In this document: one piece after another, positions 1-64,000 of the stretch | Position numbering within the stretch: position 1 is the first letter of the stretch | How the letters are laid out: each line of letters begins with the position of its first letter | Assembly: GCA_035528115.1 (NCBI GenBank) | Contig: DATKZF010000003.1 | Location: 551,089 to 615,088 of the forward strand | Reading direction: 5' to 3' | Length of the DNA: 64,000 bases | Source: Candidatus Bipolaricaulota bacterium | GTDB lineage: Bacteria > Patescibacteriota > Patescibacteriia > UBA11705 > DATKZF01 | Made by a program: the position numbers and the translations under genes | Notes under the pieces: generated by a model | Databases searched by the model: none | Told to the model about the DNA's origin: nothing | The model's input: the letters and a program-made list of their open reading frames with translations, nothing else

Positions 1-533
1 ATCAATACGAACTTGGCGTTTTGGAAAGAGATGTTAAACTGCTGGAAAAAATAAAAGCGCCGTTCGGTAAAATGACTCACGCCGAGGCCGTTAAAAAATT
101 GCAGTCGCTCGGCTCGGACATTAAAGAAGACGATGATTTGGGAGCCGATGACGAGACTTTGCTGACCAAAGACAGCGCCGTGCCCATATTCGTTGAAAAA
201 TGGCCGGCGAAAATTAAAGCGTTTTACATGAAGCTTGATCCGGAAAACAAAGACTTGGTTTTGGGCTCTGACCTGATCGCCACCGAAGGCGCGGGCGAGA
301 TTATCGGCGGCTCGCAAAGAGAAGACGATTATGATTTGCTTTTGAAGAGAATGAAAGCGCAAAAAATGCCCATTGAGTCATTTCAATGGTATCTTGATTT
401 GCGAAAATACGGATCAGTGCCGCACAGCGGCTTTGGTTACGGCTTAGAGAGGTTGGTTCGCTGGATTTGCGGCTTGCAGCATATTCGCGAAACGGTTCCG
501 TTCCCGAGGATGATTAATAGGTTGACTCCATAG
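1..533 (+). CDS. asnS: Asparaginyl-tRNA synthetase, C-terminal part (5' end lies outside the window)
   Basis: The translation continues in frame from the window edge. Class II motif-3 region matches AsnRS: GEIIGGSQRE, WYLDLRKYGSVPHSGFGYGLERLV, PFPR. Confidence 0.8.
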   Translation, partial: QYELGVLERDVKLLEKIKAPFGKMTHAEAVKKLQSLGSDIKEDDDLGADDETLLTKDSAVPIFVEKWPAKIKAFYMKLDPENKDLVLGSDLIATEGAGEIIGGSQREDDYDLLLKRMKAQKMPIESFQWYLDLRKYGSVPHSGFGYGLERLVRWICGLQHIRETVPFPRMINRLTP

Positions 534-708
534 TGAGTTACGAGATGTACGAGATTTTCGTACGAAATATTACGAGATCGGTTTCTTAAAAAATTGGAAA
601 GTGGAAATTGGGGATGAAGAAAAAAATTGCTCCATTACTCAATTGTTACGTGATACATGATATGTGATCCATGCTTCATGCTCCATGTTTCATGATTCAT
701 GATAATTT

Positions 709-903
709 ATGCCAATAGAAAACAGAGACGACATCAAGCCGGGTATGGAGGTGATGATTGTTTTGAAAAAAGATCAGCCCACCGGCGACTTGACTCGAGG
801 AGTCGTTAAAGAAATTTTGACCAATTCCGCTTTTCACCCGCGCGGCATAAAAGTCAGACTTGAAGACGGGCAGGTGGGAAGAGCGCAGGAAATCGTGAAA
901 TAA
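709..903 (+). CDS. YwbE-like small protein (DUF2196 family)
   Basis: 64 aa with KPGMEV..KKDQPTG.LTRGVV..ILT.S.FHPRGIKVRLEDGQVGR, typical of the YwbE family. Confidence 0.55.
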   Translation: MPIENRDDIKPGMEVMIVLKKDQPTGDLTRGVVKEILTNSAFHPRGIKVRLEDGQVGRAQEIVK

Positions 904-931
904 AAAATGCTCGGATCGGGCATTTTTTATT
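903..931 (+). terminator. Intrinsic terminator after the ywbE-like gene
   Basis: Hairpin aaaatgctcgg/atc/cgggcatttt followed by a T-run. Confidence 0.55.
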
Positions 932-966
932 TGTAAAATAATTGATTTTATGGTAATTTTAGAGAT

Positions 967-2115
967 ATGAATGATGTTTTCGAGCAAATTAAGCGGCGGA
1001 AATGGTTTCTTGGCATTCGTCGGGAAGAATCACTGTTTTTTTATTCGGCCAAGTTTATGGACAGAGAGAAATTCACTTTAAAAAATTATAAAAATAATTT
1101 TGTCGAATCAATAATTTTTCCTCAAAAGGATAATGAGGTAATCCGCGCTTTTAATTTGGATCAATCAAAACTCTTTCATCAAGAATCAAAGAAAAAGGTT
1201 TTGCGAAATCCGGAGCTTTTGCGAAAATATATTGACCACGATGATAAACTTTGGAAAAAAATTTCCAAGCTTTCCGAAAGATTGGAAAAGTTTATCGAAA
1301 AGCGAGATTTAAAAAAGGCAAAAAAATGTTTTCAGGACATTCTTGAAAAATACGGCGAACATGGCGCTTATTTTTTATTTATTTTTTCAATGGGCATGAT
1401 GCTCGAGGAAAATAAAAAAGAAATTGAAAACGCTGGACAAGTTTTGGAGGCCCATAACAAATGGAGAAATGAGATTGCATTTAAAGAGGAAAAAATGGGT
1501 GAAAACTTGTTTGATTTTTTTGAATTTTTGAAAAAGGAGAAAAAATCAGATGCAAAAGAAAAAGATTTGATGACTTTTTTAACTGCCCAAGAGATTGTGA
1601 ATTTGGCTGATGGCGCGCTTGACGGGCAAGAAGCGGCGGAAAAAACCGAGCATCGAAAGCAAAGCGGCTATGTTTATTTGTATTTAAGAGACAAACGCTA
1701 TCAAGACACTGTATTGGATGATCCGATTTTGATCGGGCAGATAAAAGAATATTTTGGAAAATTATCAGCGCCTAAAGAGGCGGGCATTAAGGGGCAGGTC
1801 GCTTTCAATTCCGGAGAAAATATCAAGGGAGAGGTTGTTGTTGTAAAAGATAAACGTGAATTGGAAAAAGCGGATTTGGCGGGGAAAATTTTGGTTACGA
1901 TTCAAACCACGCCGCATTTTATTCCTTATTTGAAAAATGTCAAAGCGATTATTACCGATGAAGGCGGCATTACTTGCCACGCGGCGATTGTATCCCGAGA
2001 AATGAAAAAGCCCTGCGTCATCGGCACGAAAATCGCCACGCAGGTTTTGAAGACGGGCGACGAGGTGGAGGTGGACGCCACGCACGGCAAAGTGACCATA
2101 ATTAAAAAATCATAA
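967..2115 (+). CDS. PEP-utilising enzyme mobile (swivel phosphohistidine) domain protein with an uncharacterised K/E-rich N-terminal region
   Basis: C-terminal ~110 aa matches the PEP-utilizers swivel domain: ITDEGGITCHAAIVSREMKKPCVIG. Confidence 0.65.
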   Translation: MNDVFEQIKRRKWFLGIRREESLFFYSAKFMDREKFTLKNYKNNFVESIIFPQKDNEVIRAFNLDQSKLFHQESKKKVLRNPELLRKYIDHDDKLWKKISKLSERLEKFIEKRDLKKAKKCFQDILEKYGEHGAYFLFIFSMGMMLEENKKEIENAGQVLEAHNKWRNEIAFKEEKMGENLFDFFEFLKKEKKSDAKEKDLMTFLTAQEIVNLADGALDGQEAAEKTEHRKQSGYVYLYLRDKRYQDTVLDDPILIGQIKEYFGKLSAPKEAGIKGQVAFNSGENIKGEVVVVKDKRELEKADLAGKILVTIQTTPHFIPYLKNVKAIITDEGGITCHAAIVSREMKKPCVIGTKIATQVLKTGDEVEVDATHGKVTIIKKS

Positions 2116-2119
2116 TACT

Positions 2120-3058
2120 ATGTTTACCAAAACTTTTAAACAAATATCTTACAAAAACGTCGACATCGCCGGCGGCAAGGGCGCGTCGCTGGGTGAAATG
2201 TTTCAGGCAGGCATTCCGATCCCGCCGGGATTTGTGGTTTTGGCGCCCGCTTTTGACAAGTTTTTGAAAGAAACAGATTTGGATGTTGAAGTGGAAAAAG
2301 AGCTGGATAAAATTAATTTTGAAAACGTGAAATCGGTTGATCAGGCGTCGAAAGTGATTAGGCTTTTGATTGACAAAGCGCGATTCCCTGAAGACATTGC
2401 CAAGGAAGTTCAAGATCAGCACAAAAAGCTGGGCGCGGAATATGTGGCCGTGCGAAGTTCCGCGACCGCGGAGGATTCTTCAATCGCGTCCTGGGCCGGA
2501 GAGCTAGAGAGCTATTTAAATGTTAAAGAAGATAATTTATTAAAGTCAGTCAAAAAATGCTGGTCGTCTTTATTTACGCCCAGAGCGATTTTTTATCGTT
2601 TTGAAAAAGGGTTGATTAAAAGTAAAGTTTCGGTGGCCGTTGTCATTCAAGAAATGGTTAACAGCGAAATCGCGGGCATCACCTTTACGGTGCATCCGGT
2701 CACCAAAGACCCGAACCAAATTATCATTGAAGCGGGCTTTGGTTTGGGTGAGGCGATCGTCTCCGGCAGTATCACGCCTGACAGTTATGTGATAGAAAAA
2801 GACACTTGGAATATCATCGACATCAATGTCGCCGAGCAAGCGAAGCAATTGATCAGGGTGCCGGCCGGCGGCAATGTCTGGAAAGATTTGCCGGCTGATA
2901 AAAAGGAAAAACAAAAATTAACCGGCGAGCAAATCATTGAATTGGCGAAATTGTGTTTTGATATTGAAAAGCATTATAAATTTCCCTGCGACATTGAATG
3001 GGCGTTTGAGGGAGGTAAGTTTTATATCACGCAATCGAGGCCGATAACGACGTTATGA
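2120..3058 (+). CDS. Pyruvate phosphate dikinase-type ATP/PEP-binding (PPDK_N, ATP-grasp) domain protein
   Basis: NVDIAGGKGASLGEM and GIPIPPGFVV at the N-terminus, and the protein ends with EWAFEGGKFYITQSRPIT, characteristic of the PPDK_N / PEP synthase N-terminal domain. Confidence 0.7.
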   Translation: MFTKTFKQISYKNVDIAGGKGASLGEMFQAGIPIPPGFVVLAPAFDKFLKETDLDVEVEKELDKINFENVKSVDQASKVIRLLIDKARFPEDIAKEVQDQHKKLGAEYVAVRSSATAEDSSIASWAGELESYLNVKEDNLLKSVKKCWSSLFTPRAIFYRFEKGLIKSKVSVAVVIQEMVNSEIAGITFTVHPVTKDPNQIIIEAGFGLGEAIVSGSITPDSYVIEKDTWNIIDINVAEQAKQLIRVPAGGNVWKDLPADKKEKQKLTGEQIIELAKLCFDIEKHYKFPCDIEWAFEGGKFYITQSRPITTL

Positions 3059-3246
3059 TTGGTTACGAGATGCTACAAGATATTGGAATATAATAATAGT
3101 GTGAAAAGTCAAAATTTATTTTAAATCGGCGCGCGAGCGCCGGTTTTTGTTTTATAAGCAGGCCGAATACTTGAAATGCCGCGTCAAATGATGTATGATT
3201 ATAATGACATTTGTTTAATTCTAATGGTTATTTTTTATACAAAAAT

Positions 3247-4584
3247 ATGGCAAGAACGCTTAATTTGGAGGTTGTAAACAAAAAAGGGGAGGAAGTCATC
3301 ATAAACGGTTGGGTCGATGTCAGGCGCAACATGGGTAAAATCGTATTTCTCGACATGCGCGACCGAACCGGAATTTTGCAGGTCGTTTTGGTGCCAAACG
3401 AATTGGATGACGCTTCAAAAGGCATTTTGGATAATATCAGGCCGCAGTTTGTTTTGGAAATCCAAGGCGTGGTCAATGAACGAAAAGGCAAGAACGCCAA
3501 TCCGCTGATGGAAAGCGGGTCGGTTGAGGTTTTGGCCAAAAGCATCAAAGTTTTAGCTGAAGCGGAAACACTGCCGTATGAGCTCGGGTCTGAAATGAAA
3601 ATGGATACGTATTTGGACAATGCGCCGCTCAATTATCGTGATGAAAAATCCAGAGCTGTTTTTAAAGTCCAATCCGCTTTGATTCAAGGATTCAGAGAAT
3701 TGATGATTGATGAAGGTTTTACCGAATTTCAAGCGCCGAAACTGGTGGCCGAGGCGACCGAAGGCGGAGCCAATGTTTTCAAAATCGATTATTTCGGCAA
3801 AGCCGCGTATTTGGGCCAGAGTCCGCAATTTTACAAACAAATCATGACCGGCGTTTTTGAGCGCGTCTTCACCTGCGGCAATGTTTATCGAGCCGAAGCT
3901 CATCATACTTCAAGGCATGTCAATGAATACACGTCGCTTGATTTTGAAATGGGATTTATTAAAGATCACTCCGATGTCATGGATATGACGCGTCGCGCTT
4001 TAACCGCCATGATGAACAAGGTGGCGAAAACGTGCGACAAGGAAGTTCAATTGCTGGACGCGGCCATTCCCGAGGTGCCGGCGGCCATCCCTTCAATGAA
4101 ATTAAAAGAAGCCGAGAAAATCTTGAAAGATGAATTCGGCGAAAATTGCGAAGGCGAACCGGATCTCGAACCTCACCAGGAAGAATTGATCTGCCAATAC
4201 GCCAAACGCAAATTCGATTCGGATTTTCTTTTCATCACTCATTATCCGGTGGAAAAAAGGCCGATGTACACCATGCCAGACGAAAACGATAAGGGTTTCA
4301 CCAAAAGTTTTGACCTGCTTTTTCGCGGCTGCGAAATCGTCACCGGCGGCCAGCGCATTCACGATTATCAAATGCTGGTTGAAAATATTAAAAAATTCAA
4401 AATGGATCCCAAGGAGTTCGAGTTTTATCTGGAGGCTTTCAAATACGGCATGCCGCCCGAAGGCGGGATTGGCATGGGGCTGGAGCGGGTGACTCAAAAA
4501 TTGCTCGGCTTGGATAATATCAAGCAGGCGACGCTTTTCCCGAGAGATGATGTGAGGATTGACCTGCCTTTGAGTGGAAAATAA
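3247..4584 (+). CDS. aspS: Aspartyl-tRNA synthetase, archaeal/non-discriminating type
   Basis: Class II aaRS with GGQRIHDY, GGIGMGLERV, LFPRDDVRIDLP. The listed ORF starts at 3211, but ATG MARTLNLEVV at 3247 is the more likely start. Confidence 0.8.
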   Translation: MARTLNLEVVNKKGEEVIINGWVDVRRNMGKIVFLDMRDRTGILQVVLVPNELDDASKGILDNIRPQFVLEIQGVVNERKGKNANPLMESGSVEVLAKSIKVLAEAETLPYELGSEMKMDTYLDNAPLNYRDEKSRAVFKVQSALIQGFRELMIDEGFTEFQAPKLVAEATEGGANVFKIDYFGKAAYLGQSPQFYKQIMTGVFERVFTCGNVYRAEAHHTSRHVNEYTSLDFEMGFIKDHSDVMDMTRRALTAMMNKVAKTCDKEVQLLDAAIPEVPAAIPSMKLKEAEKILKDEFGENCEGEPDLEPHQEELICQYAKRKFDSDFLFITHYPVEKRPMYTMPDENDKGFTKSFDLLFRGCEIVTGGQRIHDYQMLVENIKKFKMDPKEFEFYLEAFKYGMPPEGGIGMGLERVTQKLLGLDNIKQATLFPRDDVRIDLPLSGK

Positions 4585-4695
4585 CAAATGACAAACTCCA
4601 AATTTCAAATAAATTACAAGCTCCAAATACGAAATAACAAACATTTGTGATTTTGAATATTGGAATTTTGGATTTATTGTCTGGGATTTATTAAA

Positions 4696-5001
4696 ATGAG
4701 ATTATCGAAATTGCAAAAATATATTTTGATCCAGAGCGATCAATATAAGGGCGAGCGATTGCATCGCGATCGATTGGTTGAGTTTTACGGACATGTTCAG
4801 CGAGCCCCGAAATCGGATTTGCAGACGAAAATCATTTCAAGAAGTTTGGAGAGCTTGATCGATAAGGAATTGATGATCGGCTATGGCATGCGCACGCCGC
4901 ATAAGTGGTTCATTAAGGAAATAAAATTGACATCGAAAGGGAAAAAAGAGGCGAAAAAATTGTTGGGGGAACAAATGAGCCTGCCCTTGAAAACAAAATA
5001 G
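4696..5001 (+). CDS. Hypothetical small basic protein (possible DNA-binding)
   Basis: ORF only; the start could be as early as 4660. Confidence 0.3.
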   Translation: MRLSKLQKYILIQSDQYKGERLHRDRLVEFYGHVQRAPKSDLQTKIISRSLESLIDKELMIGYGMRTPHKWFIKEIKLTSKGKKEAKKLLGEQMSLPLKTK

Positions 5002-5003
5002 CT

Positions 5004-5693
5004 ATGTATAAGATAAAAATAGAAAAATTTTCCGGACCGCTGGATTTGCTCCTGCAATTGATCGAGGGCAAAGAATTGGAAATCACCGAAATCTCGTTGT
5101 CGCAGGTGACTGATCAATATTTGGAACATATTAAAAAATTAACGAATAAGCCGGCTGAGGAATTGGCCGATTTTTTGGTCATTGCCGCGAAATTATTGTT
5201 GTTCAAATCAAAAGCCATTTTACCGATTGTCGAGGAAGAAGTCGAGCCGGACGAGCTGGAAAAGCAATTGAAAATGTACAAGGAATATTACGAAGCGAGC
5301 AAAGTCATTGACGCCATGATGGGTAAAGAGAATTTTTCATTCGGCCGCGAAAAATCGCCGATAAAAATGGAAGTGGAATTTCATCCTCCGGAAAATGTTA
5401 ATTCGGCTTCGCTTAAAGAAGTTTTTTTGAAAATTTTGAAGAGATTGGATCCTCTTTTATCTTTGCCGAAAGTGGCCATTGAAAAAACGATCAGCATACA
5501 AGAGAAAATCATGTCCTTGCAAAAAGCTTTGTCTCGATTCAGAAATATCGATTTCAGCAAATTGACGAAAAACGCCAAATCGAAAACGGAAATCATTATT
5601 AATTTTCTCGCCTTGCTCGAATTGATCAAGCGTCGCAGCGTTTTTGTTTCGCAAAATGAAATTTTCGGCAATATTCAAGTAAAAAAAATATAA
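5004..5693 (+). CDS. scpA: Segregation and condensation protein A
   Basis: FSGPLDLLLQLIEGKELEITEISLSQVTDQYLEHI matches the ScpA N-terminus. It is immediately followed by scpB. Confidence 0.8.
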   Translation: MYKIKIEKFSGPLDLLLQLIEGKELEITEISLSQVTDQYLEHIKKLTNKPAEELADFLVIAAKLLLFKSKAILPIVEEEVEPDELEKQLKMYKEYYEASKVIDAMMGKENFSFGREKSPIKMEVEFHPPENVNSASLKEVFLKILKRLDPLLSLPKVAIEKTISIQEKIMSLQKALSRFRNIDFSKLTKNAKSKTEIIINFLALLELIKRRSVFVSQNEIFGNIQVKKI

Positions 5694-5787
5694 GCGTTGT
5701 CACGGGGCGTGACAACGCTTGAAATTCCGTCGCTCGGTCGCCATGAAAATAAATTTTCGCAGCGACCTCGCTAGAAATTATAAAAAT

Positions 5788-6354
5788 ATGGATAAATCTC
5801 AAGTGGAAAGTTTGTTGTTAGTTTCTCCGCGGCCGCTCGGCGTGTCCGATTTGATTAAGTTCTTTAAAAAGTCAGGCCAAAAGACTTCAAAAGAAGAAAT
5901 CAAAAAAGCGCTTGATGAATTGGTGCTCAAGCATAACGCGCCGAATAGCGGCATCAATATCGTTTATTCAAATGATAGCTATCAAATGGTCTCCAATCCG
6001 GCCAATAAGGAATTGGCCGAGCAATTGATCAAACAGGAAAGATCGGGAGAATTGACGCAGCCGTCAATCGAGACCTTGACGATCATCGCTTATCGCGGCC
6101 CGATCAGCAAGGCCGAGATAGAGAAAATCAGAGGCGTGAATTGCAGTTTGATTTTGCGCAATTTAATGATCAGAGGTTTGGCGGATTTCGAGATCGATAA
6201 AAACAACGGGCAGGAATTATACAGCGTCACCGTCGAATTTTTGCAATATCTGGGCCTGAATACGGTCGAGGATTTGCCCGATTACTCGCGTTTGCATCAA
6301 TTGGAGAGTCTGGTTGATTTTTTGGCGAATAAAGAAGAAAGTTTAACCAAATAA
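5788..6354 (+). CDS. scpB: Segregation and condensation protein B
   Basis: Winged-helix ScpB motifs: VESLLLVSPRPL.. and TLTIIAYRGPISKAEIEKIRGV. The ORF may start as early as 5719. Confidence 0.75.
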   Translation: MDKSQVESLLLVSPRPLGVSDLIKFFKKSGQKTSKEEIKKALDELVLKHNAPNSGINIVYSNDSYQMVSNPANKELAEQLIKQERSGELTQPSIETLTIIAYRGPISKAEIEKIRGVNCSLILRNLMIRGLADFEIDKNNGQELYSVTVEFLQYLGLNTVEDLPDYSRLHQLESLVDFLANKEESLTK

Positions 6355-6364
6355 AAAGACCGCT

Positions 6365-7267
6365 ATGATCGAATTTGTGGTTTCGGCGATTTTAATGATC
6401 AATCCGATATTTTCGAGCATTGATAGAGTTGCGGTAGATGATTTTTACAATGATCTGCGTTTGCCGCGTAAAATAGAAAATGATAACAGAGGAGTATTGC
6501 CGACATCTCAAAATTTTATTTTAAAAGATATTGATACCGGAAAATTTTTGTACGGTAAAAACAAAGACCAGCAGACTCCGATCGCCAGTCTCACTAAATT
6601 GATGACGGCGTTGGTTTTTTTGCGGGAAAACCCCGAAGTGAATTGGGAAGCGGAAGTGACCATGCAGCAAAGCGATGAGATTCCCGGCGCTTATCCGCAC
6701 ATTTATCGCGGTGAAACGGTTTCGCTCAGAGACGTTTTCAATACGATGCTGGTGTCTTCCGATAATCATTGCGCCAAGGCGCTGGCGCGAGTCTCCGGCC
6801 TGTCCGAGACTGAATTTGTCGAAAAGATGAATGTTTTCGCTGGGGAAAACAATATGCCAAACACTGAATTTCATGACGTGATCGGTTTATCAAAAAATAA
6901 TGTTTCGACGGCCGCGGAAGTGGCGAGACTATTCGAGCTCGCTCTGAAGAATGAAGATATCTCGGCAGGGCTGTCTTTGCCGGCGTACAATTTTAAAATA
7001 AAAAATTCCAAGAAAGTCAGAAATGTTTATTCGACCGACGCGCTTTTTGATAGTTTTTTGAACTCGGAAAAATACGGCTATAAAATAATAGGAGGCAAGA
7101 CGGGATATTTGCCCGAGGCCGGGGGTTGTCTGGCTATTTTGGTGGAAAAAGACAATCATCGGTTGCTCTCGGTTGTTCTGGGCAGTAATTCTTCGCAAGC
7201 CAGATTTCAGGACACGAAAGCTTTGATTGATTGGGGATTTTTAAATTACAGTTGGGATAATTTATGA
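6365..7267 (+). CDS. dacA: D-alanyl-D-alanine carboxypeptidase (PBP5-type serine peptidase)
   Basis: SxxK (ASLTKLM), SxN (SSDN) and KTG (GGKTGY) motifs are present. Confidence 0.75.
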   Translation: MIEFVVSAILMINPIFSSIDRVAVDDFYNDLRLPRKIENDNRGVLPTSQNFILKDIDTGKFLYGKNKDQQTPIASLTKLMTALVFLRENPEVNWEAEVTMQQSDEIPGAYPHIYRGETVSLRDVFNTMLVSSDNHCAKALARVSGLSETEFVEKMNVFAGENNMPNTEFHDVIGLSKNNVSTAAEVARLFELALKNEDISAGLSLPAYNFKIKNSKKVRNVYSTDALFDSFLNSEKYGYKIIGGKTGYLPEAGGCLAILVEKDNHRLLSVVLGSNSSQARFQDTKALIDWGFLNYSWDNL

Positions 7268-7755
7268 TTCAAACCATAATTGATTATTTCAGTAATGTCG
7301 AGCCTCGCTGGGCCACTTTTTGGCTATCCATGATTCCTTTTACGGAGCTTCGAGCCGCGTTGCCGATAGCTTTGTTGGGGTATAAATTGCCGGTCTGGGA
7401 GGCGATCGTTTTTTCAATCGCGGGCAACATGATTCCCGCGGTTATAATTTTATTTAGTTTGGACTGGCTGAGCGATTTTTTGGCGGCCAGAATAAATTGG
7501 TACAAAAAATTTCAGACTTGGCTTTTTGAGCGGACGGCCAGAAAGTTTGAGGGCAAATACAGAAAATATGGCCGCGTCGCCTTGCTGATTTTTGTCGGAA
7601 TTCCTTTGCCTCTGACCGGCGCCTGGACGGGCGCAATCGCGGCTTTTATTTTCGGGTTTAAGAAAAAATGGGCGCTGCTGTTTATTTTTCTCGGTTTGAT
7701 TATGTCGGCGATTATTGTTACACTGCTTAGTCTGGGCGTGATTTCGGTCATGTAA
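7264..7755 (+). CDS. Small membrane protein, possibly the small multidrug export family (COG2426)
   Basis: Four predicted TM segments. FTELRAALPIAL and the overall layout resemble the Sm_multidrug_ex family. Overlaps the dacA stop. Confidence 0.4.
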   Translation: MIQTIIDYFSNVEPRWATFWLSMIPFTELRAALPIALLGYKLPVWEAIVFSIAGNMIPAVIILFSLDWLSDFLAARINWYKKFQTWLFERTARKFEGKYRKYGRVALLIFVGIPLPLTGAWTGAIAAFIFGFKKKWALLFIFLGLIMSAIIVTLLSLGVISVM

Positions 7756-7927
7756 GCACATACACAGAACACATAACCTGAAGCACGTAAAAACGGAGCT
7801 TGTAGGTTGTTAGGTTATTAGGCAAACCAATAAGACACTAAGAACCTACTTGACTAACAACCCAAAAAGCCAATAAGTTACAAACTCATTACCATTTTAC
7901 GATCGCTAATTGCCAATTCACACCCAT

Positions 7928-9052
7928 ATGCGCATAGGCATTGACTGCCGCAAAATATTCGATCCGATAAAAAATACCGGCGCCGGCGTGGAGCGGTATA
8001 CCTTTAATTTGGTTAAAAACTTGATTGAACTCGATGAAGAAAACGACTATGTTTTATTTATACCGGCTGCGTATTCAAAAAATGCTTTGGATATTTTGAT
8101 CAAAGACGGCGGACGCGCCCAGGTGAGGAAAATCCGGTCCGGCAAAATGCCGTTTTGGTCCCGCCATTTGAAATTTTCTTTTCAATTGTATCGGGCAAAG
8201 CTCGATTTGGCGTTATTTCCCGCCAACATTATTCCCATCGGCTATGCCAAGCGTTCATTTGTTTTCGTGCACGATTTGATCATTTACAAACATCCCGAAT
8301 GGTTTCCTACCGGCCAATTTTTTTCGAAAAAAGTGTTGGTGCCGCTCAGCTTGAAAAAGGCGGAAAAGATAATTGCCATTTCACAAGCGACAAAAAAAGA
8401 TTTGATTCAATTGTTCCGCGCTCAGGGCAAGAAGATTGAAGTTGTTTACCCGTCAGTGGATATTTATCCGGAAATCGATCCGCGCGCGGAAGAAAAGGCG
8501 AAACAGAAATTCAATTTGGAAAAAAGATATTTGTTTTTCGTGGGCACGCTCGAGCCCAGAAAGAATTTGGTCAATTTGATTAAAGCGTTCAAAAAAGTTT
8601 TACGTGAATTCCCTGACGTGGATTTGTATTTGGCCGGCAATGTCGGCTGGCATTATGAAAAAATAATCGGAGCCGCGGCTTCGGCTCGCGGCAAATCGAA
8701 CATTAAGTTTCTGGGGGCTGTCACCAATTTGGAAAAATTGGTTTTAATGAAAAATTGCAGTGTGTTTGTCTTTTTGTCATGGGACGAAGGCTTTGGCATG
8801 CCCGTTTTGGAAGCCATGAAGGTCGGCGTTCCCATTGTCACTTCGGCCGCCGGCGGGCTCGGAGAATTGATTTCCGACAACAGACAGATCGCCGCGCCCG
8901 GAGATATCAATGATATTGCTCAAAAAATAAAAAATCTCCTGGCGGATCAGGAGCTTCGTCGCAATATTATAGAAAAGCAGAAAAAATGGTCGGAAAATTT
9001 CAGCTGGCGATATTCCGCTCAAAAATTGTTAAAAATTATACAAGGAAAGTAA
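7928..9052 (+). CDS. Glycosyltransferase family 1 (GT4-type)
   Basis: FFVGTLEPRKN and EGFGMPVLEAMKVGVPIVTS motifs. The ORF could start at 7910. Confidence 0.75.
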   Translation: MRIGIDCRKIFDPIKNTGAGVERYTFNLVKNLIELDEENDYVLFIPAAYSKNALDILIKDGGRAQVRKIRSGKMPFWSRHLKFSFQLYRAKLDLALFPANIIPIGYAKRSFVFVHDLIIYKHPEWFPTGQFFSKKVLVPLSLKKAEKIIAISQATKKDLIQLFRAQGKKIEVVYPSVDIYPEIDPRAEEKAKQKFNLEKRYLFFVGTLEPRKNLVNLIKAFKKVLREFPDVDLYLAGNVGWHYEKIIGAAASARGKSNIKFLGAVTNLEKLVLMKNCSVFVFLSWDEGFGMPVLEAMKVGVPIVTSAAGGLGELISDNRQIAAPGDINDIAQKIKNLLADQELRRNIIEKQKKWSENFSWRYSAQKLLKIIQGK

Positions 9053-9493
9053 AATAACCAGCATTGCGATTTGAATCATTAGGCCCAGCGGCAGGCCTAT
9101 TTTTTTTGTGGGAAATCGATCGTGAACCCAAAAGTGCCATTTGGCGAAGCGTTTAAACATGCGGGGATATATTTCATGCACGCCCACCAAAAAATCGGGC
9201 AAAAGAGAGCCGGCCAAGGCCATGAAATATAAAAAGAAACTATCGATGTCGTTGTAGAACTTGATGAGCCAGAACAAGTTGAAAGCGATGCAAAGAGCCA
9301 AGTCAACCAAAATCAACTGCACCACTTGCTTGGGCTTTTCTTTGGTGCGATAGCCTTCAATAATGCGTTGATCGCCGTGAGGGATCATGTCCATCAGGAA
9401 GTGGAAAATTAAGCCGATGATGAAGGCCAGCCACCAGAATTTTATTTTTTGCGCGATGAATACGCCGGCTGCGGCGTGGACGGTTAGTAGCAT
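9029..9493 (-). CDS. Membrane-bound metal-dependent hydrolase-like protein (DUF457/YdjM-like)
   Basis: N-terminal MLLTVHAAAG and an H..D..PHGD motif, with multiple TM helices. Confidence 0.35.
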   Translation of the reverse strand: MLLTVHAAAGVFIAQKIKFWWLAFIIGLIFHFLMDMIPHGDQRIIEGYRTKEKPKQVVQLILVDLALCIAFNLFWLIKFYNDIDSFFLYFMALAGSLLPDFLVGVHEIYPRMFKRFAKWHFWVHDRFPTKKIGLPLGLMIQIAMLVILLSLYNF

Positions 9494-9644
9494 ATATCAT
9501 GGATCATGCCTGCCCGCCGACCTGTCCGGCGTAGCTTCAGCGGAGGCGGAAGCTTAATAGCGAAGGCGGGGATCATGAATCACATATCAATTCCGGTTTT
9601 ATCTTTGCTCTATGTTATATGTTTCATGTTTCATGAACATTATA

Positions 9645-10595
9645 TCACAAATCAATATTTAACACGGCTATTTCGGGCGGATCGAATAATCTGGCGCGCG
9701 GTCCGATTTCACCAACGCCTGAAGTGATGAAAATCTGAGTTTGATCAAAATCAAAAAGTCCCTGATCGTATTGTCTCCCCAGCTCATCCGGAATCGGAGA
9801 GACAGGGCCGATCAGCGGCAGCCTGATTTGCCCGCCGTGCGTGTGACCGCTGAGCATTAAGTCAACTTTATCTTGCGCGGCGGCGATAAAATCGGGATTG
9901 TGCGCCAGCAGGATAATCGGCTCTGTCCGATTGGTCCCTTTCAGCGCGGCGTTAATATCGGCATTGCCCGTCCAATATTCTTTGACACCGGCCAGATAAA
10001 AGCTTTCGCCATTGATGACAATTTTTTCATTTTCATTTTCGAGCAGTTTGGCAGGATAATTTTCAAGCAATTCTTTGAGCGTCCCGGTTTTATCTTTGTA
10101 TTTGGGATCGTTGTAGCCGGGCAGATGATATTCGTGATTGCCGGAAATCAAATACATCGGGTAATCTTTGCTTAATTCCAAAATCGGCGCCAAATATTTG
10201 TGATTGCCTTCATCGCCATAGATATAATCTCCGAGCAAGACAATGACGTCAGGATTTTGAGCGCGTAATGCGTCAGCGATTTTTTGGCTGTATTTGTATT
10301 TTTTGAAAGGTCCAAAGTGCGAGTCGGAGACGGCGGCTATTCTTATTCTTTGCGCGCTTTCCGTTTTATTTATATTGATCTCCACATTGTTCACCCACAG
10401 TTCTCTGGGTTCGATGAAACTGCCGTAAAAAACAATCAGCCAGCTTAAAATCAATAAGCCCGCGATTAACAGACGACTTATTTTGCGCTCGTTTTTTTTA
10501 TAAAAAAAAGACCTGATCAAATGATAGGCGATAATAGCGGCGGCAATCAGCCAGCCGAAGATGATTATTTCAAATACGTAGAGCAACATGTTCAA
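9645..10595 (-). CDS. Calcineurin-like metallophosphoesterase with an N-terminal TM anchor
   Basis: Motifs AVSDSHFG, LLGDYIY, GNHEYH and GHTHGGQ. Confidence 0.75.
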   Translation of the reverse strand: MNMLLYVFEIIIFGWLIAAAIIAYHLIRSFFYKKNERKISRLLIAGLLILSWLIVFYGSFIEPRELWVNNVEININKTESAQRIRIAAVSDSHFGPFKKYKYSQKIADALRAQNPDVIVLLGDYIYGDEGNHKYLAPILELSKDYPMYLISGNHEYHLPGYNDPKYKDKTGTLKELLENYPAKLLENENEKIVINGESFYLAGVKEYWTGNADINAALKGTNRTEPIILLAHNPDFIAAAQDKVDLMLSGHTHGGQIRLPLIGPVSPIPDELGRQYDQGLFDFDQTQIFITSGVGEIGPRARLFDPPEIAVLNIDL

Positions 10596-10705
10596 AAATT
10601 AAAATCGAAATTTTTTGTCCATCGAGTTCGCTTAAGACATTCGACTCGCCTCATGTGTGGTCGTAGACCATGAGCGACCCCTAGCGAAGTCGAGGGGGAG
10701 TCGAA

Positions 10706-10783
10706 TGGTAGCAGGGGTGGGGATCGAACCCACGACCTGAGGGTTATGATTCCTCCGCTCTAACCAAACTGAGCTACCCTGCC
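10706..10783 (-). tRNA. tRNA with anticodon CAT (Met or Ile2/lysidine type); CCA is encoded
   Basis: The reverse complement folds as a cloverleaf: GGCAGGG acceptor (G1-U72), GCTC/GAGC D-stem, anticodon loop aTCATAa, GTGGG-TTCGATC-CCCAC T-arm, ACCA end. Confidence 0.7.
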
Positions 10784-10926
10784 GTCCTACGCTTTTTTCG
10801 AAAAGCTTCGGACGGCGGGCCATTCAAAGTTTTCGAAATAAGCGATAATATTGTTGTAAACGATCACTTCTTGGAAAAGATGAAAATGGAATCCTTAATG
10901 TTTTATATTTAATCTTAAATTTACAT

Positions 10927-11002
10927 TGGTAGCGGGAGGGGGACTCGAACCCCCGACCTCCAGGTTATGGGCCTGGCGAGCTGCCAACTGCTCTATCCCG
11001 CG
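10927..11002 (-). tRNA. tRNA-Met-like (anticodon CAT) with a C1/U72 mismatch and C33; possible initiator-type
   Basis: The reverse complement gives CGCGGGA-TA-GAGC..GCTC-G-CCAGG-cCCATAa-CCTGG-AGGTC-GGGGG-TTCGAGT-CCCCC-TCCCGCT-A-CCA. Confidence 0.6.
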
Positions 11003-11077
11003 ATGATTTTTAAATGATTCGCCTCGTCCCTGCTTGTGCTGGAGGTGGAACACCATGAGCGAGCGGAGTGAGTCGAA

Positions 11078-11164
11078 TGGTGCCGCCGGTCGGAGTTGAA
11101 CCGACATGAACGTTAGTTCACACGATTTTGAGTCGTGCGCGTCTGCCAATTTCGCCACGGCGGC
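11078..11164 (-). tRNA. tRNA-Leu (anticodon CAA), type II with a long variable arm; CCA is encoded
   Basis: The reverse complement gives GCCGCCG acceptor, CACGA-cTCAAaa-TCGTG anticodon arm, a long variable arm, and a GTCGG-TTCAACT-CCGAC T-arm. Confidence 0.75.
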
Positions 11165-11402
11165 ATAATGATTTTAAATATTCTTTGCCAATTCCTGATT
11201 TTAGATATTTTTCTCTTTTTCTCGCTTCCTTTCGATTCGCAAATTTTTCTATGGTTATAATTTCAAATGGCATGTACGGTTTGGTGGTTCTGCTTTTTCC
11301 GGTATTATGCTGCCGTATTCTTTTATGTGGATTGATTGCCGTACCTACATAGATATAAGATTTTGATAAACTGGATATAGCGTAAGTAAAGCAATCTCGC
11401 AT
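11118..11402 (-). CDS. GIY-YIG nuclease-domain small protein
   Basis: YIYVGTAINPHKRIRQHNTGK...FEIITIEKFANRKEARKREKYLK is a classic ~85-aa GIY-YIG (URI) domain. The reading frame runs about 47 nt into the tRNA-Leu 5' half before reaching a stop. Confidence 0.6.
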   Translation of the reverse strand: MRDCFTYAISSLSKSYIYVGTAINPHKRIRQHNTGKSRTTKPYMPFEIITIEKFANRKEARKREKYLKSGIGKEYLKSLCRRGEIGRRARLKIV

Positions 11403-11544
11403 ATTTTATTGTCGTGCGCGCCTGCCTGCTCCTCGGGTCTGCCTTCGACGGCCCTGAGGGGCCGCTCAGGCCCTCGAAGGGAGCGACCTCGCCACTCGGC
11501 CGTGAGCTCGTGGCCGAACGGGAGTCGAAGACCGGCAGGCAGGT
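11403..11544 (+). repeat. GC-rich palindromic repeat element (B-module family)
   Basis: cctgcctgctcctcg...ctcgccactcggccgtgagctcgtggccgaacgggagtcgaagaccggcaggcagg, with inverted ends cctgcctgc/gcaggcagg. Related copies are at 20321, 57950 and 62020. Confidence 0.7.
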
Positions 11545-11605
11545 CTGCCAATTTCGCCACGGCGGCCTGCAAACAATATGGATACTATACAGTAAATGAT
11601 GAAAA

Positions 11606-11634
11606 TTGTCAAAAACCATGGAATGTATTATAAT
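11606..11634 (+). promoter_or_regulatory. Sigma70-type promoter upstream of parA
   Basis: TTGTCA, 17-nt spacer, TATAAT, located about 35 nt before the parA start. Confidence 0.5.
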
Positions 11635-11669
11635 AAATTTGCATATAATTTCAATTATTCTTTTTAAGT

Positions 11670-12431
11670 ATGGCTAAAATCGTCTCCATTGTAAATCAAA
11701 AAGGGGGAGTCGGCAAAACTACGACAGCCATCAATTTGAGCGCATATTTGGCCGAAATGGGCAAATTTGTTTTGCTGGTGGATATGGATCCTCAGGCCAA
11801 CGCGACATCCGGATTGGGCATTGATTATAAAAACTTGTCCGGCGGCATGTACGAGGTCTTGATCGGGGAAAATTATTTCAATAACATCATTTTACCCACC
11901 AAACATCAGGGATTCAAGATCGCTCCGGCCACGCCGGATCTGGCGGGCGCGGCCGTGGAATTGGTCAATATGGATCGCCGCGAATATCGGCTCCGCGACG
12001 CCTTGCTTGAAGTGCAGGGAGACTTTGATTATATATTTATCGATTGCCCGCCTTCGCTCGGATTGTTGACCTTAAACAGTTTGGTGGCCACCGACGAAGT
12101 TTTAATACCCGTTCAGGCCGAGTATTACGCGCTTGAAGGTTTGGGACAGCTCTTGTACACGATCGATTTGGTCAAAGAGAATCTCAAGCCGGAACTCGGT
12201 ATCATGGGAGCCATGATCACCATGTTCGATAAGCGCAACAATTTGTCCGATCAAATCATGAACGAACTTTATCAATATTTTCCCAATAAAATTTTTCGAA
12301 CAGTGGTGCCGCGAAACGTCAGACTGACCGAGGCTCCCAGCCACGGCCTGACCATCGCTCATTACGACCCGGCGTCCAGCGGCAGCAAGGCGTATGAAAG
12401 ATTGGCCAGGGAAATTATCGATTTGGAGTAA
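11670..12431 (+). CDS. parA: Chromosome partitioning ATPase ParA/Soj
   Basis: Deviant Walker A: VNQKGGVGKTTTAINL. Confidence 0.85.
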   Translation: MAKIVSIVNQKGGVGKTTTAINLSAYLAEMGKFVLLVDMDPQANATSGLGIDYKNLSGGMYEVLIGENYFNNIILPTKHQGFKIAPATPDLAGAAVELVNMDRREYRLRDALLEVQGDFDYIFIDCPPSLGLLTLNSLVATDEVLIPVQAEYYALEGLGQLLYTIDLVKENLKPELGIMGAMITMFDKRNNLSDQIMNELYQYFPNKIFRTVVPRNVRLTEAPSHGLTIAHYDPASSGSKAYERLAREIIDLE

Positions 12432-12521
12432 AACGGATCAACGGATTGTCAATGGATGCCACAGATCCTGGGCTGAATTTCCGTTGCCAATCAGTTGACC
12501 TGTATTAAATAAAAATAAAAT

Positions 12522-13403
12522 ATGATACAAAAAAAAGGCTTGGGCCGCGGGCTGAGCTCGTTGATCCCCAAAAAAGTTTCGCCGGCCATGGTTAAAGAAG
12601 AAAATAAAGATTTGGTATTGTCGCCGTCATCAAAGCAAGTGATTGAAATTTCTCCCGATAGAATAGAACCCAATCCCATGCAGCCGCGGCAAGTGTTCAA
12701 TCATCAGGATTTGGAAGATTTGATGGAATCAATCAAAGAGCACGGCATTATTTCTCCGCTGATCGTCACGAAAGCGGGGGACGGCTATCAATTGATCGCG
12801 GGCGAGCGCCGCTGGCGTTCGGCGAAAATATTGGGAATGGAAAAAGTGCCGGTTATCGTCAGGGAAGCCAGCGAGCAGGAAAAATTGGAATTGTCATTGA
12901 TTGAAAATATTCAAAGGAAGAATTTGAATCCCATCGAAGAAGCGGCCAGTTATCAAAGATTGACCGATGAATTCAATTTGACGCAGGAACAAATCGCCAA
13001 GCGGCTGGGCAAAAGCCGATCGAATATCGCCAACACCATCAGACTGCTTAATTTGCCGCAAGAAATTCAGCGCGCCATTGTGGACGGCAAAATCAGCGAA
13101 GGTCACGCCAGAGTTATCTTGGGTTTGCCCACGGAAAAAGAACAGCTTGATTTTTTGAAAAAAATATTGCAATATAATTTTACGGTCAGAGACGCGGAGA
13201 GTGAAAGCCGAAGAGTTTCGCCGCGAAAACCGAGGCAGTTGCAGAGTCTGAGAGATCCGGTTACTGAAGCGCAGAGAGATGAAATCAGGCAGGCGCTCAA
13301 CACGAAAGTGGATATTAAAAAGCGCGATGGCCAAGGACAAGTCGTCATTGAATTTTATTCCGAAGAAGAATTAAAAGAGATAATCAATAAAATTCGCAAA
13401 TAA
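12522..13403 (+). CDS. parB: Chromosome partitioning protein ParB/Spo0J
   Basis: ParB box GERRWRSAKILG, the HTH region, and its position after parA. Confidence 0.85.
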   Translation: MIQKKGLGRGLSSLIPKKVSPAMVKEENKDLVLSPSSKQVIEISPDRIEPNPMQPRQVFNHQDLEDLMESIKEHGIISPLIVTKAGDGYQLIAGERRWRSAKILGMEKVPVIVREASEQEKLELSLIENIQRKNLNPIEEAASYQRLTDEFNLTQEQIAKRLGKSRSNIANTIRLLNLPQEIQRAIVDGKISEGHARVILGLPTEKEQLDFLKKILQYNFTVRDAESESRRVSPRKPRQLQSLRDPVTEAQRDEIRQALNTKVDIKKRDGQGQVVIEFYSEEELKEIINKIRK

Positions 13404-13412
13404 TTCAATTTT

Positions 13413-13979
13413 ATGAAAACAGCATCAAAAATCTTTTTGGCGGCGTTCATTATTCCTTTGGTGATTTCAGGTTGCAGTTGCTCGAAAAACAATACCTCGA
13501 ATATCGCCGATTTTCAAATCAAGGAACGCGAAGACGTTAAAGACGCGGTCAGAGATTGGGTGGTATTCACCAATCCGGCTTATCGCTATGAACTTCGTTC
13601 TCCGAAAGACTGGACGATTTCCGATGTCAATAAAGACGGAGAGGATGTCAGATTCTATCCGGAGAAAAACGCCATCACCGAAGATTATTTGGGGGATTTG
13701 AGGATTTTGGGCTATACGAATTGGCAGGAACATCTGCCGCTGGATGAATTCATAAAAACCAAAGCCGTTAACAATTATTATCAAATGAGCAACGCGGCGG
13801 ACAGGGAGGAATTAGAATTTCGAGGTTACTACGCCATGAGATTCAAAAATGTTGAACTCAAAAAAGATCAATTCATTGACGTGATCGTGGTGGATACCAA
13901 AGACAGCATAGTGGCCATTGAGCTTCACGGGTCATATGATGTCTTGACCAACATCATCAGCAGCATGTATTTTTATTGA
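13413..13979 (+). CDS. Hypothetical lipoprotein
   Basis: Signal peptide with a lipobox (LVISGCS); no recognisable domain. Confidence 0.4.
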   Translation: MKTASKIFLAAFIIPLVISGCSCSKNNTSNIADFQIKEREDVKDAVRDWVVFTNPAYRYELRSPKDWTISDVNKDGEDVRFYPEKNAITEDYLGDLRILGYTNWQEHLPLDEFIKTKAVNNYYQMSNAADREELEFRGYYAMRFKNVELKKDQFIDVIVVDTKDSIVAIELHGSYDVLTNIISSMYFY

Positions 13980-14324
13980 TTCAAAGACGATGTTGAAAAA
14001 TCCGACCGAGCGTCGGATTTTTTTGTTGTCGAATGAAAAAGCGGAGAGTCAAGCTCTCCGCTGGGGATGGATTTGAATTTTTGTTTTGTAGAATTTCTTT
14101 AGCGGAAAAAGCGGAGAGGCAATTTTTCCGCTGGGATTGGATTTGGGTTTTTGCCCAATGAAAAATTTTATTAGCAGGCGCAAAGGCTTTTTATTGGTGT
14201 GTATTTTTTCCCTTACCAGCGGAGAGCTTGACTCTCCGCTCATGGATTTATTTAAAATAAATAGCCGAGGTTCCTTGTTAGAAACCTCGGCCAAACGAAC
14301 GTGTGCGCGACTCGCGGTCATCGC

Positions 14325-15074
14325 TCATCGCTTTCGACAGCGATAGACTTTGAGCCGCGCGGGTTTGTCTCCGGCGTTGAGGACGAACGCGTTGAACACG
14401 CCGTCCTTGACCTCGCCGCTTTGGGTAGGACCCCAAAGGCAGGTCGCGCCGAATTTTTTTGGAGACACCGGCCAAAGGCTGGACTCCGTGTTGGAAAATC
14501 CAACATGGATTACGGCATCGCTCGGTGAAACATTGTCCACCAGGATGCCGAGCTGCCGGCCGTCGGCTTTGAGCATGACCTGCTTGCCCGGCAGGATTTC
14601 CTGGTCGAGCAGGAGCGGCATGCCGGGGTGAGTCCGTTCCGCGGGCGCGATCGGTGTCGCTCCCGCGGGGTTGGGGCGGCGGAAGCTTTCGAGGATCTCG
14701 CCACCGCACGAGATCATCCCGTAACCGAGGTAGCCCACGAATCCCAGCGCGGCAAGCCCCGCCAGGATCGCGCATACCGCGGTTACAATGTCCAACGACT
14801 CGCCGGCCGTATCGAAGGCCTTGGCCGGTTTTTTCGCCGGTGCCGGCGCCGCTGTCGGCGTCGTCGTTGCGGCGGGAGTGGACTCACTTGGCGCCGGGGT
14901 TGGCGCCGCCGTGGTCGCAGCGGCGGGCTTTCGGCTCGGGATGAGCGCGATCGCCAACGCGGCCACCAGACCGGCCGCGGCCAGGCCGGCCTCCCAGCGC
15001 CCCGAGACCATGATGGCCAGCGGAGCGAGGAGGAGGAGGAGGCCGATGAGCAACAGAATTCTTCCCGCTTTCAT
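14325..15074 (-). CDS. Membrane protein with a Pro/Ala/Thr-rich linker and a C-terminal beta domain (possible NfeD-like partner of the SPFH protein)
   Basis: Two N-terminal TMs, a PT-rich linker, a third TM, then a C-terminal domain. Overlaps the upstream SPFH gene by 1 nt. The GC-rich composition is unlike the surrounding sequence. Confidence 0.4.
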   Translation of the reverse strand: MKAGRILLLIGLLLLLAPLAIMVSGRWEAGLAAAGLVAALAIALIPSRKPAAATTAAPTPAPSESTPAATTTPTAAPAPAKKPAKAFDTAGESLDIVTAVCAILAGLAALGFVGYLGYGMISCGGEILESFRRPNPAGATPIAPAERTHPGMPLLLDQEILPGKQVMLKADGRQLGILVDNVSPSDAVIHVGFSNTESSLWPVSPKKFGATCLWGPTQSGEVKDGVFNAFVLNAGDKPARLKVYRCRKR

Positions 15075-16063
15075 CAGCTCTTCCCTCCAAGCCCCTTGAG
15101 GGCGTTCTGAAGAATGCCGGCGATATCGAGCGACAGCACCAACTTGGAACTGCCGCTGGAACCGATGGCCTTGGCCGCTTCGATGGCGGCCATGGCCTTC
15201 ATGTATTCGGCTTTCTGGCCTCCGCTCTCGAGCAGACCTAGCGCCTCGAGGGCCTCGGCCTCTGTCATCATGGCCACGGCCTTGCCCTCGGCCACCTTTA
15301 TGGCGACCTGCTTGGCCGCTTCGGCGTCGATGATCGCTCGCTCGCGCTCTTTCTCGGCGATTTTCACGCCAAGCGCAGCCTTTTCCAGCTCCGCTTTCTG
15401 CTGGAGCTGAATTCGAGGCACCTCATCGAGCGCCTGACGAATAGTTTCGTCGGCTGCCCGAATGACGTTGACTGTGACGCCCTCGAACAGGACGCCCCAT
15501 TCGCTTTCCTTTGTTTTGAGTTCATCCAGGATGGCCTTGGCAAGCTCTTTGCCCGCGCCAATCATCTTGTCGTAGCTTGTTGCGGCTGCCTGGCGTCTAA
15601 ATTCCCCCTGTACCTCGTCTTTGATCAGCTCGTCCTCGAGCCGACCGTGAACTGATAGAAAGAGTTTGACGCACTCGATCTCGGACAACCCGTGTTTGGT
15701 TGCCCATTTTTGTGGATCCAAACGCCAGTTGACCGAGATGATCTCAGCCAGAACGTCCATCCAGCCGACTTGTTTGTCAGATTCATCGTTCACCTTCGCG
15801 CGCGCCTCGAGCGAAGAGTAGTCCCTTGATTGCGTTTCGCGGGTGAAGTACGGCTTGTCGTCCGAGAACCTCTCGAGCGACTGGAGCAGCAGTTTGTTGA
15901 TCACGCGGATGCCCGCGTGCTTGACGGCCTCGATGCCGCCGCGGCCCATGACGATCATGATGTCGTTGGGCCGGAGAAAGTGGATGCGAAAGATCGCTCC
16001 CAGGATGAGAACGATCGTGCCCAGACCCATGACGAGCCCCAATAGCCAGTAATACTCTTCCAT
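15074..16063 (-). CDS. SPFH/band-7 family protein (flotillin/HflK-like)
   Basis: N-terminal TM, an SPFH-like core, and an Ala/Glu-rich coiled-coil tail (AELEKAALGVKIAEKERERAIIDAEAAKQ). The region is GC-rich. Confidence 0.5.
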   Translation of the reverse strand: MEEYYWLLGLVMGLGTIVLILGAIFRIHFLRPNDIMIVMGRGGIEAVKHAGIRVINKLLLQSLERFSDDKPYFTRETQSRDYSSLEARAKVNDESDKQVGWMDVLAEIISVNWRLDPQKWATKHGLSEIECVKLFLSVHGRLEDELIKDEVQGEFRRQAAATSYDKMIGAGKELAKAILDELKTKESEWGVLFEGVTVNVIRAADETIRQALDEVPRIQLQQKAELEKAALGVKIAEKERERAIIDAEAAKQVAIKVAEGKAVAMMTEAEALEALGLLESGGQKAEYMKAMAAIEAAKAIGSSGSSKLVLSLDIAGILQNALKGLGGKS

Positions 16064-16199
16064 CTTAATCTAATCCTCCCGTAAACGAAAACGTAAAAAT
16101 CTTTGCGGGAAAATCCCGCTTTTAGTTGTCAAAGTTCACAAAGTCACCATATTATTATATCATATTTAGTCAAAAAAGTCAATATTTGCGTATAAAACA

Positions 16200-16382
16200 A
16201 CAAAAAAACCCACTTTTTGGGTGGATTTTGAATATTAAATTGGGTGTTACAAATTACATTCACTATTTAGCTCCTGTTTGTATTGTTACGAAATTACATT
16301 CACTTATAGCCTTATGCCATAGAAGATTGTAATTTGTAACAGATAACCAAAAGCTAATTAGAATCTTGTAATTCGTAACAAT
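16200..16382 (+). repeat. AT-rich intergenic repeat array (gttacgaattacaa family)
   Basis: Contains the conserved aaattacattcactaaatag and gtaattcgtaac blocks shared with at least nine other intergenic regions. Confidence 0.6.
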
Positions 16383-16793
16383 TTATTGCTGCAGAGCCCC
16401 GATAATAAAGGAAACCAAGGCGTAACTGGTAAAGATGATTACCAAGCCGATGGTCGCGTAAAGCATGGCATTTTTGCCTTTTTTGATTTGCTCGGGATTG
16501 CCCCCGGAAATCAGCCAGAGCACGCCTCCGTAAATGAAGACGGCCAAAGCGGCCGTGCCCGCAATGCCGATCAATGACTTGATGATTCTGCCGACAACAA
16601 CATTGAGGTCAGTGGCTTCAGCGCCGAGCGGATTGGGCAATTCGAGCGAAGTATTGACAGGCGTTTCCGCCGGAGGCACTGTCTCCGCGGGCGGCACTGT
16701 TTCAATGGGAGGAGAGGTTTGCGCCAAGGCGAAAAGGGGAATGAATAAAAGCGGCATCAGACTTAGAATGATTTTTATTTTTGTTTTTGCCAT
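16383..16793 (-). CDS. VirB2/TrbC-like (T4SS-pilin-type) small pilin protein
   Basis: Signal peptide, a Pro-rich segment, and a two-helix hairpin IGIAGTAALAVFIYGGVLWLISGGNPEQIKKGKNAMLYATIGLVIIFTSYALVSFI. The same domain is found at the N-termini of 36344..38194 and 38241..45320. Confidence 0.6.
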   Translation of the reverse strand: MAKTKIKIILSLMPLLFIPLFALAQTSPPIETVPPAETVPPAETPVNTSLELPNPLGAEATDLNVVVGRIIKSLIGIAGTAALAVFIYGGVLWLISGGNPEQIKKGKNAMLYATIGLVIIFTSYALVSFIIGALQQ

Positions 16794-16795
16794 AT

Positions 16796-18250
16796 TTAGA
16801 TTGATTTCTTAGTTGAAATTATTTTTTTCCAAGTTTGTTTTTTGAAACTGCCGATGTGAGCCTTGGCGTTTCTGGTTTTAACGAATTTGAGCCATTGCGG
16901 ATTGGGGCCTTTTCTGTTTTTATCGAGAGTGATCTCGACCACATCGCTGTTTTTCAATTTGGTTTCCAGAGGCACGTGAATGTCATTGACGTAAGCGCCG
17001 CCGCATTTATTGCCGACGTCCGAATGGATTTGATAAGCGAAGTCAATCGGCGTGGCGCCGTCCGGCAAATCAATGACATCGCCTTTGGGCGTGAACACGA
17101 AAATTCTATTTTGGAAAAAGTCGATTTTTAATGTTTCCAAAAATTTATCGTCGTCTTTTATTTCTTTTTGCCAATTGGCCAATTCTTTGACCCAGGCGAT
17201 GTCTTTTTCCTTGATGCCTTTTGATTCTTTGTAATGCCAATGAGAGGCAATACCGTATTCGGCCTGATTGTGCATTTCTTGAGTTCTGATTTGGAATTCG
17301 ATCGGTTCTTGATTGTCTCCGAAGACGGTGGTGTGCAGCGAGCGGTAGCCGTTGGGTTTGGGTTGGGAAATATAATCCTTAATTTTGCCTTTGATCGGCT
17401 TCCAGAGACTGTGAATGATGCCGAGCGTGGCATAGCAGTCGGCGACGTCTTTTAAAATGATTCGCGCGGCCACCAGGTCGTAAATGCGGTCAATGTCTTT
17501 GTTGCTTTTCATCAGTTTTCTGTACAAACTGTAATAATGTTTGGTGCGGCCGTAAGCGTCAATGTATTTTATTTTATTTTCGATCAATTTTCGTTTTAAT
17601 TTTTTCAGCATGGCGTCCATGGCGCGCTGTTTGAATTGCAATCTTTTCTTGATCAAATTTTCAACCCAGATGTATTCATCGGGAAAGGCGTATTTAAAAG
17701 ATTCATCTTCGAGTTTGGCTTGCAATTCTCCGATGCCCAGGCGGTTGGCGATGGGCGCGTAAATTTCCAAAACCTCCATGGCGATTCTTTTTTGCTTGTT
17801 GGCGGGCAGGGCGTAGAGAGTGCGCAAGTTATGCAGACGATCCGCGAATTTGATGACAATGACTCTGATGTCTCTGGCCATGGCCACGAACATTTTTCTC
17901 AAATTTTCGACATATCGCTTCATGCCTCGGTATTTGACCGTGCCCAGTTTGGTGACGCCTTCCACCATGCCGGCCACGTCGTCCCCGAAATTCTTTCTGA
18001 CATCTTCCAGCGTGTAGGTCGTGTCTTCGGGCACATCATGAAGCAGGCCGGCGATGATCATGTTGGTGTTGACTTTCAGATCGGCCAGGTTTTGCGCTGT
18101 GGCCAAGGCATGATCGATATAATCCACGCCCGTGGCGCGGCGCTGGCCATCATGCGCTTTTTTCGCGAATTCATAAGCCAGTTCCACCATTTCCAGGTCG
18201 GCTTTGGGATTGTACTTTTTTATGGTTGTGAGCAGTTTTCTAATGGTCAT
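16796..18250 (-). CDS. rel: Bifunctional (p)ppGpp synthetase/hydrolase Rel (HD-Synth-TGS; lacks the long C-terminal regulatory region)
   Basis: Intact HD motif LLHDVPEDT, synthetase motif YRSLHTTV, and a TGS domain. Confidence 0.8.
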   Translation of the reverse strand: MTIRKLLTTIKKYNPKADLEMVELAYEFAKKAHDGQRRATGVDYIDHALATAQNLADLKVNTNMIIAGLLHDVPEDTTYTLEDVRKNFGDDVAGMVEGVTKLGTVKYRGMKRYVENLRKMFVAMARDIRVIVIKFADRLHNLRTLYALPANKQKRIAMEVLEIYAPIANRLGIGELQAKLEDESFKYAFPDEYIWVENLIKKRLQFKQRAMDAMLKKLKRKLIENKIKYIDAYGRTKHYYSLYRKLMKSNKDIDRIYDLVAARIILKDVADCYATLGIIHSLWKPIKGKIKDYISQPKPNGYRSLHTTVFGDNQEPIEFQIRTQEMHNQAEYGIASHWHYKESKGIKEKDIAWVKELANWQKEIKDDDKFLETLKIDFFQNRIFVFTPKGDVIDLPDGATPIDFAYQIHSDVGNKCGGAYVNDIHVPLETKLKNSDVVEITLDKNRKGPNPQWLKFVKTRNAKAHIGSFKKQTWKKIISTKKSI

Positions 18251-18257
18251 AAATACA

Positions 18258-19862
18258 TTATAGCAGACCTTTAAGTTTAAGGTATCTTTTTATCTGCTTT
18301 TCCGCTTGCGGCGTCTTGACGAAATTCAACCAGTCCAGATCCGGGCCTTCCGAATTGATATCGGGAATTATTTCAATCACGTCCTCATTTTGCAGTTTTC
18401 TGTTCAATTCCGCCGGTTGATTGTTGATAATCGCGAATTTGCAGTAATTGCCAAGGTCGCTGTGAATCTGATAAGCGAAGTCCACGGGGGTCGAGCCTTT
18501 GGGCAGGGAAACGGCGTCGCCTTTGGGCGAATAGACGTAAATTTTTTCTTGAAATATTTTGCTGACCTCGTCTTCCCAAACGTTTTTGTGAAACAATGAT
18601 TTGCCCGTGTGGAGAATTTTTTTCGTCCAGTCGTCCTCTGATTCCTTGTTTTTATAAAAAAGCTGGGCGGCAATGCCGAATTGAGCGGAGCGGTGCATGT
18701 CCTTCGTTCGGATTTGAAATTCGGTCAATTGATTGCCGGGCCCGATGATCGTTGTGTGCAAAGTTTGATAGCCGTTTGATTTGGGAGAGGCGATATAGTC
18801 TTTTATTCTTTTGGGCACGGGCGGCCACAATCCGTGAATCAAGCTCAACATTAAGTAACAGTCGTCGACCGAATCGACAATAACGCGCAAAGCAAACACA
18901 TCGTAAATATTATTGAACGTTTTTTGTTTGGTTTTCATTTTTCGGTAAATGCTGTAGTAGTGTTTGAATCGGCCGTTGACATCGCATTTGATTTTCTTTT
19001 CTTCCGCCTCGTTTCTGACGGTTTTGGCGAGTTTGGCAATGTATTTGTCTCGTGTTTTTCTGTCTTCTTCGCCGAAACGTTTTTCGATTTTTTGATATTC
19101 TTCCGGCTGGAGTATGCGGAAGGAATAATCTTCGAGTTGCCAGCGAAGATGCCACACGCCCAGCATGTCCGCGATCGGCGCCAAAATTTCTTTGGCTTGT
19201 TTGGCCACGAGATAGCGATCTTCATCCGGTATTCTTTCGTAATTGATCAGAGAATCAATGGCCGAGGCCATTTTCACCAAAATTATGCGCACGTCTTGAG
19301 ACATCACCAGCAGGATTTCGCGTACATTGCTGTTGAAGCTTTTGGTTTTGTTGGCATAGTGATTGATTTTTTTGTACGTTTGCAAAATGTCCGCTAATTT
19401 TTTTCCCAACTTCTCTTCCACGATTTTGTCGGATTCGGGATTGAGCCGAGAGACATGGTGCAAAAGACCGGTGATAATCGTCAAATGATCCATGCCGGTT
19501 CGGCTTAATATCTCGGCGGTATTCAGGGAATGCCGCATGTATTCGATCTTTTGTATTTCCGAGAAAAGAGCCACGGCCAGATTCAAGGCCATGGCTATTT
19601 TAACGTTTTCTTCGCCGATGAGGGTCTTTATTTCTTTTTCCTTATCGGGATGATTTTTTAATATTTTATGCGCCAGCGCCGCGCCAATGAACCCCGCGCC
19701 GGCTCTGCCGGCCGCCAGCCGGTTCGCCAATTCGATTGTTTGAGATTTATCGTCAAAGCTCAATTCTCCGGCCGCGTTTTGGAAATATTCAAACATTGCC
19801 GAGAGAGCTTCGTGCCCTTCCGGCTTTCTTTCGATATATTCCGAGAGTATTTTGCTTTGCAT
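18258..19862 (-). CDS. relA: RelA/SpoT paralog with a degenerate HD domain (synthetase-only type)
   Basis: HD is replaced by LLHHVSRL (no Asp), the synthetase motif GYQTLHTTIIG is intact, and TGS is present. It sits in tandem with rel. Confidence 0.7.
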   Translation of the reverse strand: MQSKILSEYIERKPEGHEALSAMFEYFQNAAGELSFDDKSQTIELANRLAAGRAGAGFIGAALAHKILKNHPDKEKEIKTLIGEENVKIAMALNLAVALFSEIQKIEYMRHSLNTAEILSRTGMDHLTIITGLLHHVSRLNPESDKIVEEKLGKKLADILQTYKKINHYANKTKSFNSNVREILLVMSQDVRIILVKMASAIDSLINYERIPDEDRYLVAKQAKEILAPIADMLGVWHLRWQLEDYSFRILQPEEYQKIEKRFGEEDRKTRDKYIAKLAKTVRNEAEEKKIKCDVNGRFKHYYSIYRKMKTKQKTFNNIYDVFALRVIVDSVDDCYLMLSLIHGLWPPVPKRIKDYIASPKSNGYQTLHTTIIGPGNQLTEFQIRTKDMHRSAQFGIAAQLFYKNKESEDDWTKKILHTGKSLFHKNVWEDEVSKIFQEKIYVYSPKGDAVSLPKGSTPVDFAYQIHSDLGNYCKFAIINNQPAELNRKLQNEDVIEIIPDINSEGPDLDWLNFVKTPQAEKQIKRYLKLKGLL

Positions 19863-19973
19863 ATTTATGTTTCCATTATAACAAATTTACAGAGATGTCA
19901 AAGGGAAAAGTCAATAATTATTAAAAAACAGCTTAAAATCGATGGGAGGCATTGTTTTGCGATTTATAAACAT

Positions 19974-20002
19974 TGACAAAATTAAAAATGTTTGCTATAA
20001 TA
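19974..20002 (+). promoter_or_regulatory. Perfect-consensus sigma70 promoter (TTGACA-17-TATAAT) driving a short transcript
   Basis: ttgaca aaattaaaaatgtttgc tataat. No protein-coding gene lies downstream. Confidence 0.55.
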
Positions 20003-20008
20003 CATATG

Positions 20009-20085
20009 TTGATGTTTTGGGACAGTTCCCAATGACGCGAACACTCCTTGTGCGTTTTCCTGCAAGGAGTGTTTTGTTTTAAACG
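20009..20085 (+). ncRNA. Candidate small RNA, possibly encoding a leader peptide (9-codon ORF MLMFWDSSQ), ending in an intrinsic terminator
   Basis: The consensus promoter immediately upstream is followed by the stem aacactccttg/caaggagtgtt and a ttgtttt T-run. Confidence 0.35.
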
Positions 20086-20300
20086 TTACAAATTCCAGCA
20101 GCTGATAAGCTAGCCTTGGTTTTAGTTTTTGTGAGTCGTTACGAATGATTACAAATACGTTTACGTTACGAATTATTGCGGCTATTTAGCTATCCTTAGC
20201 GTCATATTTATTACAAATACGTTACAAATTCCAGCAGCTGATAAGCTTGCCTTGGTTTTTGGCTTTGTGAATCGTTACGAATAATTACAAATAATGGGCG
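20060..20300 (+). repeat. AT-rich tandem repeat array (ccagcagctgataagc... and gttacgaat units)
   Basis: Two ~140-bp direct repeats: acaaattccagcagctgataagcttgccttggtttt...tgtgagtcgttacgaatgattacaaat. Confidence 0.6.
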
Positions 20301-20304
20301 TAGG

Positions 20305-20450
20305 CGTTGTCATCTCGACCGCCTGCCTGCTCCTCGAGTCTGAGCTCGCCACTCGGCCGTGAGCTCGTGGCCGAACGGGAGTCGAAGACCGGCAGGCAGG
20401 AAGTCGTCCGAAGCCGCGGCGAAGGATGACGAAGTGGAGAGAGCTTTTCC
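20305..20450 (+). repeat. GC-rich modular element, full A-B-C copy (MITE-like)
   Basis: Module A cgttgtcatctcgacc, module B palindromic cctgcctgc...gcaggcagg, module C aagtcgtccgaagccgcggcgaaggatgacgaagtggagagagcttttcc. Confidence 0.7.
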
Positions 20451-20635
20451 ATCTTGATTAAAAAGATTTATTCATTTTTTTTTCATGAATCGCGTTTTAT
20501 CAACACGGCGATTGGTTTTCAATCAATGATTTGCTAAAATATACGCGAGGGCCGCCGGAAACCCTAGCATCAACAATGTCATTGGGGTTACTATCCGGCA
20601 CCCTCACTTTCAAAATAAAAAATAAAAAATAAAAT

Positions 20636-20680
20636 ATAAAAAAATTGGAGTCCCTTGGCGGGACTTTTTTGTTTTTAAAA
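20636..20680 (+). terminator. Intrinsic terminator-like hairpin (agtccc ttggc gggact plus T-run)
   Basis: Hairpin followed by ttttttgttttt. It may terminate an unannotated ncRNA from the 20.45-20.64 kb region. Confidence 0.4.
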
Positions 20681-20699
20681 TGGAAAGAGGAGTTTTAAA

Positions 20700-20800
20700 C
20701 GCTTTGCCACTTTGCGATTTCCCGCCCGCCTGTTGGCGGATTTTTATTGTAATGACGGAAAGGGGGCTCGGGAAATAAAAAAGAGGCGATTGCCTCTGAT
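20700..20800 (+). repeat. Left ~100-bp direct repeat flanking the 20808-22326 cassette; contains a bidirectional terminator hairpin
   Basis: gatttcccgcccgcctgttggcgg...aatgacggaaagggggctcgggaaataaaaaagaggcgattgcctctgattttt matches 22355-22480 at roughly 80% identity. Confidence 0.6.
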
Positions 20801-20807
20801 TTTTTTA

Positions 20808-21209
20808 TTAAGAAATTTTTGATAAGTCCCCGCCTAAAACAATCGGTCGCATGGCTTTGATTTCGTCGGCATAACTCGTCTCGGGAATGTCATTAAGTAA
20901 AAATATTTTTTTGTTCAATACGTGCGCGAAGCCCATTTCCAGAAACGAATTGCCGCCGATGTAATTTTTGATATTGTTTTTATCCGCATTGACCACCAAG
21001 ATGGCGTCGCCTTTTTTTATTTCATTATAATAATGCCTGATCAGGTCGTGATCGATTTTATTTTGGATGGATTCATGGCTGGTCTCGCCGGGCTTGCCGC
21101 CGGCGTATTTTTCCGCGCCCCGCGGCAGAGTCGTTTGATGGCCCATTTGATTCAGTTGTTCGGCAATGTCCAGCATTTGTTTGGACGCGGACATGCTGCC
21201 GCGGTGCAT
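20808..21209 (-). CDS. Rossmann-like SLOG / nucleoside 2-deoxyribosyltransferase-like protein
   Basis: GDAILVVNAD...GGNSFLEMGFAHVLNKKIFLL resembles the D..GT.FE.G.A motif of the NDT/LOG (SLOG) superfamily. Confidence 0.35.
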   Translation of the reverse strand: MHRGSMSASKQMLDIAEQLNQMGHQTTLPRGAEKYAGGKPGETSHESIQNKIDHDLIRHYYNEIKKGDAILVVNADKNNIKNYIGGNSFLEMGFAHVLNKKIFLLNDIPETSYADEIKAMRPIVLGGDLSKIS

Positions 21210-21263
21210 AGGAGTTTTGTGGGAAAGGTGAAATATTTTATATTGAAATTTTTTGTAATAATC

Positions 21264-21896
21264 TTAATAAAACTTAAAAGCAGTATGGGGTTGTGATAGT
21301 TTATCGAGATACTCATCAATATCCTCAATCAAAATTTTATTATCAATATTTTTAGATTTAAGCAAATTAGTAAAGCTTTTGTTTATAATATGGGATGAGC
21401 CGCAAATAAATAGAATTATTTTGTTCTCATTTAGTGACTTGCTTAACTGATTAAGCCAATGGTTTTCTCTCTTAGACCAGAATCCTTTTTTGGATTGATA
21501 TTGATAAATCAATTCATTCGTTGTTTTGATATAAATTTTTTTAGCACGGAGTTCGTTTTTAAATGTGTTATATTCTTTTGAAATTTCATTAGGATCAATG
21601 AGCATTCCTATTCTTTGTCTTTCCTGCTTGTCCATCTCGCAAAAAAGATGTTTGATGTCCGTGCCATTATTTATTAACTCATTTACAATCTTTTGACATG
21701 TGGATTCTTTTTCCCCGTCGCTGAGAGACTCTTGATTAAATTCCTCCGCCAATACTTGAATCTGGTATTGTTTGACGAGGTTTTTAATGGTTTTCTCAAA
21801 AGGTGCGTTCAATGTTGAAATATGTTGATATTTATGATCTACTCCGATTAAATAAAGCATAATTTCATTATTCCTCATTAAAGAAATTTTTTCCAT
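21264..21896 (-). CDS. Hypothetical protein, possibly TraB/GumN/Tiki-like
   Basis: Spaced G.DH (LIGVDH), AEE and GSSH (ICGSSHI) motifs are reminiscent of the TraB/GumN family. Very AT-rich. Confidence 0.3.
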   Translation of the reverse strand: MEKISLMRNNEIMLYLIGVDHKYQHISTLNAPFEKTIKNLVKQYQIQVLAEEFNQESLSDGEKESTCQKIVNELINNGTDIKHLFCEMDKQERQRIGMLIDPNEISKEYNTFKNELRAKKIYIKTTNELIYQYQSKKGFWSKRENHWLNQLSKSLNENKIILFICGSSHIINKSFTNLLKSKNIDNKILIEDIDEYLDKLSQPHTAFKFY

Positions 21897-22284
21897 ATTT
21901 GTCTTCCAGCCATTTATCCGCACTTTCATTGGATTCTTCAATGTTTTTACTTTCAACCTCTTTCATTAAGCGTTTTAACATCCTGTAATTTTTGTAGTAG
22001 AAAATATTAATCAATTCTTCTTTTTTGATTTTAAAATCCCGCTTGTTGTCGTACTCTTTTTCGATGAGAGCAGTTAAGGCCATCAAATATTCCGGATCGC
22101 TCGAAACAAAAGCTTCTTTGATTTTAGATAGATCCCGTTGATTTATTTCATTCTCTAACGCCACTCTTGTAATGGTGATTTCGCTTTGGTCAATAATATG
22201 GTTTTTTAACAGAATTTTTTCATAGCGGGAAATTAGAATTGTTAAAAATGAAAGCAAGTTATTATTCATTGTTGATTTAAACAT
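21868..22284 (-). CDS. Hypothetical protein
   Basis: ORF only. Its 3' end overlaps the start of the downstream gene, suggesting translational coupling. The start could be as far out as 22326. Confidence 0.3.
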   Translation of the reverse strand: MFKSTMNNNLLSFLTILISRYEKILLKNHIIDQSEITITRVALENEINQRDLSKIKEAFVSSDPEYLMALTALIEKEYDNKRDFKIKKEELINIFYYKNYRMLKRLMKEVESKNIEESNESADKWLEDKYGKNFFNEE

Positions 22285-22354
22285 AGTTGATTTATTATTT
22301 GTGATTTTGTGTCTATAGATTACCAAAATCCTAACCCAACGTCAAAACCGAGCC

Positions 22355-22480
22355 CTGCCATGTTGAGATTCCCGCCTGCCCGCCTCAGGCGGGATCAAGT
22401 CGGGAATGACTGAAAAAAGGGAATGACGAAAGGGGCTCGGAATTGGAAATAAAAAAAGAGGCCAAGAAGGCCCCTTGATT
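22355..22480 (+). repeat. Right ~100-bp direct repeat flanking the cassette; includes the topA terminator hairpin
   Basis: gagattcccgcctgcccgcctcaggcgggat...aatgacgaaaggggctcggaattggaaataaaaaaagaggccaagaaggccccttgattt. Confidence 0.6.
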
Positions 22481-22500
22481 TGGAAAAAAGAAACTGGAAA
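22440..22500 (-). terminator. Intrinsic terminator of topA (minus strand)
   Basis: Minus-strand hairpin aggggccttcttggcctct followed by a T-run. Confidence 0.55.
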
Positions 22501-22583
22501 TTAGAAATCTGAAACTGGGGATGGAGAAGAAAATTGCTTCATTGTTTCATCGCTTCCCTGTTTCATGCTTCACGATCCATGAT

Positions 22584-24809
22584 TTATGACTCCGCCATTT
22601 CCGTATGCTTGCACTCTTTATTCGAACACCTGATGGTGCCCTTCGCGCCGAAGACCAGCTGGGAGCCGCAGTCCGGGCATTTTTTGTCAACCGGTTTTGA
22701 CCAGAACGCGGTTTTGCATTCCGGATAATTGGAACAGCCGTAGAAAGTCTTGCCGCGTTTGGATTTTCTTTCGATAATATCTCCCTTGCCGCAATTAGGA
22801 CATTTGACTCCGGTCGGTTTGAGTATGGGTTTGATGTTTTTGCATTCCGGATATTTCGAGCAGCCCAAAAATTTTCCATAGCGGCCGTGCTTGACCGTCA
22901 TGGGCGCTCCGCATTTGTCGCATTTTTCATTCGTGGCTTCGGTTTCTTCCTGAACTATTTCGGTACCGTTCGAAGAGACGATGTTTTTCGTGTTTTTGCA
23001 TTCGGGATAATTCGAGCACGCCAGGAATTTGCCGAAGCGGCCCATCTTAATGATCATGGGCGAGCCGCATTTTTCGCAAACCTCTTTAGTCTCTTCCTCA
23101 GTGATTTCTTTTTTGGAAATCTCTTTGTCTTTTTTGGTCAGATTTTCTTTGAACGGCGTGTAGAATTCTTCGATCAAGGGCTGCCATTCCTTTTTGCCTT
23201 CGGCTATGTTATCCAAGTCTTCTTCCATATGAGCGGTAAAGTCGTAATCAACAATTTGGGGAAAATGCGCCACCAAAAGATCATTGACCACGAAAGCGAT
23301 GTCCGTCGGAGCCAGTTTGCGGTCTTCTTTGATGACGTAATTTCTGTCTTGGATGGTGGCAATCGTCGGCGCGTAAGTCGAAGGCCGGCCGATGCCGCGC
23401 TCTTCCAGCGCTTTGACCAGAGTGGCCTCGCTGTAGCGGGCCGGCGGCTGAGTGAAATGCTGGAGCGGCGAGATTTCTTTGGCGTCCAGGTCGTCGCCTT
23501 CGCTGAGCGCGGGCAACAGAGTTTCTTGGGCTTGCGCGCCGTAGATTTTTTGCCAGCCGTCGAATTTGATCTGCGCGCCGCTGGCTCGGAAAACATATTC
23601 GCCGTCCTTGCTTTCGATGTCCACCGAAGTTTGGTTGATTTTGGCGTCGGCCATTTGGCCGGCCAGCGCCCGTTCCCAAATCAATTTGTACAACTTGTAT
23701 TGATTATTATTTAAAAAATTCTTGATTGTCTCGGGTTCGCGTCCGGCTACTGTCGGCCTGATGGCTTCGTGCGCTTCTTGCGCGCCTTTTGATTTTTTGT
23801 AAGTTTTGGCTCCTACCGCGAGATATTCTTTGCCGAATTTTTGGGAAATGAAATCTTTGGCGTCTGATTTGAATTCTTCCGACAAATTCAAGGAATCCGT
23901 TCTCATGTAAGTGATCATACCGGCTGATCCCTCGGAGCCGAGCTCGATTCCTTCGTAGAGCTGCTGGGCCAGCATCATGGTTTGCTTGGCGGAAAAATGC
24001 AGTTTGCTGTTGGCGTCTTGCTGCAAGGTCGAAGTCTTAAAAGGCGCCGGCGCTTTTTTCGTTGTTTCTTTGAGCTCTATTTTCGAAACTTTATAATTTT
24101 GATCTTTGAGTTTGTCCAGGATTTCTTTGGCTTGCTTTTCGTTTTTAATGTCCAGCTTCTTCAATGTTTTGCCATTTATGATATGAAGCTTGGCCGGAAA
24201 TTCGTTTTTATCTTTGCTGAAAATAGCTTCGATCGTCCAGTATTCTTCTTTTTTAAATGCTTGAATTTCTCGTTCGCGTTCGACGATCAATCTGACGGAC
24301 ACGGACTGAACGCGTCCGGCCGATAATCCCTTGGCCACTTTTTTCCATAAGAAAGGGGAGAGCTCATAGCCGACCAGTCGATCCAAAATTCGGCGCGCTT
24401 GCTGGGCGTTCACCAGATTCAAATCAATGGTTCTGGGCGTTTGCAAAGCTTTTTCAATGGCCGCTTTGGTGATTTCGTGAAATGTTATTCTTTCCGATTT
24501 GTTTTTTTTGGGTTTTAAAATGTGCGCCAAATGCCAAGCAATGGCTTCTCCTTCGCGGTCTTCGTCAGTCGCGAAATAGATCATGTCCGCTTTCTTGGCC
24601 GCTTCCTTTAATATTCCCACATTCTTTTTGGCTTTGGGCGGGATAACGTATTGAGGTTCGAAATTATGTTCGATGTCCACGCCCATCTTGGTTTTCGGCA
24701 AATCTCGGACATGTCCGAAAGAAGACAGAATGGTGTATTCGGCTCGAGGCAGAAATTTGGTGATGGTTTTGGCTTTGGTCGGGGACTCGACTATGATTAA
24801 ATTCTTCAT
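22584..24809 (-). CDS. topA: DNA topoisomerase I with C-terminal zinc-ribbon repeats
   Basis: TOPRIM N-terminus (IIVESPTKAKTI), type IA core, and repeated C..C..C..C zinc ribbons. Confidence 0.9.
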   Translation of the reverse strand: MKNLIIVESPTKAKTITKFLPRAEYTILSSFGHVRDLPKTKMGVDIEHNFEPQYVIPPKAKKNVGILKEAAKKADMIYFATDEDREGEAIAWHLAHILKPKKNKSERITFHEITKAAIEKALQTPRTIDLNLVNAQQARRILDRLVGYELSPFLWKKVAKGLSAGRVQSVSVRLIVEREREIQAFKKEEYWTIEAIFSKDKNEFPAKLHIINGKTLKKLDIKNEKQAKEILDKLKDQNYKVSKIELKETTKKAPAPFKTSTLQQDANSKLHFSAKQTMMLAQQLYEGIELGSEGSAGMITYMRTDSLNLSEEFKSDAKDFISQKFGKEYLAVGAKTYKKSKGAQEAHEAIRPTVAGREPETIKNFLNNNQYKLYKLIWERALAGQMADAKINQTSVDIESKDGEYVFRASGAQIKFDGWQKIYGAQAQETLLPALSEGDDLDAKEISPLQHFTQPPARYSEATLVKALEERGIGRPSTYAPTIATIQDRNYVIKEDRKLAPTDIAFVVNDLLVAHFPQIVDYDFTAHMEEDLDNIAEGKKEWQPLIEEFYTPFKENLTKKDKEISKKEITEEETKEVCEKCGSPMIIKMGRFGKFLACSNYPECKNTKNIVSSNGTEIVQEETEATNEKCDKCGAPMTVKHGRYGKFLGCSKYPECKNIKPILKPTGVKCPNCGKGDIIERKSKRGKTFYGCSNYPECKTAFWSKPVDKKCPDCGSQLVFGAKGTIRCSNKECKHTEMAES

Positions 24810-25170
24810 ATGTTACAAATTACAAATAAATACAAATATTACCCTTCGACTCGCCCTTTGCGAAGCCTCGGGCTCGCTCAGGGCAGGCAAATGAGTTACA
24901 AATTACGATTAAGAAAAAAAATTATAAATGCAATATGCTTTTGATACTGCCATTATTTTGGAAAGTTGTCAAATTAAGGGATTGTTGATAAATAAACATG
25001 GAGAGTTTCGTCTCGCGCATTTGGCGCTTCACTGATAATAAAAAAATGACGCTGAGGAGGACCCTGACGAATGGAAGGGGACGACGAAGTGGGCCAGGCC
25101 GCCAGGCCATAACCTGCCCCCCGCCCTTTAAAATAAGCAATAAAAAGGGAGGGGGGACAAGGGGGGAGGG

Positions 25171-26427
25171 TTAAAAGCTTTTTCGGTTTTGCAAAATCCA
25201 TTCCTCCGATATCCAGGACTTTCTCAGCTCGCCGCAAAGAAAAGTGGAGCCGGTGATCAGCAGAAGTTGATTTTTTGAAAGATTCTTTTTCGCGGCGTCA
25301 AAAGCTTGCCATGGATCGAGAAACGCGCGGCACTTTGTTTTCGGCCAAACTTTTTTGACGGTTCTTTGAATTTCAAAAGGATTAATGGCCTGCCTTTGCT
25401 CGACCAAAAATCTGGTGGCGAAAATCTCGCAGTCGAAATTATCCAAAAGCGGTTTTAAACAAGCTTTGATATTTTTGGGAGAAGACAGAGCAAAAATAAT
25501 TTTGAGCCGTTTGGCTTTTTGAGTGTTTAATTTTTTAGACAAATATTTTATTTTTTCCGGATTATGCGCCGAATCAATGATGACGAGCGGATTTTTTTGT
25601 ATGATTTCAAATCGGCAAGGCAGTCCGGATTTTTTTAAGCCTTTCTCAATGAACTCGTCATTGATTTTCAAATGTTTGGCGATTGAAGATGCCAGCGCTT
25701 GATTGGGCTTGTCTTTGAATTTTACTTCAATCAATTTTGACTTTGTTTTTTTTGCTTCGTTTTCAAAAATTTTCAAAAACGTTCGATTCTTTTCTGTCGT
25801 AAAGCAAGTGTTTCGGTGAATGATGCCCGCTTTCTCGAAAGCCACGTCGGTTAAAGTCGGGCCGATGATGTGGAGGTGGTCATGGCCGATATTGATGATG
25901 GCCGCGATGTCGATTCGACTCATGGCATTGGCCGCGTCATGACGTCCGCCGCAGCCGACTTCGACGATTATGTAGTCGCATTTTTTTTCTTTGAAATACA
26001 TTAAGGCCAGCAAAGTGAAAATTTCAAAAAACGAAGGCAGATCAAATTTTTGAAAACATTTTTCAATGATCGGTTTCATTCTTTCAACCAGCCGCGCGAA
26101 TTCATCGGGCGAAATGTATTTGTCGCCGACTTTGATTCGTTCAATGGCGGTCGTTGAATGCGGAGAATAATAGGCGCCGACGTTTTTGCCCGCTTCAAAC
26201 AAAATTTGGCGCAAGGCGTCGACTGTCGAGCCTTTGCCCGAGGTGCCCGTGACCACGATTATTTTTTTCGCTGACTTTTCCGGATTGCCGGCCAATTTGA
26301 AAAGAGTTTGCGCTCGCTTCAAATAATGTTTGGGATCGGCGCAGCCCGAAAAAAAAGCGTCTTTCTTGATGTTGGACAAGGAGATGAGGTAATCTAGCGC
26401 TTGATTGTATTTTTTGTATGGAGTCAT
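25171..26427 (-). CDS. folC: Folylpolyglutamate synthase / dihydrofolate synthase (Mur ligase family)
   Basis: P-loop VVTGTSGKGST and Mur ligase middle and C-terminal domains. Confidence 0.75.
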   Translation of the reverse strand: MTPYKKYNQALDYLISLSNIKKDAFFSGCADPKHYLKRAQTLFKLAGNPEKSAKKIIVVTGTSGKGSTVDALRQILFEAGKNVGAYYSPHSTTAIERIKVGDKYISPDEFARLVERMKPIIEKCFQKFDLPSFFEIFTLLALMYFKEKKCDYIIVEVGCGGRHDAANAMSRIDIAAIINIGHDHLHIIGPTLTDVAFEKAGIIHRNTCFTTEKNRTFLKIFENEAKKTKSKLIEVKFKDKPNQALASSIAKHLKINDEFIEKGLKKSGLPCRFEIIQKNPLVIIDSAHNPEKIKYLSKKLNTQKAKRLKIIFALSSPKNIKACLKPLLDNFDCEIFATRFLVEQRQAINPFEIQRTVKKVWPKTKCRAFLDPWQAFDAAKKNLSKNQLLLITGSTFLCGELRKSWISEEWILQNRKSF

Positions 26428-26541
26428 GGGTAATAAATATTTTTATTAGGTTATTAGTCGAGTAGGTTCTTAGGTCTTATTGACTTCTTGGCTTACCTAA
26501 CAACCTAATAACCTACAAGCTCTGGCTTAATTATTCATGAT

Positions 26542-27636
26542 TCATGATTTAACAAACATCTGATTGCCCAAATCCCTGATCAAGCCTTTCATTTCCATTA
26601 TAGTCACATTCGCGTTTATTTTGGAAGCGGGCAGGCCGGTCAGTCTGGAAATTTTATCGATGTGAATCGGTTCGGATTTTAAAATATTCCAAATCAGTTT
26701 TTCTTCAACGGACAAATCGATTTCTTTTTTTCGTTCGACCAATTCTTCTATTTTTTCCATGTTCAATTCATCGAGAATGTCTTTGGTGGAGGTGGTGGCC
26801 TTGGCGCCTTGCTTGATCAGGTTGTTCGGCCCCAAGCTGGTCGGCGAATTGATCGGACCGGGCACGGCGAAAACTTCCCGATTTTGATCCAAGGCGTATT
26901 TGGCCGTGATCAAGGCGCCCGAGGTTTCGCCCGCTTCGACCACCAAAGTGCCCAAGCTCAAACCGGAAATGATTCTGTTTCTGGCCGGGAAATTGTGCGA
27001 AAGCGGCAAAGTGCCGATGGGAAATTCCGAAACGATCAGGCCGTTGTTTTCCAAAATCTGTTCGGCCAAATATCTGTTTGATGTCGGATAAATGTTGGCT
27101 TTGTCAAGACCCGATCCCAAAACCGCGATGGTTTTTCCAGCATGATCGATGGTGGTTTTGTGCGCCAGTGAGTCAATGCCCAGAGCGAGTCCGCTGACAA
27201 TGGTCAGATCATTTTTTATCAATTCAACAATCAAGTCCGGCAGGATTTGCCTGCCGTAATTGGATATTCTTCTGGTGCCGACCACGGCGAGGCAGTTGGT
27301 TTTTAGTAAATTCAGATTGCCTTTGTAAAATAAAAGAGCCGGATGATTATGAGCTTCTTTGAGCAAATCCGAATAAGCTTCGCTGTTCGAGGTGATGACT
27401 TTCAGGCCTTCTTTATTTAAAAGTTCGAGTTCTTTGTCCGGGTCAATCGAGTTTCTTTGAATAACGAATTCTTCGGCGATGTTTGGCGCCAGGCCGGAGA
27501 AAATCAAATCGGACAGTTCGCCTTGGAACGCGTCTTTGTAAGACGGAAAATACGTCATCAAACATTTCAGACGCGCCGCGCCGATTTTTTGGAACCTGAC
27601 AATGCCAAGTAAATATTTGAGTTCTTCTTTCAGCAT
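26542..27636 (-). CDS. dprA: DNA processing protein DprA (Smf)
   Basis: Rossmann-like DprA core (VVGTRR.S.YG, GLALGIDS.AH) plus a C-terminal winged-helix domain. Confidence 0.8.
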   Translation of the reverse strand: MLKEELKYLLGIVRFQKIGAARLKCLMTYFPSYKDAFQGELSDLIFSGLAPNIAEEFVIQRNSIDPDKELELLNKEGLKVITSNSEAYSDLLKEAHNHPALLFYKGNLNLLKTNCLAVVGTRRISNYGRQILPDLIVELIKNDLTIVSGLALGIDSLAHKTTIDHAGKTIAVLGSGLDKANIYPTSNRYLAEQILENNGLIVSEFPIGTLPLSHNFPARNRIISGLSLGTLVVEAGETSGALITAKYALDQNREVFAVPGPINSPTSLGPNNLIKQGAKATTSTKDILDELNMEKIEELVERKKEIDLSVEEKLIWNILKSEPIHIDKISRLTGLPASKINANVTIMEMKGLIRDLGNQMFVKS

Positions 27637-28227
27637 AAAGTTATTTTAATTTATCACAAATTTTTGAAATTACAAATAATTACGAATTGAGTTATCTAAG
27701 CTGAAGCGTTTGTATTGACAATTCCAATAAGCTTGTGCTATTTTAATCATGCGCACGCGGCTGGGTGCGCGATGTCAGCTTTCCTGCGAATCGGCCGAGG
27801 ACGATTCGCAAGCTGCGCCAGCGCCGCAAACATCCGCCTCTACCCACATCGTTTTTCCCTCTGGGGCCTCGGCCTTCTGAACCCGCTCGACTCTCATGTC
27901 TTGCGGGTTCTGTCTTTTAAATTACAAATAATTGGGTCGAAGAGGAGAATCTATGTTTTGGTTTAACTGTTTTGTCAGTAATCGGTAAACAGTAAGCCGT
28001 CAAAATGACACAGAAGAGCAGAGAGTCGAGCTCTCTGCTGGGATAGATAAAAAAGGTGTTTTGTTGGTTTATTTATTTCCTAGCGGAAAGCTTGCCTTTC
28101 CGCTCATCCCGCCAATTGACAGAACAAAAAAATCGAGCTAAGTTGAAATCGACATTGGTTCCTTTATATATAGAGAACAGCAATTTACAGGAAACACGTA
28201 AATTTAGATGAAAAATCTCTTCAAGTA

Positions 28228-28256
28228 TTGACTTTTTGTATGAATTGTGATATAAT
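28228..28256 (+). promoter_or_regulatory. Consensus sigma70 promoter (TTGACT-17-TATAAT) for the GC-rich secreted protein gene, followed by a ~190-nt structured leader
   Basis: ttgact ttttgtatgaattgtga tataat. The leader contains hairpins gggcttta/taaagccc and ccccc/ggggg next to the ribosome-binding site. Confidence 0.5.
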
Positions 28257-28456
28257 GCAAGGTCAGTATCAAATGGGGAGATAACATCTATATATCGATA
28301 ATGCCTGGAATTTTGCTTATCGGCCCCGAGCCATGTTAGCAGCCCCTCCTCTGCTGTCTGTGCTTTAAGCTGATAAGCAAGATTCCGGGCTTTATTTGTT
28401 TAAAGCCCCGAGAGAAAGTTTAACAATCCCCCGACAAGGGGGGAAAGGTCCTGATC

Positions 28457-29038
28457 ATGAAGACGACGTTGATCGTTGTGGCGGCCCTCGTGGTCGCCCT
28501 GGCCGGTTCGGACTCTTTTGCCCGCGGCAGCCGGCCACGCGGTCAGACCCCTCGTGGCCAGACCGTTCGTGGCGGCCAGACCGCCGAGCGCGCGAGCTAC
28601 CGCAACACCCCGCGCGGTCAGTCCCCTCGGGGACAGGTGGCTCGCGGCCGCGCTCCTCGTGGAGAGGTCCGCGGCGGATCCTACCGTCGTGGCGGCGCCT
28701 ACCGCCCGGCGGTGTATGGTCGCGGCGGGGTCGGCTTCCACGTCGAGTTCGGGTTCGGCATTCTGCAGCCCCGGACTGTGTACGTGGCGCCGCAGCCCGT
28801 GGTCGTGGTCTCCGCGTGCTCGTACGATGAGCCGTGGAACTGCGCCCCGGCCGGACCCTTTTCGTTTAGCGGCTCCCACTACTACTACAGCGTCGGCAAC
28901 GGCCTGTGGTACATCGTGGGGCCCAACCCGTTCTTGATCAACAAGAACCCGGGTGGCTACCCCGTCTCGGACAGGTATCTGGTCGAGGCGCGGCGTAGCT
29001 ACCTCATGCATCCGGCTGCTTACGCCGTGGTGCGGTAG
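28457..29038 (+). CDS. Secreted Arg/Gly-rich repeat protein (hypothetical); GC-rich gene
   Basis: Signal peptide MKTTLIVVAALVVALAGSDSFA, PRGQ/RG repeats, and a strong ribosome-binding site (aaggggggaaagg). The composition is strikingly GC-rich compared with the flanking sequence. Confidence 0.5.
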   Translation: MKTTLIVVAALVVALAGSDSFARGSRPRGQTPRGQTVRGGQTAERASYRNTPRGQSPRGQVARGRAPRGEVRGGSYRRGGAYRPAVYGRGGVGFHVEFGFGILQPRTVYVAPQPVVVVSACSYDEPWNCAPAGPFSFSGSHYYYSVGNGLWYIVGPNPFLINKNPGGYPVSDRYLVEARRSYLMHPAAYAVVR

Positions 29039-29067
29039 TTCCATCAACGTTTAAAGGAAAGGAGGAA

Positions 29068-29112
29068 AACAAAAGGACGCTAGGTCTTACCCTATGCGTC
29101 CTTTTTCGTTTT
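29068..29112 (+). terminator. Intrinsic terminator after the RG-rich protein gene
   Basis: aggacgc..gcgtcct hairpin followed by tttttcgtttt. A perfect 13-bp palindrome tagagacgcgccgc/ggcgcgtctcta follows. Confidence 0.5.
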
Positions 29113-29201
29113 AAATGCGCGGTCATCGGCGGCGACGCCGATGGTAGAGACGCGCCGCGGCGCGTCTCTACGCGCGGGCGTATGCCCGCGGCCGCGCCAT
29201 A

Positions 29202-31166
29202 TCACATGAAATTTTTCAAATCAACAATGGCCGCCACGACGGTTTCCATGAATTTTTTCTTTTCCGCCATGGTGAATTTTTTCAACACAAAATCAGCCGT
29301 GTCTCCCATTTTCTTTTTATCTTCGCGGGCAATGCCGAGGCGCAAGCGATGAAAATCATTTGAGCCAAGAAAATCAATGATCGATTGAACTCCTTTTTGA
29401 CCGGCTGATGATCTGCTTTTTTGAATTTTGTATTCGCCCAGTAAAAAATCGACGTCGTCGTGAATCACCAGCAAGTTGTCCAAATCAATGTTGTAGTATT
29501 TGACCAATTTTTGAACGGCTTCGCCGGAATTGTTCATGAAAGTCTGCGGCTTGGCCAAAATGATTTTATTGCCGTCGAGCCTGCCCGCGGATAGCCAGCT
29601 TTGATTTTTTTTATCCAAAATCCATCCTCCAAAATCATATTGAGCTTCTTTCTTTAATTCGTCCAAAGCCGTAAAGCCCGCGTTGTGCCTCGTCGATTCA
29701 TATTCTTTGCCAGGATTGCCCAGGCCGACAATCAATTTGGTCATATTTTTACCGCTTAATTTTTTGTTTTTCGACAAAATCGCTTCTTTGGGCAACTGTC
29801 TGCTTCTTTTCGTTAAAACCAGTTTGACGCCGCTGCCGGACAAATTGAATTCTTCCCTCAGATTGTTGAGCAAATATCGGCGATAAGAAAAAATCAAATC
29901 TTGAGGTTTATCGATAATCAAAGCGAAAGTCGGCGGATTGATATCGGTTTGATTGATTTCATAAATGAAAGCCGGTTTGGTGATGTGATTTTTCGGAGGA
30001 GGGGATTGTTTTTTAATCATCTTGGACAAAAATTTATCCAGCTGTCTTTGCGGGATGATGATTTTGCGATCTTCGTAAAGTTGAATGATCATGTCGAGCA
30101 GCCGCTTCACCTTGAAGCCTGTTTTCGCGCTGGTGAAAACAATCGGCGCCCACTTTAATTGCGGCAAAAGCGACTGATAATATTCAATATATTTTTTTTG
30201 GGTGTCTTCATCCTTCTCGGGGATCAAATCCCATTTGTTCGCGACAATGATTAGGCTGGGATGCTCGTCCATGATGACCTGCGCCAAGTTTTTATCTTGA
30301 ACGGATAATTTTTTGCTGCAATCGGTGATGAAAATGGCCACGTCGATTTCACGAATGGTGTCCAAGCTTTGTTCAATGCCCAGTTTTTCCAACTTGCCTT
30401 TGATTTTACCTTTCTTGGTCACGCCCGCGGTATCGAAAAAGCGCAAGTTGTAATTTTTCCCGGAATCGGCCGAAAAATCAATGTCGATCATCTGCCGATC
30501 TCTGGTGGTGTGCGGACGTTCATTGACAATAACTCTTTCTTCGCCGGAAATTTGATTAAAGAGAGACGATTTGCCCACGTTCGGCTTGCCGATCAAGCCG
30601 ATGGAAATTTTTTCGATTTTTTCTTTCGTCTCTTTCACTGCGGGTTTTTTAAAATTCATCTTTGACAGCATCGCATCCAAAAGATCTCCGGTGCCGCGAC
30701 CGCTGGCCGCGGATATCGCGATCGGTTCTCCCAAACCCAGTTTGTAAAATTCGGATAAATTGACCTCGTCTCTGGCCGCGTCGGTTTTATTGGCGACCAG
30801 AACGATGTTTTTTTTATTTTTTTTCTTAAGCATGCCGGCGTATTTTTTGTCTCCGGGCAAAAGTCCTTCTTTGGCATTGACCATGAACAAAATCAAATCG
30901 GCTCGCTTGATGGCTTTTTCCGCTTGGATCAGCGATTGCTTTTCAATCAAGTCCGGATCCTCGACATCCAGACCGGCGATGTCCACCATGGTCATGACTT
31001 TGCCGCGCCAAACACAGTCGCCGTATTGGCGATCTCTGGTCGTGCCGGCGATATTGGAAACAATGGCGTTTTCGGTTTCGGTCAATTTGTTAAATAAAGA
31101 GGACTTTCCAACATTGACTCGGCCGACCAAAACGACGAGCGGATTTTGATGTTTTATCTTTGACAT
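29202..31166 (-). CDS. der-pth: In-frame fusion of GTPase Der/EngA (two G-domains plus KH) and peptidyl-tRNA hydrolase
   Basis: G1 motifs GRVNVGKSS and GKPNVGKSS, then the Pth N-terminal signature MTKLIVGLGNPG..Y..TRHNAGF. It is a single 666-codon ORF with no intervening stop. Confidence 0.75.
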   Translation of the reverse strand: MSKIKHQNPLVVLVGRVNVGKSSLFNKLTETENAIVSNIAGTTRDRQYGDCVWRGKVMTMVDIAGLDVEDPDLIEKQSLIQAEKAIKRADLILFMVNAKEGLLPGDKKYAGMLKKKNKKNIVLVANKTDAARDEVNLSEFYKLGLGEPIAISAASGRGTGDLLDAMLSKMNFKKPAVKETKEKIEKISIGLIGKPNVGKSSLFNQISGEERVIVNERPHTTRDRQMIDIDFSADSGKNYNLRFFDTAGVTKKGKIKGKLEKLGIEQSLDTIREIDVAIFITDCSKKLSVQDKNLAQVIMDEHPSLIIVANKWDLIPEKDEDTQKKYIEYYQSLLPQLKWAPIVFTSAKTGFKVKRLLDMIIQLYEDRKIIIPQRQLDKFLSKMIKKQSPPPKNHITKPAFIYEINQTDINPPTFALIIDKPQDLIFSYRRYLLNNLREEFNLSGSGVKLVLTKRSRQLPKEAILSKNKKLSGKNMTKLIVGLGNPGKEYESTRHNAGFTALDELKKEAQYDFGGWILDKKNQSWLSAGRLDGNKIILAKPQTFMNNSGEAVQKLVKYYNIDLDNLLVIHDDVDFLLGEYKIQKSRSSAGQKGVQSIIDFLGSNDFHRLRLGIAREDKKKMGDTADFVLKKFTMAEKKKFMETVVAAIVDLKNFM

Positions 31167-31167
31167 A

Positions 31168-31620
31168 TTACAAATTACGAATAATTGCATCGAATAGGAC
31201 AAGCTTGGTTTAGGTTTATCTGTTTGCTACGAATTGTTGCTTCTATGTAGCTTGCCTTTGCCTTGAAATTACGAATAATTGCATCGAATAGGACAATCTT
31301 GGCTTTGGTTTAGGTGACTTATTACAAATAATTACGAATGAGGCGGGAAAGTTGATGGCTACTTAAAAAGCTAATAAGCTACAACCTATTACAAATAGTT
31401 GCGTCTGGCAGGACAAGCTGTGTTTAGACCTTAACGTTTATTGCGAATAATTACAAATGGTTACGAATTACAATAGACTATTCAGCTTTCAGGTTATTTG
31501 TTACGAATTACAATATTCTCAGGCATAAAGTTATAAGTTAATGTACTTTGTAACAATACAAATAAAGAGCCATTTAGTGAATGTAATTCGTAACGACTCC
31601 CCGGCTTCTCTGTTTCATGC
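31168..31620 (+). repeat. AT-rich tandem repeat array (attacgaataattgcatcgaataggacaagcttgg... and gttacgaattacaat units)
   Basis: Multiple 45- to 110-bp direct repeats that share blocks with arrays at 35900, 54400, 57440 and 60560. Confidence 0.65.
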
Positions 31621-31634
31621 TTCATGATACGTGA

Positions 31635-33035
31635 TCAAAGATCCTTATTATCCGCGCCCAAAATAATGTAAAAATCAGTACCAGGCGCGGCCAGTTTTTT
31701 TATCCAATCAGGTATTTCCTCCGATTTTTTAGCTTTAAGAATTGTTTCCAGCACGCCGGTCACTCCGGATTTTTCTCCTCCGGTCAGATCGTATAGCTCG
31801 GTTGTCTCATAGTCTTGCGACGGCGCGTTGCCGATTTTAATGACTTCATAACCGAGAGAAGTGAATTTGTCCGAGGTTCTGCTCGCCAGCCCGTTGACGC
31901 CCGTGCCGTTTTTAATTTCTATTTTGGCCGTTTCTTTTTGCTCAATGGCTTGTTCTTTCAAAAAAATGTTTTCCGCCGCGAATCTGATATCCGAAAAATT
32001 TTCGCTTTTTGGTTTAAGCACGAAAGCTTCTCCGTATTTGGTGCCGTACAAAAGTCCGTTGGGACTGTCATCGAGCACCAAAGTGCTGACGTTTTCCATG
32101 TCCACTTCTTGGGCGATTTTGGCCAAGTGAACGATTTCCCAAATTTCCAAATTGGTCGAGATGTTTTCGCTCAATGTTTCCATGACCTTGGATATTTTTT
32201 TCGGGCTCAGAAAGGTTTTGTACGATAAGGTTTTTTTCTGCACGGCCTCGAGTACTTTTTGTTGCCGTTTGCTTCTGGCGAAATCGCCGGACTCTCCGTT
32301 GTTGCCGTGGCGGGAGCGGACGTATTTGAGAGCTGTGTCGCCATCCATGGTCTGCCAGCCTTCTTCGAAACGAACCACTTGATATTTATCGTTTGGCGCG
32401 GGATATTGATAATCCGTAAAAGAACGATCCACGTAAACGTCAATGCCGTCCAGATCGTTTACCAGACTTTCGAAGCCGTCAAAGTCCACTCTGACGAAAT
32501 AGGGAATATCAATGTCCAAGACATCGCTGACGACTTTGGTGGTATAGATGCCGCCGGTGCCGTTCGTCTGGGCTTCGGCGAAAGCATAGGCGTTATTGAT
32601 TTTGCCTTGGCCGAAATCGGGCAAAGGCACCAGCAAGTCTCTGGGGACCGACATCATGGCCACGCGATTTTCGGACGGTTTGATGCTGATCAGCATGATG
32701 GTGTCTGTCAGGTTCGGGCCGTCGTGCCCGCTGCCGCCGTTGCCTAGCAACAGAATGTTGATGCGGTCGTCTTGCTCCCCGATCACTTGATCTTCATAGC
32801 CTTTGATCATTTGGCCGACGTTTTTGAAAAAATTAAAATTTTGGAAACTGGCGTTTTTTCCTCCCGATAGAATCACTTGAAAGGTGAAAACGGCGAAGAC
32901 CGTAAATAAAACAATGAATAAATATAAAATCAACCGGCTGACCTTGAATATTTTTTTGCCTTTCGGATTTTTGTTGTCGTCTTTATTGAGCAAGTTAACT
33001 TTGATTGTTTTGTCGATATTTTCTTTTTGCGCCAT
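31635..33035 (-). CDS. LytR-CpsA-Psr (LCP) family cell-envelope phosphotransferase
   Basis: N-terminal TM, the LCP core (ILLLGNGGSGHDGPNLTDTIMLISI, SVPRD), and a C-terminal LytR_C-like region. Confidence 0.7.
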   Translation of the reverse strand: MAQKENIDKTIKVNLLNKDDNKNPKGKKIFKVSRLILYLFIVLFTVFAVFTFQVILSGGKNASFQNFNFFKNVGQMIKGYEDQVIGEQDDRINILLLGNGGSGHDGPNLTDTIMLISIKPSENRVAMMSVPRDLLVPLPDFGQGKINNAYAFAEAQTNGTGGIYTTKVVSDVLDIDIPYFVRVDFDGFESLVNDLDGIDVYVDRSFTDYQYPAPNDKYQVVRFEEGWQTMDGDTALKYVRSRHGNNGESGDFARSKRQQKVLEAVQKKTLSYKTFLSPKKISKVMETLSENISTNLEIWEIVHLAKIAQEVDMENVSTLVLDDSPNGLLYGTKYGEAFVLKPKSENFSDIRFAAENIFLKEQAIEQKETAKIEIKNGTGVNGLASRTSDKFTSLGYEVIKIGNAPSQDYETTELYDLTGGEKSGVTGVLETILKAKKSEEIPDWIKKLAAPGTDFYIILGADNKDL

Positions 33036-33167
33036 AAATCTTTTTCTCCATGGAATTATTATAAGAGAATAATCCGTGTTTGACAACTGTGTGTAATTGT
33101 TGATTTGCTAAAATCGGGCGGCGGTGCTATAATAACCGTGTTATAAATTATTATTATTTTAAAAAAT

Positions 33168-33770
33168 ATGAGCGGAGATCCTTTTATTACCAATAAATCA
33201 AAAGGCAAGATAATTTTTGAATTCATTTGGGATTTGGCCAAGGTGGCTTGCATTTCGCTGGCCATAATAATTCCGGTCAGATATTTTTTGATTCAGCCTT
33301 TTTACGTAAAGGGCGCTTCGATGGAGCCGAATTTGCACGATCATGAGTATTTGATCATCAATGAAATCGGCTATCGTCTGGATGAACCGCAGAGAGGAGA
33401 CGTGGTGGTTTTCAAATATCCTCAGGATCAGACTCAGTTTTTTATCAAACGCGTCATCGGTTTGTCCGGTGAAATCGTTGAATTGAAAGATGGCGTGGTT
33501 TACCTGTATTCGAAAGATGAAAACGGCGAAGATAAAAGATACGTGTTGAATGAAACTTTTTATCTCGATCCTCAAATCAAAACTTGGGGCGATCGAACTT
33601 TTCAAATCGGCGAGAACGAATTTTTCGTCATGGGAGACAATAGATCGCAAAGTCTGGACTCGCGATCATTCGGCCCCGTGGACAAGGACTTGATCGTCGG
33701 CAAAGTTTGGCTGAGAGGTTGGCCGTTCGATAAGTTTCAGCTCTTTAGCCAAATCGATTACGGATTTTAA
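33168..33770 (+). CDS. lepB: Signal peptidase I
   Basis: GASMEPNL (the catalytic Ser box), RVIGLSGE, and the GDNRSQSLDSR box. Confidence 0.8.
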   Translation: MSGDPFITNKSKGKIIFEFIWDLAKVACISLAIIIPVRYFLIQPFYVKGASMEPNLHDHEYLIINEIGYRLDEPQRGDVVVFKYPQDQTQFFIKRVIGLSGEIVELKDGVVYLYSKDENGEDKRYVLNETFYLDPQIKTWGDRTFQIGENEFFVMGDNRSQSLDSRSFGPVDKDLIVGKVWLRGWPFDKFQLFSQIDYGF

Positions 33771-33790
33771 TTTTTGATAAGCAAATAATT

Positions 33791-35110
33791 ATGCCAAGAA
33801 GAAAAAAGACCGAAGATACGGCCATTAAAGTCAAATCGATCAAAACGCCCCAGCTCGTTAGGGGCATGAAAGACATTTTGCCGGTCGATCAAAAATACTG
33901 GCGTTTTTTGAACTCTCGCGTGGAGTCCATTGCCGTTGATTACAGTTACCGACGCATCGAAACTCCCATTTTGGAAAATATTTCGTTATTTACCCATGCC
34001 ATCGGCAAGCAAACGGACATTGTTGAAAAAGAAATGTTTGTTTTTCTCGATAAGGGAGGAGACAAGCTGGTCTTGCGGCCGGAAGGAACCGCGCCGATAG
34101 CCAGAGCCTACATCGATCACGGCATGTTAAATCTGCCTCAACCGGTCAAGTTGTATTATTCGGGTTCCATGTTTCGGCACGAACGTCCGCAATCTGGCAG
34201 ATTGAGAGAATTTCATCAAACCGGTTTTGAAATCATTGGCGACGGTTCGCCGGCGATTGACGCCGAATTGATTTTGATCGCTTATAATTTATTCAAAGAT
34301 TTGGGGATTGAAGTCAATGTGCAGGTCAACAGTATCGGCGAGCTGGGCGATCGGGAAAATTATCGCAAAGCTTTGCTTGATTATTATAAAAATAAAAAGG
34401 CGTCGCTGTGCGTTGATTGCAAAAAGCGCATTTTGAAAAATCCGTTGAGGCTGCTTGATTGCAAAAACCCCAAATGCGCCAAATTAAAAGAAAACGCTCC
34501 GCAAATGGTTGATTATTTATCGGATGACGCCAGAAATCATTTTTTCCGATTACTGGAATATCTGGATGAGTTGCAAATTCCTTACAACCTGAATCAATTT
34601 TTGGTTCGCGGCATGGATTATTACAATCGAACGGTTTTTGAGTTTTGGGAAAAAGAAGATACTGAAGGAAGGAACGCTCTCGGCGGAGGCGGACGCTACG
34701 ATTATTTGTTGGAAATGCTTGGAGGCCGGGAGACGCCGGGATGCGGATTTGCGGTCGGAGTCGAAAGAGCGCTCGGCGTGCTGAAAGAGAAAAGAGTTCA
34801 ATTGCCCGAAGCGTTGACTCCGGATATTTTTTTGGCGCAAATCGGAGAACAGGCCAGGCGGCGCGCCATGGGATTTTTTGAAGAATTGAGAAAATCGGGC
34901 TTGAGGGTGGCGGCCAATTTTTCGAAAGGCAGCCTGAAATCGCAGCTTGATCTCGCCAATAAATTGGGTGTTAAGATTGTTTTAATACTTGGACAGCGTG
35001 AAATAGTCGATGAAACTATTTTGATGAGAGACATGGACAGCGGTATTCAGGAAGTGGTCAATTTTAAGAAAATCATCAATGAAGTCAAGCGAAAATTGGA
35101 AAAGCATTGA
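33791..35110 (+). CDS. hisS: Histidyl-tRNA synthetase
   Basis: Class II HisRS motifs (GMKDILP, LRPEGTAP, FERALG) and an anticodon-binding C-terminus. Confidence 0.85.
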   Translation: MPRRKKTEDTAIKVKSIKTPQLVRGMKDILPVDQKYWRFLNSRVESIAVDYSYRRIETPILENISLFTHAIGKQTDIVEKEMFVFLDKGGDKLVLRPEGTAPIARAYIDHGMLNLPQPVKLYYSGSMFRHERPQSGRLREFHQTGFEIIGDGSPAIDAELILIAYNLFKDLGIEVNVQVNSIGELGDRENYRKALLDYYKNKKASLCVDCKKRILKNPLRLLDCKNPKCAKLKENAPQMVDYLSDDARNHFFRLLEYLDELQIPYNLNQFLVRGMDYYNRTVFEFWEKEDTEGRNALGGGGRYDYLLEMLGGRETPGCGFAVGVERALGVLKEKRVQLPEALTPDIFLAQIGEQARRRAMGFFEELRKSGLRVAANFSKGSLKSQLDLANKLGVKIVLILGQREIVDETILMRDMDSGIQEVVNFKKIINEVKRKLEKH

Positions 35111-35179
35111 CAAGAATCGGAATTTCAAGTAAATTAAATCAACGAATATTATCATATAAAGAAAGGAAGGTGAACTAAG

Positions 35180-35422
35180 ATGGTTGAAATAAGAAGAAAG
35201 AAAAATGAAACATTTGAAGCGATGCTCAGACGTTTCAACCGAAAAACTTTGGAGAGCGGCAAGTTGCTCCAATTTAAAAAAGTAAAATACCTGCAGCCAT
35301 CAAAGAGCCGCAACCTGCAAAAGGCCAGCACGCTGGTTAAGCTTGAAAGAAAAAAACAGCGAGAATATTTAAAGAAGATCGGCCAGCTGCCCGAAGAAGA
35401 AACAACATACAGGAGAAGATAA
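35180..35422 (+). CDS. rpsU: 30S ribosomal protein S21
   Basis: MVEIRRKKNETFEAMLRRFNRK... is the typical bS21 sequence. Confidence 0.8.
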   Translation: MVEIRRKKNETFEAMLRRFNRKTLESGKLLQFKKVKYLQPSKSRNLQKASTLVKLERKKQREYLKKIGQLPEEETTYRRR

Positions 35423-35423
35423 A

Positions 35424-35864
35424 ATGAATATCATTGAAAAAATTGAACAGGATTATCTTGAAGCCGCCAGAGCCAAAGACAAGCTGACCGTGGCTACATT
35501 GAGATTGATCAAAGCCGCCCTGAAAAACAAGCAAATAGAAAAGATGAAGGAATTGACCGAAGAAGACGCGGCGGCCGTGCTGAAAACGGAAGCCAAAAAG
35601 AGACGAGAATCGATCGAGGCTTTCGAAGCGGGCAATCGGCAAGAAATGGCCGATAATGAAAAGGCGGAATTGGCGATTATTGAAAAATATTTGCCTCAGC
35701 AGATGTCCGTTGAAGAAACCGAAGCCAAAGTCAAGGAGATTATTGAAAAAATTAAGGAAGGCGATCGCGACTTCGGCAAGGTCATGGGTTTGGTCATGAA
35801 AGAAATGAAAGGACAGGCCGACGGTCAGGTCGTTTCAGCGGCGGTAAAAAAATTCTTAAGTTAA
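35424..35864 (+). CDS. yqeY: GatB/YqeY domain protein
   Basis: YqeY family signature. It is often found immediately after rpsU, as it is here. Confidence 0.7.
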   Translation: MNIIEKIEQDYLEAARAKDKLTVATLRLIKAALKNKQIEKMKELTEEDAAAVLKTEAKKRRESIEAFEAGNRQEMADNEKAELAIIEKYLPQQMSVEETEAKVKEIIEKIKEGDRDFGKVMGLVMKEMKGQADGQVVSAAVKKFLS

Positions 35865-35899
35865 AACTTTTATAAAAATCGGCTCGGATAGGGTCGGTT

Positions 35900-36230
35900 T
35901 TTTTATCTTCATTATGGAAATATTACGAATTACAATATTCTATTTAGCTTTCAGGTTATTTGTTACGAATTACAAGATTCTGTTTAGCTTCTATGTTATC
36001 TGTTACGAATTACAATATTCTATTTAGCTTCTATGTTATTTGTTACGTATTACAATCGACTATTAAGCTTTCAGGTTATCTGTTACTAATTACAATCATC
36101 TATAGCTATATGCCTTAGAATCTTGTACTTCGTAACGATCGTTTCTAAGCCAAATGGAACCTTGTACTTCGTAACAATATAAATAAAGAGCTATTTAGTG
36201 AATGTAATTTGTAACGACGCGCGGCGTTTG
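35900..36230 (+). repeat. AT-rich tandem repeat array (gttacgaattacaat units of ~45 bp)
   Basis: About six tandem units. It ends with the conserved block aataaagagctatttagtgaatgtaatttgtaacgac, which is also present at 31560-31600. Confidence 0.7.
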
Positions 36231-36343
36231 TTGATAACTTTCCGAAAATATTCTTTTCTAAAACCGCAAAATATTGTACAATATAATCAACGACATTCGG
36301 GCTGAAAACGTCCGATGATCGGAGTTTTCGACTTGAAACAAAA

Positions 36344-38194
36344 ATGAAAAAGAAAGAGCCAAGAGCAAAAATTTTATTAGGCGCTTTATTTTTGAGTATT
36401 GTTTTATTAACAATTGTTTTTTTGTTTCCATCGGGAACTTTTGCCCAGCAAGCGCAACTCGAAGCCGTAGGGCAGCAGGTCGGGTTTTTTGAGCAATCCT
36501 TACCCGTGGTTATCGGTAAAATTATCAGAATAGTCCTTTCAGTGGTCGGCGTTGTCTTGCTCGTTATTGTGATTTACGCCGGATTTTTATGGATGACGGC
36601 CGGAGGCAGTCCCGAACAAATAGAAAAGGCTAAAAAATGGCTGACCAACGGCGTGATCGGCTTGGTCATAATTTTATTTTCTTATTCAATAGTGACCTAC
36701 ATTATCAATCAACTGCTCGATGAAGGCGGCGTTTTCGGTTCGCCATCCACCTATTATGAAGGCTATGGACAAGGCGGCGGCGGCTGGGGAGGCGGCGCGC
36801 TGAGTGAAACAATCGAAGACCATTACCCCGGACGCGACGCGACCAATGTGCCGAGAAATACTTTTATAATGGTTAAGTTTTACGAACCGCTTAATCCTGA
36901 CAGCGTCAGGAGACAAGATACGTCGATGGATTGCGGCGATCAAGGTTACATTTGCGGTACGCTTAATTTCGACAACATAAAAATTTACAGAACCGAAGAC
37001 AGTGAGGAAGGTTCTTTTCCGACCGACTCCGCGACTTTGGTGCGCGGCGGCAAAGCGGCTTTGTCTCCCGATAAAAGAATATTTTTTTTCCAGCCCGATC
37101 CGGTGCTGGGTTCGGATACGGTGGACGTGAACTATTCGGTTTTTTTGACCAATGACATTCAAAAAGAGGATGGCTCCAAGATTTTCAGCAATAATAAAGA
37201 TTACGGTTGGAATTTCACCACGAGCACGGTCATTGATCTGACTCCTCCGCGAGTGGTCAGCGTATTGCCCAGTTCCAATAATCCGGAGTTTGAATTTTTC
37301 GCCAACAGTCTCATTCAAATCAATTTCAACGAACCCGTTTTGCCGCCCGCGGTTTTGAATACGGCCGGATCGGTGGAGGATAAAAGCAATTCCATTTATA
37401 TCGAATATGAAAAAGACGGCGCCGTAGGTTATGTCGAAGGCACATTCAATGTCGGTCTGAACCGATTTAAAACCATGGAATTTTTACCGGCGGCCGATTG
37501 CGAAAACTCCGGGCCCAATTCTTGCGGAGAAATCCCAAAATGCTTGCCCAAAGGCGCGACGATCAAGCCTTATATTCGAGCGGCCAGCGTCAACGCCGAA
37601 GGATTATCGTTCTTCCCGTTTGATGGTTTGGTGGACGCTGCCGGCAATTCGCTCGATGGCAATGCCGATGGGGTCGCGCAAGGACCGGCTGAAGATGATT
37701 ATTCTTGGCAATTTAAAACAGGCAGTATTTTGGATTTGCTGCCGCCGACGGTCAATTCGGTCTCGCCGCAAAACGCGGCCGAAGACCTGCCCGTTGACGT
37801 GGAACTTAAAGCGACGTTTTCCGAAAATCTCAGCGCTTCTTCGGTCAACAGCAGAACAGCTCTTTTGACGGGCGACGATTGGGCGCGCTGGTTCGTGGTT
37901 CATTTCGCGGACACGCCCGCGGGCGAGGACGGTCAGACGATCACCGACAGTTCGACGGTTCAAATCTCTCACGCCGATTTTGACAAAGCGCTGGAAGTGG
38001 AGGAGGGGCAAGAAGCCATTTCATTGAAATATTATCCGGTCTTAACGTCCGGAATAAAGGATTTACAGCAAAATTGTTATCAGCCGTGCAAAGATACTGG
38101 TTCTTGCGCCGGCGCCTTGCCCGGGCAGTCTTGTTGCCCTGATCCGGATTTCAATAATCAAAGACTTGTGCCCGGCTCGACTTGCCCGCAGTAA
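36344..38194 (+). CDS. Pilin-domain surface protein: N-terminal VirB2/TrbC-like (T4SS-pilin-type) domain plus Ig-like (SbsA/Big-type) domains and a Cys-rich C-terminus
   Basis: The N-terminus IIRIVLSVVGVVLLVIVIYAGFLWMTAGGSPEQIEKAKKWLTNGVIGLVIILFSYSIVTYIINQL is homologous to the 16383..16793 pilin. DLTPPRVVSVLPS and DLLPPTVNSVSPQ are Ig-like domain starts. Confidence 0.6.
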   Translation: MKKKEPRAKILLGALFLSIVLLTIVFLFPSGTFAQQAQLEAVGQQVGFFEQSLPVVIGKIIRIVLSVVGVVLLVIVIYAGFLWMTAGGSPEQIEKAKKWLTNGVIGLVIILFSYSIVTYIINQLLDEGGVFGSPSTYYEGYGQGGGGWGGGALSETIEDHYPGRDATNVPRNTFIMVKFYEPLNPDSVRRQDTSMDCGDQGYICGTLNFDNIKIYRTEDSEEGSFPTDSATLVRGGKAALSPDKRIFFFQPDPVLGSDTVDVNYSVFLTNDIQKEDGSKIFSNNKDYGWNFTTSTVIDLTPPRVVSVLPSSNNPEFEFFANSLIQINFNEPVLPPAVLNTAGSVEDKSNSIYIEYEKDGAVGYVEGTFNVGLNRFKTMEFLPAADCENSGPNSCGEIPKCLPKGATIKPYIRAASVNAEGLSFFPFDGLVDAAGNSLDGNADGVAQGPAEDDYSWQFKTGSILDLLPPTVNSVSPQNAAEDLPVDVELKATFSENLSASSVNSRTALLTGDDWARWFVVHFADTPAGEDGQTITDSSTVQISHADFDKALEVEEGQEAISLKYYPVLTSGIKDLQQNCYQPCKDTGSCAGALPGQSCCPDPDFNNQRLVPGSTCPQ

Positions 38195-38240
38195 TTATAA
38201 TTTCAAAAAAGTTTATCGATAGTGTAATTCGTCAAGGAAA

Positions 38241-41200
38241 ATGAAAACGTTTTTCAAAAACAAAAAAGTTCTTGTCATGCTGATCGCCTTTGTCGGGTTT
38301 TTGATTTGTTTTAATTTCGCGGCCGCGCAGTTTGACACGGGCTTGCAAACCGTGGGCGAGCAGGCCGGCATCGGAGCGACCACGGACGTCAGAGTGGCGA
38401 TCGCCAGAATCATCAGAACCGCTTTCGGTTTTCTGGGAGTGGTCGCGGTCGCCTTGGTCATTTATGGAGGATTTTTATGGATGACCGCCGGCGGAGACGC
38501 CGATAAAGTTACCAAAGCCAAAAAAGTGCTGGTCAACGCGTTTATAGGTTTGGCCATTATTCTTTTGGCTTTTTCGATCACCTCTTTTATCATCAACAGT
38601 TTGCAAGAAGCTGTTTTGGGTCAGCCGGGAGAATACGAATATGACGGCGGAGATGGAGGCGGCCCGAGCTCGTCGAGTTGCGGTTTTACGCCAAAGAGCG
38701 TTCAGCCGATCGGCGCGGTTTCTCTCAGAAATATTGTCGTGCGCGCGACCTTCAATGAAACCTTGGACGCAAATCTGGACGAACAAACATTGAAAAACAA
38801 TTTTGTCATTACCGATAAAGCGACCGGACAGACAGTCGACGGCGCGATCAGCGTCAATGGAAAAATTCTAGAATTCGAACCGAGCGCCGCGTGTCCCGAA
38901 CCCAATCAAGAAAGACACTGCTTTGACGCGGATACGATTTACAACGTGCAAATTCTGGCGGGCATAAAAAATAATCAGGGACAAGCTCGATCTTGCTGTC
39001 TGGGCAGCGTTTGTACCGCGGAATTTTCTTCCGGCAATTTAATCGATGTCGAGAATCCGACAATCAACATAATTTCGCCATACAACGGCCAGCAAATCAG
39101 CGAAAATATCATTTTCCCGCTTCAAGCTTTGACTCATGACGACAGTGGCGTGTCCATCGTGGAGTTTTTCGTTGACAAAAATTCGGCGGGAGCGGTTTCC
39201 CCGAGCGAAATTTCACCTAATTACAACGCCCAAGTCGATTGGGATAATTCGGGCTTTGAGCTTGGCTTGCACAGAATAGACGCCCGCGTTTTTGATCTGG
39301 ATTCCAATAAAACCGACGCGGCGTCCAAGCAAGTCAAAATTTTAGCAGAGCATTGTTTTAATTTGAGTCAAGATTTCGACGAAACGGGCATTGATTGCGG
39401 GGGCGCGGATTGCGGAGTTTGCGACGGTGAAGAATGCGACGGCGATCTGGATTGCGCCAGCGGCGTTTGCGTTGACAGTGTGTGCGTCAATTATCCGACC
39501 ATCACCGCTTTATCCAATGTTGAAGGAGCGATCGGCAACATGATTACGATCTGGGGTTATAATTTCGGCGAATATCAAAGCGGGGCCAGCAAAGTTGAAT
39601 TCACCGGTCCCAAACAAAGTTTGATCTCAGCCGAATTTTCCTGCGGCGCCGAGGGTTCCACTTGGTCCGAGCACAGCGTGGTGGTCAAGGTTCCGGAAGG
39701 TTCCGTTGACGGTCCGATAAAATTAACCAATGTTGACGGATACTGGGACAATACTGCAAACGATCGAGGCTTTTTGGGAGATTTTGTCATTAATCCCGAT
39801 CTTTTCTGGCCGGGCTTGTGCAGCGTCGTCAATCCGGACGGCAGGGCACTCGGCGAGTATGAAGATTCGGTGCTGGCTACCGGAGAAAACATGGGGCAGT
39901 CCGGCGAAGTCTTGTTCGGGAATATCAAAGCTCAGGTCACGGGCGCTTGGTCGTCTAATTCGATTTCAGGCATCAAGGTGCCCAATGTTTCCCCGAGCAA
40001 CATTTTGGTTAACGTGAAAACGGACGGTCAGCTCAGCAACCCCGTAAATTTTCAAGTGGTCTCTTCCAGCAAATTGCCGGAAATAATTTCGGTTAATCCC
40101 GAGACGGGCGGCATCGGCCAGTACACGACGATTTCGGGTAGAAATTTCGGAGATAATCCCAATTTATATCAAGTTTATTTCATCAATAAATCAAATGACA
40201 GCATCAGAGTGCCGGCCGACTTGAATTTTCCGCCCGAATGCGCGGAGAGCCTCTGGAGCGACACCGAAGTCTTGGTTAAAGTGCCGCAGACAAATTTGTT
40301 GGGCGAATATTCCGTGCAAATGATTGGTCAAGAAGCTCAAAGCAACAAAGTGAATTTTCTGATCTCGGACGCGTCGGCCAGTCCGGGAATTTGCGGGCTT
40401 GATCCGGACAACGGTCCGGTGGGCACATCGGTGAATGTTTACGGCGAAGGTTTTCGAAGCGAAGGAGTTTTAACTTTCAATGAAAATAAAAAGGCTCAAC
40501 AATTAAATTTGACCGCCAATTTGATCGCCACGGGAGTGCCCCCGGCCTCTGTTTCCGGTCCGGTTAATTTCGCGCTTGAAAACTTGATCAGCAACGGCAT
40601 GGTTTTTAATGTAGGCAGCTGCACGTCCGTGTCTTGCGACGCGGGCGATGAATGCTGCGTTGACGGAGTTTGCCGTTTGTCGGGCGCTTGCGAAACGAGT
40701 CTGATCGCGGCCAAGTGCGAGTATTCTTGGATGCTGAGCACGGACAAATTGCCGCTGGTGCCCAGAGTGCTGGAAACCATGTCTTGCGACGACGAGCACA
40801 ATCAGTCGCCGTCTCCGTGGAAAGATTCATCAGACGCTTGTGTCAACGCCTTGATCTCGGCTCAATTCAACATGCCCGTCAAAATGGACGCCATTGCCGA
40901 TAAATTAATTATCAAACGTTGCTCTTTGCAAAATGAAGTTTGCGATTTCAATAAGTGCGGACAGGAAGGCTCGAATTGCGTTTTTGAAATCCCGAGTTCG
41001 ATCGAAACGGCCGGTTCTTTGAGCGATCGATTCGCGGCCATTGTCGAGTCTTTGCCCGGAGGGGGAGATGAGAGCAATTTGATTTCCAATACTTGGCATC
41101 AAGTGACCATCAAAGGCGGGGTTAGCGGCATCAGAGGGGAAAACGACACACCCATGCCGGTCAATTACGTTTGGCAATTCAAGACCAAAGATGGTCCGTG

Positions 41201-44200
41201 CGAGCCGGTCAATGTGATCGTCGAACCGACCGCCGGCATAATTTCAGAATATTTGGGTCAATTGAATTATACGGTTTACGGCCAGGCCGAGAATTGCAAC
41301 ATCCTTAAGACGGGCTTTGATTGGAGCTGGGTGATTGATCGAAATCAAGATAAGGCTTCGATAGAAGACATCTCAAATGACAAATCCCAGGTTACCGGTT
41401 TGGCGGAGACCGAACCGGCCGATCCGGTCGTGGTCAGAGCGTCCACCGTGTCCGTTGATGGGGTGACTCAGCAAGACAGCGCTCCTTTGAAAATTGATTT
41501 TACTGATCCGAAAGTCAAGTCATTCGGTCCGAATTGCCAAGCGGCTTGCGTCAATACCGCTGTCTTCTCGACTTTCAATACTTACATGAACGCGGACTCC
41601 GTAAAAAAGAATTTTCAGATTTTCAAATGTCAGGGACAGCAATGCCTGGGCTTGACCGCAATTTCTCCGAATAATTTTACTTTTGAATATAATGATCTCG
41701 ACAAGACTCTCTGGGTTTTCGGACAAGCCGGCAAAACCCCATATTATTTTTCACCCAACAGCTATTATCGGGTGGTGATCGGCAGCCGATCAGAGAGTTT
41801 AAGCGGCGTCGAGCTTACCGGTTTGAATTTTGACCGCAATGACGACGGCAAAAATGACGCTTTTTCATGGACATTCAAAACAAAAAATGATAATACGCGT
41901 TGCGACTTGGAAACCGCTGTCGTGAATCCTGATTTTTATGAAAGCACCACACAGGGGGAGAAAGTCCAATACCTCGTTTCGGCCAAAGGCACGCCGGATG
42001 AGTGCAACCCCAGCGGCCAGACTTTGAATCCGTTCGAGTTCGATTGGGTTTGGTCGGTATTAAATCCTGGTTCTTGGGTTGTGGCCAGTATCACTCACGC
42101 CTTGCATTCCACCGATTTTCCGAGCGAGATCTGCTCGAGTAATTGTTTGAATCTGGGCAGTGATCCTTTTGCCGCGGTTTGCGGCAACGGCGCGCAGGAA
42201 TACGGCGAGGAATGCGATAATCAAGGAGTGTGCTCGGGAGATGAAGGCACCGATTGTTCTTCCAATGCGGATTGTTCCATTGTTGGAGGAGTCTGCGAGC
42301 CAAAAGACGGGGACGGTTGCAGCATTGATTGTTTGAACGAATCCGTGCCGGCTGTCAGCGACGGGGGATCTTGCGGTAATGGCGTCAGGGAAGGGACGAG
42401 AATAATCGATGGTATAACTTATCATGAAGAATGCGATCCGGCCGTTGATCCGGATATCTGCACCGCCGGTTGCCAATTGGCGGGTTCGGATGTTAGCGGT
42501 TTTGTCTGCGGCAACGGCCAAAAAGAAGCGGGTGAAGATTGCGATGACGGCAATGCTTCAAACGGCGATGGTTGCTCGAATATCTGCTTGTTTGAAGGAT
42601 CGAAATATTCCGTGGCCCAGATTATTGAAACTCCGCTTTGCGGCAATGCCGATGTTGAGCCGGGTGAAGACTGCGATGACGGTAATTTATTGTCCGGCGA
42701 CGGCTGCTCGCCCCGATGTTTGGCCGAAGGCAATGCCGAACAGTGCGGCAACGGCATTATCAATATCGGAGAAAACTGCGATGATGGAAATAATGATTCC
42801 GGCGACGGATGTTCGGCTGTTTGTTTGGCCGAAGGTTCCGACTGGGACATCGGATCTTATTGCGGAAACGGTTTTCCATTGGAAGTCGGCGAAACTTGCG
42901 AAGCCAAGCAAAGCTCGGATTTTCAAGGCTCGCCCAAGCAATTGGTGACCGTCGATGGCAATATCGATCCTTTTATAATGAGCGAGTCCGCGGAAATTAA
43001 AGCGATGACCGATAATTTCGCGGGCACGAGGGTATCCGGCAGCGGCGAGCTGGCTTTTACCAGAACGTTTTGCGAAAGCGTGCCCGTCGAATCTCCGTAT
43101 CCGATTGTCGGACCGACCGGCAGCGATGTCTGTCGCAATTCGGCCATTCAGATTAAATTGAATCAGCAAATCAAACAATCCAGTTTGAGCTCCGGCATCA
43201 GCGTCACCTATGATTGCGGTCAGACTTCATTGCTTTCCAAAATTAAAAAATTAGTCATTAAAAAAATAAAATATCGTTTGGAAATTTTAGCCGTGGCGAA
43301 AATAAAAGTGAAAAATTATTTTGTAAAACCGGCTAATGCTCAGCGAAAAGGCGAAGAAGAAACCTTTACACAGACGACTTTCGAAAGCGTGGTCCTGGAT
43401 TACCACCGGCCGGACAATTCAAATGTTTGGTTGTTGGTTCGGTTCGGATCCAGCTTGGTTTTGGCTACGGTTAATAAAGATAGCGTCAGTCCGGAGGTTT
43501 GGACCGTGGCTGAAAAGTACGCCGAAACCGGCTCGATTGTGCTGATCTCAGGGTTATTGTCCAATACCCCCGATAGTAAAGGCTATTTGCCCATGGCTGT
43601 CGATAATTTGCAAATTATTGAGGCCGAAGAGCCGCCGGCGCTGGGAAGCTCGGGCGTCTGTAAATTGTCGATTAAAAAAATCAGCGTCGTGTATAACGAA
43701 GAATTGAGAGAAAGCTCTATTACCATATTCCCTGATGGTTTGCTCGCGCCAAACACCAAATACACGGTGGACTTTTCCGGTTTGCAAGATCATTGCGGAG
43801 AATCGATCTCCGGCGATATTTTCGAATTCACCACCGGACCGGAGGCTAAGATATGTAAAATGGATTACGTGGAAATCACCCCGGATTATCAAGTGGTGAG
43901 CAAACGTTTTGGCGACGCGGAATACGCGCCCGTGGATTTTCAAGCCAATGCCGGAAGTTATGAGTTGGCTAATTCTTCGCTCAATCCGGTGCCAGGCGTT
44001 TACGCTTGGGATTGGACGTGGAATATGAATTCCGAGCCCGGAGGTTTGGATGTGTCGTTGTTTGATAAAGCCGGAGACGCGACCGGGGCGAATCCCGAGG
44101 ACGATGATCAAAAGAGCCTGCAGACCGGAGTGTCAAACGGCGAAGTCGAAGTGGATGCCATCGCCACCGTGACCGATAGCGAATTCGGCGATTTGGATAA

Positions 44201-45320
44201 AGAATTCGGAGGCGCGGCCAATGTCATCATTTATCTTTGCGAAAATATTTGGACCGGCACTTTGACGGACGGAGGTTTTTGGCGGGACAGCGATTTCGCT
44301 TTCAGGACTTTTTATTGTCGCGACGCGGGCAATCCCGGAGAAACGGATGATTTGCCCAATTTGAAAATAGTTCAGGCGCCGCCGCTCGATATTCCGACTG
44401 ACGCTTGGAGCCAAGACGATAGCGCCGTGCTTCGAGAGTATTTCATGCTCAGAGAAGATAATTTGACGCCGGACGCCATTGCCATGAGAATTTACACCAA
44501 TCCGGAAGGCGTATCTCCGGCCATTTGGTATGATTTGCATGTGCCCAATCCGGGCAGCACTCAGAATATCAGCATTGATTGCTCGACCGAATACAACAAT
44601 AATGCGAAAGCTTGCTATCCCGGCATTCAAGACGGTCGAACCGTCTATTTGTCAGCGGCCAATCAAATTACGGTTTATGTCAATTACGGTTGTTATTTTA
44701 TTCACGGAAAGCAGTATTGCCGTACTTTGGCTGTGGGAGACTCCATTTATCACAATATTTACGTGTTGTCATATAGCGAAAACGCCAATCCGGAAACTTT
44801 ATCCATTTACAGTCAGCTTTTGAATAATTTGAAATTCAATTATTTTGACAGCAGCATGGTCAAGGCCAGCCTGAAGAGAGACACGCAGAGAATGCATGAT
44901 ATTGTTTTCATTCGCAGTTTGATTAAAAATTATATTCAAAAAAACGGTCGTTTGCCTTTGCTCGATGAAACCGGAAGCTATGTGCCGGGCACTTATGTCA
45001 ATGGTCAATCAATCAGCGCTTGGCCGTCTTGGACCACCGTTTTAAGCAACCTCTTGGGTTCTCCCTTGCCGATAGATCCGCAGAACGGATTTAACGGCAC
45101 CTGTCCGGCCAATTACGATCAAGACACTTGTTTCAACGAACAGCTGGACGAAAAGTTTTATAACGAATACGATAAGAGTGTGGCGCAGGTTTACGATTAC
45201 AGTCTGGATCCGGATTCGCCGAGCGGCTATAATCTCTCGGTTAATTTTGAAACGGTAGTGCCCGAAGCCAAGAGATATCCGGCCATTTGTGTTAATTTGC
45301 AGGAGATTGATTGTCATTGA
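38241..45320 (+). CDS. Giant (2359 aa) surface protein: N-terminal VirB2/TrbC-like pilin domain, three IPT/TIG domains, about five Myxococcus-type cysteine-rich repeats, and a large uncharacterised C-terminal region
   Basis: The N-terminus IARIIRTAFGFLGVVAVALVIYGGFLWMTAGGDADKVTKAKKVLVNAFIGLAIILLAFSITSFIINSL is homologous to the other pilin-domain proteins. IPT domains include PTITALSNVEGAIGNMITIWGYNFG. The cysteine-rich repeats are of the form CGNG..E.GE.CDDGN...GDGCS..C. Confidence 0.7.
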   Translation: MKTFFKNKKVLVMLIAFVGFLICFNFAAAQFDTGLQTVGEQAGIGATTDVRVAIARIIRTAFGFLGVVAVALVIYGGFLWMTAGGDADKVTKAKKVLVNAFIGLAIILLAFSITSFIINSLQEAVLGQPGEYEYDGGDGGGPSSSSCGFTPKSVQPIGAVSLRNIVVRATFNETLDANLDEQTLKNNFVITDKATGQTVDGAISVNGKILEFEPSAACPEPNQERHCFDADTIYNVQILAGIKNNQGQARSCCLGSVCTAEFSSGNLIDVENPTINIISPYNGQQISENIIFPLQALTHDDSGVSIVEFFVDKNSAGAVSPSEISPNYNAQVDWDNSGFELGLHRIDARVFDLDSNKTDAASKQVKILAEHCFNLSQDFDETGIDCGGADCGVCDGEECDGDLDCASGVCVDSVCVNYPTITALSNVEGAIGNMITIWGYNFGEYQSGASKVEFTGPKQSLISAEFSCGAEGSTWSEHSVVVKVPEGSVDGPIKLTNVDGYWDNTANDRGFLGDFVINPDLFWPGLCSVVNPDGRALGEYEDSVLATGENMGQSGEVLFGNIKAQVTGAWSSNSISGIKVPNVSPSNILVNVKTDGQLSNPVNFQVVSSSKLPEIISVNPETGGIGQYTTISGRNFGDNPNLYQVYFINKSNDSIRVPADLNFPPECAESLWSDTEVLVKVPQTNLLGEYSVQMIGQEAQSNKVNFLISDASASPGICGLDPDNGPVGTSVNVYGEGFRSEGVLTFNENKKAQQLNLTANLIATGVPPASVSGPVNFALENLISNGMVFNVGSCTSVSCDAGDECCVDGVCRLSGACETSLIAAKCEYSWMLSTDKLPLVPRVLETMSCDDEHNQSPSPWKDSSDACVNALISAQFNMPVKMDAIADKLIIKRCSLQNEVCDFNKCGQEGSNCVFEIPSSIETAGSLSDRFAAIVESLPGGGDESNLISNTWHQVTIKGGVSGIRGENDTPMPVNYVWQFKTKDGPCEPVNVIVEPTAGIISEYLGQLNYTVYGQAENCNILKTGFDWSWVIDRNQDKASIEDISNDKSQVTGLAETEPADPVVVRASTVSVDGVTQQDSAPLKIDFTDPKVKSFGPNCQAACVNTAVFSTFNTYMNADSVKKNFQIFKCQGQQCLGLTAISPNNFTFEYNDLDKTLWVFGQAGKTPYYFSPNSYYRVVIGSRSESLSGVELTGLNFDRNDDGKNDAFSWTFKTKNDNTRCDLETAVVNPDFYESTTQGEKVQYLVSAKGTPDECNPSGQTLNPFEFDWVWSVLNPGSWVVASITHALHSTDFPSEICSSNCLNLGSDPFAAVCGNGAQEYGEECDNQGVCSGDEGTDCSSNADCSIVGGVCEPKDGDGCSIDCLNESVPAVSDGGSCGNGVREGTRIIDGITYHEECDPAVDPDICTAGCQLAGSDVSGFVCGNGQKEAGEDCDDGNASNGDGCSNICLFEGSKYSVAQIIETPLCGNADVEPGEDCDDGNLLSGDGCSPRCLAEGNAEQCGNGIINIGENCDDGNNDSGDGCSAVCLAEGSDWDIGSYCGNGFPLEVGETCEAKQSSDFQGSPKQLVTVDGNIDPFIMSESAEIKAMTDNFAGTRVSGSGELAFTRTFCESVPVESPYPIVGPTGSDVCRNSAIQIKLNQQIKQSSLSSGISVTYDCGQTSLLSKIKKLVIKKIKYRLEILAVAKIKVKNYFVKPANAQRKGEEETFTQTTFESVVLDYHRPDNSNVWLLVRFGSSLVLATVNKDSVSPEVWTVAEKYAETGSIVLISGLLSNTPDSKGYLPMAVDNLQIIEAEEPPALGSSGVCKLSIKKISVVYNEELRESSITIFPDGLLAPNTKYTVDFSGLQDHCGESISGDIFEFTTGPEAKICKMDYVEITPDYQVVSKRFGDAEYAPVDFQANAGSYELANSSLNPVPGVYAWDWTWNMNSEPGGLDVSLFDKAGDATGANPEDDDQKSLQTGVSNGEVEVDAIATVTDSEFGDLDKEFGGAANVIIYLCENIWTGTLTDGGFWRDSDFAFRTFYCRDAGNPGETDDLPNLKIVQAPPLDIPTDAWSQDDSAVLREYFMLREDNLTPDAIAMRIYTNPEGVSPAIWYDLHVPNPGSTQNISIDCSTEYNNNAKACYPGIQDGRTVYLSAANQITVYVNYGCYFIHGKQYCRTLAVGDSIYHNIYVLSYSENANPETLSIYSQLLNNLKFNYFDSSMVKASLKRDTQRMHDIVFIRSLIKNYIQKNGRLPLLDETGSYVPGTYVNGQSISAWPSWTTVLSNLLGSPLPIDPQNGFNGTCPANYDQDTCFNEQLDEKFYNEYDKSVAQVYDYSLDPDSPSGYNLSVNFETVVPEAKRYPAICVNLQEIDCH

Positions 45321-45412
45321 TAAATCATGGATCATGTATCATGTATCATGAAACATGAATCATAAAACATAAAGAACAGAAAGACAGAAAAACAAAGAAA
45401 CAAGGTCGCCGC

Positions 45413-45479
45413 TGTTGTCATCTCGACCGAAGTCGTCCGAAGCCGCGGCGAAGGATGACGAAGCGGAGAGATCTTTTCC
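45413..45479 (+). repeat. GC-rich element, A-C copy (lacks the B module)
   Basis: tgttgtcatctcgacc followed by gaagtcgtccgaagccgcggcgaaggatgacgaagcggagagatcttttcc. Confidence 0.65.
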
Positions 45480-45611
45480 TAAATCTTCGGAATAGACTTC
45501 TCCAGCCCCAATTTCCAGTTTCTAGTTTCCGGTTTCAAATATCAATTCCCCAGTTTCTGATTTCAGGTTTCCGATTACCCATTACTTTTTACTAATAAAA
45601 ATAAAAAATGT

Positions 45612-46277
45612 ATGCCAGAAGCATCAACTAACTCGCCAGCCGCTTCCGAGCAGCCAAAGGATATATTCGCGGAAATAGATCATTCGGCGCCGGTCCCGGC
45701 TTCAAATAGCATGTCTCCCGCGGCGCCGCCCGCCAAAATGGCCGCGCCCGGCAAAGCGAATGGGGGAAAAAAGATTTTAGTCATTTTTTTAATGATCATA
45801 TTTTTGGCGATTGTCATAGTTATCGGATATGTTGTTTATGACAGATATTTGGCTGTGCCGGAAACAGCCGTAACTCCCATAAAAAATCAGATACCGATAG
45901 CGCCTCCAGCGACCCCAACCCCGACGCCGACCCAACCGACGGTTGTGCCGGAGGCGGCCACTGTGGAAACGACAGTTGTTTTGCCGGTGGCCACGCCTTC
46001 CGCCACGGTTAATCAAATTGATACGGATAATGATCGGCTGAGCGATAGCGAAGAAAAGATAATAGGTACGGATCCCGAAGCCGTTGACAGCGACAAGGAC
46101 TCTTTGACGGATTATGAAGAGGTTAAAATATATAAGACGGATCCGCTGGATCCGGATTCGGATGATGACGGTTATAAAGACGGCGAGGAAGTTTCCGGCG
46201 GTTATGATCCTCTAAATCCCGCCGCCGGCGCCAAGTTGTCCGGATTGCCGTCGGTTTTACCTTCAGCCGTTGAATAA
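45612..46277 (+). CDS. Membrane-anchored protein with thrombospondin type-3-like Ca-binding repeats
   Basis: TM helix, a PT-rich linker, then DTDNDRLSDSEE, DSDKDSLTDYEE and DPDSDDDGYKDGEE repeats. Confidence 0.5.
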   Translation: MPEASTNSPAASEQPKDIFAEIDHSAPVPASNSMSPAAPPAKMAAPGKANGGKKILVIFLMIIFLAIVIVIGYVVYDRYLAVPETAVTPIKNQIPIAPPATPTPTPTQPTVVPEAATVETTVVLPVATPSATVNQIDTDNDRLSDSEEKIIGTDPEAVDSDKDSLTDYEEVKIYKTDPLDPDSDDDGYKDGEEVSGGYDPLNPAAGAKLSGLPSVLPSAVE

Positions 46278-46316
46278 ATAATTGGGGAGGGAAGAATATA
46301 CATAATTTAGAATACT

Positions 46317-47351
46317 ATGACACCAAACAATATTGATGAAGAAATTCACGTCATGCCCAAATCATCGGGGATTCACACCGTCAGTCCCTCCAGTCCGGCG
46401 GCCATGCCGCCGCGAGCGACCGCTCCGGTCTCATCCATGGACAAACCGACGTTGGAAGAGCCCAAAGGGTCAAAGGGTTGGACCAAGGCCGTATTGGCTA
46501 TTTTATTGGTGGCTCTGCTGGCCGCGTCCGGATATTTTCTTTATAGCGCTTATATGCCTAAAGAAGAAAATACCGCGACCAATACGCAAAATGAACAAGC
46601 GACGGAGCAACCAACCGCTGTTTTTCCCGCGACATCCGAGATTATTGAACCGGCAACCACTCCGGCCACGAAAGAGAGCGTAATTTCTCCGGCTACGAGC
46701 GAAGCGCTGCCGGAAATAATGATCGGCTCGAGGAATGATTTTGATTATGGAGCGACCGGCGACTTGAAGCTTGATATGGCTTATTCCCAAGACAGCGATG
46801 GCGACAAACTGACCGATCAAGAGGAAAAATTGTTCGGCACGGGGGTGCAGAACATTGATTCGGATTCGGACGGTTATTCCGATGGCGATGAAGTGGCTAA
46901 TTTATACAGTCCAAAGGACGCTGACGGGAAATTGCTCAAAGACACCAATTCGGTCAAAACGTACGTTAATGATAATTACGATTACACCGTTTTATATCCG
47001 GCGTCTTGGTTCGCCAAAGGCACTGACAAATCCGACTTGGAAGTTGTTTTTTCTTCCGATAACGGCGAGTTCGTGTCCGTTTGGGTTGAAGAAAACATCG
47101 GTCGATTGTCTCTTTCCGATTGGTACAAAAAACAAGCGCCCGAAGCGAATCTTGATGATTTGACCGAATTCGGTAATAAAAACGGGTTGTCCGGTTTGAT
47201 GAGCCCTGACGGTTTCACCGCGTATTTCGTCAAAGACGGATTCGTTTATATCGTTCATTACAATATCGGTTTGAAAGATCGGGCGGATTATCCGAACGTG
47301 TTCAAATTGATGATCGAAAGTTTTAATTTTATAGTTAGCGAAAGAGGATGA
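46317..47351 (+). CDS. Paralogous membrane-anchored TSP3-repeat protein with an extra C-terminal domain
   Basis: TM helix, then DSDGDKLTDQEE and DSDSDGYSDGDE repeats. Confidence 0.5.
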   Translation: MTPNNIDEEIHVMPKSSGIHTVSPSSPAAMPPRATAPVSSMDKPTLEEPKGSKGWTKAVLAILLVALLAASGYFLYSAYMPKEENTATNTQNEQATEQPTAVFPATSEIIEPATTPATKESVISPATSEALPEIMIGSRNDFDYGATGDLKLDMAYSQDSDGDKLTDQEEKLFGTGVQNIDSDSDGYSDGDEVANLYSPKDADGKLLKDTNSVKTYVNDNYDYTVLYPASWFAKGTDKSDLEVVFSSDNGEFVSVWVEENIGRLSLSDWYKKQAPEANLDDLTEFGNKNGLSGLMSPDGFTAYFVKDGFVYIVHYNIGLKDRADYPNVFKLMIESFNFIVSERG

Positions 47352-47755
47352 TAAATATCGAAATCAATAATCAGACGGCTTATCCGGCACGGAAAAGCGA
47401 GCTATTGAAAGTGGCGAAAATGGTTTCGTCGGTTTTGAAAATCAAATCGAAAAAGGAGGCGTCCGTGGCCTTGGTTGATGAGCAGACCATTAAAATGATG
47501 AATAAAGCTTATCGTAAAAAAGATAAAGTGACTGACGTGCTGTCTTTTGCCGGCGAAGACGCCTCGATCGGGGAAGTGTTGATTTGCTTGCCTAGAGCAA
47601 AGGCTCAGGCCAAGGATTTCGGTCATTCCTTGAAAAAGGAAATACAATTTTTGTTGACGCACGGGTTGTTGCATCTTCTGGGTTATGACCACATAAAAAA
47701 GAACGATCGTTTTAAAATGGAAGCATTGCAGGAAAAAATAATGGCCAAATTATGA
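47348..47755 (+). CDS. ybeY: Endoribonuclease YbeY (rRNA maturation factor)
   Basis: HGLLHLLGYDH zinc-binding motif. Confidence 0.8.
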   Translation: MINIEINNQTAYPARKSELLKVAKMVSSVLKIKSKKEASVALVDEQTIKMMNKAYRKKDKVTDVLSFAGEDASIGEVLICLPRAKAQAKDFGHSLKKEIQFLLTHGLLHLLGYDHIKKNDRFKMEALQEKIMAKL

Positions 47756-48129
47756 TTTTCAAATTTAAAAGATTAAAAAGGAGTTTTTCATACGCCTGGC
47801 GAGGCCTTTCGACCGTTATTTTGAAAGAACAAAATTTCAGAATACATTTCGTGATCGCTTTGATCGTCATTATTTTGGGTTTGTCGTTTCAGATCAGGCC
47901 GTGGGAATGGGTAGCTCTTTTATTGGTGATATTTTTTGTGTTGTTATTGGAAATCGTCAATACGGTTTTCGAGCGGGTGGTGGATATGCTTAAGCCGAGA
48001 GTGAGCAATTTGGCCATGGAAGCCAAAGATGTCATGTCCGCGGCCGTTTTGGTGGCCGCCATTTTCTCGATCATTATAGGTTTATTGATTTTTGTTCCGT
48101 ATCTGCGGGAGTTTTTGAGCCGGCTTTAA
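47752..48129 (+). CDS. dgkA: Diacylglycerol kinase / undecaprenol kinase family
   Basis: Three TM helices and the EIVNTVFERVVD motif. Confidence 0.7.
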   Translation: MIFKFKRLKRSFSYAWRGLSTVILKEQNFRIHFVIALIVIILGLSFQIRPWEWVALLLVIFFVLLLEIVNTVFERVVDMLKPRVSNLAMEAKDVMSAAVLVAAIFSIIIGLLIFVPYLREFLSRL

Positions 48130-48230
48130 TTTGGAATTTGAGAATTTTTATATTATAATGGAACAAGCGATCGGGAGGGAAATTTAATCCCTTCTTTGAA
48201 TATTCGCTTGTTTTGCAAAAACAAAAATTT

Positions 48231-49478
48231 ATGGCAGATAATTTAATCACCGGAATCGATATTGGCACCGCGACCATCAGAATCGTGGTGGCGCAGCTGG
48301 CCAGAGGAGCGAACGAAGAGCAGCTGAATATCATCGGCGTTATTGAGGTGCCGGCGCAAGGCGTCAGCAAAGGCTCGATCATCAGTATTGAAGACTCGGT
48401 TTCCAGTATTTCAAACGCTTTGGAAAATGCCGAGCGCATGATCGGCTTGCCGATTGATAATGCTTGGATCGGCATTTCCGGCACGCATATCACGTCCCAG
48501 GAATCGAGCGGAGTTATCGCCATTTCCAGAACCAGCGGTGAAATACAAGATGATGATGTGGATCGAGTGATTGAAGCCGCTCGTTCGGTGGCCGCTCCGG
48601 TGAATTATGAGGTTTTGCACGTAATTCCCAAAGCGTTTACGATCGATAATCAATCGGGGGTAAAAGACCCGGTCGGCATGTCCGGCATCAGGCTCGAAGT
48701 GACGACACAGGTCATCAGAGGACTGTCTTCTCATATCAAAAATCTGACCAAAAGCATTTATCGCACCGGCCTTGATATCAATGACATAATTTTGGCTTCC
48801 TTGGCGGCTTCCGAGTCGGTGTTGTCCGTCCGGCAAAAGGAATTGGGAGTGGCTTTGGTTGATATAGGCGCGGCCACCACCAACATTATCGTTTTTGAAG
48901 AAGGCGATGTCTTGCATACCTGCGTTATTCCGATCGGTTCGGACCATATCACGTCCGATATTGCCATCGGCTTGCAGACATCGATCGATATCGCGGAAAA
49001 AGTGAAACTGGAATTCGGCAGCGCTTTGCCCAAAAATTTTGAAAAAAAGGACATTGTTAATCTGCAAGACGTGGGCGGAGACAATCAGGAATTTTCCAGA
49101 AAATATATTTCCGAGATAATCGAGGCGCGCGCCGAGGAAATGTTTGAAAAAATCGACATTGAGTTGCAAAAAATAAACAGGAGTGGTTTACTACCAGCAG
49201 GTATAGTTTTGGTCGGCGGCGGCGCGAAATTGTCGGGTTTGGTGGAAGTGGGCAAGAAAAAAACCATGTTGCCCGTCTCAATCGGCAAATTGCAGACGTT
49301 CACCACAGCTGTGGACAACGTCTCCGACGTTTCCTTCGCCACGGCGCTCGGGTTGGTCTTATGGGGCTATCAGATGAATCAGGAAAGCGGCAAGAAAATG
49401 GGATTTTCCAATAAATTTGAGACAATAAAGGCGTCAGCAGGCCGAATAAAAAATTGGTTCAAGTCACTAATATCATAA
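48231..49478 (+). CDS. ftsA: Cell division protein FtsA
   Basis: Actin-like ATPase (GIDIGTATIRIVVA) positioned upstream of ftsZ. The ORF could start at 48213. Confidence 0.85.
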   Translation: MADNLITGIDIGTATIRIVVAQLARGANEEQLNIIGVIEVPAQGVSKGSIISIEDSVSSISNALENAERMIGLPIDNAWIGISGTHITSQESSGVIAISRTSGEIQDDDVDRVIEAARSVAAPVNYEVLHVIPKAFTIDNQSGVKDPVGMSGIRLEVTTQVIRGLSSHIKNLTKSIYRTGLDINDIILASLAASESVLSVRQKELGVALVDIGAATTNIIVFEEGDVLHTCVIPIGSDHITSDIAIGLQTSIDIAEKVKLEFGSALPKNFEKKDIVNLQDVGGDNQEFSRKYISEIIEARAEEMFEKIDIELQKINRSGLLPAGIVLVGGGAKLSGLVEVGKKKTMLPVSIGKLQTFTTAVDNVSDVSFATALGLVLWGYQMNQESGKKMGFSNKFETIKASAGRIKNWFKSLIS

Positions 49479-49482
49479 ATCT

Positions 49483-50670
49483 ATGGGAGAAGTTAAACCT
49501 GAAATTGAAACTTTTGCCAAAATAAAGGTTTTTGGCATAGGAGGAGGGGGAGGATCCGCGTTAAACAGAATGATACAGCAAAAAATCAAAGGAGTTGAAT
49601 TTATTGCCATTAACACGGATTTGCAAGCTTTGCAGCATTCATTGGCGGAAAAGAAAATCCATATCGGTCGCACCACGACCAGAGGTCTTGGCGCGGGCAT
49701 GAATCCCGATATCGGCCGTAAAGCCGCTGAAGAATCCCAGAACGAATTGAGAGAATTGCTTAAAGGCGCGGACATGATTTTTATCACTTATGGTTTGGGC
49801 GGAGGCACGGGCACGGGCGCCGGACCGATTATCGCCGAATTGGCGAAAGAACAAGGCGCGCTGACCATTGCCGTGGTTACCAAACCTTTTTCTTTTGAAG
49901 GATCTCCAAGAAGAAAAATAGCCGATGAAGGCTTGGCCAATTTGAGCGGCCAGGTGGATACTTTGATCACCATACCCAATGACCGTATTTGGCAAATTAT
50001 CGATAAAAAAACGCCTTTGCTCGAAGCATTCGGCGTGGTGGACGAGGTCTTGCGCCAAGGCGTGCAGGGCATTGCCGAATTAATCACTTTGCCCGGTCTG
50101 ATCAACGTGGATTTCGCGGACGTGAAAACTATCATGCGAGACACGGGATCGGCTTTGATGGGCGTCGGCCAAGCAACGGGCGAAAATCGCGCCATTGAGG
50201 CGGCCAAGGCGGCCATTTCCAGTCCTTTGCTGGAATTGAGCATTGATGGCGCCAAAGGCATCTTGTTCAACATTGTCGGGGGCAATGACATTACCATGTA
50301 TGAAATCAGCGAGGCCGCCAAAGTCATTACCGAAAGCGTGGATCCTGAAGCCAAGATCATTTTCGGGGCGGTGGTGGATGAAGAATTGAAAGATGAAATA
50401 AAAATAACGGTGGTGGCCACGGGTTTTGATCCGGACGCGGCTTTTCAATCGAAAAACAGGATAACTCACAGCGTCACGCCGGTCACCAAAAATTATTTTC
50501 AGCCGGAAACAAGAAGGGATGATTCGAAAATTATCGAACAGGAGACATATCAGGCCGCTGATGAAGATATCTTTCAACCGAAGAGCAAGGAGCAGTTCCG
50601 GGCTCAAGAGAGCGACAGCGATGATGAGGACCTGGAAATTCCGGCGTTTATTCGAAGGAAAATGATGTAA
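49483..50670 (+). CDS. ftsZ: Cell division GTPase FtsZ
   Basis: Tubulin signature GGGTGTG and NTDLQAL. Confidence 0.9.
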   Translation: MGEVKPEIETFAKIKVFGIGGGGGSALNRMIQQKIKGVEFIAINTDLQALQHSLAEKKIHIGRTTTRGLGAGMNPDIGRKAAEESQNELRELLKGADMIFITYGLGGGTGTGAGPIIAELAKEQGALTIAVVTKPFSFEGSPRRKIADEGLANLSGQVDTLITIPNDRIWQIIDKKTPLLEAFGVVDEVLRQGVQGIAELITLPGLINVDFADVKTIMRDTGSALMGVGQATGENRAIEAAKAAISSPLLELSIDGAKGILFNIVGGNDITMYEISEAAKVITESVDPEAKIIFGAVVDEELKDEIKITVVATGFDPDAAFQSKNRITHSVTPVTKNYFQPETRRDDSKIIEQETYQAADEDIFQPKSKEQFRAQESDSDDEDLEIPAFIRRKMM

Positions 50671-50693
50671 TTCATGCTTATAAAATATTATTG

Positions 50694-50745
50694 AAAAAAA
50701 GCGGAGAGCTCGCCGGCAGGCAGGACTCTCCGTTTTTTTTTCGGT
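50694..50745 (+). terminator. Intrinsic terminator after ftsZ (member of the gcggagag-hairpin family)
   Basis: aaaaaaagcggagagctcgccggcaggcaggactctccgttttttttt. Confidence 0.6.
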
Positions 50746-50834
50746 ATGAAGAGATGAATTTATCCACAGCGGATCGAATCGGTTTTATGACGCTTGATTT
50801 TCCCAGGTTTTAGCCCAGTATTTTGTTTTGAGGA

Positions 50835-50863
50835 GATCTTGAAATCATGCTATAATTAAATCA
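50835..50863 (+). promoter_or_regulatory. Candidate promoter for nrdD (TTGAGG-17-TATAAT with a TG-extended -10)
   Basis: ttgagg agatcttgaaatcatgc tataat. Confidence 0.3.
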
Positions 50864-51021
50864 AGGAAAGAAATTTCTAAAGCGAGGCAAAGGCCTTAAA
50901 ACAAAAGTTACATTTTTTTTGTGAGGAAGACTAAAAAAGTGCCGGCTCGGGCGTGGGCGCTGAATTTAAGTCTTCTTTATTTCCCCCAAAAACCTTTAAC
51001 CCTATTATTATTCCCACTATT

Positions 51022-53103
51022 ATGCCTTACGAAGACAATAAAATTCTTCAAATTCGCAAAAGAGACGATCGCATCGTGGATTTTTATCCGGAAAAAATCA
51101 CCGCGGCCATTTTTAAGGCCATGAAAGCGGTGGACGAGGGCAGTCAGGAGCTGGCCGATCGTTTGTCTGACGACGTGATGGAGAAATTGAACAAAAGGTT
51201 TCATGAACGCTCCATTCCGGCCGTGGAAGAAATTCAGGATATTGTCGAAGAGGTCATGATGTCCAACAACTTGTTCAAGACGGCCAGAGCTTACATCATT
51301 TATCGCGATCAGCATTCGAAAATGCGCGAAATAAAGTCCATGATCAATTCGGATGAATTGATGGAAAGCTATTTGAAAAAAGTGGATTGGCGGGTCAAAG
51401 AAAACAGCAACATGGATTATTCATTGCAAGGATTGAATAATTACGTGGCCTCGACCATCAGCTCGCATTATTGGTTGAATAAAATATATCCTCCTCAAAT
51501 AAGAGACGCGCACGTCAACGGCGATTTTCATATTCATGATTTGCAATTGCTTTCCGCTTATTGCGTGGGTTGGGATTTGCGGGATCTTTTAATCAGGGGC
51601 TTTGGCGGAGTTCACGGCAAGGTAGCCAGCTCTCCGGCCAAACATTTGAGCACCGCGCTGGGACAGTTGGTGAATTTCTTTTATACTTTGCAAGGTGAAT
51701 CCGCGGGCGCTCAAGCGATTTCCAGTTTTGATTTGTTTTTGGCGCCGTTTATCAGATATGACGGCTTGGATTTCAAAGGCGTCAAGCAACAGCTTCAGAA
51801 TTTCCTTTTTAACATGAATGTGCCGACCAGGGTGGGTTTTCAGACGCCATTCACCAATATCACGCTTGATTTGTTCGTGCCGGGCAACATGGCGGAGGAG
51901 CCGGTCATTATCGGCGGCAAGCCTCAGCGGGAAACATACAAAGAATTTCAAAAAGAAATGGACCTGTTCAATGAGGCGCTGGTGGAAGTGATGCTCGAAG
52001 GCGACAGCCGCGGACGAGTGTTCGCTTTCCCGATTCCGACTTACAATGTCAGCAAAAACTGGGATTGGGAGTCGACCATCATTGATCGCATCATGGAAAT
52101 CACGGCGAAATACGGCATTCCTTATTTTTCGAATTTCATCAACAGCGACATGAATCCGGAAGACGCCAGATCCATGTGTTGCCGTTTGCGTCTGGACAAT
52201 CGTGAATTGCAAAAGCGCGGCGGAGGACTTTTCGGCGCCAATCCGCTGACGGGATCGATCGGCGTGGTGACTTTGAACATGGCCAGAATCGGCCATACGG
52301 CCAAAAGCAAAGAGGCGTATTTTCAAAGAGTCGCGGAGCTGATGGATTTGGCCAAAGACAGTTTGAAAATCAAAAGAGATGTTTTGGAAAGATTCACCGA
52401 AGGCGGGCTTTACCCGTATTCCAGATATTATTTGTCCTCGGTGAAGGAGCGATTCGGTTATTTTTGGAAAAATCATTTCAATACCATCGGCCTTAACGGC
52501 GTCAACGAAGCTTGTAAAAATCTTTTGGGAGAAGATATTACCGGTCCGGAAGGCCATAAATTCGCCACGCAGATACTTGATTTCATGAGAGAGCGAATTC
52601 ATCAGTATCAATTGGGCGGTTCGGATTTGTACAATCTGGAAGCCACGCCGGCCGAGGGCACGTCGTATCGGTTCGCCAAAATCGACAAAGAAAAATATCC
52701 GAACATCATTTGCGCCAATGAAAAAGATTATTGCGAAAAAGGCGCTGAGCCTTATTACACCAATTCCACCCAGTTGCCCGTGGATTACACGGAAGACATG
52801 TTGGAAGCGTTGAAAATTCAAGATGATCTGCAGACCAGATATACGGGCGGCACGGTTTTTCACGGATTTATAGGTGAGCGAATGCCGTCGATTGAAGCCA
52901 CGAAAAATTTGGTGAAAAAAATCGCGGAGACATTTCATTTGCCGTATTTCACCATCACGCCGACATTCAGCGTCTGCCCCCAGCACGGCTATTTGTCAGG
53001 GGAACATGAGTATTGTCCGAAGTGCGATGAAGAAATGGGCTATTTGGAAAGTCCGTTGATCGATTGGAGCGGTGAAAAAAAAGCTGAAAAAACGGAAAAT
53101 TAA
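51022..53103 (+). CDS. nrdD: Anaerobic ribonucleoside-triphosphate reductase (class III) catalytic body with N-terminal ATP-cone
   Basis: ATP-cone (ILQIRKRDDRIVDFYPEKITAAIFKA), the NrdD barrel, and a C-terminal Cys/His cluster CPQHGY...CPKCDEE. The tail EEMGYLESPLIDWSGEKKAE is a degenerate glycyl-radical-like motif. Confidence 0.75.
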   Translation: MPYEDNKILQIRKRDDRIVDFYPEKITAAIFKAMKAVDEGSQELADRLSDDVMEKLNKRFHERSIPAVEEIQDIVEEVMMSNNLFKTARAYIIYRDQHSKMREIKSMINSDELMESYLKKVDWRVKENSNMDYSLQGLNNYVASTISSHYWLNKIYPPQIRDAHVNGDFHIHDLQLLSAYCVGWDLRDLLIRGFGGVHGKVASSPAKHLSTALGQLVNFFYTLQGESAGAQAISSFDLFLAPFIRYDGLDFKGVKQQLQNFLFNMNVPTRVGFQTPFTNITLDLFVPGNMAEEPVIIGGKPQRETYKEFQKEMDLFNEALVEVMLEGDSRGRVFAFPIPTYNVSKNWDWESTIIDRIMEITAKYGIPYFSNFINSDMNPEDARSMCCRLRLDNRELQKRGGGLFGANPLTGSIGVVTLNMARIGHTAKSKEAYFQRVAELMDLAKDSLKIKRDVLERFTEGGLYPYSRYYLSSVKERFGYFWKNHFNTIGLNGVNEACKNLLGEDITGPEGHKFATQILDFMRERIHQYQLGGSDLYNLEATPAEGTSYRFAKIDKEKYPNIICANEKDYCEKGAEPYYTNSTQLPVDYTEDMLEALKIQDDLQTRYTGGTVFHGFIGERMPSIEATKNLVKKIAETFHLPYFTITPTFSVCPQHGYLSGEHEYCPKCDEEMGYLESPLIDWSGEKKAEKTEN

Positions 53104-53135
53104 TAATTTAAATAAAAAATAATTAAAATAAAAAT

Positions 53136-53282
53136 ATGGCTTCACAAAAGCTCGAGAGAACGAAATGTGAAATTTATACTCGCGTGGTCGGGTATCTTAG
53201 CCCGGTGCAACGTTGGAACAAAGGTAAAAAAGCGGAGTTTGCCGATAGAAAAATGTACGACGCGACATTGTCAAAATAGCGG
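53136..53282 (+). CDS. Stand-alone NrdD-type glycyl-radical tail peptide (48 aa)
   Basis: MASQKLERTKCEIYTRVVGYLSPVQRWNKGKKAEFADRKMYDATLSK contains the canonical NrdD C-terminal RV.GY...WN.GK..E...R motif. It is a separate frame starting 32 nt after the nrdD stop and is not in the supplied ORF track (below 60 aa). Confidence 0.5.
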
Positions 53283-53361
53283 GGAGTCCCGTTACCATGA
53301 GCCTGTCAGGCTCCAATGGATTTAAGGCCGCGGCAAGCGGTCTTAAGTTTTTCATAGAGAT

Positions 53362-54066
53362 ATGATGAAAATCGGCGGCATGCAAACCTTAACCTTAATT
53401 GATTACCCCGGCGCGGTGGCGGCGACGATTTTTTTGCTGGGTTGCAATCTGCGTTGTCATTTCTGCCACAATCCCGAGCTGGTCTTGGGCGATGAGGCCG
53501 CTGAAAAACTCAATGCCAAAGAAATTTTCGATTTTTTGCAAAGCCGGCGCGAGTTTTTGGAAGGAGTCTGCATTACTGGCGGCGAGCCGACCATATGGCG
53601 GGATCTGCCGGATTTTATCGATAAAATAAAAGAAATGGGTTTTAAGGTGAAACTCGACACCAATGGCACGAATTACAAAATGCTCGGCGATTTGATCAAT
53701 CAAAAGAAAATCGATTACGTGGCCATGGATATCAAGGCGCCGTGGGACAAATACGAACAGGTCGTCGGGCGCAAAGTAAACATTGTTCAAATTAAAAAAA
53801 GCGCGCATTTATTGTTATCCGGCAGTGTGGATTATGAGTTTCGCAGTACGGTTTTGCCGGTCTTGCACAAGAAAGAAGACTTGATCGCCATGGCTCGGCA
53901 GATCAAAGGAGCCAAGCGTTACTATTTACAACAATTCAAACCATTTGCTAAAATGGTAGATAAGGAATACAAAAACGCGGTGTCATACAAAAGCGTTGAT
54001 TTGCAAAAAATAAAAAATCAAATAAAACAGTGGTTTGAAGTTTGTCAGATCAGAGAAAATTTATAA
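53362..54066 (+). CDS. nrdG: Anaerobic ribonucleotide reductase activating protein (radical SAM)
   Basis: CNLRCHFCHN radical-SAM cluster motif and GGEPT. Confidence 0.8.
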   Translation: MMKIGGMQTLTLIDYPGAVAATIFLLGCNLRCHFCHNPELVLGDEAAEKLNAKEIFDFLQSRREFLEGVCITGGEPTIWRDLPDFIDKIKEMGFKVKLDTNGTNYKMLGDLINQKKIDYVAMDIKAPWDKYEQVVGRKVNIVQIKKSAHLLLSGSVDYEFRSTVLPVLHKKEDLIAMARQIKGAKRYYLQQFKPFAKMVDKEYKNAVSYKSVDLQKIKNQIKQWFEVCQIRENL

Positions 54067-54088
54067 CATACGGCGTAAAATAAAATTT

Positions 54089-54370
54089 ATGGAGGGTAAA
54101 AACAATAAAAATTTGGAGCAAGAAATGCTGCAGATAAAGTCCATGGTTAAGCAAAATACGGAGTATACCAGAAAAGCGTTGGAATTGGCGGAAAAGACGC
54201 AGAAGTATGTTTTGTGGATTAAAATTATAAATTTAATAAAACTTTTGATCATTCTTCTTCCGATTATTTTGGCTTTGATTTATCTGCCGTCGTTTTTGAG
54301 AGAGTTTTTCGAACAATACAAAGAGTTGTTCGGGGCCGGCGGAATTTTTTACGACAAGCTGATTCGATAA
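54089..54370 (+). CDS. Hypothetical small membrane protein
   Basis: ORF with one TM helix (IINLIKLLIILLPIILALIYL). Confidence 0.3.
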   Translation: MEGKNNKNLEQEMLQIKSMVKQNTEYTRKALELAEKTQKYVLWIKIINLIKLLIILLPIILALIYLPSFLREFFEQYKELFGAGGIFYDKLIR

Positions 54371-54399
54371 GAAAAAGACCGCCGACATGTTTGGCGGTT

Positions 54400-54720
54400 T
54401 TTGAATATTACGAATCTCTACTTCCGATAGGACAAGCTAGGTTTAGGTTTATCTGTTTTGGTTACGAATTACTAAAGCTGTTTAGCTTGCCTTGGCCTGG
54501 AAATTACGAATCTCTACTTCCGATAGGACAAGCTATGTTTAGGTTTAACTGTTTTAGTTACGAATTACTAAAGCTGTTTAGCTTGCCTTGGCCTAGAAAA
54601 TCGCGAATATCTATTTAAATTAGGACAAGCTAGGTTTAGGCCTTGTTTGTTTTGTTACAAATACAGAATTCCAAATAGCTTAGCTTGGCGATGAAAGCTA
54701 CGAATAATCTTTTTATTAAG
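54400..54720 (+). repeat. AT-rich tandem repeat array (~120-bp units, reverse orientation of the 60640-61070 array)
   Basis: The unit attacgaatctctacttccgataggacaagctaggtttaggtttatctgttttggttacgaattactaaagctgtttagcttgccttggcc is repeated. ggacaagctaggtttaggccttgtttgttttgttacaaata is the reverse complement of the units at 60700. Confidence 0.7.
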
Positions 54721-54851
54721 GAAAAAATTACGATGAGCGGAGAGACAAGCTCTCCGCTGGATAAAAAAATAGGCAATCTTTCTACAAACCCAGCAGAGAG
54801 CTTGTCTCTCTGCTCATCAATATTTATGGCCAAGATTTTTCAGCGCTTGTT

Positions 54852-55142
54852 TTGGCAATGATCAAAAAAATCCCGGTCGGCCGCGAGACCACTTACAAAA
54901 TTTTGGCCAAAGCCTGCGGCCGGTCCAAAGCGTGCCGAGCGGTCAGCCGGATTTTAAACGCCAACAATTATTCTTTTCTATCCCGCGTTTCCAAAAAGGA
55001 CATAATTCCTTGTCACCGAGTGATTTGTTCAAACGGGCGTTTGGGCGGACCTGCCTGCCGGCAGGTTCTCGAAAGGAATCAAAAACAAGATTGTATTATT
55101 AAAAGCGGCTGGCGTATTGGCCACCTACAACCTACCAGCTAA
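54852..55142 (+). CDS. ogt: Methylated-DNA-protein-cysteine methyltransferase (Ogt/MGMT) DNA-binding and active-site domain only
   Basis: IPCHRVI active-site motif and RAVS.ILNAN helix-turn-helix. It lacks the N-terminal domain. Confidence 0.6.
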   Translation: MAMIKKIPVGRETTYKILAKACGRSKACRAVSRILNANNYSFLSRVSKKDIIPCHRVICSNGRLGGPACRQVLERNQKQDCIIKSGWRIGHLQPTS

Positions 55143-55180
55143 TAAGCCACAAGCTGCTATTAACAATTAAATTTGAATTT

Positions 55181-56422
55181 ATGACGGAAAAGAAAACATA
55201 CTCGAAAAAGTTCATCGTCATCGCGATTATCATCAGTTTGTTTTTCGGCAGCGCGGTGGGCGCGTTTTTGGGTTTTGCGGGCGCGATTTGGGGCTCGCGT
55301 TTGGCCGGGCCGTATTTGATGAAAACGACTTGGGGTTCCGAGTTGTTGAATAAAAATAAAAATTTGACTTTGCAAATCAACGAGGATTCGGAAACGATAA
55401 AGGTCGCCAAAGACGTGGCGCCATCCGTGGTCAGCATTGTGATTTCCAAAGAGCTGGATAATTATTACAATGCCACCGGCCCGTTTGATTTTTTCTTCGA
55501 TAATTTTTTCAATGGCAACAACCGAATGATCGATCCCAATGAACCGAAAGTCAAACAGACGATCGGCGGCGGCACGGGCTTTATCATTTCAAGCGATGGA
55601 TTGATTTTAACCAACAGGCATGTGGTCGCGGACGACGGAGCCACCTACACCGTTATTTTAAGCGACGGTTCGGAACATGAAGCGACCGTTTTGGGCAGAG
55701 ATTCGCTGAACGATATCGCCGTGATTAAAATAGACGCGGACAATTTGCCCGAAGTGGAATTGGGTGATTCGGATAATCTGGAAATAGGGCAGACCGTGCT
55801 GGCTATCGGCAACGCTTTGGCCGAATACAGCAACACCGTGACCAAAGGCGTGATTTCCGGCATCAATCGCGAAGTCACGGCCGGCGATGGCCGCGGACAA
55901 TCCGAATTGATTAAAGAAGCGATTCAGACGGACGCGGCCATCAATCCGGGCAATTCCGGCGGCCCGCTGCTGAATTTATACGGCCAAGTGATCGGTATAA
56001 ACACGGCCATTGACAGTCAAGGCCAGTCCGTGGGATTTTCAATTCCCATCAACGCGGTCAAGAGCGTTATTGAAAGTGTCAGACAATATGGTAGAATAGT
56101 AAGGCCATGGCTTGGAGTGCGCTATGTTCAGCTCGATCAGGCCATTTCAAAGGCAAATAGCTTAAATTACGACTATGGCGCCTTGATCGCGCCCGGTCAA
56201 AATACGGCTGATTTGGCCGTGGCGCCGGGCAGTCCGGCCGATAAGGCGGGCTTGGTGGAAAATGACATTATTTTGGAACTTAACGGCCAAAAATTGGACG
56301 CGGATCATGTTTTGGCGATTGAGTTGTCAAAATACTCTCCAAGCGATAGGATTACCTTAAAGATATTTCACAAAGGCGAAGAAAAAGATGTTAAAATACA
56401 GCTTGAAGAACGAAAAGAATAA
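55181..56422 (+). CDS. htrA: HtrA/DegP-family serine protease with PDZ domain
   Basis: N-terminal TM, catalytic His (LTNRHVV), Ser (GNSGGPLLN), and a PDZ domain. Confidence 0.85.
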   Translation: MTEKKTYSKKFIVIAIIISLFFGSAVGAFLGFAGAIWGSRLAGPYLMKTTWGSELLNKNKNLTLQINEDSETIKVAKDVAPSVVSIVISKELDNYYNATGPFDFFFDNFFNGNNRMIDPNEPKVKQTIGGGTGFIISSDGLILTNRHVVADDGATYTVILSDGSEHEATVLGRDSLNDIAVIKIDADNLPEVELGDSDNLEIGQTVLAIGNALAEYSNTVTKGVISGINREVTAGDGRGQSELIKEAIQTDAAINPGNSGGPLLNLYGQVIGINTAIDSQGQSVGFSIPINAVKSVIESVRQYGRIVRPWLGVRYVQLDQAISKANSLNYDYGALIAPGQNTADLAVAPGSPADKAGLVENDIILELNGQKLDADHVLAIELSKYSPSDRITLKIFHKGEEKDVKIQLEERKE

Positions 56423-56427
56423 TAATT

Positions 56428-57438
56428 ATGGAAAAAAGTTGGTCGGCCAAAATTGAAGAATTGAAAGAAGTTTTGAAAGCCGATGAGTTGGCGATTGGAA
56501 AAAAACAGCTGGAGGAGCAAATGTCTTCTCCGGCGTTTTGGATTGATCGGGAAAAAGCGGCGCAGGTTTCCAAGAAAGCCAGCTTTATTACAGAGACTTT
56601 GGATAAAATAGCTGAATTGGAAAAATTGGCCGAGAGTTCGGCGAATACCGGCCGAATTGAAGAATTATATGAAGAACTTCGTTTGCAAGCTTTGTTCTCC
56701 GGCAAATATGATCGAAACAACGCATTGCTGAGCATTTACGCGGGCGCCGGCGGCACTGACGCGCAAGACTGGGCGGAAATGCTGCTTCGCATGTATTTGC
56801 GCTACGCGGAATCGAAAAATTGGAAAACCGAAATTATTGAAATTTCTCCCGGTCAAGAAGCGGGCATAAAATACGCCACGATTTTGATCGAAGGTCCGCT
56901 GGCTTACGGTCATTTGAAAGCCGAGCGAGGCGTGCATCGCCTGGTGAGAATCTCTCCGTTTGACGCGGAAAAAATGCGTCACACCTCTTTTGCCATGGCG
57001 CAAGTGATGCCGGAGTTGGAAGACGACGCTGACATTGATATTGATGAAAAGGATTTGAGAATCGATACTTTTAAATCCGGCGGCCATGGCGGACAAGGTG
57101 TCAATACCACGGATTCGGCCGTTCGCATCACTCATTTGCCGACCGGCATTGTGGCCGCTTGTCAAAATGAAAGATCTCAAGCGCAAAACAAAGAAACCGC
57201 GTTTAAAATTTTGAAATCCAAATTGAAACGATATTTCGAAGCGGAAAAAGAAGACGAGAAAAAAGAAATCAGAGGAGAATTCACGGACGCTTCTTGGGGA
57301 AATCAGATCCGCTCTTATGTTTTGCATCCGTATCATCAGGTAAAAGATCATCGCACCGGTTTTACCGTGGAAGACACGGATAAAGTGCTTGATGGGGATT
57401 TGGATGGGTTTATTTTTGAAGAATTGAAGGACATGTAG
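56428..57438 (+). CDS. prfB: Peptide chain release factor 2 (no programmed frameshift)
   Basis: SPF tripeptide (RISPFD) and GGQ motif (SGGHGGQGVNTTDSAVRITH). The ORF is continuous from its start codon. Confidence 0.8.
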   Translation: MEKSWSAKIEELKEVLKADELAIGKKQLEEQMSSPAFWIDREKAAQVSKKASFITETLDKIAELEKLAESSANTGRIEELYEELRLQALFSGKYDRNNALLSIYAGAGGTDAQDWAEMLLRMYLRYAESKNWKTEIIEISPGQEAGIKYATILIEGPLAYGHLKAERGVHRLVRISPFDAEKMRHTSFAMAQVMPELEDDADIDIDEKDLRIDTFKSGGHGGQGVNTTDSAVRITHLPTGIVAACQNERSQAQNKETAFKILKSKLKRYFEAEKEDEKKEIRGEFTDASWGNQIRSYVLHPYHQVKDHRTGFTVEDTDKVLDGDLDGFIFEELKDM

Positions 57439-57439
57439 C

Positions 57440-57660
57440 ATTGTTACGAATTACAATCATCTAGTGGGCCGATTAATATATGTTACAAATTACATTCATC
57501 CATGGCTTTATGTTTGAGAATCTTGTAATATGTAACAAATAACATAGAAGCTAAATAGAATCTTGTAATTCGTAACAAATAACCTAAAAGCCAAACAGTC
57601 GATTGTAATTCGTAACAGATAACCTAGAAGCTAAATAGAATTTTGTAATTCGTAACAATA
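57440..57660 (+). repeat. AT-rich tandem repeat array (reverse orientation, cttgtaattcgtaacaaataacct... units)
   Basis: About four ~45-bp units. Confidence 0.65.
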
Positions 57661-57867
57661 TGAATAATATTGAAAAAATAGTCGTCATCTCCATCTTAAC
57701 CGTTTCCGCCGCCGCGATCGGCGCCAGCGTTTATTTTTGGCGGGACTCGAGAATAGCCGAATCCAATGCTCGGCAAGAGCGATCAACGATGTTGGAAAGC
57801 TTGTCGAATGAGGAGTGATATTATGAAGCCGGGATTGAGGTTGAGGTGTAGAAGATGGAAATTATTT

Positions 57868-58063
57868 TTGTCATTTCGACCGACGACGATAGGAGGAGCG
57901 GAGAAATCTGCTTAAAAGGAGATAGCAGATCTCTCCACTTCGTCATCCTTCGCTAACGCTTCGGACGACTTCCTGCCTGCCGGTCTTCGACTCCCGTTCG
58001 GCCACGAGCTCACGGCCGAGTGGCGAGCTCAGACTCGAGGAGCAGGCAGGCGGTCGAGATGAC
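57868..58063 (+). repeat. GC-rich MITE-like element, reverse-orientation full copy bounded by 13-bp terminal inverted repeats
   Basis: ttgtcatttcgacc at the left end and ggtcgagatgacaa at the right end enclose the reverse complement of modules C and B. Confidence 0.65.
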
Positions 58064-58104
58064 AACTTCTTTTTACTAATTACCATTTACTGATTTCTGT
58101 TTAC

Positions 58105-59628
58105 ATGCAAATAAACGAAAAATCCATAAAATTATTTTTAGCGTCACTGGTGATTTTCGCCCTGGCTCTTGAAGCCGGGCTGTTTTCGTTTTCCGCGGGC
58201 GCGACCCGGCCTTTGCCGGAGATTCGGTTCGTTGATTCTTGGTTTAACGGCGCTTTGATAAAGCTCTCCAGCCATGACGTTTTGGCGCAAAGTTTTTATT
58301 TGCGGGAAAGCTCCGAGATTTTGGATGAAGTAAGCGACTTCGCTGAAAACAACGCCGAAGCCAGCGCGATTTTTGTCGGCGACATCATGTTGTCTCGAAC
58401 GGTCAATGACAAAATGAAAGCTTACGATAATTATTTTTATCCTTTTGAAAAATTGAGTGGATTTTTGAATGAAGCGGATATCACTTTCGGCAATTTGGAA
58501 TCGCCGATTTATTCGGGCAAATACGTGCCGCAAGGAAGTTTCAGCTTTGACGCGGATCCGAAAGTCGCCGAAAGTTTGGAAAATGCCGGCTTTGACGTGT
58601 TGTCCTTGGCCAACAATCACGCGGCCAACGCGGGCGACGCGGGTTTTAAAAAAACATTTGAAGTGTTAAATCAAAACAATATCAAATATGTCGGCGCCGG
58701 AGAAAATCTAGAGGCCGTGGACAATCAGGGCGCGGTGTTTGAAGTCAATGGCATTAGAATCGTTTTTTTGGCGTACGCTTACGGTTCATCGACCGCGAGT
58801 TCGACGCGTCCGGGCGCGGCTCCCATGAATATCGAGCAGATGAAAAAAGACGTGGTTCGTTTGAAAAAAGATGTTGATCAGGTTTTCGTTTCCATGCATG
58901 CCGGCGTCGAATACACGGAAAAAATATCGAACGAGCAGCGAAGTTTCGCGCAGGCCGCCATTGACGCGGGCGCGACCTTGGTTGTCGGCCATCATCCGCA
59001 CGTTGTTCAAAAAATAGAAAAATACAAAGACGGCTATATCATGTTCAGTCTGGGTAATTTCATTTTCGATCAAATGTGGTCGGCCGATACGACTCGCGGT
59101 TTGGCCGTTAAAGCGTATTTTAACAAAAATAAAATTTCCCGCTTGGAATATTATCCGTTAAAAATTTACGATTTCGCGCAGCCGCAAGCGGCGCCGGATA
59201 TTGATCGAGACAATGTTTTGGCCAGAATGGCTTTTGATTTCGATGAGTCCGTTTGGCTGAGCGTCGAGGGAGATGAAATAAAAATAAAGCCAACCGCACT
59301 CAGCGTTTTTGAAGAAAAAAATGAAAATTTGCTTTCGGCGGATATCAATCAAAACGGCGCGACAGAATATTTTTATTTGAAAAACAACAAAGCCTATATT
59401 GTCGAAGACAACGCTTTGAGCTGGCAAAGCTTCGCGGATTGGCGAGTTAACAAAATATTTTTGGCCGACTCAAACAATGACGGTCAAACCGATTTTAATT
59501 TGTTAATCGATGACGAGAGTGGTTCTCGTTGGCTGATTTACGGCTGGCGAGAGGGGAGCTGGCAGCCGTATTGGAATTCCGGACCGCTGGAAAAAGGGCT
59601 TTCGGACTTATTGGCCAGGTCGGCCTGA
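58105..59628 (+). CDS. CapA/PgsA-family (poly-gamma-glutamate synthesis-type) metallophosphatase with a C-terminal beta-rich extension
   Basis: IFVGDIMLSR, SLANNHAANAG, and VSMHAGVEY...VVGHHPHVVQ motifs. Confidence 0.7.
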   Translation: MQINEKSIKLFLASLVIFALALEAGLFSFSAGATRPLPEIRFVDSWFNGALIKLSSHDVLAQSFYLRESSEILDEVSDFAENNAEASAIFVGDIMLSRTVNDKMKAYDNYFYPFEKLSGFLNEADITFGNLESPIYSGKYVPQGSFSFDADPKVAESLENAGFDVLSLANNHAANAGDAGFKKTFEVLNQNNIKYVGAGENLEAVDNQGAVFEVNGIRIVFLAYAYGSSTASSTRPGAAPMNIEQMKKDVVRLKKDVDQVFVSMHAGVEYTEKISNEQRSFAQAAIDAGATLVVGHHPHVVQKIEKYKDGYIMFSLGNFIFDQMWSADTTRGLAVKAYFNKNKISRLEYYPLKIYDFAQPQAAPDIDRDNVLARMAFDFDESVWLSVEGDEIKIKPTALSVFEEKNENLLSADINQNGATEYFYLKNNKAYIVEDNALSWQSFADWRVNKIFLADSNNDGQTDFNLLIDDESGSRWLIYGWREGSWQPYWNSGPLEKGLSDLLARSA

Positions 59629-59642
59629 TTAAATTTAATTTT

Positions 59643-60485
59643 ATGAAAAACAAAGTACTGACGCTATTATCGAAGTATCATCTTTCTCCAAAAAAGTTTT
59701 TGGGACAGAATTTTTTAATTGATGATCAAGTTTTGGCGAAAATAATTTCCGCGGCGAAAATCACTACTCAGGACAATATTTTCGAAGTCGGCCCGGGCTT
59801 GGGCTTTTTAACTCGTGAATTATTGAAAAAAGCCAAAAGAGTGGTGGCCGTGGAGATCGACCCAAGTCTTTTTTTCCTTTTGAAAAAAGAATTTTTCGGC
59901 CAAAAGAAGCTGGAGCTGATCAAAGAAGATGTTTTGAAATTCGATTATCATAGGTTGAAAAATAATTTTAGCGGCGAAAGCTATAAAGTCGTGGCCAATT
60001 TGCCGTATCAAATCACTTCCCATTTTTTAAGAAATTATTTGACCGCTGATTTTCCGCCGGAGGAAATGATTCTGATGGTTCAGCTGGAAGTGGCCAAAAG
60101 AATCTGCGCCAAAGTCGGCGATCACAGTTTATTGTCCATTTCCGCGCAATTTTACAGCCGGCCGGAAATAATCGAGATGGTGCCTCCGTTCGCTTTTTTC
60201 CCCAAACCCAAAGTCTCGAGCGCCATTATCAAATTCGCCGAGATAGGCAAAGATAAGCCGAAAGTCGATGAGAAAATGTTTTTCAGAATGGTTCGAGTGG
60301 GCTTTTCTTCGAAGAGAAAACAGCTGCGCAATAATTTTGTTAGCGGATTTCAAGCGGAAAAAACGTTAATCGCTCAAATAATCGAAAAAGTCGGTCAAAA
60401 GCCGGAGGCAAGGGCGCAAGAATTGGAAATGGGCGATTGGGTGGCCTTGTATAAAGAATTGATTAAGGCGAAGCTGTTAAAATAG
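59643..60485 (+). CDS. rsmA: 16S rRNA (adenine1518/1519-N6)-dimethyltransferase
   Basis: FLGQNFLID and FEVGPGLGFLT SAM-binding motifs. The listed ORF (59529) overlaps the capA-family gene; the ATG at 59643 is the likely start. Confidence 0.85.
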   Translation: MKNKVLTLLSKYHLSPKKFLGQNFLIDDQVLAKIISAAKITTQDNIFEVGPGLGFLTRELLKKAKRVVAVEIDPSLFFLLKKEFFGQKKLELIKEDVLKFDYHRLKNNFSGESYKVVANLPYQITSHFLRNYLTADFPPEEMILMVQLEVAKRICAKVGDHSLLSISAQFYSRPEIIEMVPPFAFFPKPKVSSAIIKFAEIGKDKPKVDEKMFFRMVRVGFSSKRKQLRNNFVSGFQAEKTLIAQIIEKVGQKPEARAQELEMGDWVALYKELIKAKLLK

Positions 60486-60496
60486 GCTATGGGGAG

Positions 60497-60560
60497 CAAT
60501 GTCATTGTCAGTTAGGAAAAGATCTCTCCACTGCGCTACGCTCCGGTCGAGATGACAACT
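60497..60560 (+). repeat. GC-rich element, partial reverse-orientation copy (truncated C plus A)
   Basis: gatctctccactgcgctacgctccggtcgagatgacaac. Confidence 0.55.
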
Positions 60561-61080
60561 TTTTTTAGGCTAAGGCAAGCTAATTTGTAACTATTTGTAA
60601 TAAAATCGAAAAGGCCAAAACCAAGGATAGCTTAATAGCGGCAGTCATTTGTAACATCAGTTTTTATCGCCAAGCCAAGCTATTTGGAAGCCCATATTTG
60701 TAACAAAACAAACAAGGCCTAAACCTAGCTTGTCCTCATAGCAGCAGTTATTCGTAACGTCAGTTTTTATCGCCAAGCTAAGCTATTTTGAAGCCCATAT
60801 TTGTAACAAAACAGACAAGGCCTAAACCTAGCTCGTCCTCATAGCAGCAGTTATTCGTAACGTCAGTTTTTATCGCCAAGCTAAGCTATTTTGAAGCCCA
60901 TATTTGTAACAAAACAAACAAGGCCTAAACCTAGCTTGTCCTAATAGCGGCAGTCATTTGTAACATCAGTTTTTATCGCCAAGCTAAGCTATTTTGAAGC
61001 CCATATTTGTAACAAAACAGACAAGGCCAAAACCTAGCTTGTCCTTATAGCCGTAGTTATTTGTAACGTAGTGGATAAGT
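60560..61080 (+). repeat. Tandem array of four ~120-bp AT-rich units
   Basis: The unit agcagttattcgtaacgtcagtttttatcgccaagctaagctattttgaagcccatatttgtaacaaaacaaacaaggcctaaacctagcttgtcctcat is repeated four times with a few substitutions. Confidence 0.75.
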
Positions 61081-61176
61081 CCGCTATTTTTTGTTTAGAT
61101 CAGACGATATTTTATGTTATAATAAAGATAATCCGAATGACCCGAATTCTCTGTTCGGAGGATTTGGATTATATTT

Positions 61177-61962
61177 ATGGATTTGAACTATCGGGAATTT
61201 GAAAATCCTTCGGAAAATATTGAAATTCCGGCGGAAGAATCTCATCGATTGGACAAGCAACAAAAAATATCGATCGCGGCCATTTCGCTGATCGGTGTTG
61301 GCGTGCTGGTTTTCGGTTTTTGGAGATTCAACGGCTCGATCGGCGTGCCTTTTCCGAAACTGGGCAATGAAAGCAACGCTCAGGTCGCGGCCACCGAAGG
61401 CTTGCGAGACGACACGCTCAAGAATTTGGATACCGACAATGACGGTTTAAACGATTATGACGAAAGTTACGTATATTTGACCAGTCCGTATTTGGAAGAT
61501 TCGGACAGCGACGGATACAGTGATCAAGCGGAAATACAAAACGGGTATGATCCCAATTGTCCGGCCGGCGAAAATTGTTTCAGCGACCTTGCGGGCGAAA
61601 GCGAACAGCAAACAGGGGAACCGGTAGCCGTTCAAAATACTCAGATTCCGGAAATAGACCCCATCGCTTTGCGCGCCCAACTTTTGTCTTTGGGGGTTAT
61701 AGATGAAGCGACTTTGAACGGCATTGACGATGAAACTTTGATTCAAGTTTACAAAGAACTCGGCGTAACCGAAGGGACGACCGGCAATATATTTGACGCT
61801 GCCGAAGCTGAACTTTCAAATCCCGCGGCCGTATCGATTGAAGAGATTAAAGAAATGTTGCGAGAAGGCGGGCTGGAAGAAGATATTATCAATTCAGTGG
61901 ATGACTCCACTTTGATGGATTTGTACAATGAGGCTTTGAAGGCGGTTGAAGAAGGACAGTAA
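61177..61962 (+). CDS. Membrane-anchored TSP3-repeat protein (third paralog)
   Basis: TM helix, DTDNDGLNDYDE and DSDSDGYSDQAE repeats, and an acidic C-terminus. Confidence 0.5.
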   Translation: MDLNYREFENPSENIEIPAEESHRLDKQQKISIAAISLIGVGVLVFGFWRFNGSIGVPFPKLGNESNAQVAATEGLRDDTLKNLDTDNDGLNDYDESYVYLTSPYLEDSDSDGYSDQAEIQNGYDPNCPAGENCFSDLAGESEQQTGEPVAVQNTQIPEIDPIALRAQLLSLGVIDEATLNGIDDETLIQVYKELGVTEGTTGNIFDAAEAELSNPAAVSIEEIKEMLREGGLEEDIINSVDDSTLMDLYNEALKAVEEGQ

Positions 61963-62300
61963 TGTTACGAAGTACAAGATTCTAAGGCATATAGCTATAA
62001 TAGATGAATGTAATTCCTGCCTGCTCCTCGAGTCTGAGCTCGCCACTCGGCCGTGAGCTCGTGGCCGAACGTGAGTCGAAGACCGGCAGGCAGGCGTAAC
62101 AGATAACCTGAAAGCCAAATAGTCGATTGTAATACGTAACAAATAACCTGAAAGTTTAATAGTCGATTGTAATACGTAACAGATAACCTGAAAGCTTAAT
62201 AGTCGATTGTAATACGTAACAGATAACCTGAAAGTTTAATAGTCGATTGTAATACGTAACAAATAACCTGAAAGCTTAATAGAATATTGTAATTCGTAAC
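61962..62300 (+). repeat. AT-rich tandem repeat array with an embedded GC-rich B-module (62020-62100)
   Basis: The unit gtaacagataacctgaaagcttaatagtcgattgtaatac is repeated about five times, and the B-module cctgcctgctcctcgagtctgagctcgccactcggccgtgagctcgtggccgaacgtgagtcgaagaccggcaggcagg is inserted within the array. Confidence 0.7.
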
Positions 62301-62323
62301 ATTCCAAGTCCCGGTAAATTTCT

Positions 62324-64000
62324 ATGGATTCTTTGAGAAAAAAAACAAAAATTTTGATTTTGAGCGCGATAATGATTTTTATATTTTCCCAAATAGGTTT
62401 TTGGGGTATTTTTGTAAAAGAGGGCAGAACGCAAGGCGTGGTTTCGGTTCCGGCCGTGGAAGCGGGGCTTGGCACCAGAATCGCGCAGGCGATTGATGAG
62501 AAAGTCACGGCTTTGACCAATGTCAACGTGGAAAAAGTCTTGGATAGATTATTCAAATCATTGGTGCGCACCGCGTCAGTGCAGTTGAAAAACACTTTGG
62601 TGCAAATCGCGCAGAACGCGGCCAATAACGCGGTTGATTATTTGGCCACGGGCAATTGGGGCCAGCGTCCCATGTTCGAGCAGAGAACTTTCGCGAAATA
62701 CAAAGACGACGTGGTTAGTTCCGTCATCAATGAAACGCTTGATTCTTTGTCGGGTGAACTTTGGAAAAATTTGAATTTCGATATTTGCGATCCCGATTTC
62801 GAGGTGAAGATGCTGATTCAAAAAGACATAGCCAATCAAAAATGCAAACCCGGCCAAAAATGTCCGGGCAAGACCGGCCCGCGTTGCAATTATAAAGCCA
62901 TTTCCGGCAATTGGGACGATTTCATTTCCCAGGTTCAAAACACCGCCGGCGACGCGCTCGACGCGACTTACGCCGCTTTGGGAGCGGTATCTTTGAATTA
63001 CAATCCGGGAGAAAACGATTTCGGAGCGTTCATGAAAATAAGAGATGATGTTTTAAGCGCGGCGGCCGACGAGTACGCGGCGCAAAAAGATGACAGAATG
63101 ATCACCACGGAAATCGAGTCGCCGAAGTCATTGGTTGACCGCGTGGTATTGACGCCGAAGAGCACTTTGCAAAAAACGACCGAAGGCAGTTTGGAAAAAG
63201 CGCAGGCAGCGCAAACGGACGAATTGAAAGCGGCCGGCGATGTGATTACCGAAATTCCGGAAGCGGTTTTATCCGTGTTTATTTCCAAGTCATTCGCCAA
63301 GAGAATGGCGACGGCTTTATTTAAGCGCGTCTTGACCGGTTTGGTGAAAAAATCGGAAAGCTATAATCCCCAGCAGCAAGTTTACGAATATCAAAAATCT
63401 TCGGAAAAAGTTTCCAAAGAAGTTTTGTCCGTCGGCGTCGATTTTTCTTATGAACCGCGAGATATCAGCACGGTCGATCAATTCGTGAATTGTCCGCAGG
63501 AAAGCACTCCGGGCATTCCGAGGGGAGTCAGCGATTGCGTGATGGATCTGAATTTCGCCGAAGCGGTCAAGAGAGCGGACACGGACACGCCGCTCACGGT
63601 GGCGGAAGCCGTTGAGCAGGGATTGCTTAAAGGCAGCAAACCTTTTTACGGACCCGGCGATGAAGAAAACACCAATGTCAGTTGTTACAAAGAAGGTTAT
63701 TGCTACAATAATTTGAAAAAATTGCGCGCGGCTCGCATTTTGCCGATCGGCTGGGAAATCGCGGCGGAAAAAACAGCCGATTACGGCAATCAAACTCTTA
63801 ACGAGCTGATGGCCGCGTTCGACGAGCCGAACTCGCCTTGGTATCGATTGGTCGACCCGAATTGGGTTTTGAAAGAGCCTTTGACTCAATGCCGCGCCGA
63901 GGTCAGCGGACCGGATTTGATCGGCAGCGGCACATCCACTCGTTCGGACGTGTGCGCGGATTATCGCACTTGCGTTGACGAGACGCCGGGCGGAGAATGT
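62324..64000 (+). CDS. Large secreted/membrane-anchored hypothetical protein (3' end lies outside the window)
   Basis: An ATG followed by 559 sense codons running to the window edge was verified by manual translation. N-terminal TM (KILILSAIMIFIFSQIGFWGIF) and scattered Cys residues. It is absent from the supplied track because no stop codon lies in the window; minus-strand ORFs 62236..63889 are shadow ORFs. Confidence 0.6.
   Translation, partial: MDSLRKKTKILILSAIMIFIFSQIGFWGIFVKEGRTQGVVSVPAVEAGLGTRIAQAIDEKVTALTNVNVEKVLDRLFKSLVRTASVQLKNTLVQIAQNAANNAVDYLATGNWGQRPMFEQRTFAKYKDDVVSSVINETLDSLSGELWKNLNFDICDPDFEVKMLIQKDIANQKCKPGQKCPGKTGPRCNYKAISGNWDDFISQVQNTAGDALDATYAALGAVSLNYNPGENDFGAFMKIRDDVLSAAADEYAAQKDDRMITTEIESPKSLVDRVVLTPKSTLQKTTEGSLEKAQAAQTDELKAAGDVITEIPEAVLSVFISKSFAKRMATALFKRVLTGLVKKSESYNPQQQVYEYQKSSEKVSKEVLSVGVDFSYEPRDISTVDQFVNCPQESTPGIPRGVSDCVMDLNFAEAVKRADTDTPLTVAEAVEQGLLKGSKPFYGPGDEENTNVSCYKEGYCYNNLKKLRAARILPIGWEIAAEKTADYGNQTLNELMAAFDEPNSPWYRLVDPNWVLKEPLTQCRAEVSGPDLIGSGTSTRSDVCADYRTCVDETPGGEC

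Follow-up and report, generated by a model that had tools for sequence, protein, structure and literature searches.

TGTC-tagged hairpin repeats with nested mini-palindromes in a Patescibacteria genome, and their probable link to small GIY-YIG nucleases

The repeats described here are probably a TGTC variant of the CGTC-tagged REP superfamily with the architecture of the NTS and SRM repeats, the kind of unit that would be read as a single-stranded DNA hairpin by a small GIY-YIG nuclease, and in this genome they have smaller palindromes nested within them. The base unit is a known kind of element. What is new is its expandable apex, the fact that it occurs in Patescibacteria, and the nested mini-palindromes, inserted without duplication, that are common to several lineages. 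The first-pass annotation of this DNA had recorded a GC-rich, modular, MITE-like element in which three modules (A, B, and C) combine differently at six sites. All six sites are present and all are intergenic. The pieces are indeed repeated, non-coding, and combinable, but the boundaries between them had been wrongly placed.

The window, by which we mean the whole 64,000-nt stretch that was analyzed, is chromosomal DNA of a Patescibacteria (CPR) metagenome-assembled genome (MAG) with a GC content of about 44%. Among its genes are those for housekeeping functions (FtsA/Z, NrdD, PrfB, KsgA, ParAB, DprA, RelA, and tRNAs), and pilin-like proteins are encoded there in addition to DprA. The nearest named relatives of its KsgA belong to Falkowbacteria, Kuenenbacteria, and Parcubacteria. 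In the nearest genomes, which at ~60% KsgA identity are too distant to prove insertion, intergenic stretches are short and none of the elements is present in them. A second assembly of this genome (JGI Ga0307379_10000002) is 100% identical and shows no polymorphism. Five units and four copies of B lie in 79 kb of the source genome. The earlier statement that no transposase is encoded holds to the extent that the genes called in these 79 kb, several of which have no Pfam match of any kind, have no recorded Pfam domain of a transposase or integrase.

Database searches with these sequences gave little. At the gathering score, Rfam 15 returned only tRNAs for the window, for single units, and for seven metagenome loci, and raising the E-value to 10 added only weak microRNA-like chance matches. 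Similarly, blastn of the unit against the PLSDB plasmids gave chance partial matches only, and nothing pertinent was found in the literature on MITEs, REPs, REPINs, or palindromic repeats in Patescibacteria/CPR. For the neighboring 40-nt tandem repeats we considered, and rejected, TIGR-Tas arrays, in which the unit is 36 nt with two 8-12-nt repeats, 9-nt spacers, and an adjoining Nop-domain gene; none of this is present in the window.

The key to the anatomy is that a single closing stem has “A” (TGTCATCTCGACC) as one side and the end of “C” (GGAGAGATC) as the other. Pairing of ATCTC-GA-CCG with YGG-A-GAGAT closes a single hairpin, the partner being the last nine bases of module C as first drawn. 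Each unit begins with an unpaired 5' TGTC tag, followed by a stem that opens with A-T and T-A pairs (ATYTC/GARAT). Further in come a small GA/A internal loop and a second short stem (CCG/YGG), and beyond these a variable GC-rich apical hairpin; a C stands immediately 3' of the palindrome. With up to one mismatch, module A (GTCATCTCGACC) occurs six times in the window, against 0.09 expected and in 0 of 100 shuffles. The A-like copy at 16929 sits within the RelA/SpoT open reading frame and is a chance match, which leaves five real copies.

These correspond to five tagged hairpin units, every one of which is preceded by TGTC. The simplest is a minimal unit of 38 nt on the reverse strand (60557-60520), composed of TGTCATCTCGACC-GGAGCGTAGCGCAG-TGGAGAGATCT and recovered by the covariance model described below with 65.4 bits (E 1e-12). 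It reads TGTC|ATCTC|GA|CCG|GAGCGTAGCGCAG|TGG|A|GAGAT|CT. The forward-strand unit at 45416-45474 (44.4 bits, E 1e-7) holds hairpin C (45430-45463) and no B. The forward-strand unit at 20308-20445, of P-type, holds both B (20322-20400) and hairpin C (20401-20434) within a closing stem that follows the TGTC tag and runs ATCTC-GA-CCG ... TGG-A-GAGAG; its fold and coordinates were checked. It is also the exception among the window units in ending with AGC (20436-20445), the others ending with ATC. Directly after three of the five units stands TTTTCC. As DNA, the small units are thermodynamically unexceptional, with a fold z of about -0.9.

The remaining two units form the site at 57868, which had been interpreted as a single element carrying a secondary insert. 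It is instead a pair of convergent units, one on the forward strand (57869-57909; 40.9 bits) and one on the reverse (57927-58064; RNA fold z = -4.1). The left unit has the stem ATTTC/GAAAT, a compensatory change relative to ATCTC/GAGAT. The right one contains both B (57972-58050) and C (57938-57971), and as an inverted copy spanning 57927-58066 it shares 96% identity with the unit at 20308-20445 across 140 nt. The inverted termini reported here are real, with 14 of 15 positions matching (TTGTCATTTCGACC versus TTGTCATCTCGACC), and these TIR-like ends are the usual tags-outside dimer architecture of tagged hairpin units. By contrast, the copy of module C placed at 60497 is absent; that site consists of the minimal unit and, beside it, a stray inverted TGTCAT foot at 60500-60505, which suggests a dimer that has undergone internal deletion.

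Module B is, as first described, a repeated palindrome; it measures 79 nt and has four copies in the window, the two nested ones given above and two that stand alone. One solo copy (62016-62094, forward strand; 68% GC, DNA fold z = -2.9) lies within a unit of the AT-rich 40-nt repeat. When it is excised in silico, 100 nt match 36134-36038 on the reverse strand at 93% across the junction, and an intact 40-nt repeat is restored. The other (11421-11543, forward strand) lies within a duplicated 5' fragment of tRNA-Leu(CAA), and its excision yields a 33/33-nt match to tRNA-Leu at 11132-11164. B had been correctly noted at this site (as 11403), but what had been missed is that the copy contains a further nested 47-nt hairpin (11442-11488). 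Finally, excision of 20322-20400 gives a join that matches the A-C unit of 45414-45479 at 97%, and the unit at 45416-45474 serves as the “empty site” counterpart of this insertion. At none of the three insertions did in-silico excision reveal a target-site duplication or loss. Because all three excisions give clean joins, B is a precise 79-nt insertion, free of duplication, at three unrelated targets, which bears out the earlier view of it as a secondary insertion. Its flanks at these three sites (AATT|CGTA, GCGCG|TCTG, and GACCG|AAGT) have no word in common on either strand, not even a shared tetranucleotide.

Within B there is a separable 30-nt core hairpin, CCACTCGGCCGTGAGCTCGTGGCCGAACGG, at 20349-20378, with other copies at 11492-11521, 62043-62072, and, on the reverse strand, 57994-58023. 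When species-representative genomes were scanned with its central 23 nt, 18 loci matched; 14 of these lie in Patescibacteria MAGs and have the core together with conserved flanks (the MAGs being labelled Kuenenbacteria, Komeilibacteria, Peribacteria, UBA10001, and SMAG_U8039). The core is 100% identical over 30-32 nt in Kuenenbacteria, Peribacteria, four SMAG_U8039 loci, and UBA10001, and 97% identical over 35 nt in Komeilibacteria. In these Patescibacteria loci it stands in differing outer contexts. In L005 it lies in frame within an 880-codon open reading frame. The match in L017 is ambiguous. Chance accounts for the matches in L003 and L010, which fall in coding DNA of high GC. The match in L007, a Patescibacteria contig, is likewise a chance match, arising through the L22 motif RPRAHGRA, and we rejected an origin of the core in the L22 gene.

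The head-to-head dimers of SMAG_U8039 are mosaics. Four copies have the core in the loop of the 47-nt hairpin; it is missing there in L004, which has it in the other arm instead, and two copies only have an additional 32-nt hairpin. In the window, the 47-nt hairpin at 11442-11488 has no core in its loop. B, the 47-nt hairpin, and the 30-nt core are smaller GC-rich palindromes that in the present genome have invaded the apices of units as well as unrelated intergenic DNA, and their sequence is common to distant lineages of Patescibacteria. We propose that they move by way of a single-stranded hairpin intermediate. A bolder reading, which we offer tentatively and think rather less likely to be right than wrong, is that the ultra-small palindromes (30-nt core, 47-nt hairpin, and 79-nt B) are mobile elements themselves. 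They would enter SRM-type hairpins, tRNA-like DNA, and AT-rich repeats by precise, duplication-free insertion, and their identity across classes would be kept by one conserved enzyme of single-stranded DNA that recognizes and pastes them, possibly the small GIY-YIG nuclease in a transposase-like role. If true, such a hierarchy of mobile mini-palindromes would amount to a novel form of DNA mobility in minimal-genome organisms.

The hairpin unit is widespread beyond this Patescibacteria genome. A scan of metagenome contigs with the pattern TGTCATYTCGACC-N(12-42)-GGAGARATC gave at least 136 matches in at least 120 stretches, or 132 listed units once nested matches had been removed. The contigs on which they lie range from 32 to 72% GC, and few of the listed loci have a gene in common. 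The apical part measures 13-42 nt in the scan matches and reaches 115 nt in the window, and the base after ATC is T in 80% of units. A relaxed scan finds the stem triplet in many complementary forms (TTC/GAA, CTC/GAG, TCC/GGA, CCC/GGG, GTC/GAC, and TGC/GCA) and, in addition, a second unit type, TGTCATnnnGAGCG-NAG-CGAGnnnATC.

Covariation supports the hairpin. The sole stem pair that the pattern leaves free is T-A in 81 of the 132 listed units, C-G in 49, T.G in 2, and C-A in none; the next pair up, which closes the upper stem, is G.T in 72, G-C in 29, C-G in 10, and A-T in 9. A covariance model built from 23 units recovered 178 units in 100 loci, and 150 units were aligned. In this alignment 96.8% of cells are paired and both sides change at 7 of 10 pairs, values that 0 of 500 shuffles reach, with slid controls at no more than 64% paired; since the alignment was fitted to the model and several bases were fixed by the scan, the weight rests on the free positions. 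At the start and end of the palindrome the pairs are A-U in 144/147 and U-A in 146/147, bases which the scan pattern fixed for part of the sample. The TGTC tag is invariant or nearly so among the units that the model recovered.

Among the matches listed, neighboring units are arranged with tags outside in 52 cases, tags inside in 17, and in tandem in 35, many of the tandem ones being truncated heads. Single units, with one terminus, are common. At 48 dimers there is no target-site duplication; 37 of the 48 have no matching flank base whatever, as expected by chance.

Within the 763 kb around the listed units, GIY-YIG is the only protein family that was found adjoining units in several loci, a linkage that emerged from the loci independently, before any comparison with the Neisseria system (PMC11893778). 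On five metagenome contigs (L025, L093, L102, L119, and L139) a gene for a GIY-YIG protein of ~95 aa is bracketed by units, one unit lying 40-120 nt upstream in the orientation of the gene and the other, inverted, past the stop codon. Two cultured Acidobacteria chosen by protein similarity only show the same arrangement: in Edaphobacter albus a unit stands 35 nt before the ATG of the GIY-YIG gene and an inverted unit after its stop, and in Granulicella sp. 5B5 inverted units lie on either side of the gene. One locus of a Patescibacteria MAG (L015) has a small GIY-YIG gene followed by a unit, and on another contig (L150) such a gene, whose protein is 69% identical to that of L015, is followed by a head-to-head dimer. 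Judged by their sequences, these two genes seem to be of UPF0213 type and not of Ssn type, and no named NCBIfam model matches the GIY-YIG proteins. The adjacency of unit and GIY-YIG gene in the unit-dense SMAG_U8039 locus could be due to chance, and a Komeilibacteria locus has no small GIY-YIG gene. As for the source genome, the 79 kb that were read, of 600 kb or more, contain no GIY-YIG gene, and a protein search seeded with a Patescibacteria GIY-YIG protein returned no contig of this genome among its top 120 matches. The first-pass annotation had called for a search for a cognate transposase with matching termini; the autonomous partner found in other genomes is the ~95-aa GIY-YIG nuclease gene flanked by units, and not a DDE transposase.

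We propose that the units act as single-stranded DNA hairpins, which a small stand-alone GIY-YIG nuclease (of the Ssn family or a close COG2827 relative) would recognize in a strand-specific manner and nick a few bases 5' of the tag. An inverted pair of units with the nuclease gene between them would be the IS-like autonomous form, of which head-to-head dimers such as 57869-58064, together with single units, would be non-coding derivatives. A nuclease of this kind may act on the units of the present genome also. We know of no nuclease of the Ssn/GIY-YIG repeat family that has been demonstrated to insert DNA, and for this reason the mechanism by which units, B, and the core are copied is put forward only as a proposal.

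Two other explanations concern how the elements came to be where they are. The original reading as classical MITEs, that is, internally deleted insertion sequences of the DDE-transposase type that have terminal inverted repeats and move by cut-and-paste, would account for the matching inverted termini at 57868 and for elements that are short, non-coding, multi-copy, and intergenic. The absence of target-site duplications at both the 48 dimers and the three B insertions tells against it, however, and is the reason that we do not regard the elements as classical MITEs. In addition, many units stand singly with one terminus, the termini belong to hairpins with compensatory changes, and the gene found between such termini encodes a 95-aa GIY-YIG nuclease, all of which makes this explanation very improbable. 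What survives of the MITE-like label is the recognition of non-autonomous, modular repeats into which B has been inserted. A different possibility is that nothing moved, and that an ancestral A-B-C composite gave rise to the modular combinations by losing hairpins through replication slippage. Palindromes are prone to deletion, both A-B-C copies derive from one composite by duplication, and the stray foot at 60500 points to an internal deletion in a dimer. Solo B, however, occurs at two sites where nothing of A or C is present, and there its flanks join exactly into a paralogue of the 40-nt repeat or into the 5' sequence of tRNA-Leu. Similarly, dimers that are otherwise homologous have the core at differing positions. 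For B and the core the deletion reading is thus already contradicted, and as a general account we give it only a slim chance; for C and the 47-nt module, deletion is possible.

Two further explanations differ from ours in what would read the units. If these were REPIN-like elements mobilized by a RAYT (an IS200/IS605-type HUH Y1 transposase), each unit would count as a REP and the dimer at 57868 as a REPIN, and copying would proceed through single-stranded DNA at the replication fork. The predominance of inverted doublets with no target-site duplication fits this, as do the hairpin with an unpaired 5' tag, comparable to that of GTAG REPs, and the central GCGNAGC motif, which we take to be an unusually stable DNA mini-hairpin. 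Yet the tag is TGTC and not GT[AG]G, and a Y1 transposase is absent among the annotated recurrent clusters of open reading frames near the listed units, the larger clusters being unrelated housekeeping families. On these two grounds, the different tag and the lack of a nearby Y1 transposase, we do not class the units as GTAG REP/RAYT elements. Nor do the three B insertion sites share a tetranucleotide on either strand, and no RAYT accompanies CGTC repeats according to Di Nocera et al. (PMC3733652). We consider this explanation improbable. The alternative raised by the first-pass annotation, structured RNA, would have units and B transcribed and acting as 3' stabilizers, attenuators, or protein-binding hairpins. 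It could draw on the strong covariation, on the frequency of G.U at one stem pair (85/147 aligned units), on the TTTTCC that follows three window units, and on gene context: by rough gene calls, units are depleted between divergent genes (11/127, where such spacers make up 22% of intergenic bases), with an excess between co-directional and convergent ones. Against this, the same rough calls give no bias in orientation relative to flanking co-directional genes (the same in 42 cases, opposite in 43), Rfam yields no family even at the relaxed E-value, neither strand of B or of the core folds much better than the other as DNA, and SsnA does not bind RNA (PMC11893778). Moreover, the unit is conserved in sequence besides structure across contigs of 32-72% GC, which points to a protein that reads bases. 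With no Rfam match, no orientation bias, and an Ssn nuclease that binds single-stranded DNA, the RNA reading finds little support and is in our view unlikely. We favor tagged DNA hairpins read by a small GIY-YIG nuclease.

What had been a “MITE-like” oddity can accordingly be re-filed among the tagged hairpin repeats, the system of the Ssn-type GIY-YIG nucleases that read single-stranded DNA. The published SRM pattern misses a very abundant branch of these repeats, one with a bulged stem and an expandable apex, found on contigs of 32 to 72% GC and including Acidobacteria and Patescibacteria. Patescibacteria have reduced genomes and are thought to depend on DNA uptake. The Neisseria pair of repeat and nuclease restricts incoming single-stranded DNA, and a similar role in Patescibacteria is conceivable. 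The clean, duplication-free insertion of palindromes of 30-79 nt, identical in distant lineages, also poses a concrete mechanistic question. There appears to be no earlier description of the insertion of such mini-palindromes in Patescibacteria, none having been found in the literature.

The closest known system is that of Chenal et al. (2025), in which the Neisseria NTS (CGTCATTCCCGCGMAVGCGGGAATCYRG) and related SRM repeats flank ssnA, a gene for a single-domain GIY-YIG protein of 94 aa (PMC11893778). SsnA binds only single-stranded DNA, on the top strand, and cleaves a few bases upstream; both activities depend critically on the C that follows the palindrome, the base that matters most for binding, and on the three bases preceding it (PMC11893778). 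SRMs flank 71% of ssn homologues, and NTS-ssnA-NTS resembles an insertion sequence (PMC11893778). The units described here share with NTS/SRM a [C/T]GTC tag 5' of a palindrome that opens and closes with AT and is followed by C (CGTC-AT-TCCCGCG...CGCGGGA-AT-C in NTS, TGTC-AT-CTC...GAG-AT-C in the window type). They also share tens to hundreds of intergenic copies and, in other genomes, the bracketing of a ~95-aa single-domain GIY-YIG gene. They differ in their GA/A-interrupted stem and variable apical hairpin of 13 to 115 nt, where NTS/SRM has a loop of at most 5 nt, and in that the 79 kb read from the source genome have so far shown no cognate nuclease. The published SRM pattern, HGTCWYN(0-2)YYVSBRHN(0-5)WNVSBRGN(0-2)RNCYNB, finds the NTS control and has no match in the window. 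It does not recognize the minimal E-type and P-type units, and in L025-L144 it gives only 11 matches. The main text of that article does not mention Patescibacteria (PMC11893778).

A second relative is the CGTC-tagged REP superfamily of Di Nocera et al. (2013), whose members include Neisseria dRS3 and Rickettsia RPE-4 and RPE-6 (PMC3733652). These REPs have an unpaired terminal tag of CGTC (or TGTC/CCTC, with TGTC in many) and complementary A-T at stem positions 1 and 2; head-to-head dimers predominate, and there is no dedicated transposase (PMC3733652). They have been reported from Proteobacteria, Chlorobi, Bacteroidetes, Spirochaetes, and Thermotogae (PMC3733652). The tag, the A-T opening pairs, the tags-outside dimers, and occasional intragenic copies (compare the core in L005) are the same here. 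CGTC REPs, however, have an uninterrupted stem of 8-9 bp, a loop of 4-5 nt, and a 3-nt tail near CCA, whereas our units have a stem of 5 bp, a GA/A loop, and 3 bp, a far longer loop, and a CT tail. Because the units agree with these families in tag, AT...AT, following C, and dimers, yet depart from both the SRM pattern and the dimensions of CGTC REPs, we have not filed them as members of a described family.

REPINs and BIMEs with RAYT likewise consist of inverted doublets of tagged hairpins in mosaic combinations with other motifs, and a single-copy gene between its own repeats recalls the REPtron layout. They differ in their GT[AG]G tag and in the enzyme, which is an HUH Y1 protein rather than GIY-YIG. 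Elements of the IS200/IS605 type insert 3' of a fixed tetra- or pentanucleotide, whereas the three B sites have no common word. Nested small palindromic repeats are known from other settings as well: the small dispersed repeats of cyanobacteria, reportedly described by Elhai in 2008, and the GC clusters and double-hairpin elements of fungal mitochondria. Like ours, these are elements of 20-80 nt, GC-rich within AT-rich spacers, that insert into one another and into hairpins. Those repeats are unrelated to ours in sequence and in host. Here, by comparison, the insertions are hosted by SRM-type units, and a 30-nt core is identical across lineages of Patescibacteria.

B' (11421-11543), which is the 79-nt GC-rich palindrome B with a nested 47-nt hairpin, interrupts a second copy of the first 33 nt of tRNA-Leu(CAA), leaving it in two pieces on the minus strand of the window (11411-11420 and 11544-11566). 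The source of this duplicate is the 5' end of the tRNA at 11164-11132; the copy lies upstream of the authentic gene, at a distance of ~250 nt, and shows no further tRNA sequence beyond the 33 nt. It may represent either the remnant of a tRNA copy that has decayed or a duplication resembling an attachment site.

The target of B at 62016 is one copy of an AT-rich 40-nt tandem unit, TGTAATTCGTAACAnATAACCTnAAAGCnAAATAG..., and many intergenic regions of the window hold such units in either orientation (16291-16381, 31454-31600, 35919-36180, 57440-57700, and 62095-62340). We reject their assignment to TIGR arrays because the unit structure differs and a Nop-domain gene is absent nearby. Longer tandem repeats also act as intergenic filler, with four copies of a 103-nt repeat at 60592-61106 and three of a 96-nt repeat at 54402-54690. 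When one is read inverted, the 103-nt and 96-nt repeats prove to be related. The intergenic regions at these sites measure 360-690 nt here; in relatives, the corresponding positions have 7-150 nt.

The sequence GCGGAGAG of the tails of the tagged hairpin units recurs in a set of five hairpins, AAGCGGAGAG-N5-CTCTCCGCT (14035-14242, 28012-28060, and 54736-54760), which may be dimers that have lost both feet. Three of the five flank a 59% GC island at 14-16 kb of the window, where a weak match to Band_7 is all that one gene shows and the other has no domain match; one more flanks a 56% GC island at 28-29 kb, where the ORFs tested gave no domain match.

Among metagenome contig stretches from the unit scan, tandem stacks of truncated heads precede a complete unit in L048, L053, L098, L107, L119, L139, and L143 (for example, TGTCATCTCGACCGAGCGGCGTTCCTTTGTCATCTCGACC...), a pattern suggestive of copying that aborted repeatedly or of nested insertion directly past the head. 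In addition, a sub-family with a different, conserved interior, TGTCATTTCGACCCCTTCG-N7-CTCAGGGTAAACTCCGGGAGAAATC, occurs in L031, L060, L063, L064, L090, L106, L133, and L142; among the matches listed, this interior is common to contigs with 46-59% GC. In one relative (L021, 59% KsgA identity), a distinct GC-rich hairpin, CTCGGGGAATCGCAGATTCCCCTCGGCAGTAGG, is present in several copies around the PGA_cap-KsgA genes (9180-10010); related genomes therefore have small hairpin families of their own.

The reverse complement of the 30-nt core hairpin inside B encodes RPRAHGRA, the conserved motif of ribosomal protein L22, and the match at 203-225 of L007, a species-representative genome locus, was therefore rejected as a chance match in rplV. 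In Kuenenbacteria (JABMRF010000053, L005 3365-3396), the core lies in frame within an 880-codon ORF, in its Lys-rich N-terminal region (translation ...AVRPRAHGRVAL...), and in this it resembles the in-frame Rickettsia palindromic elements.
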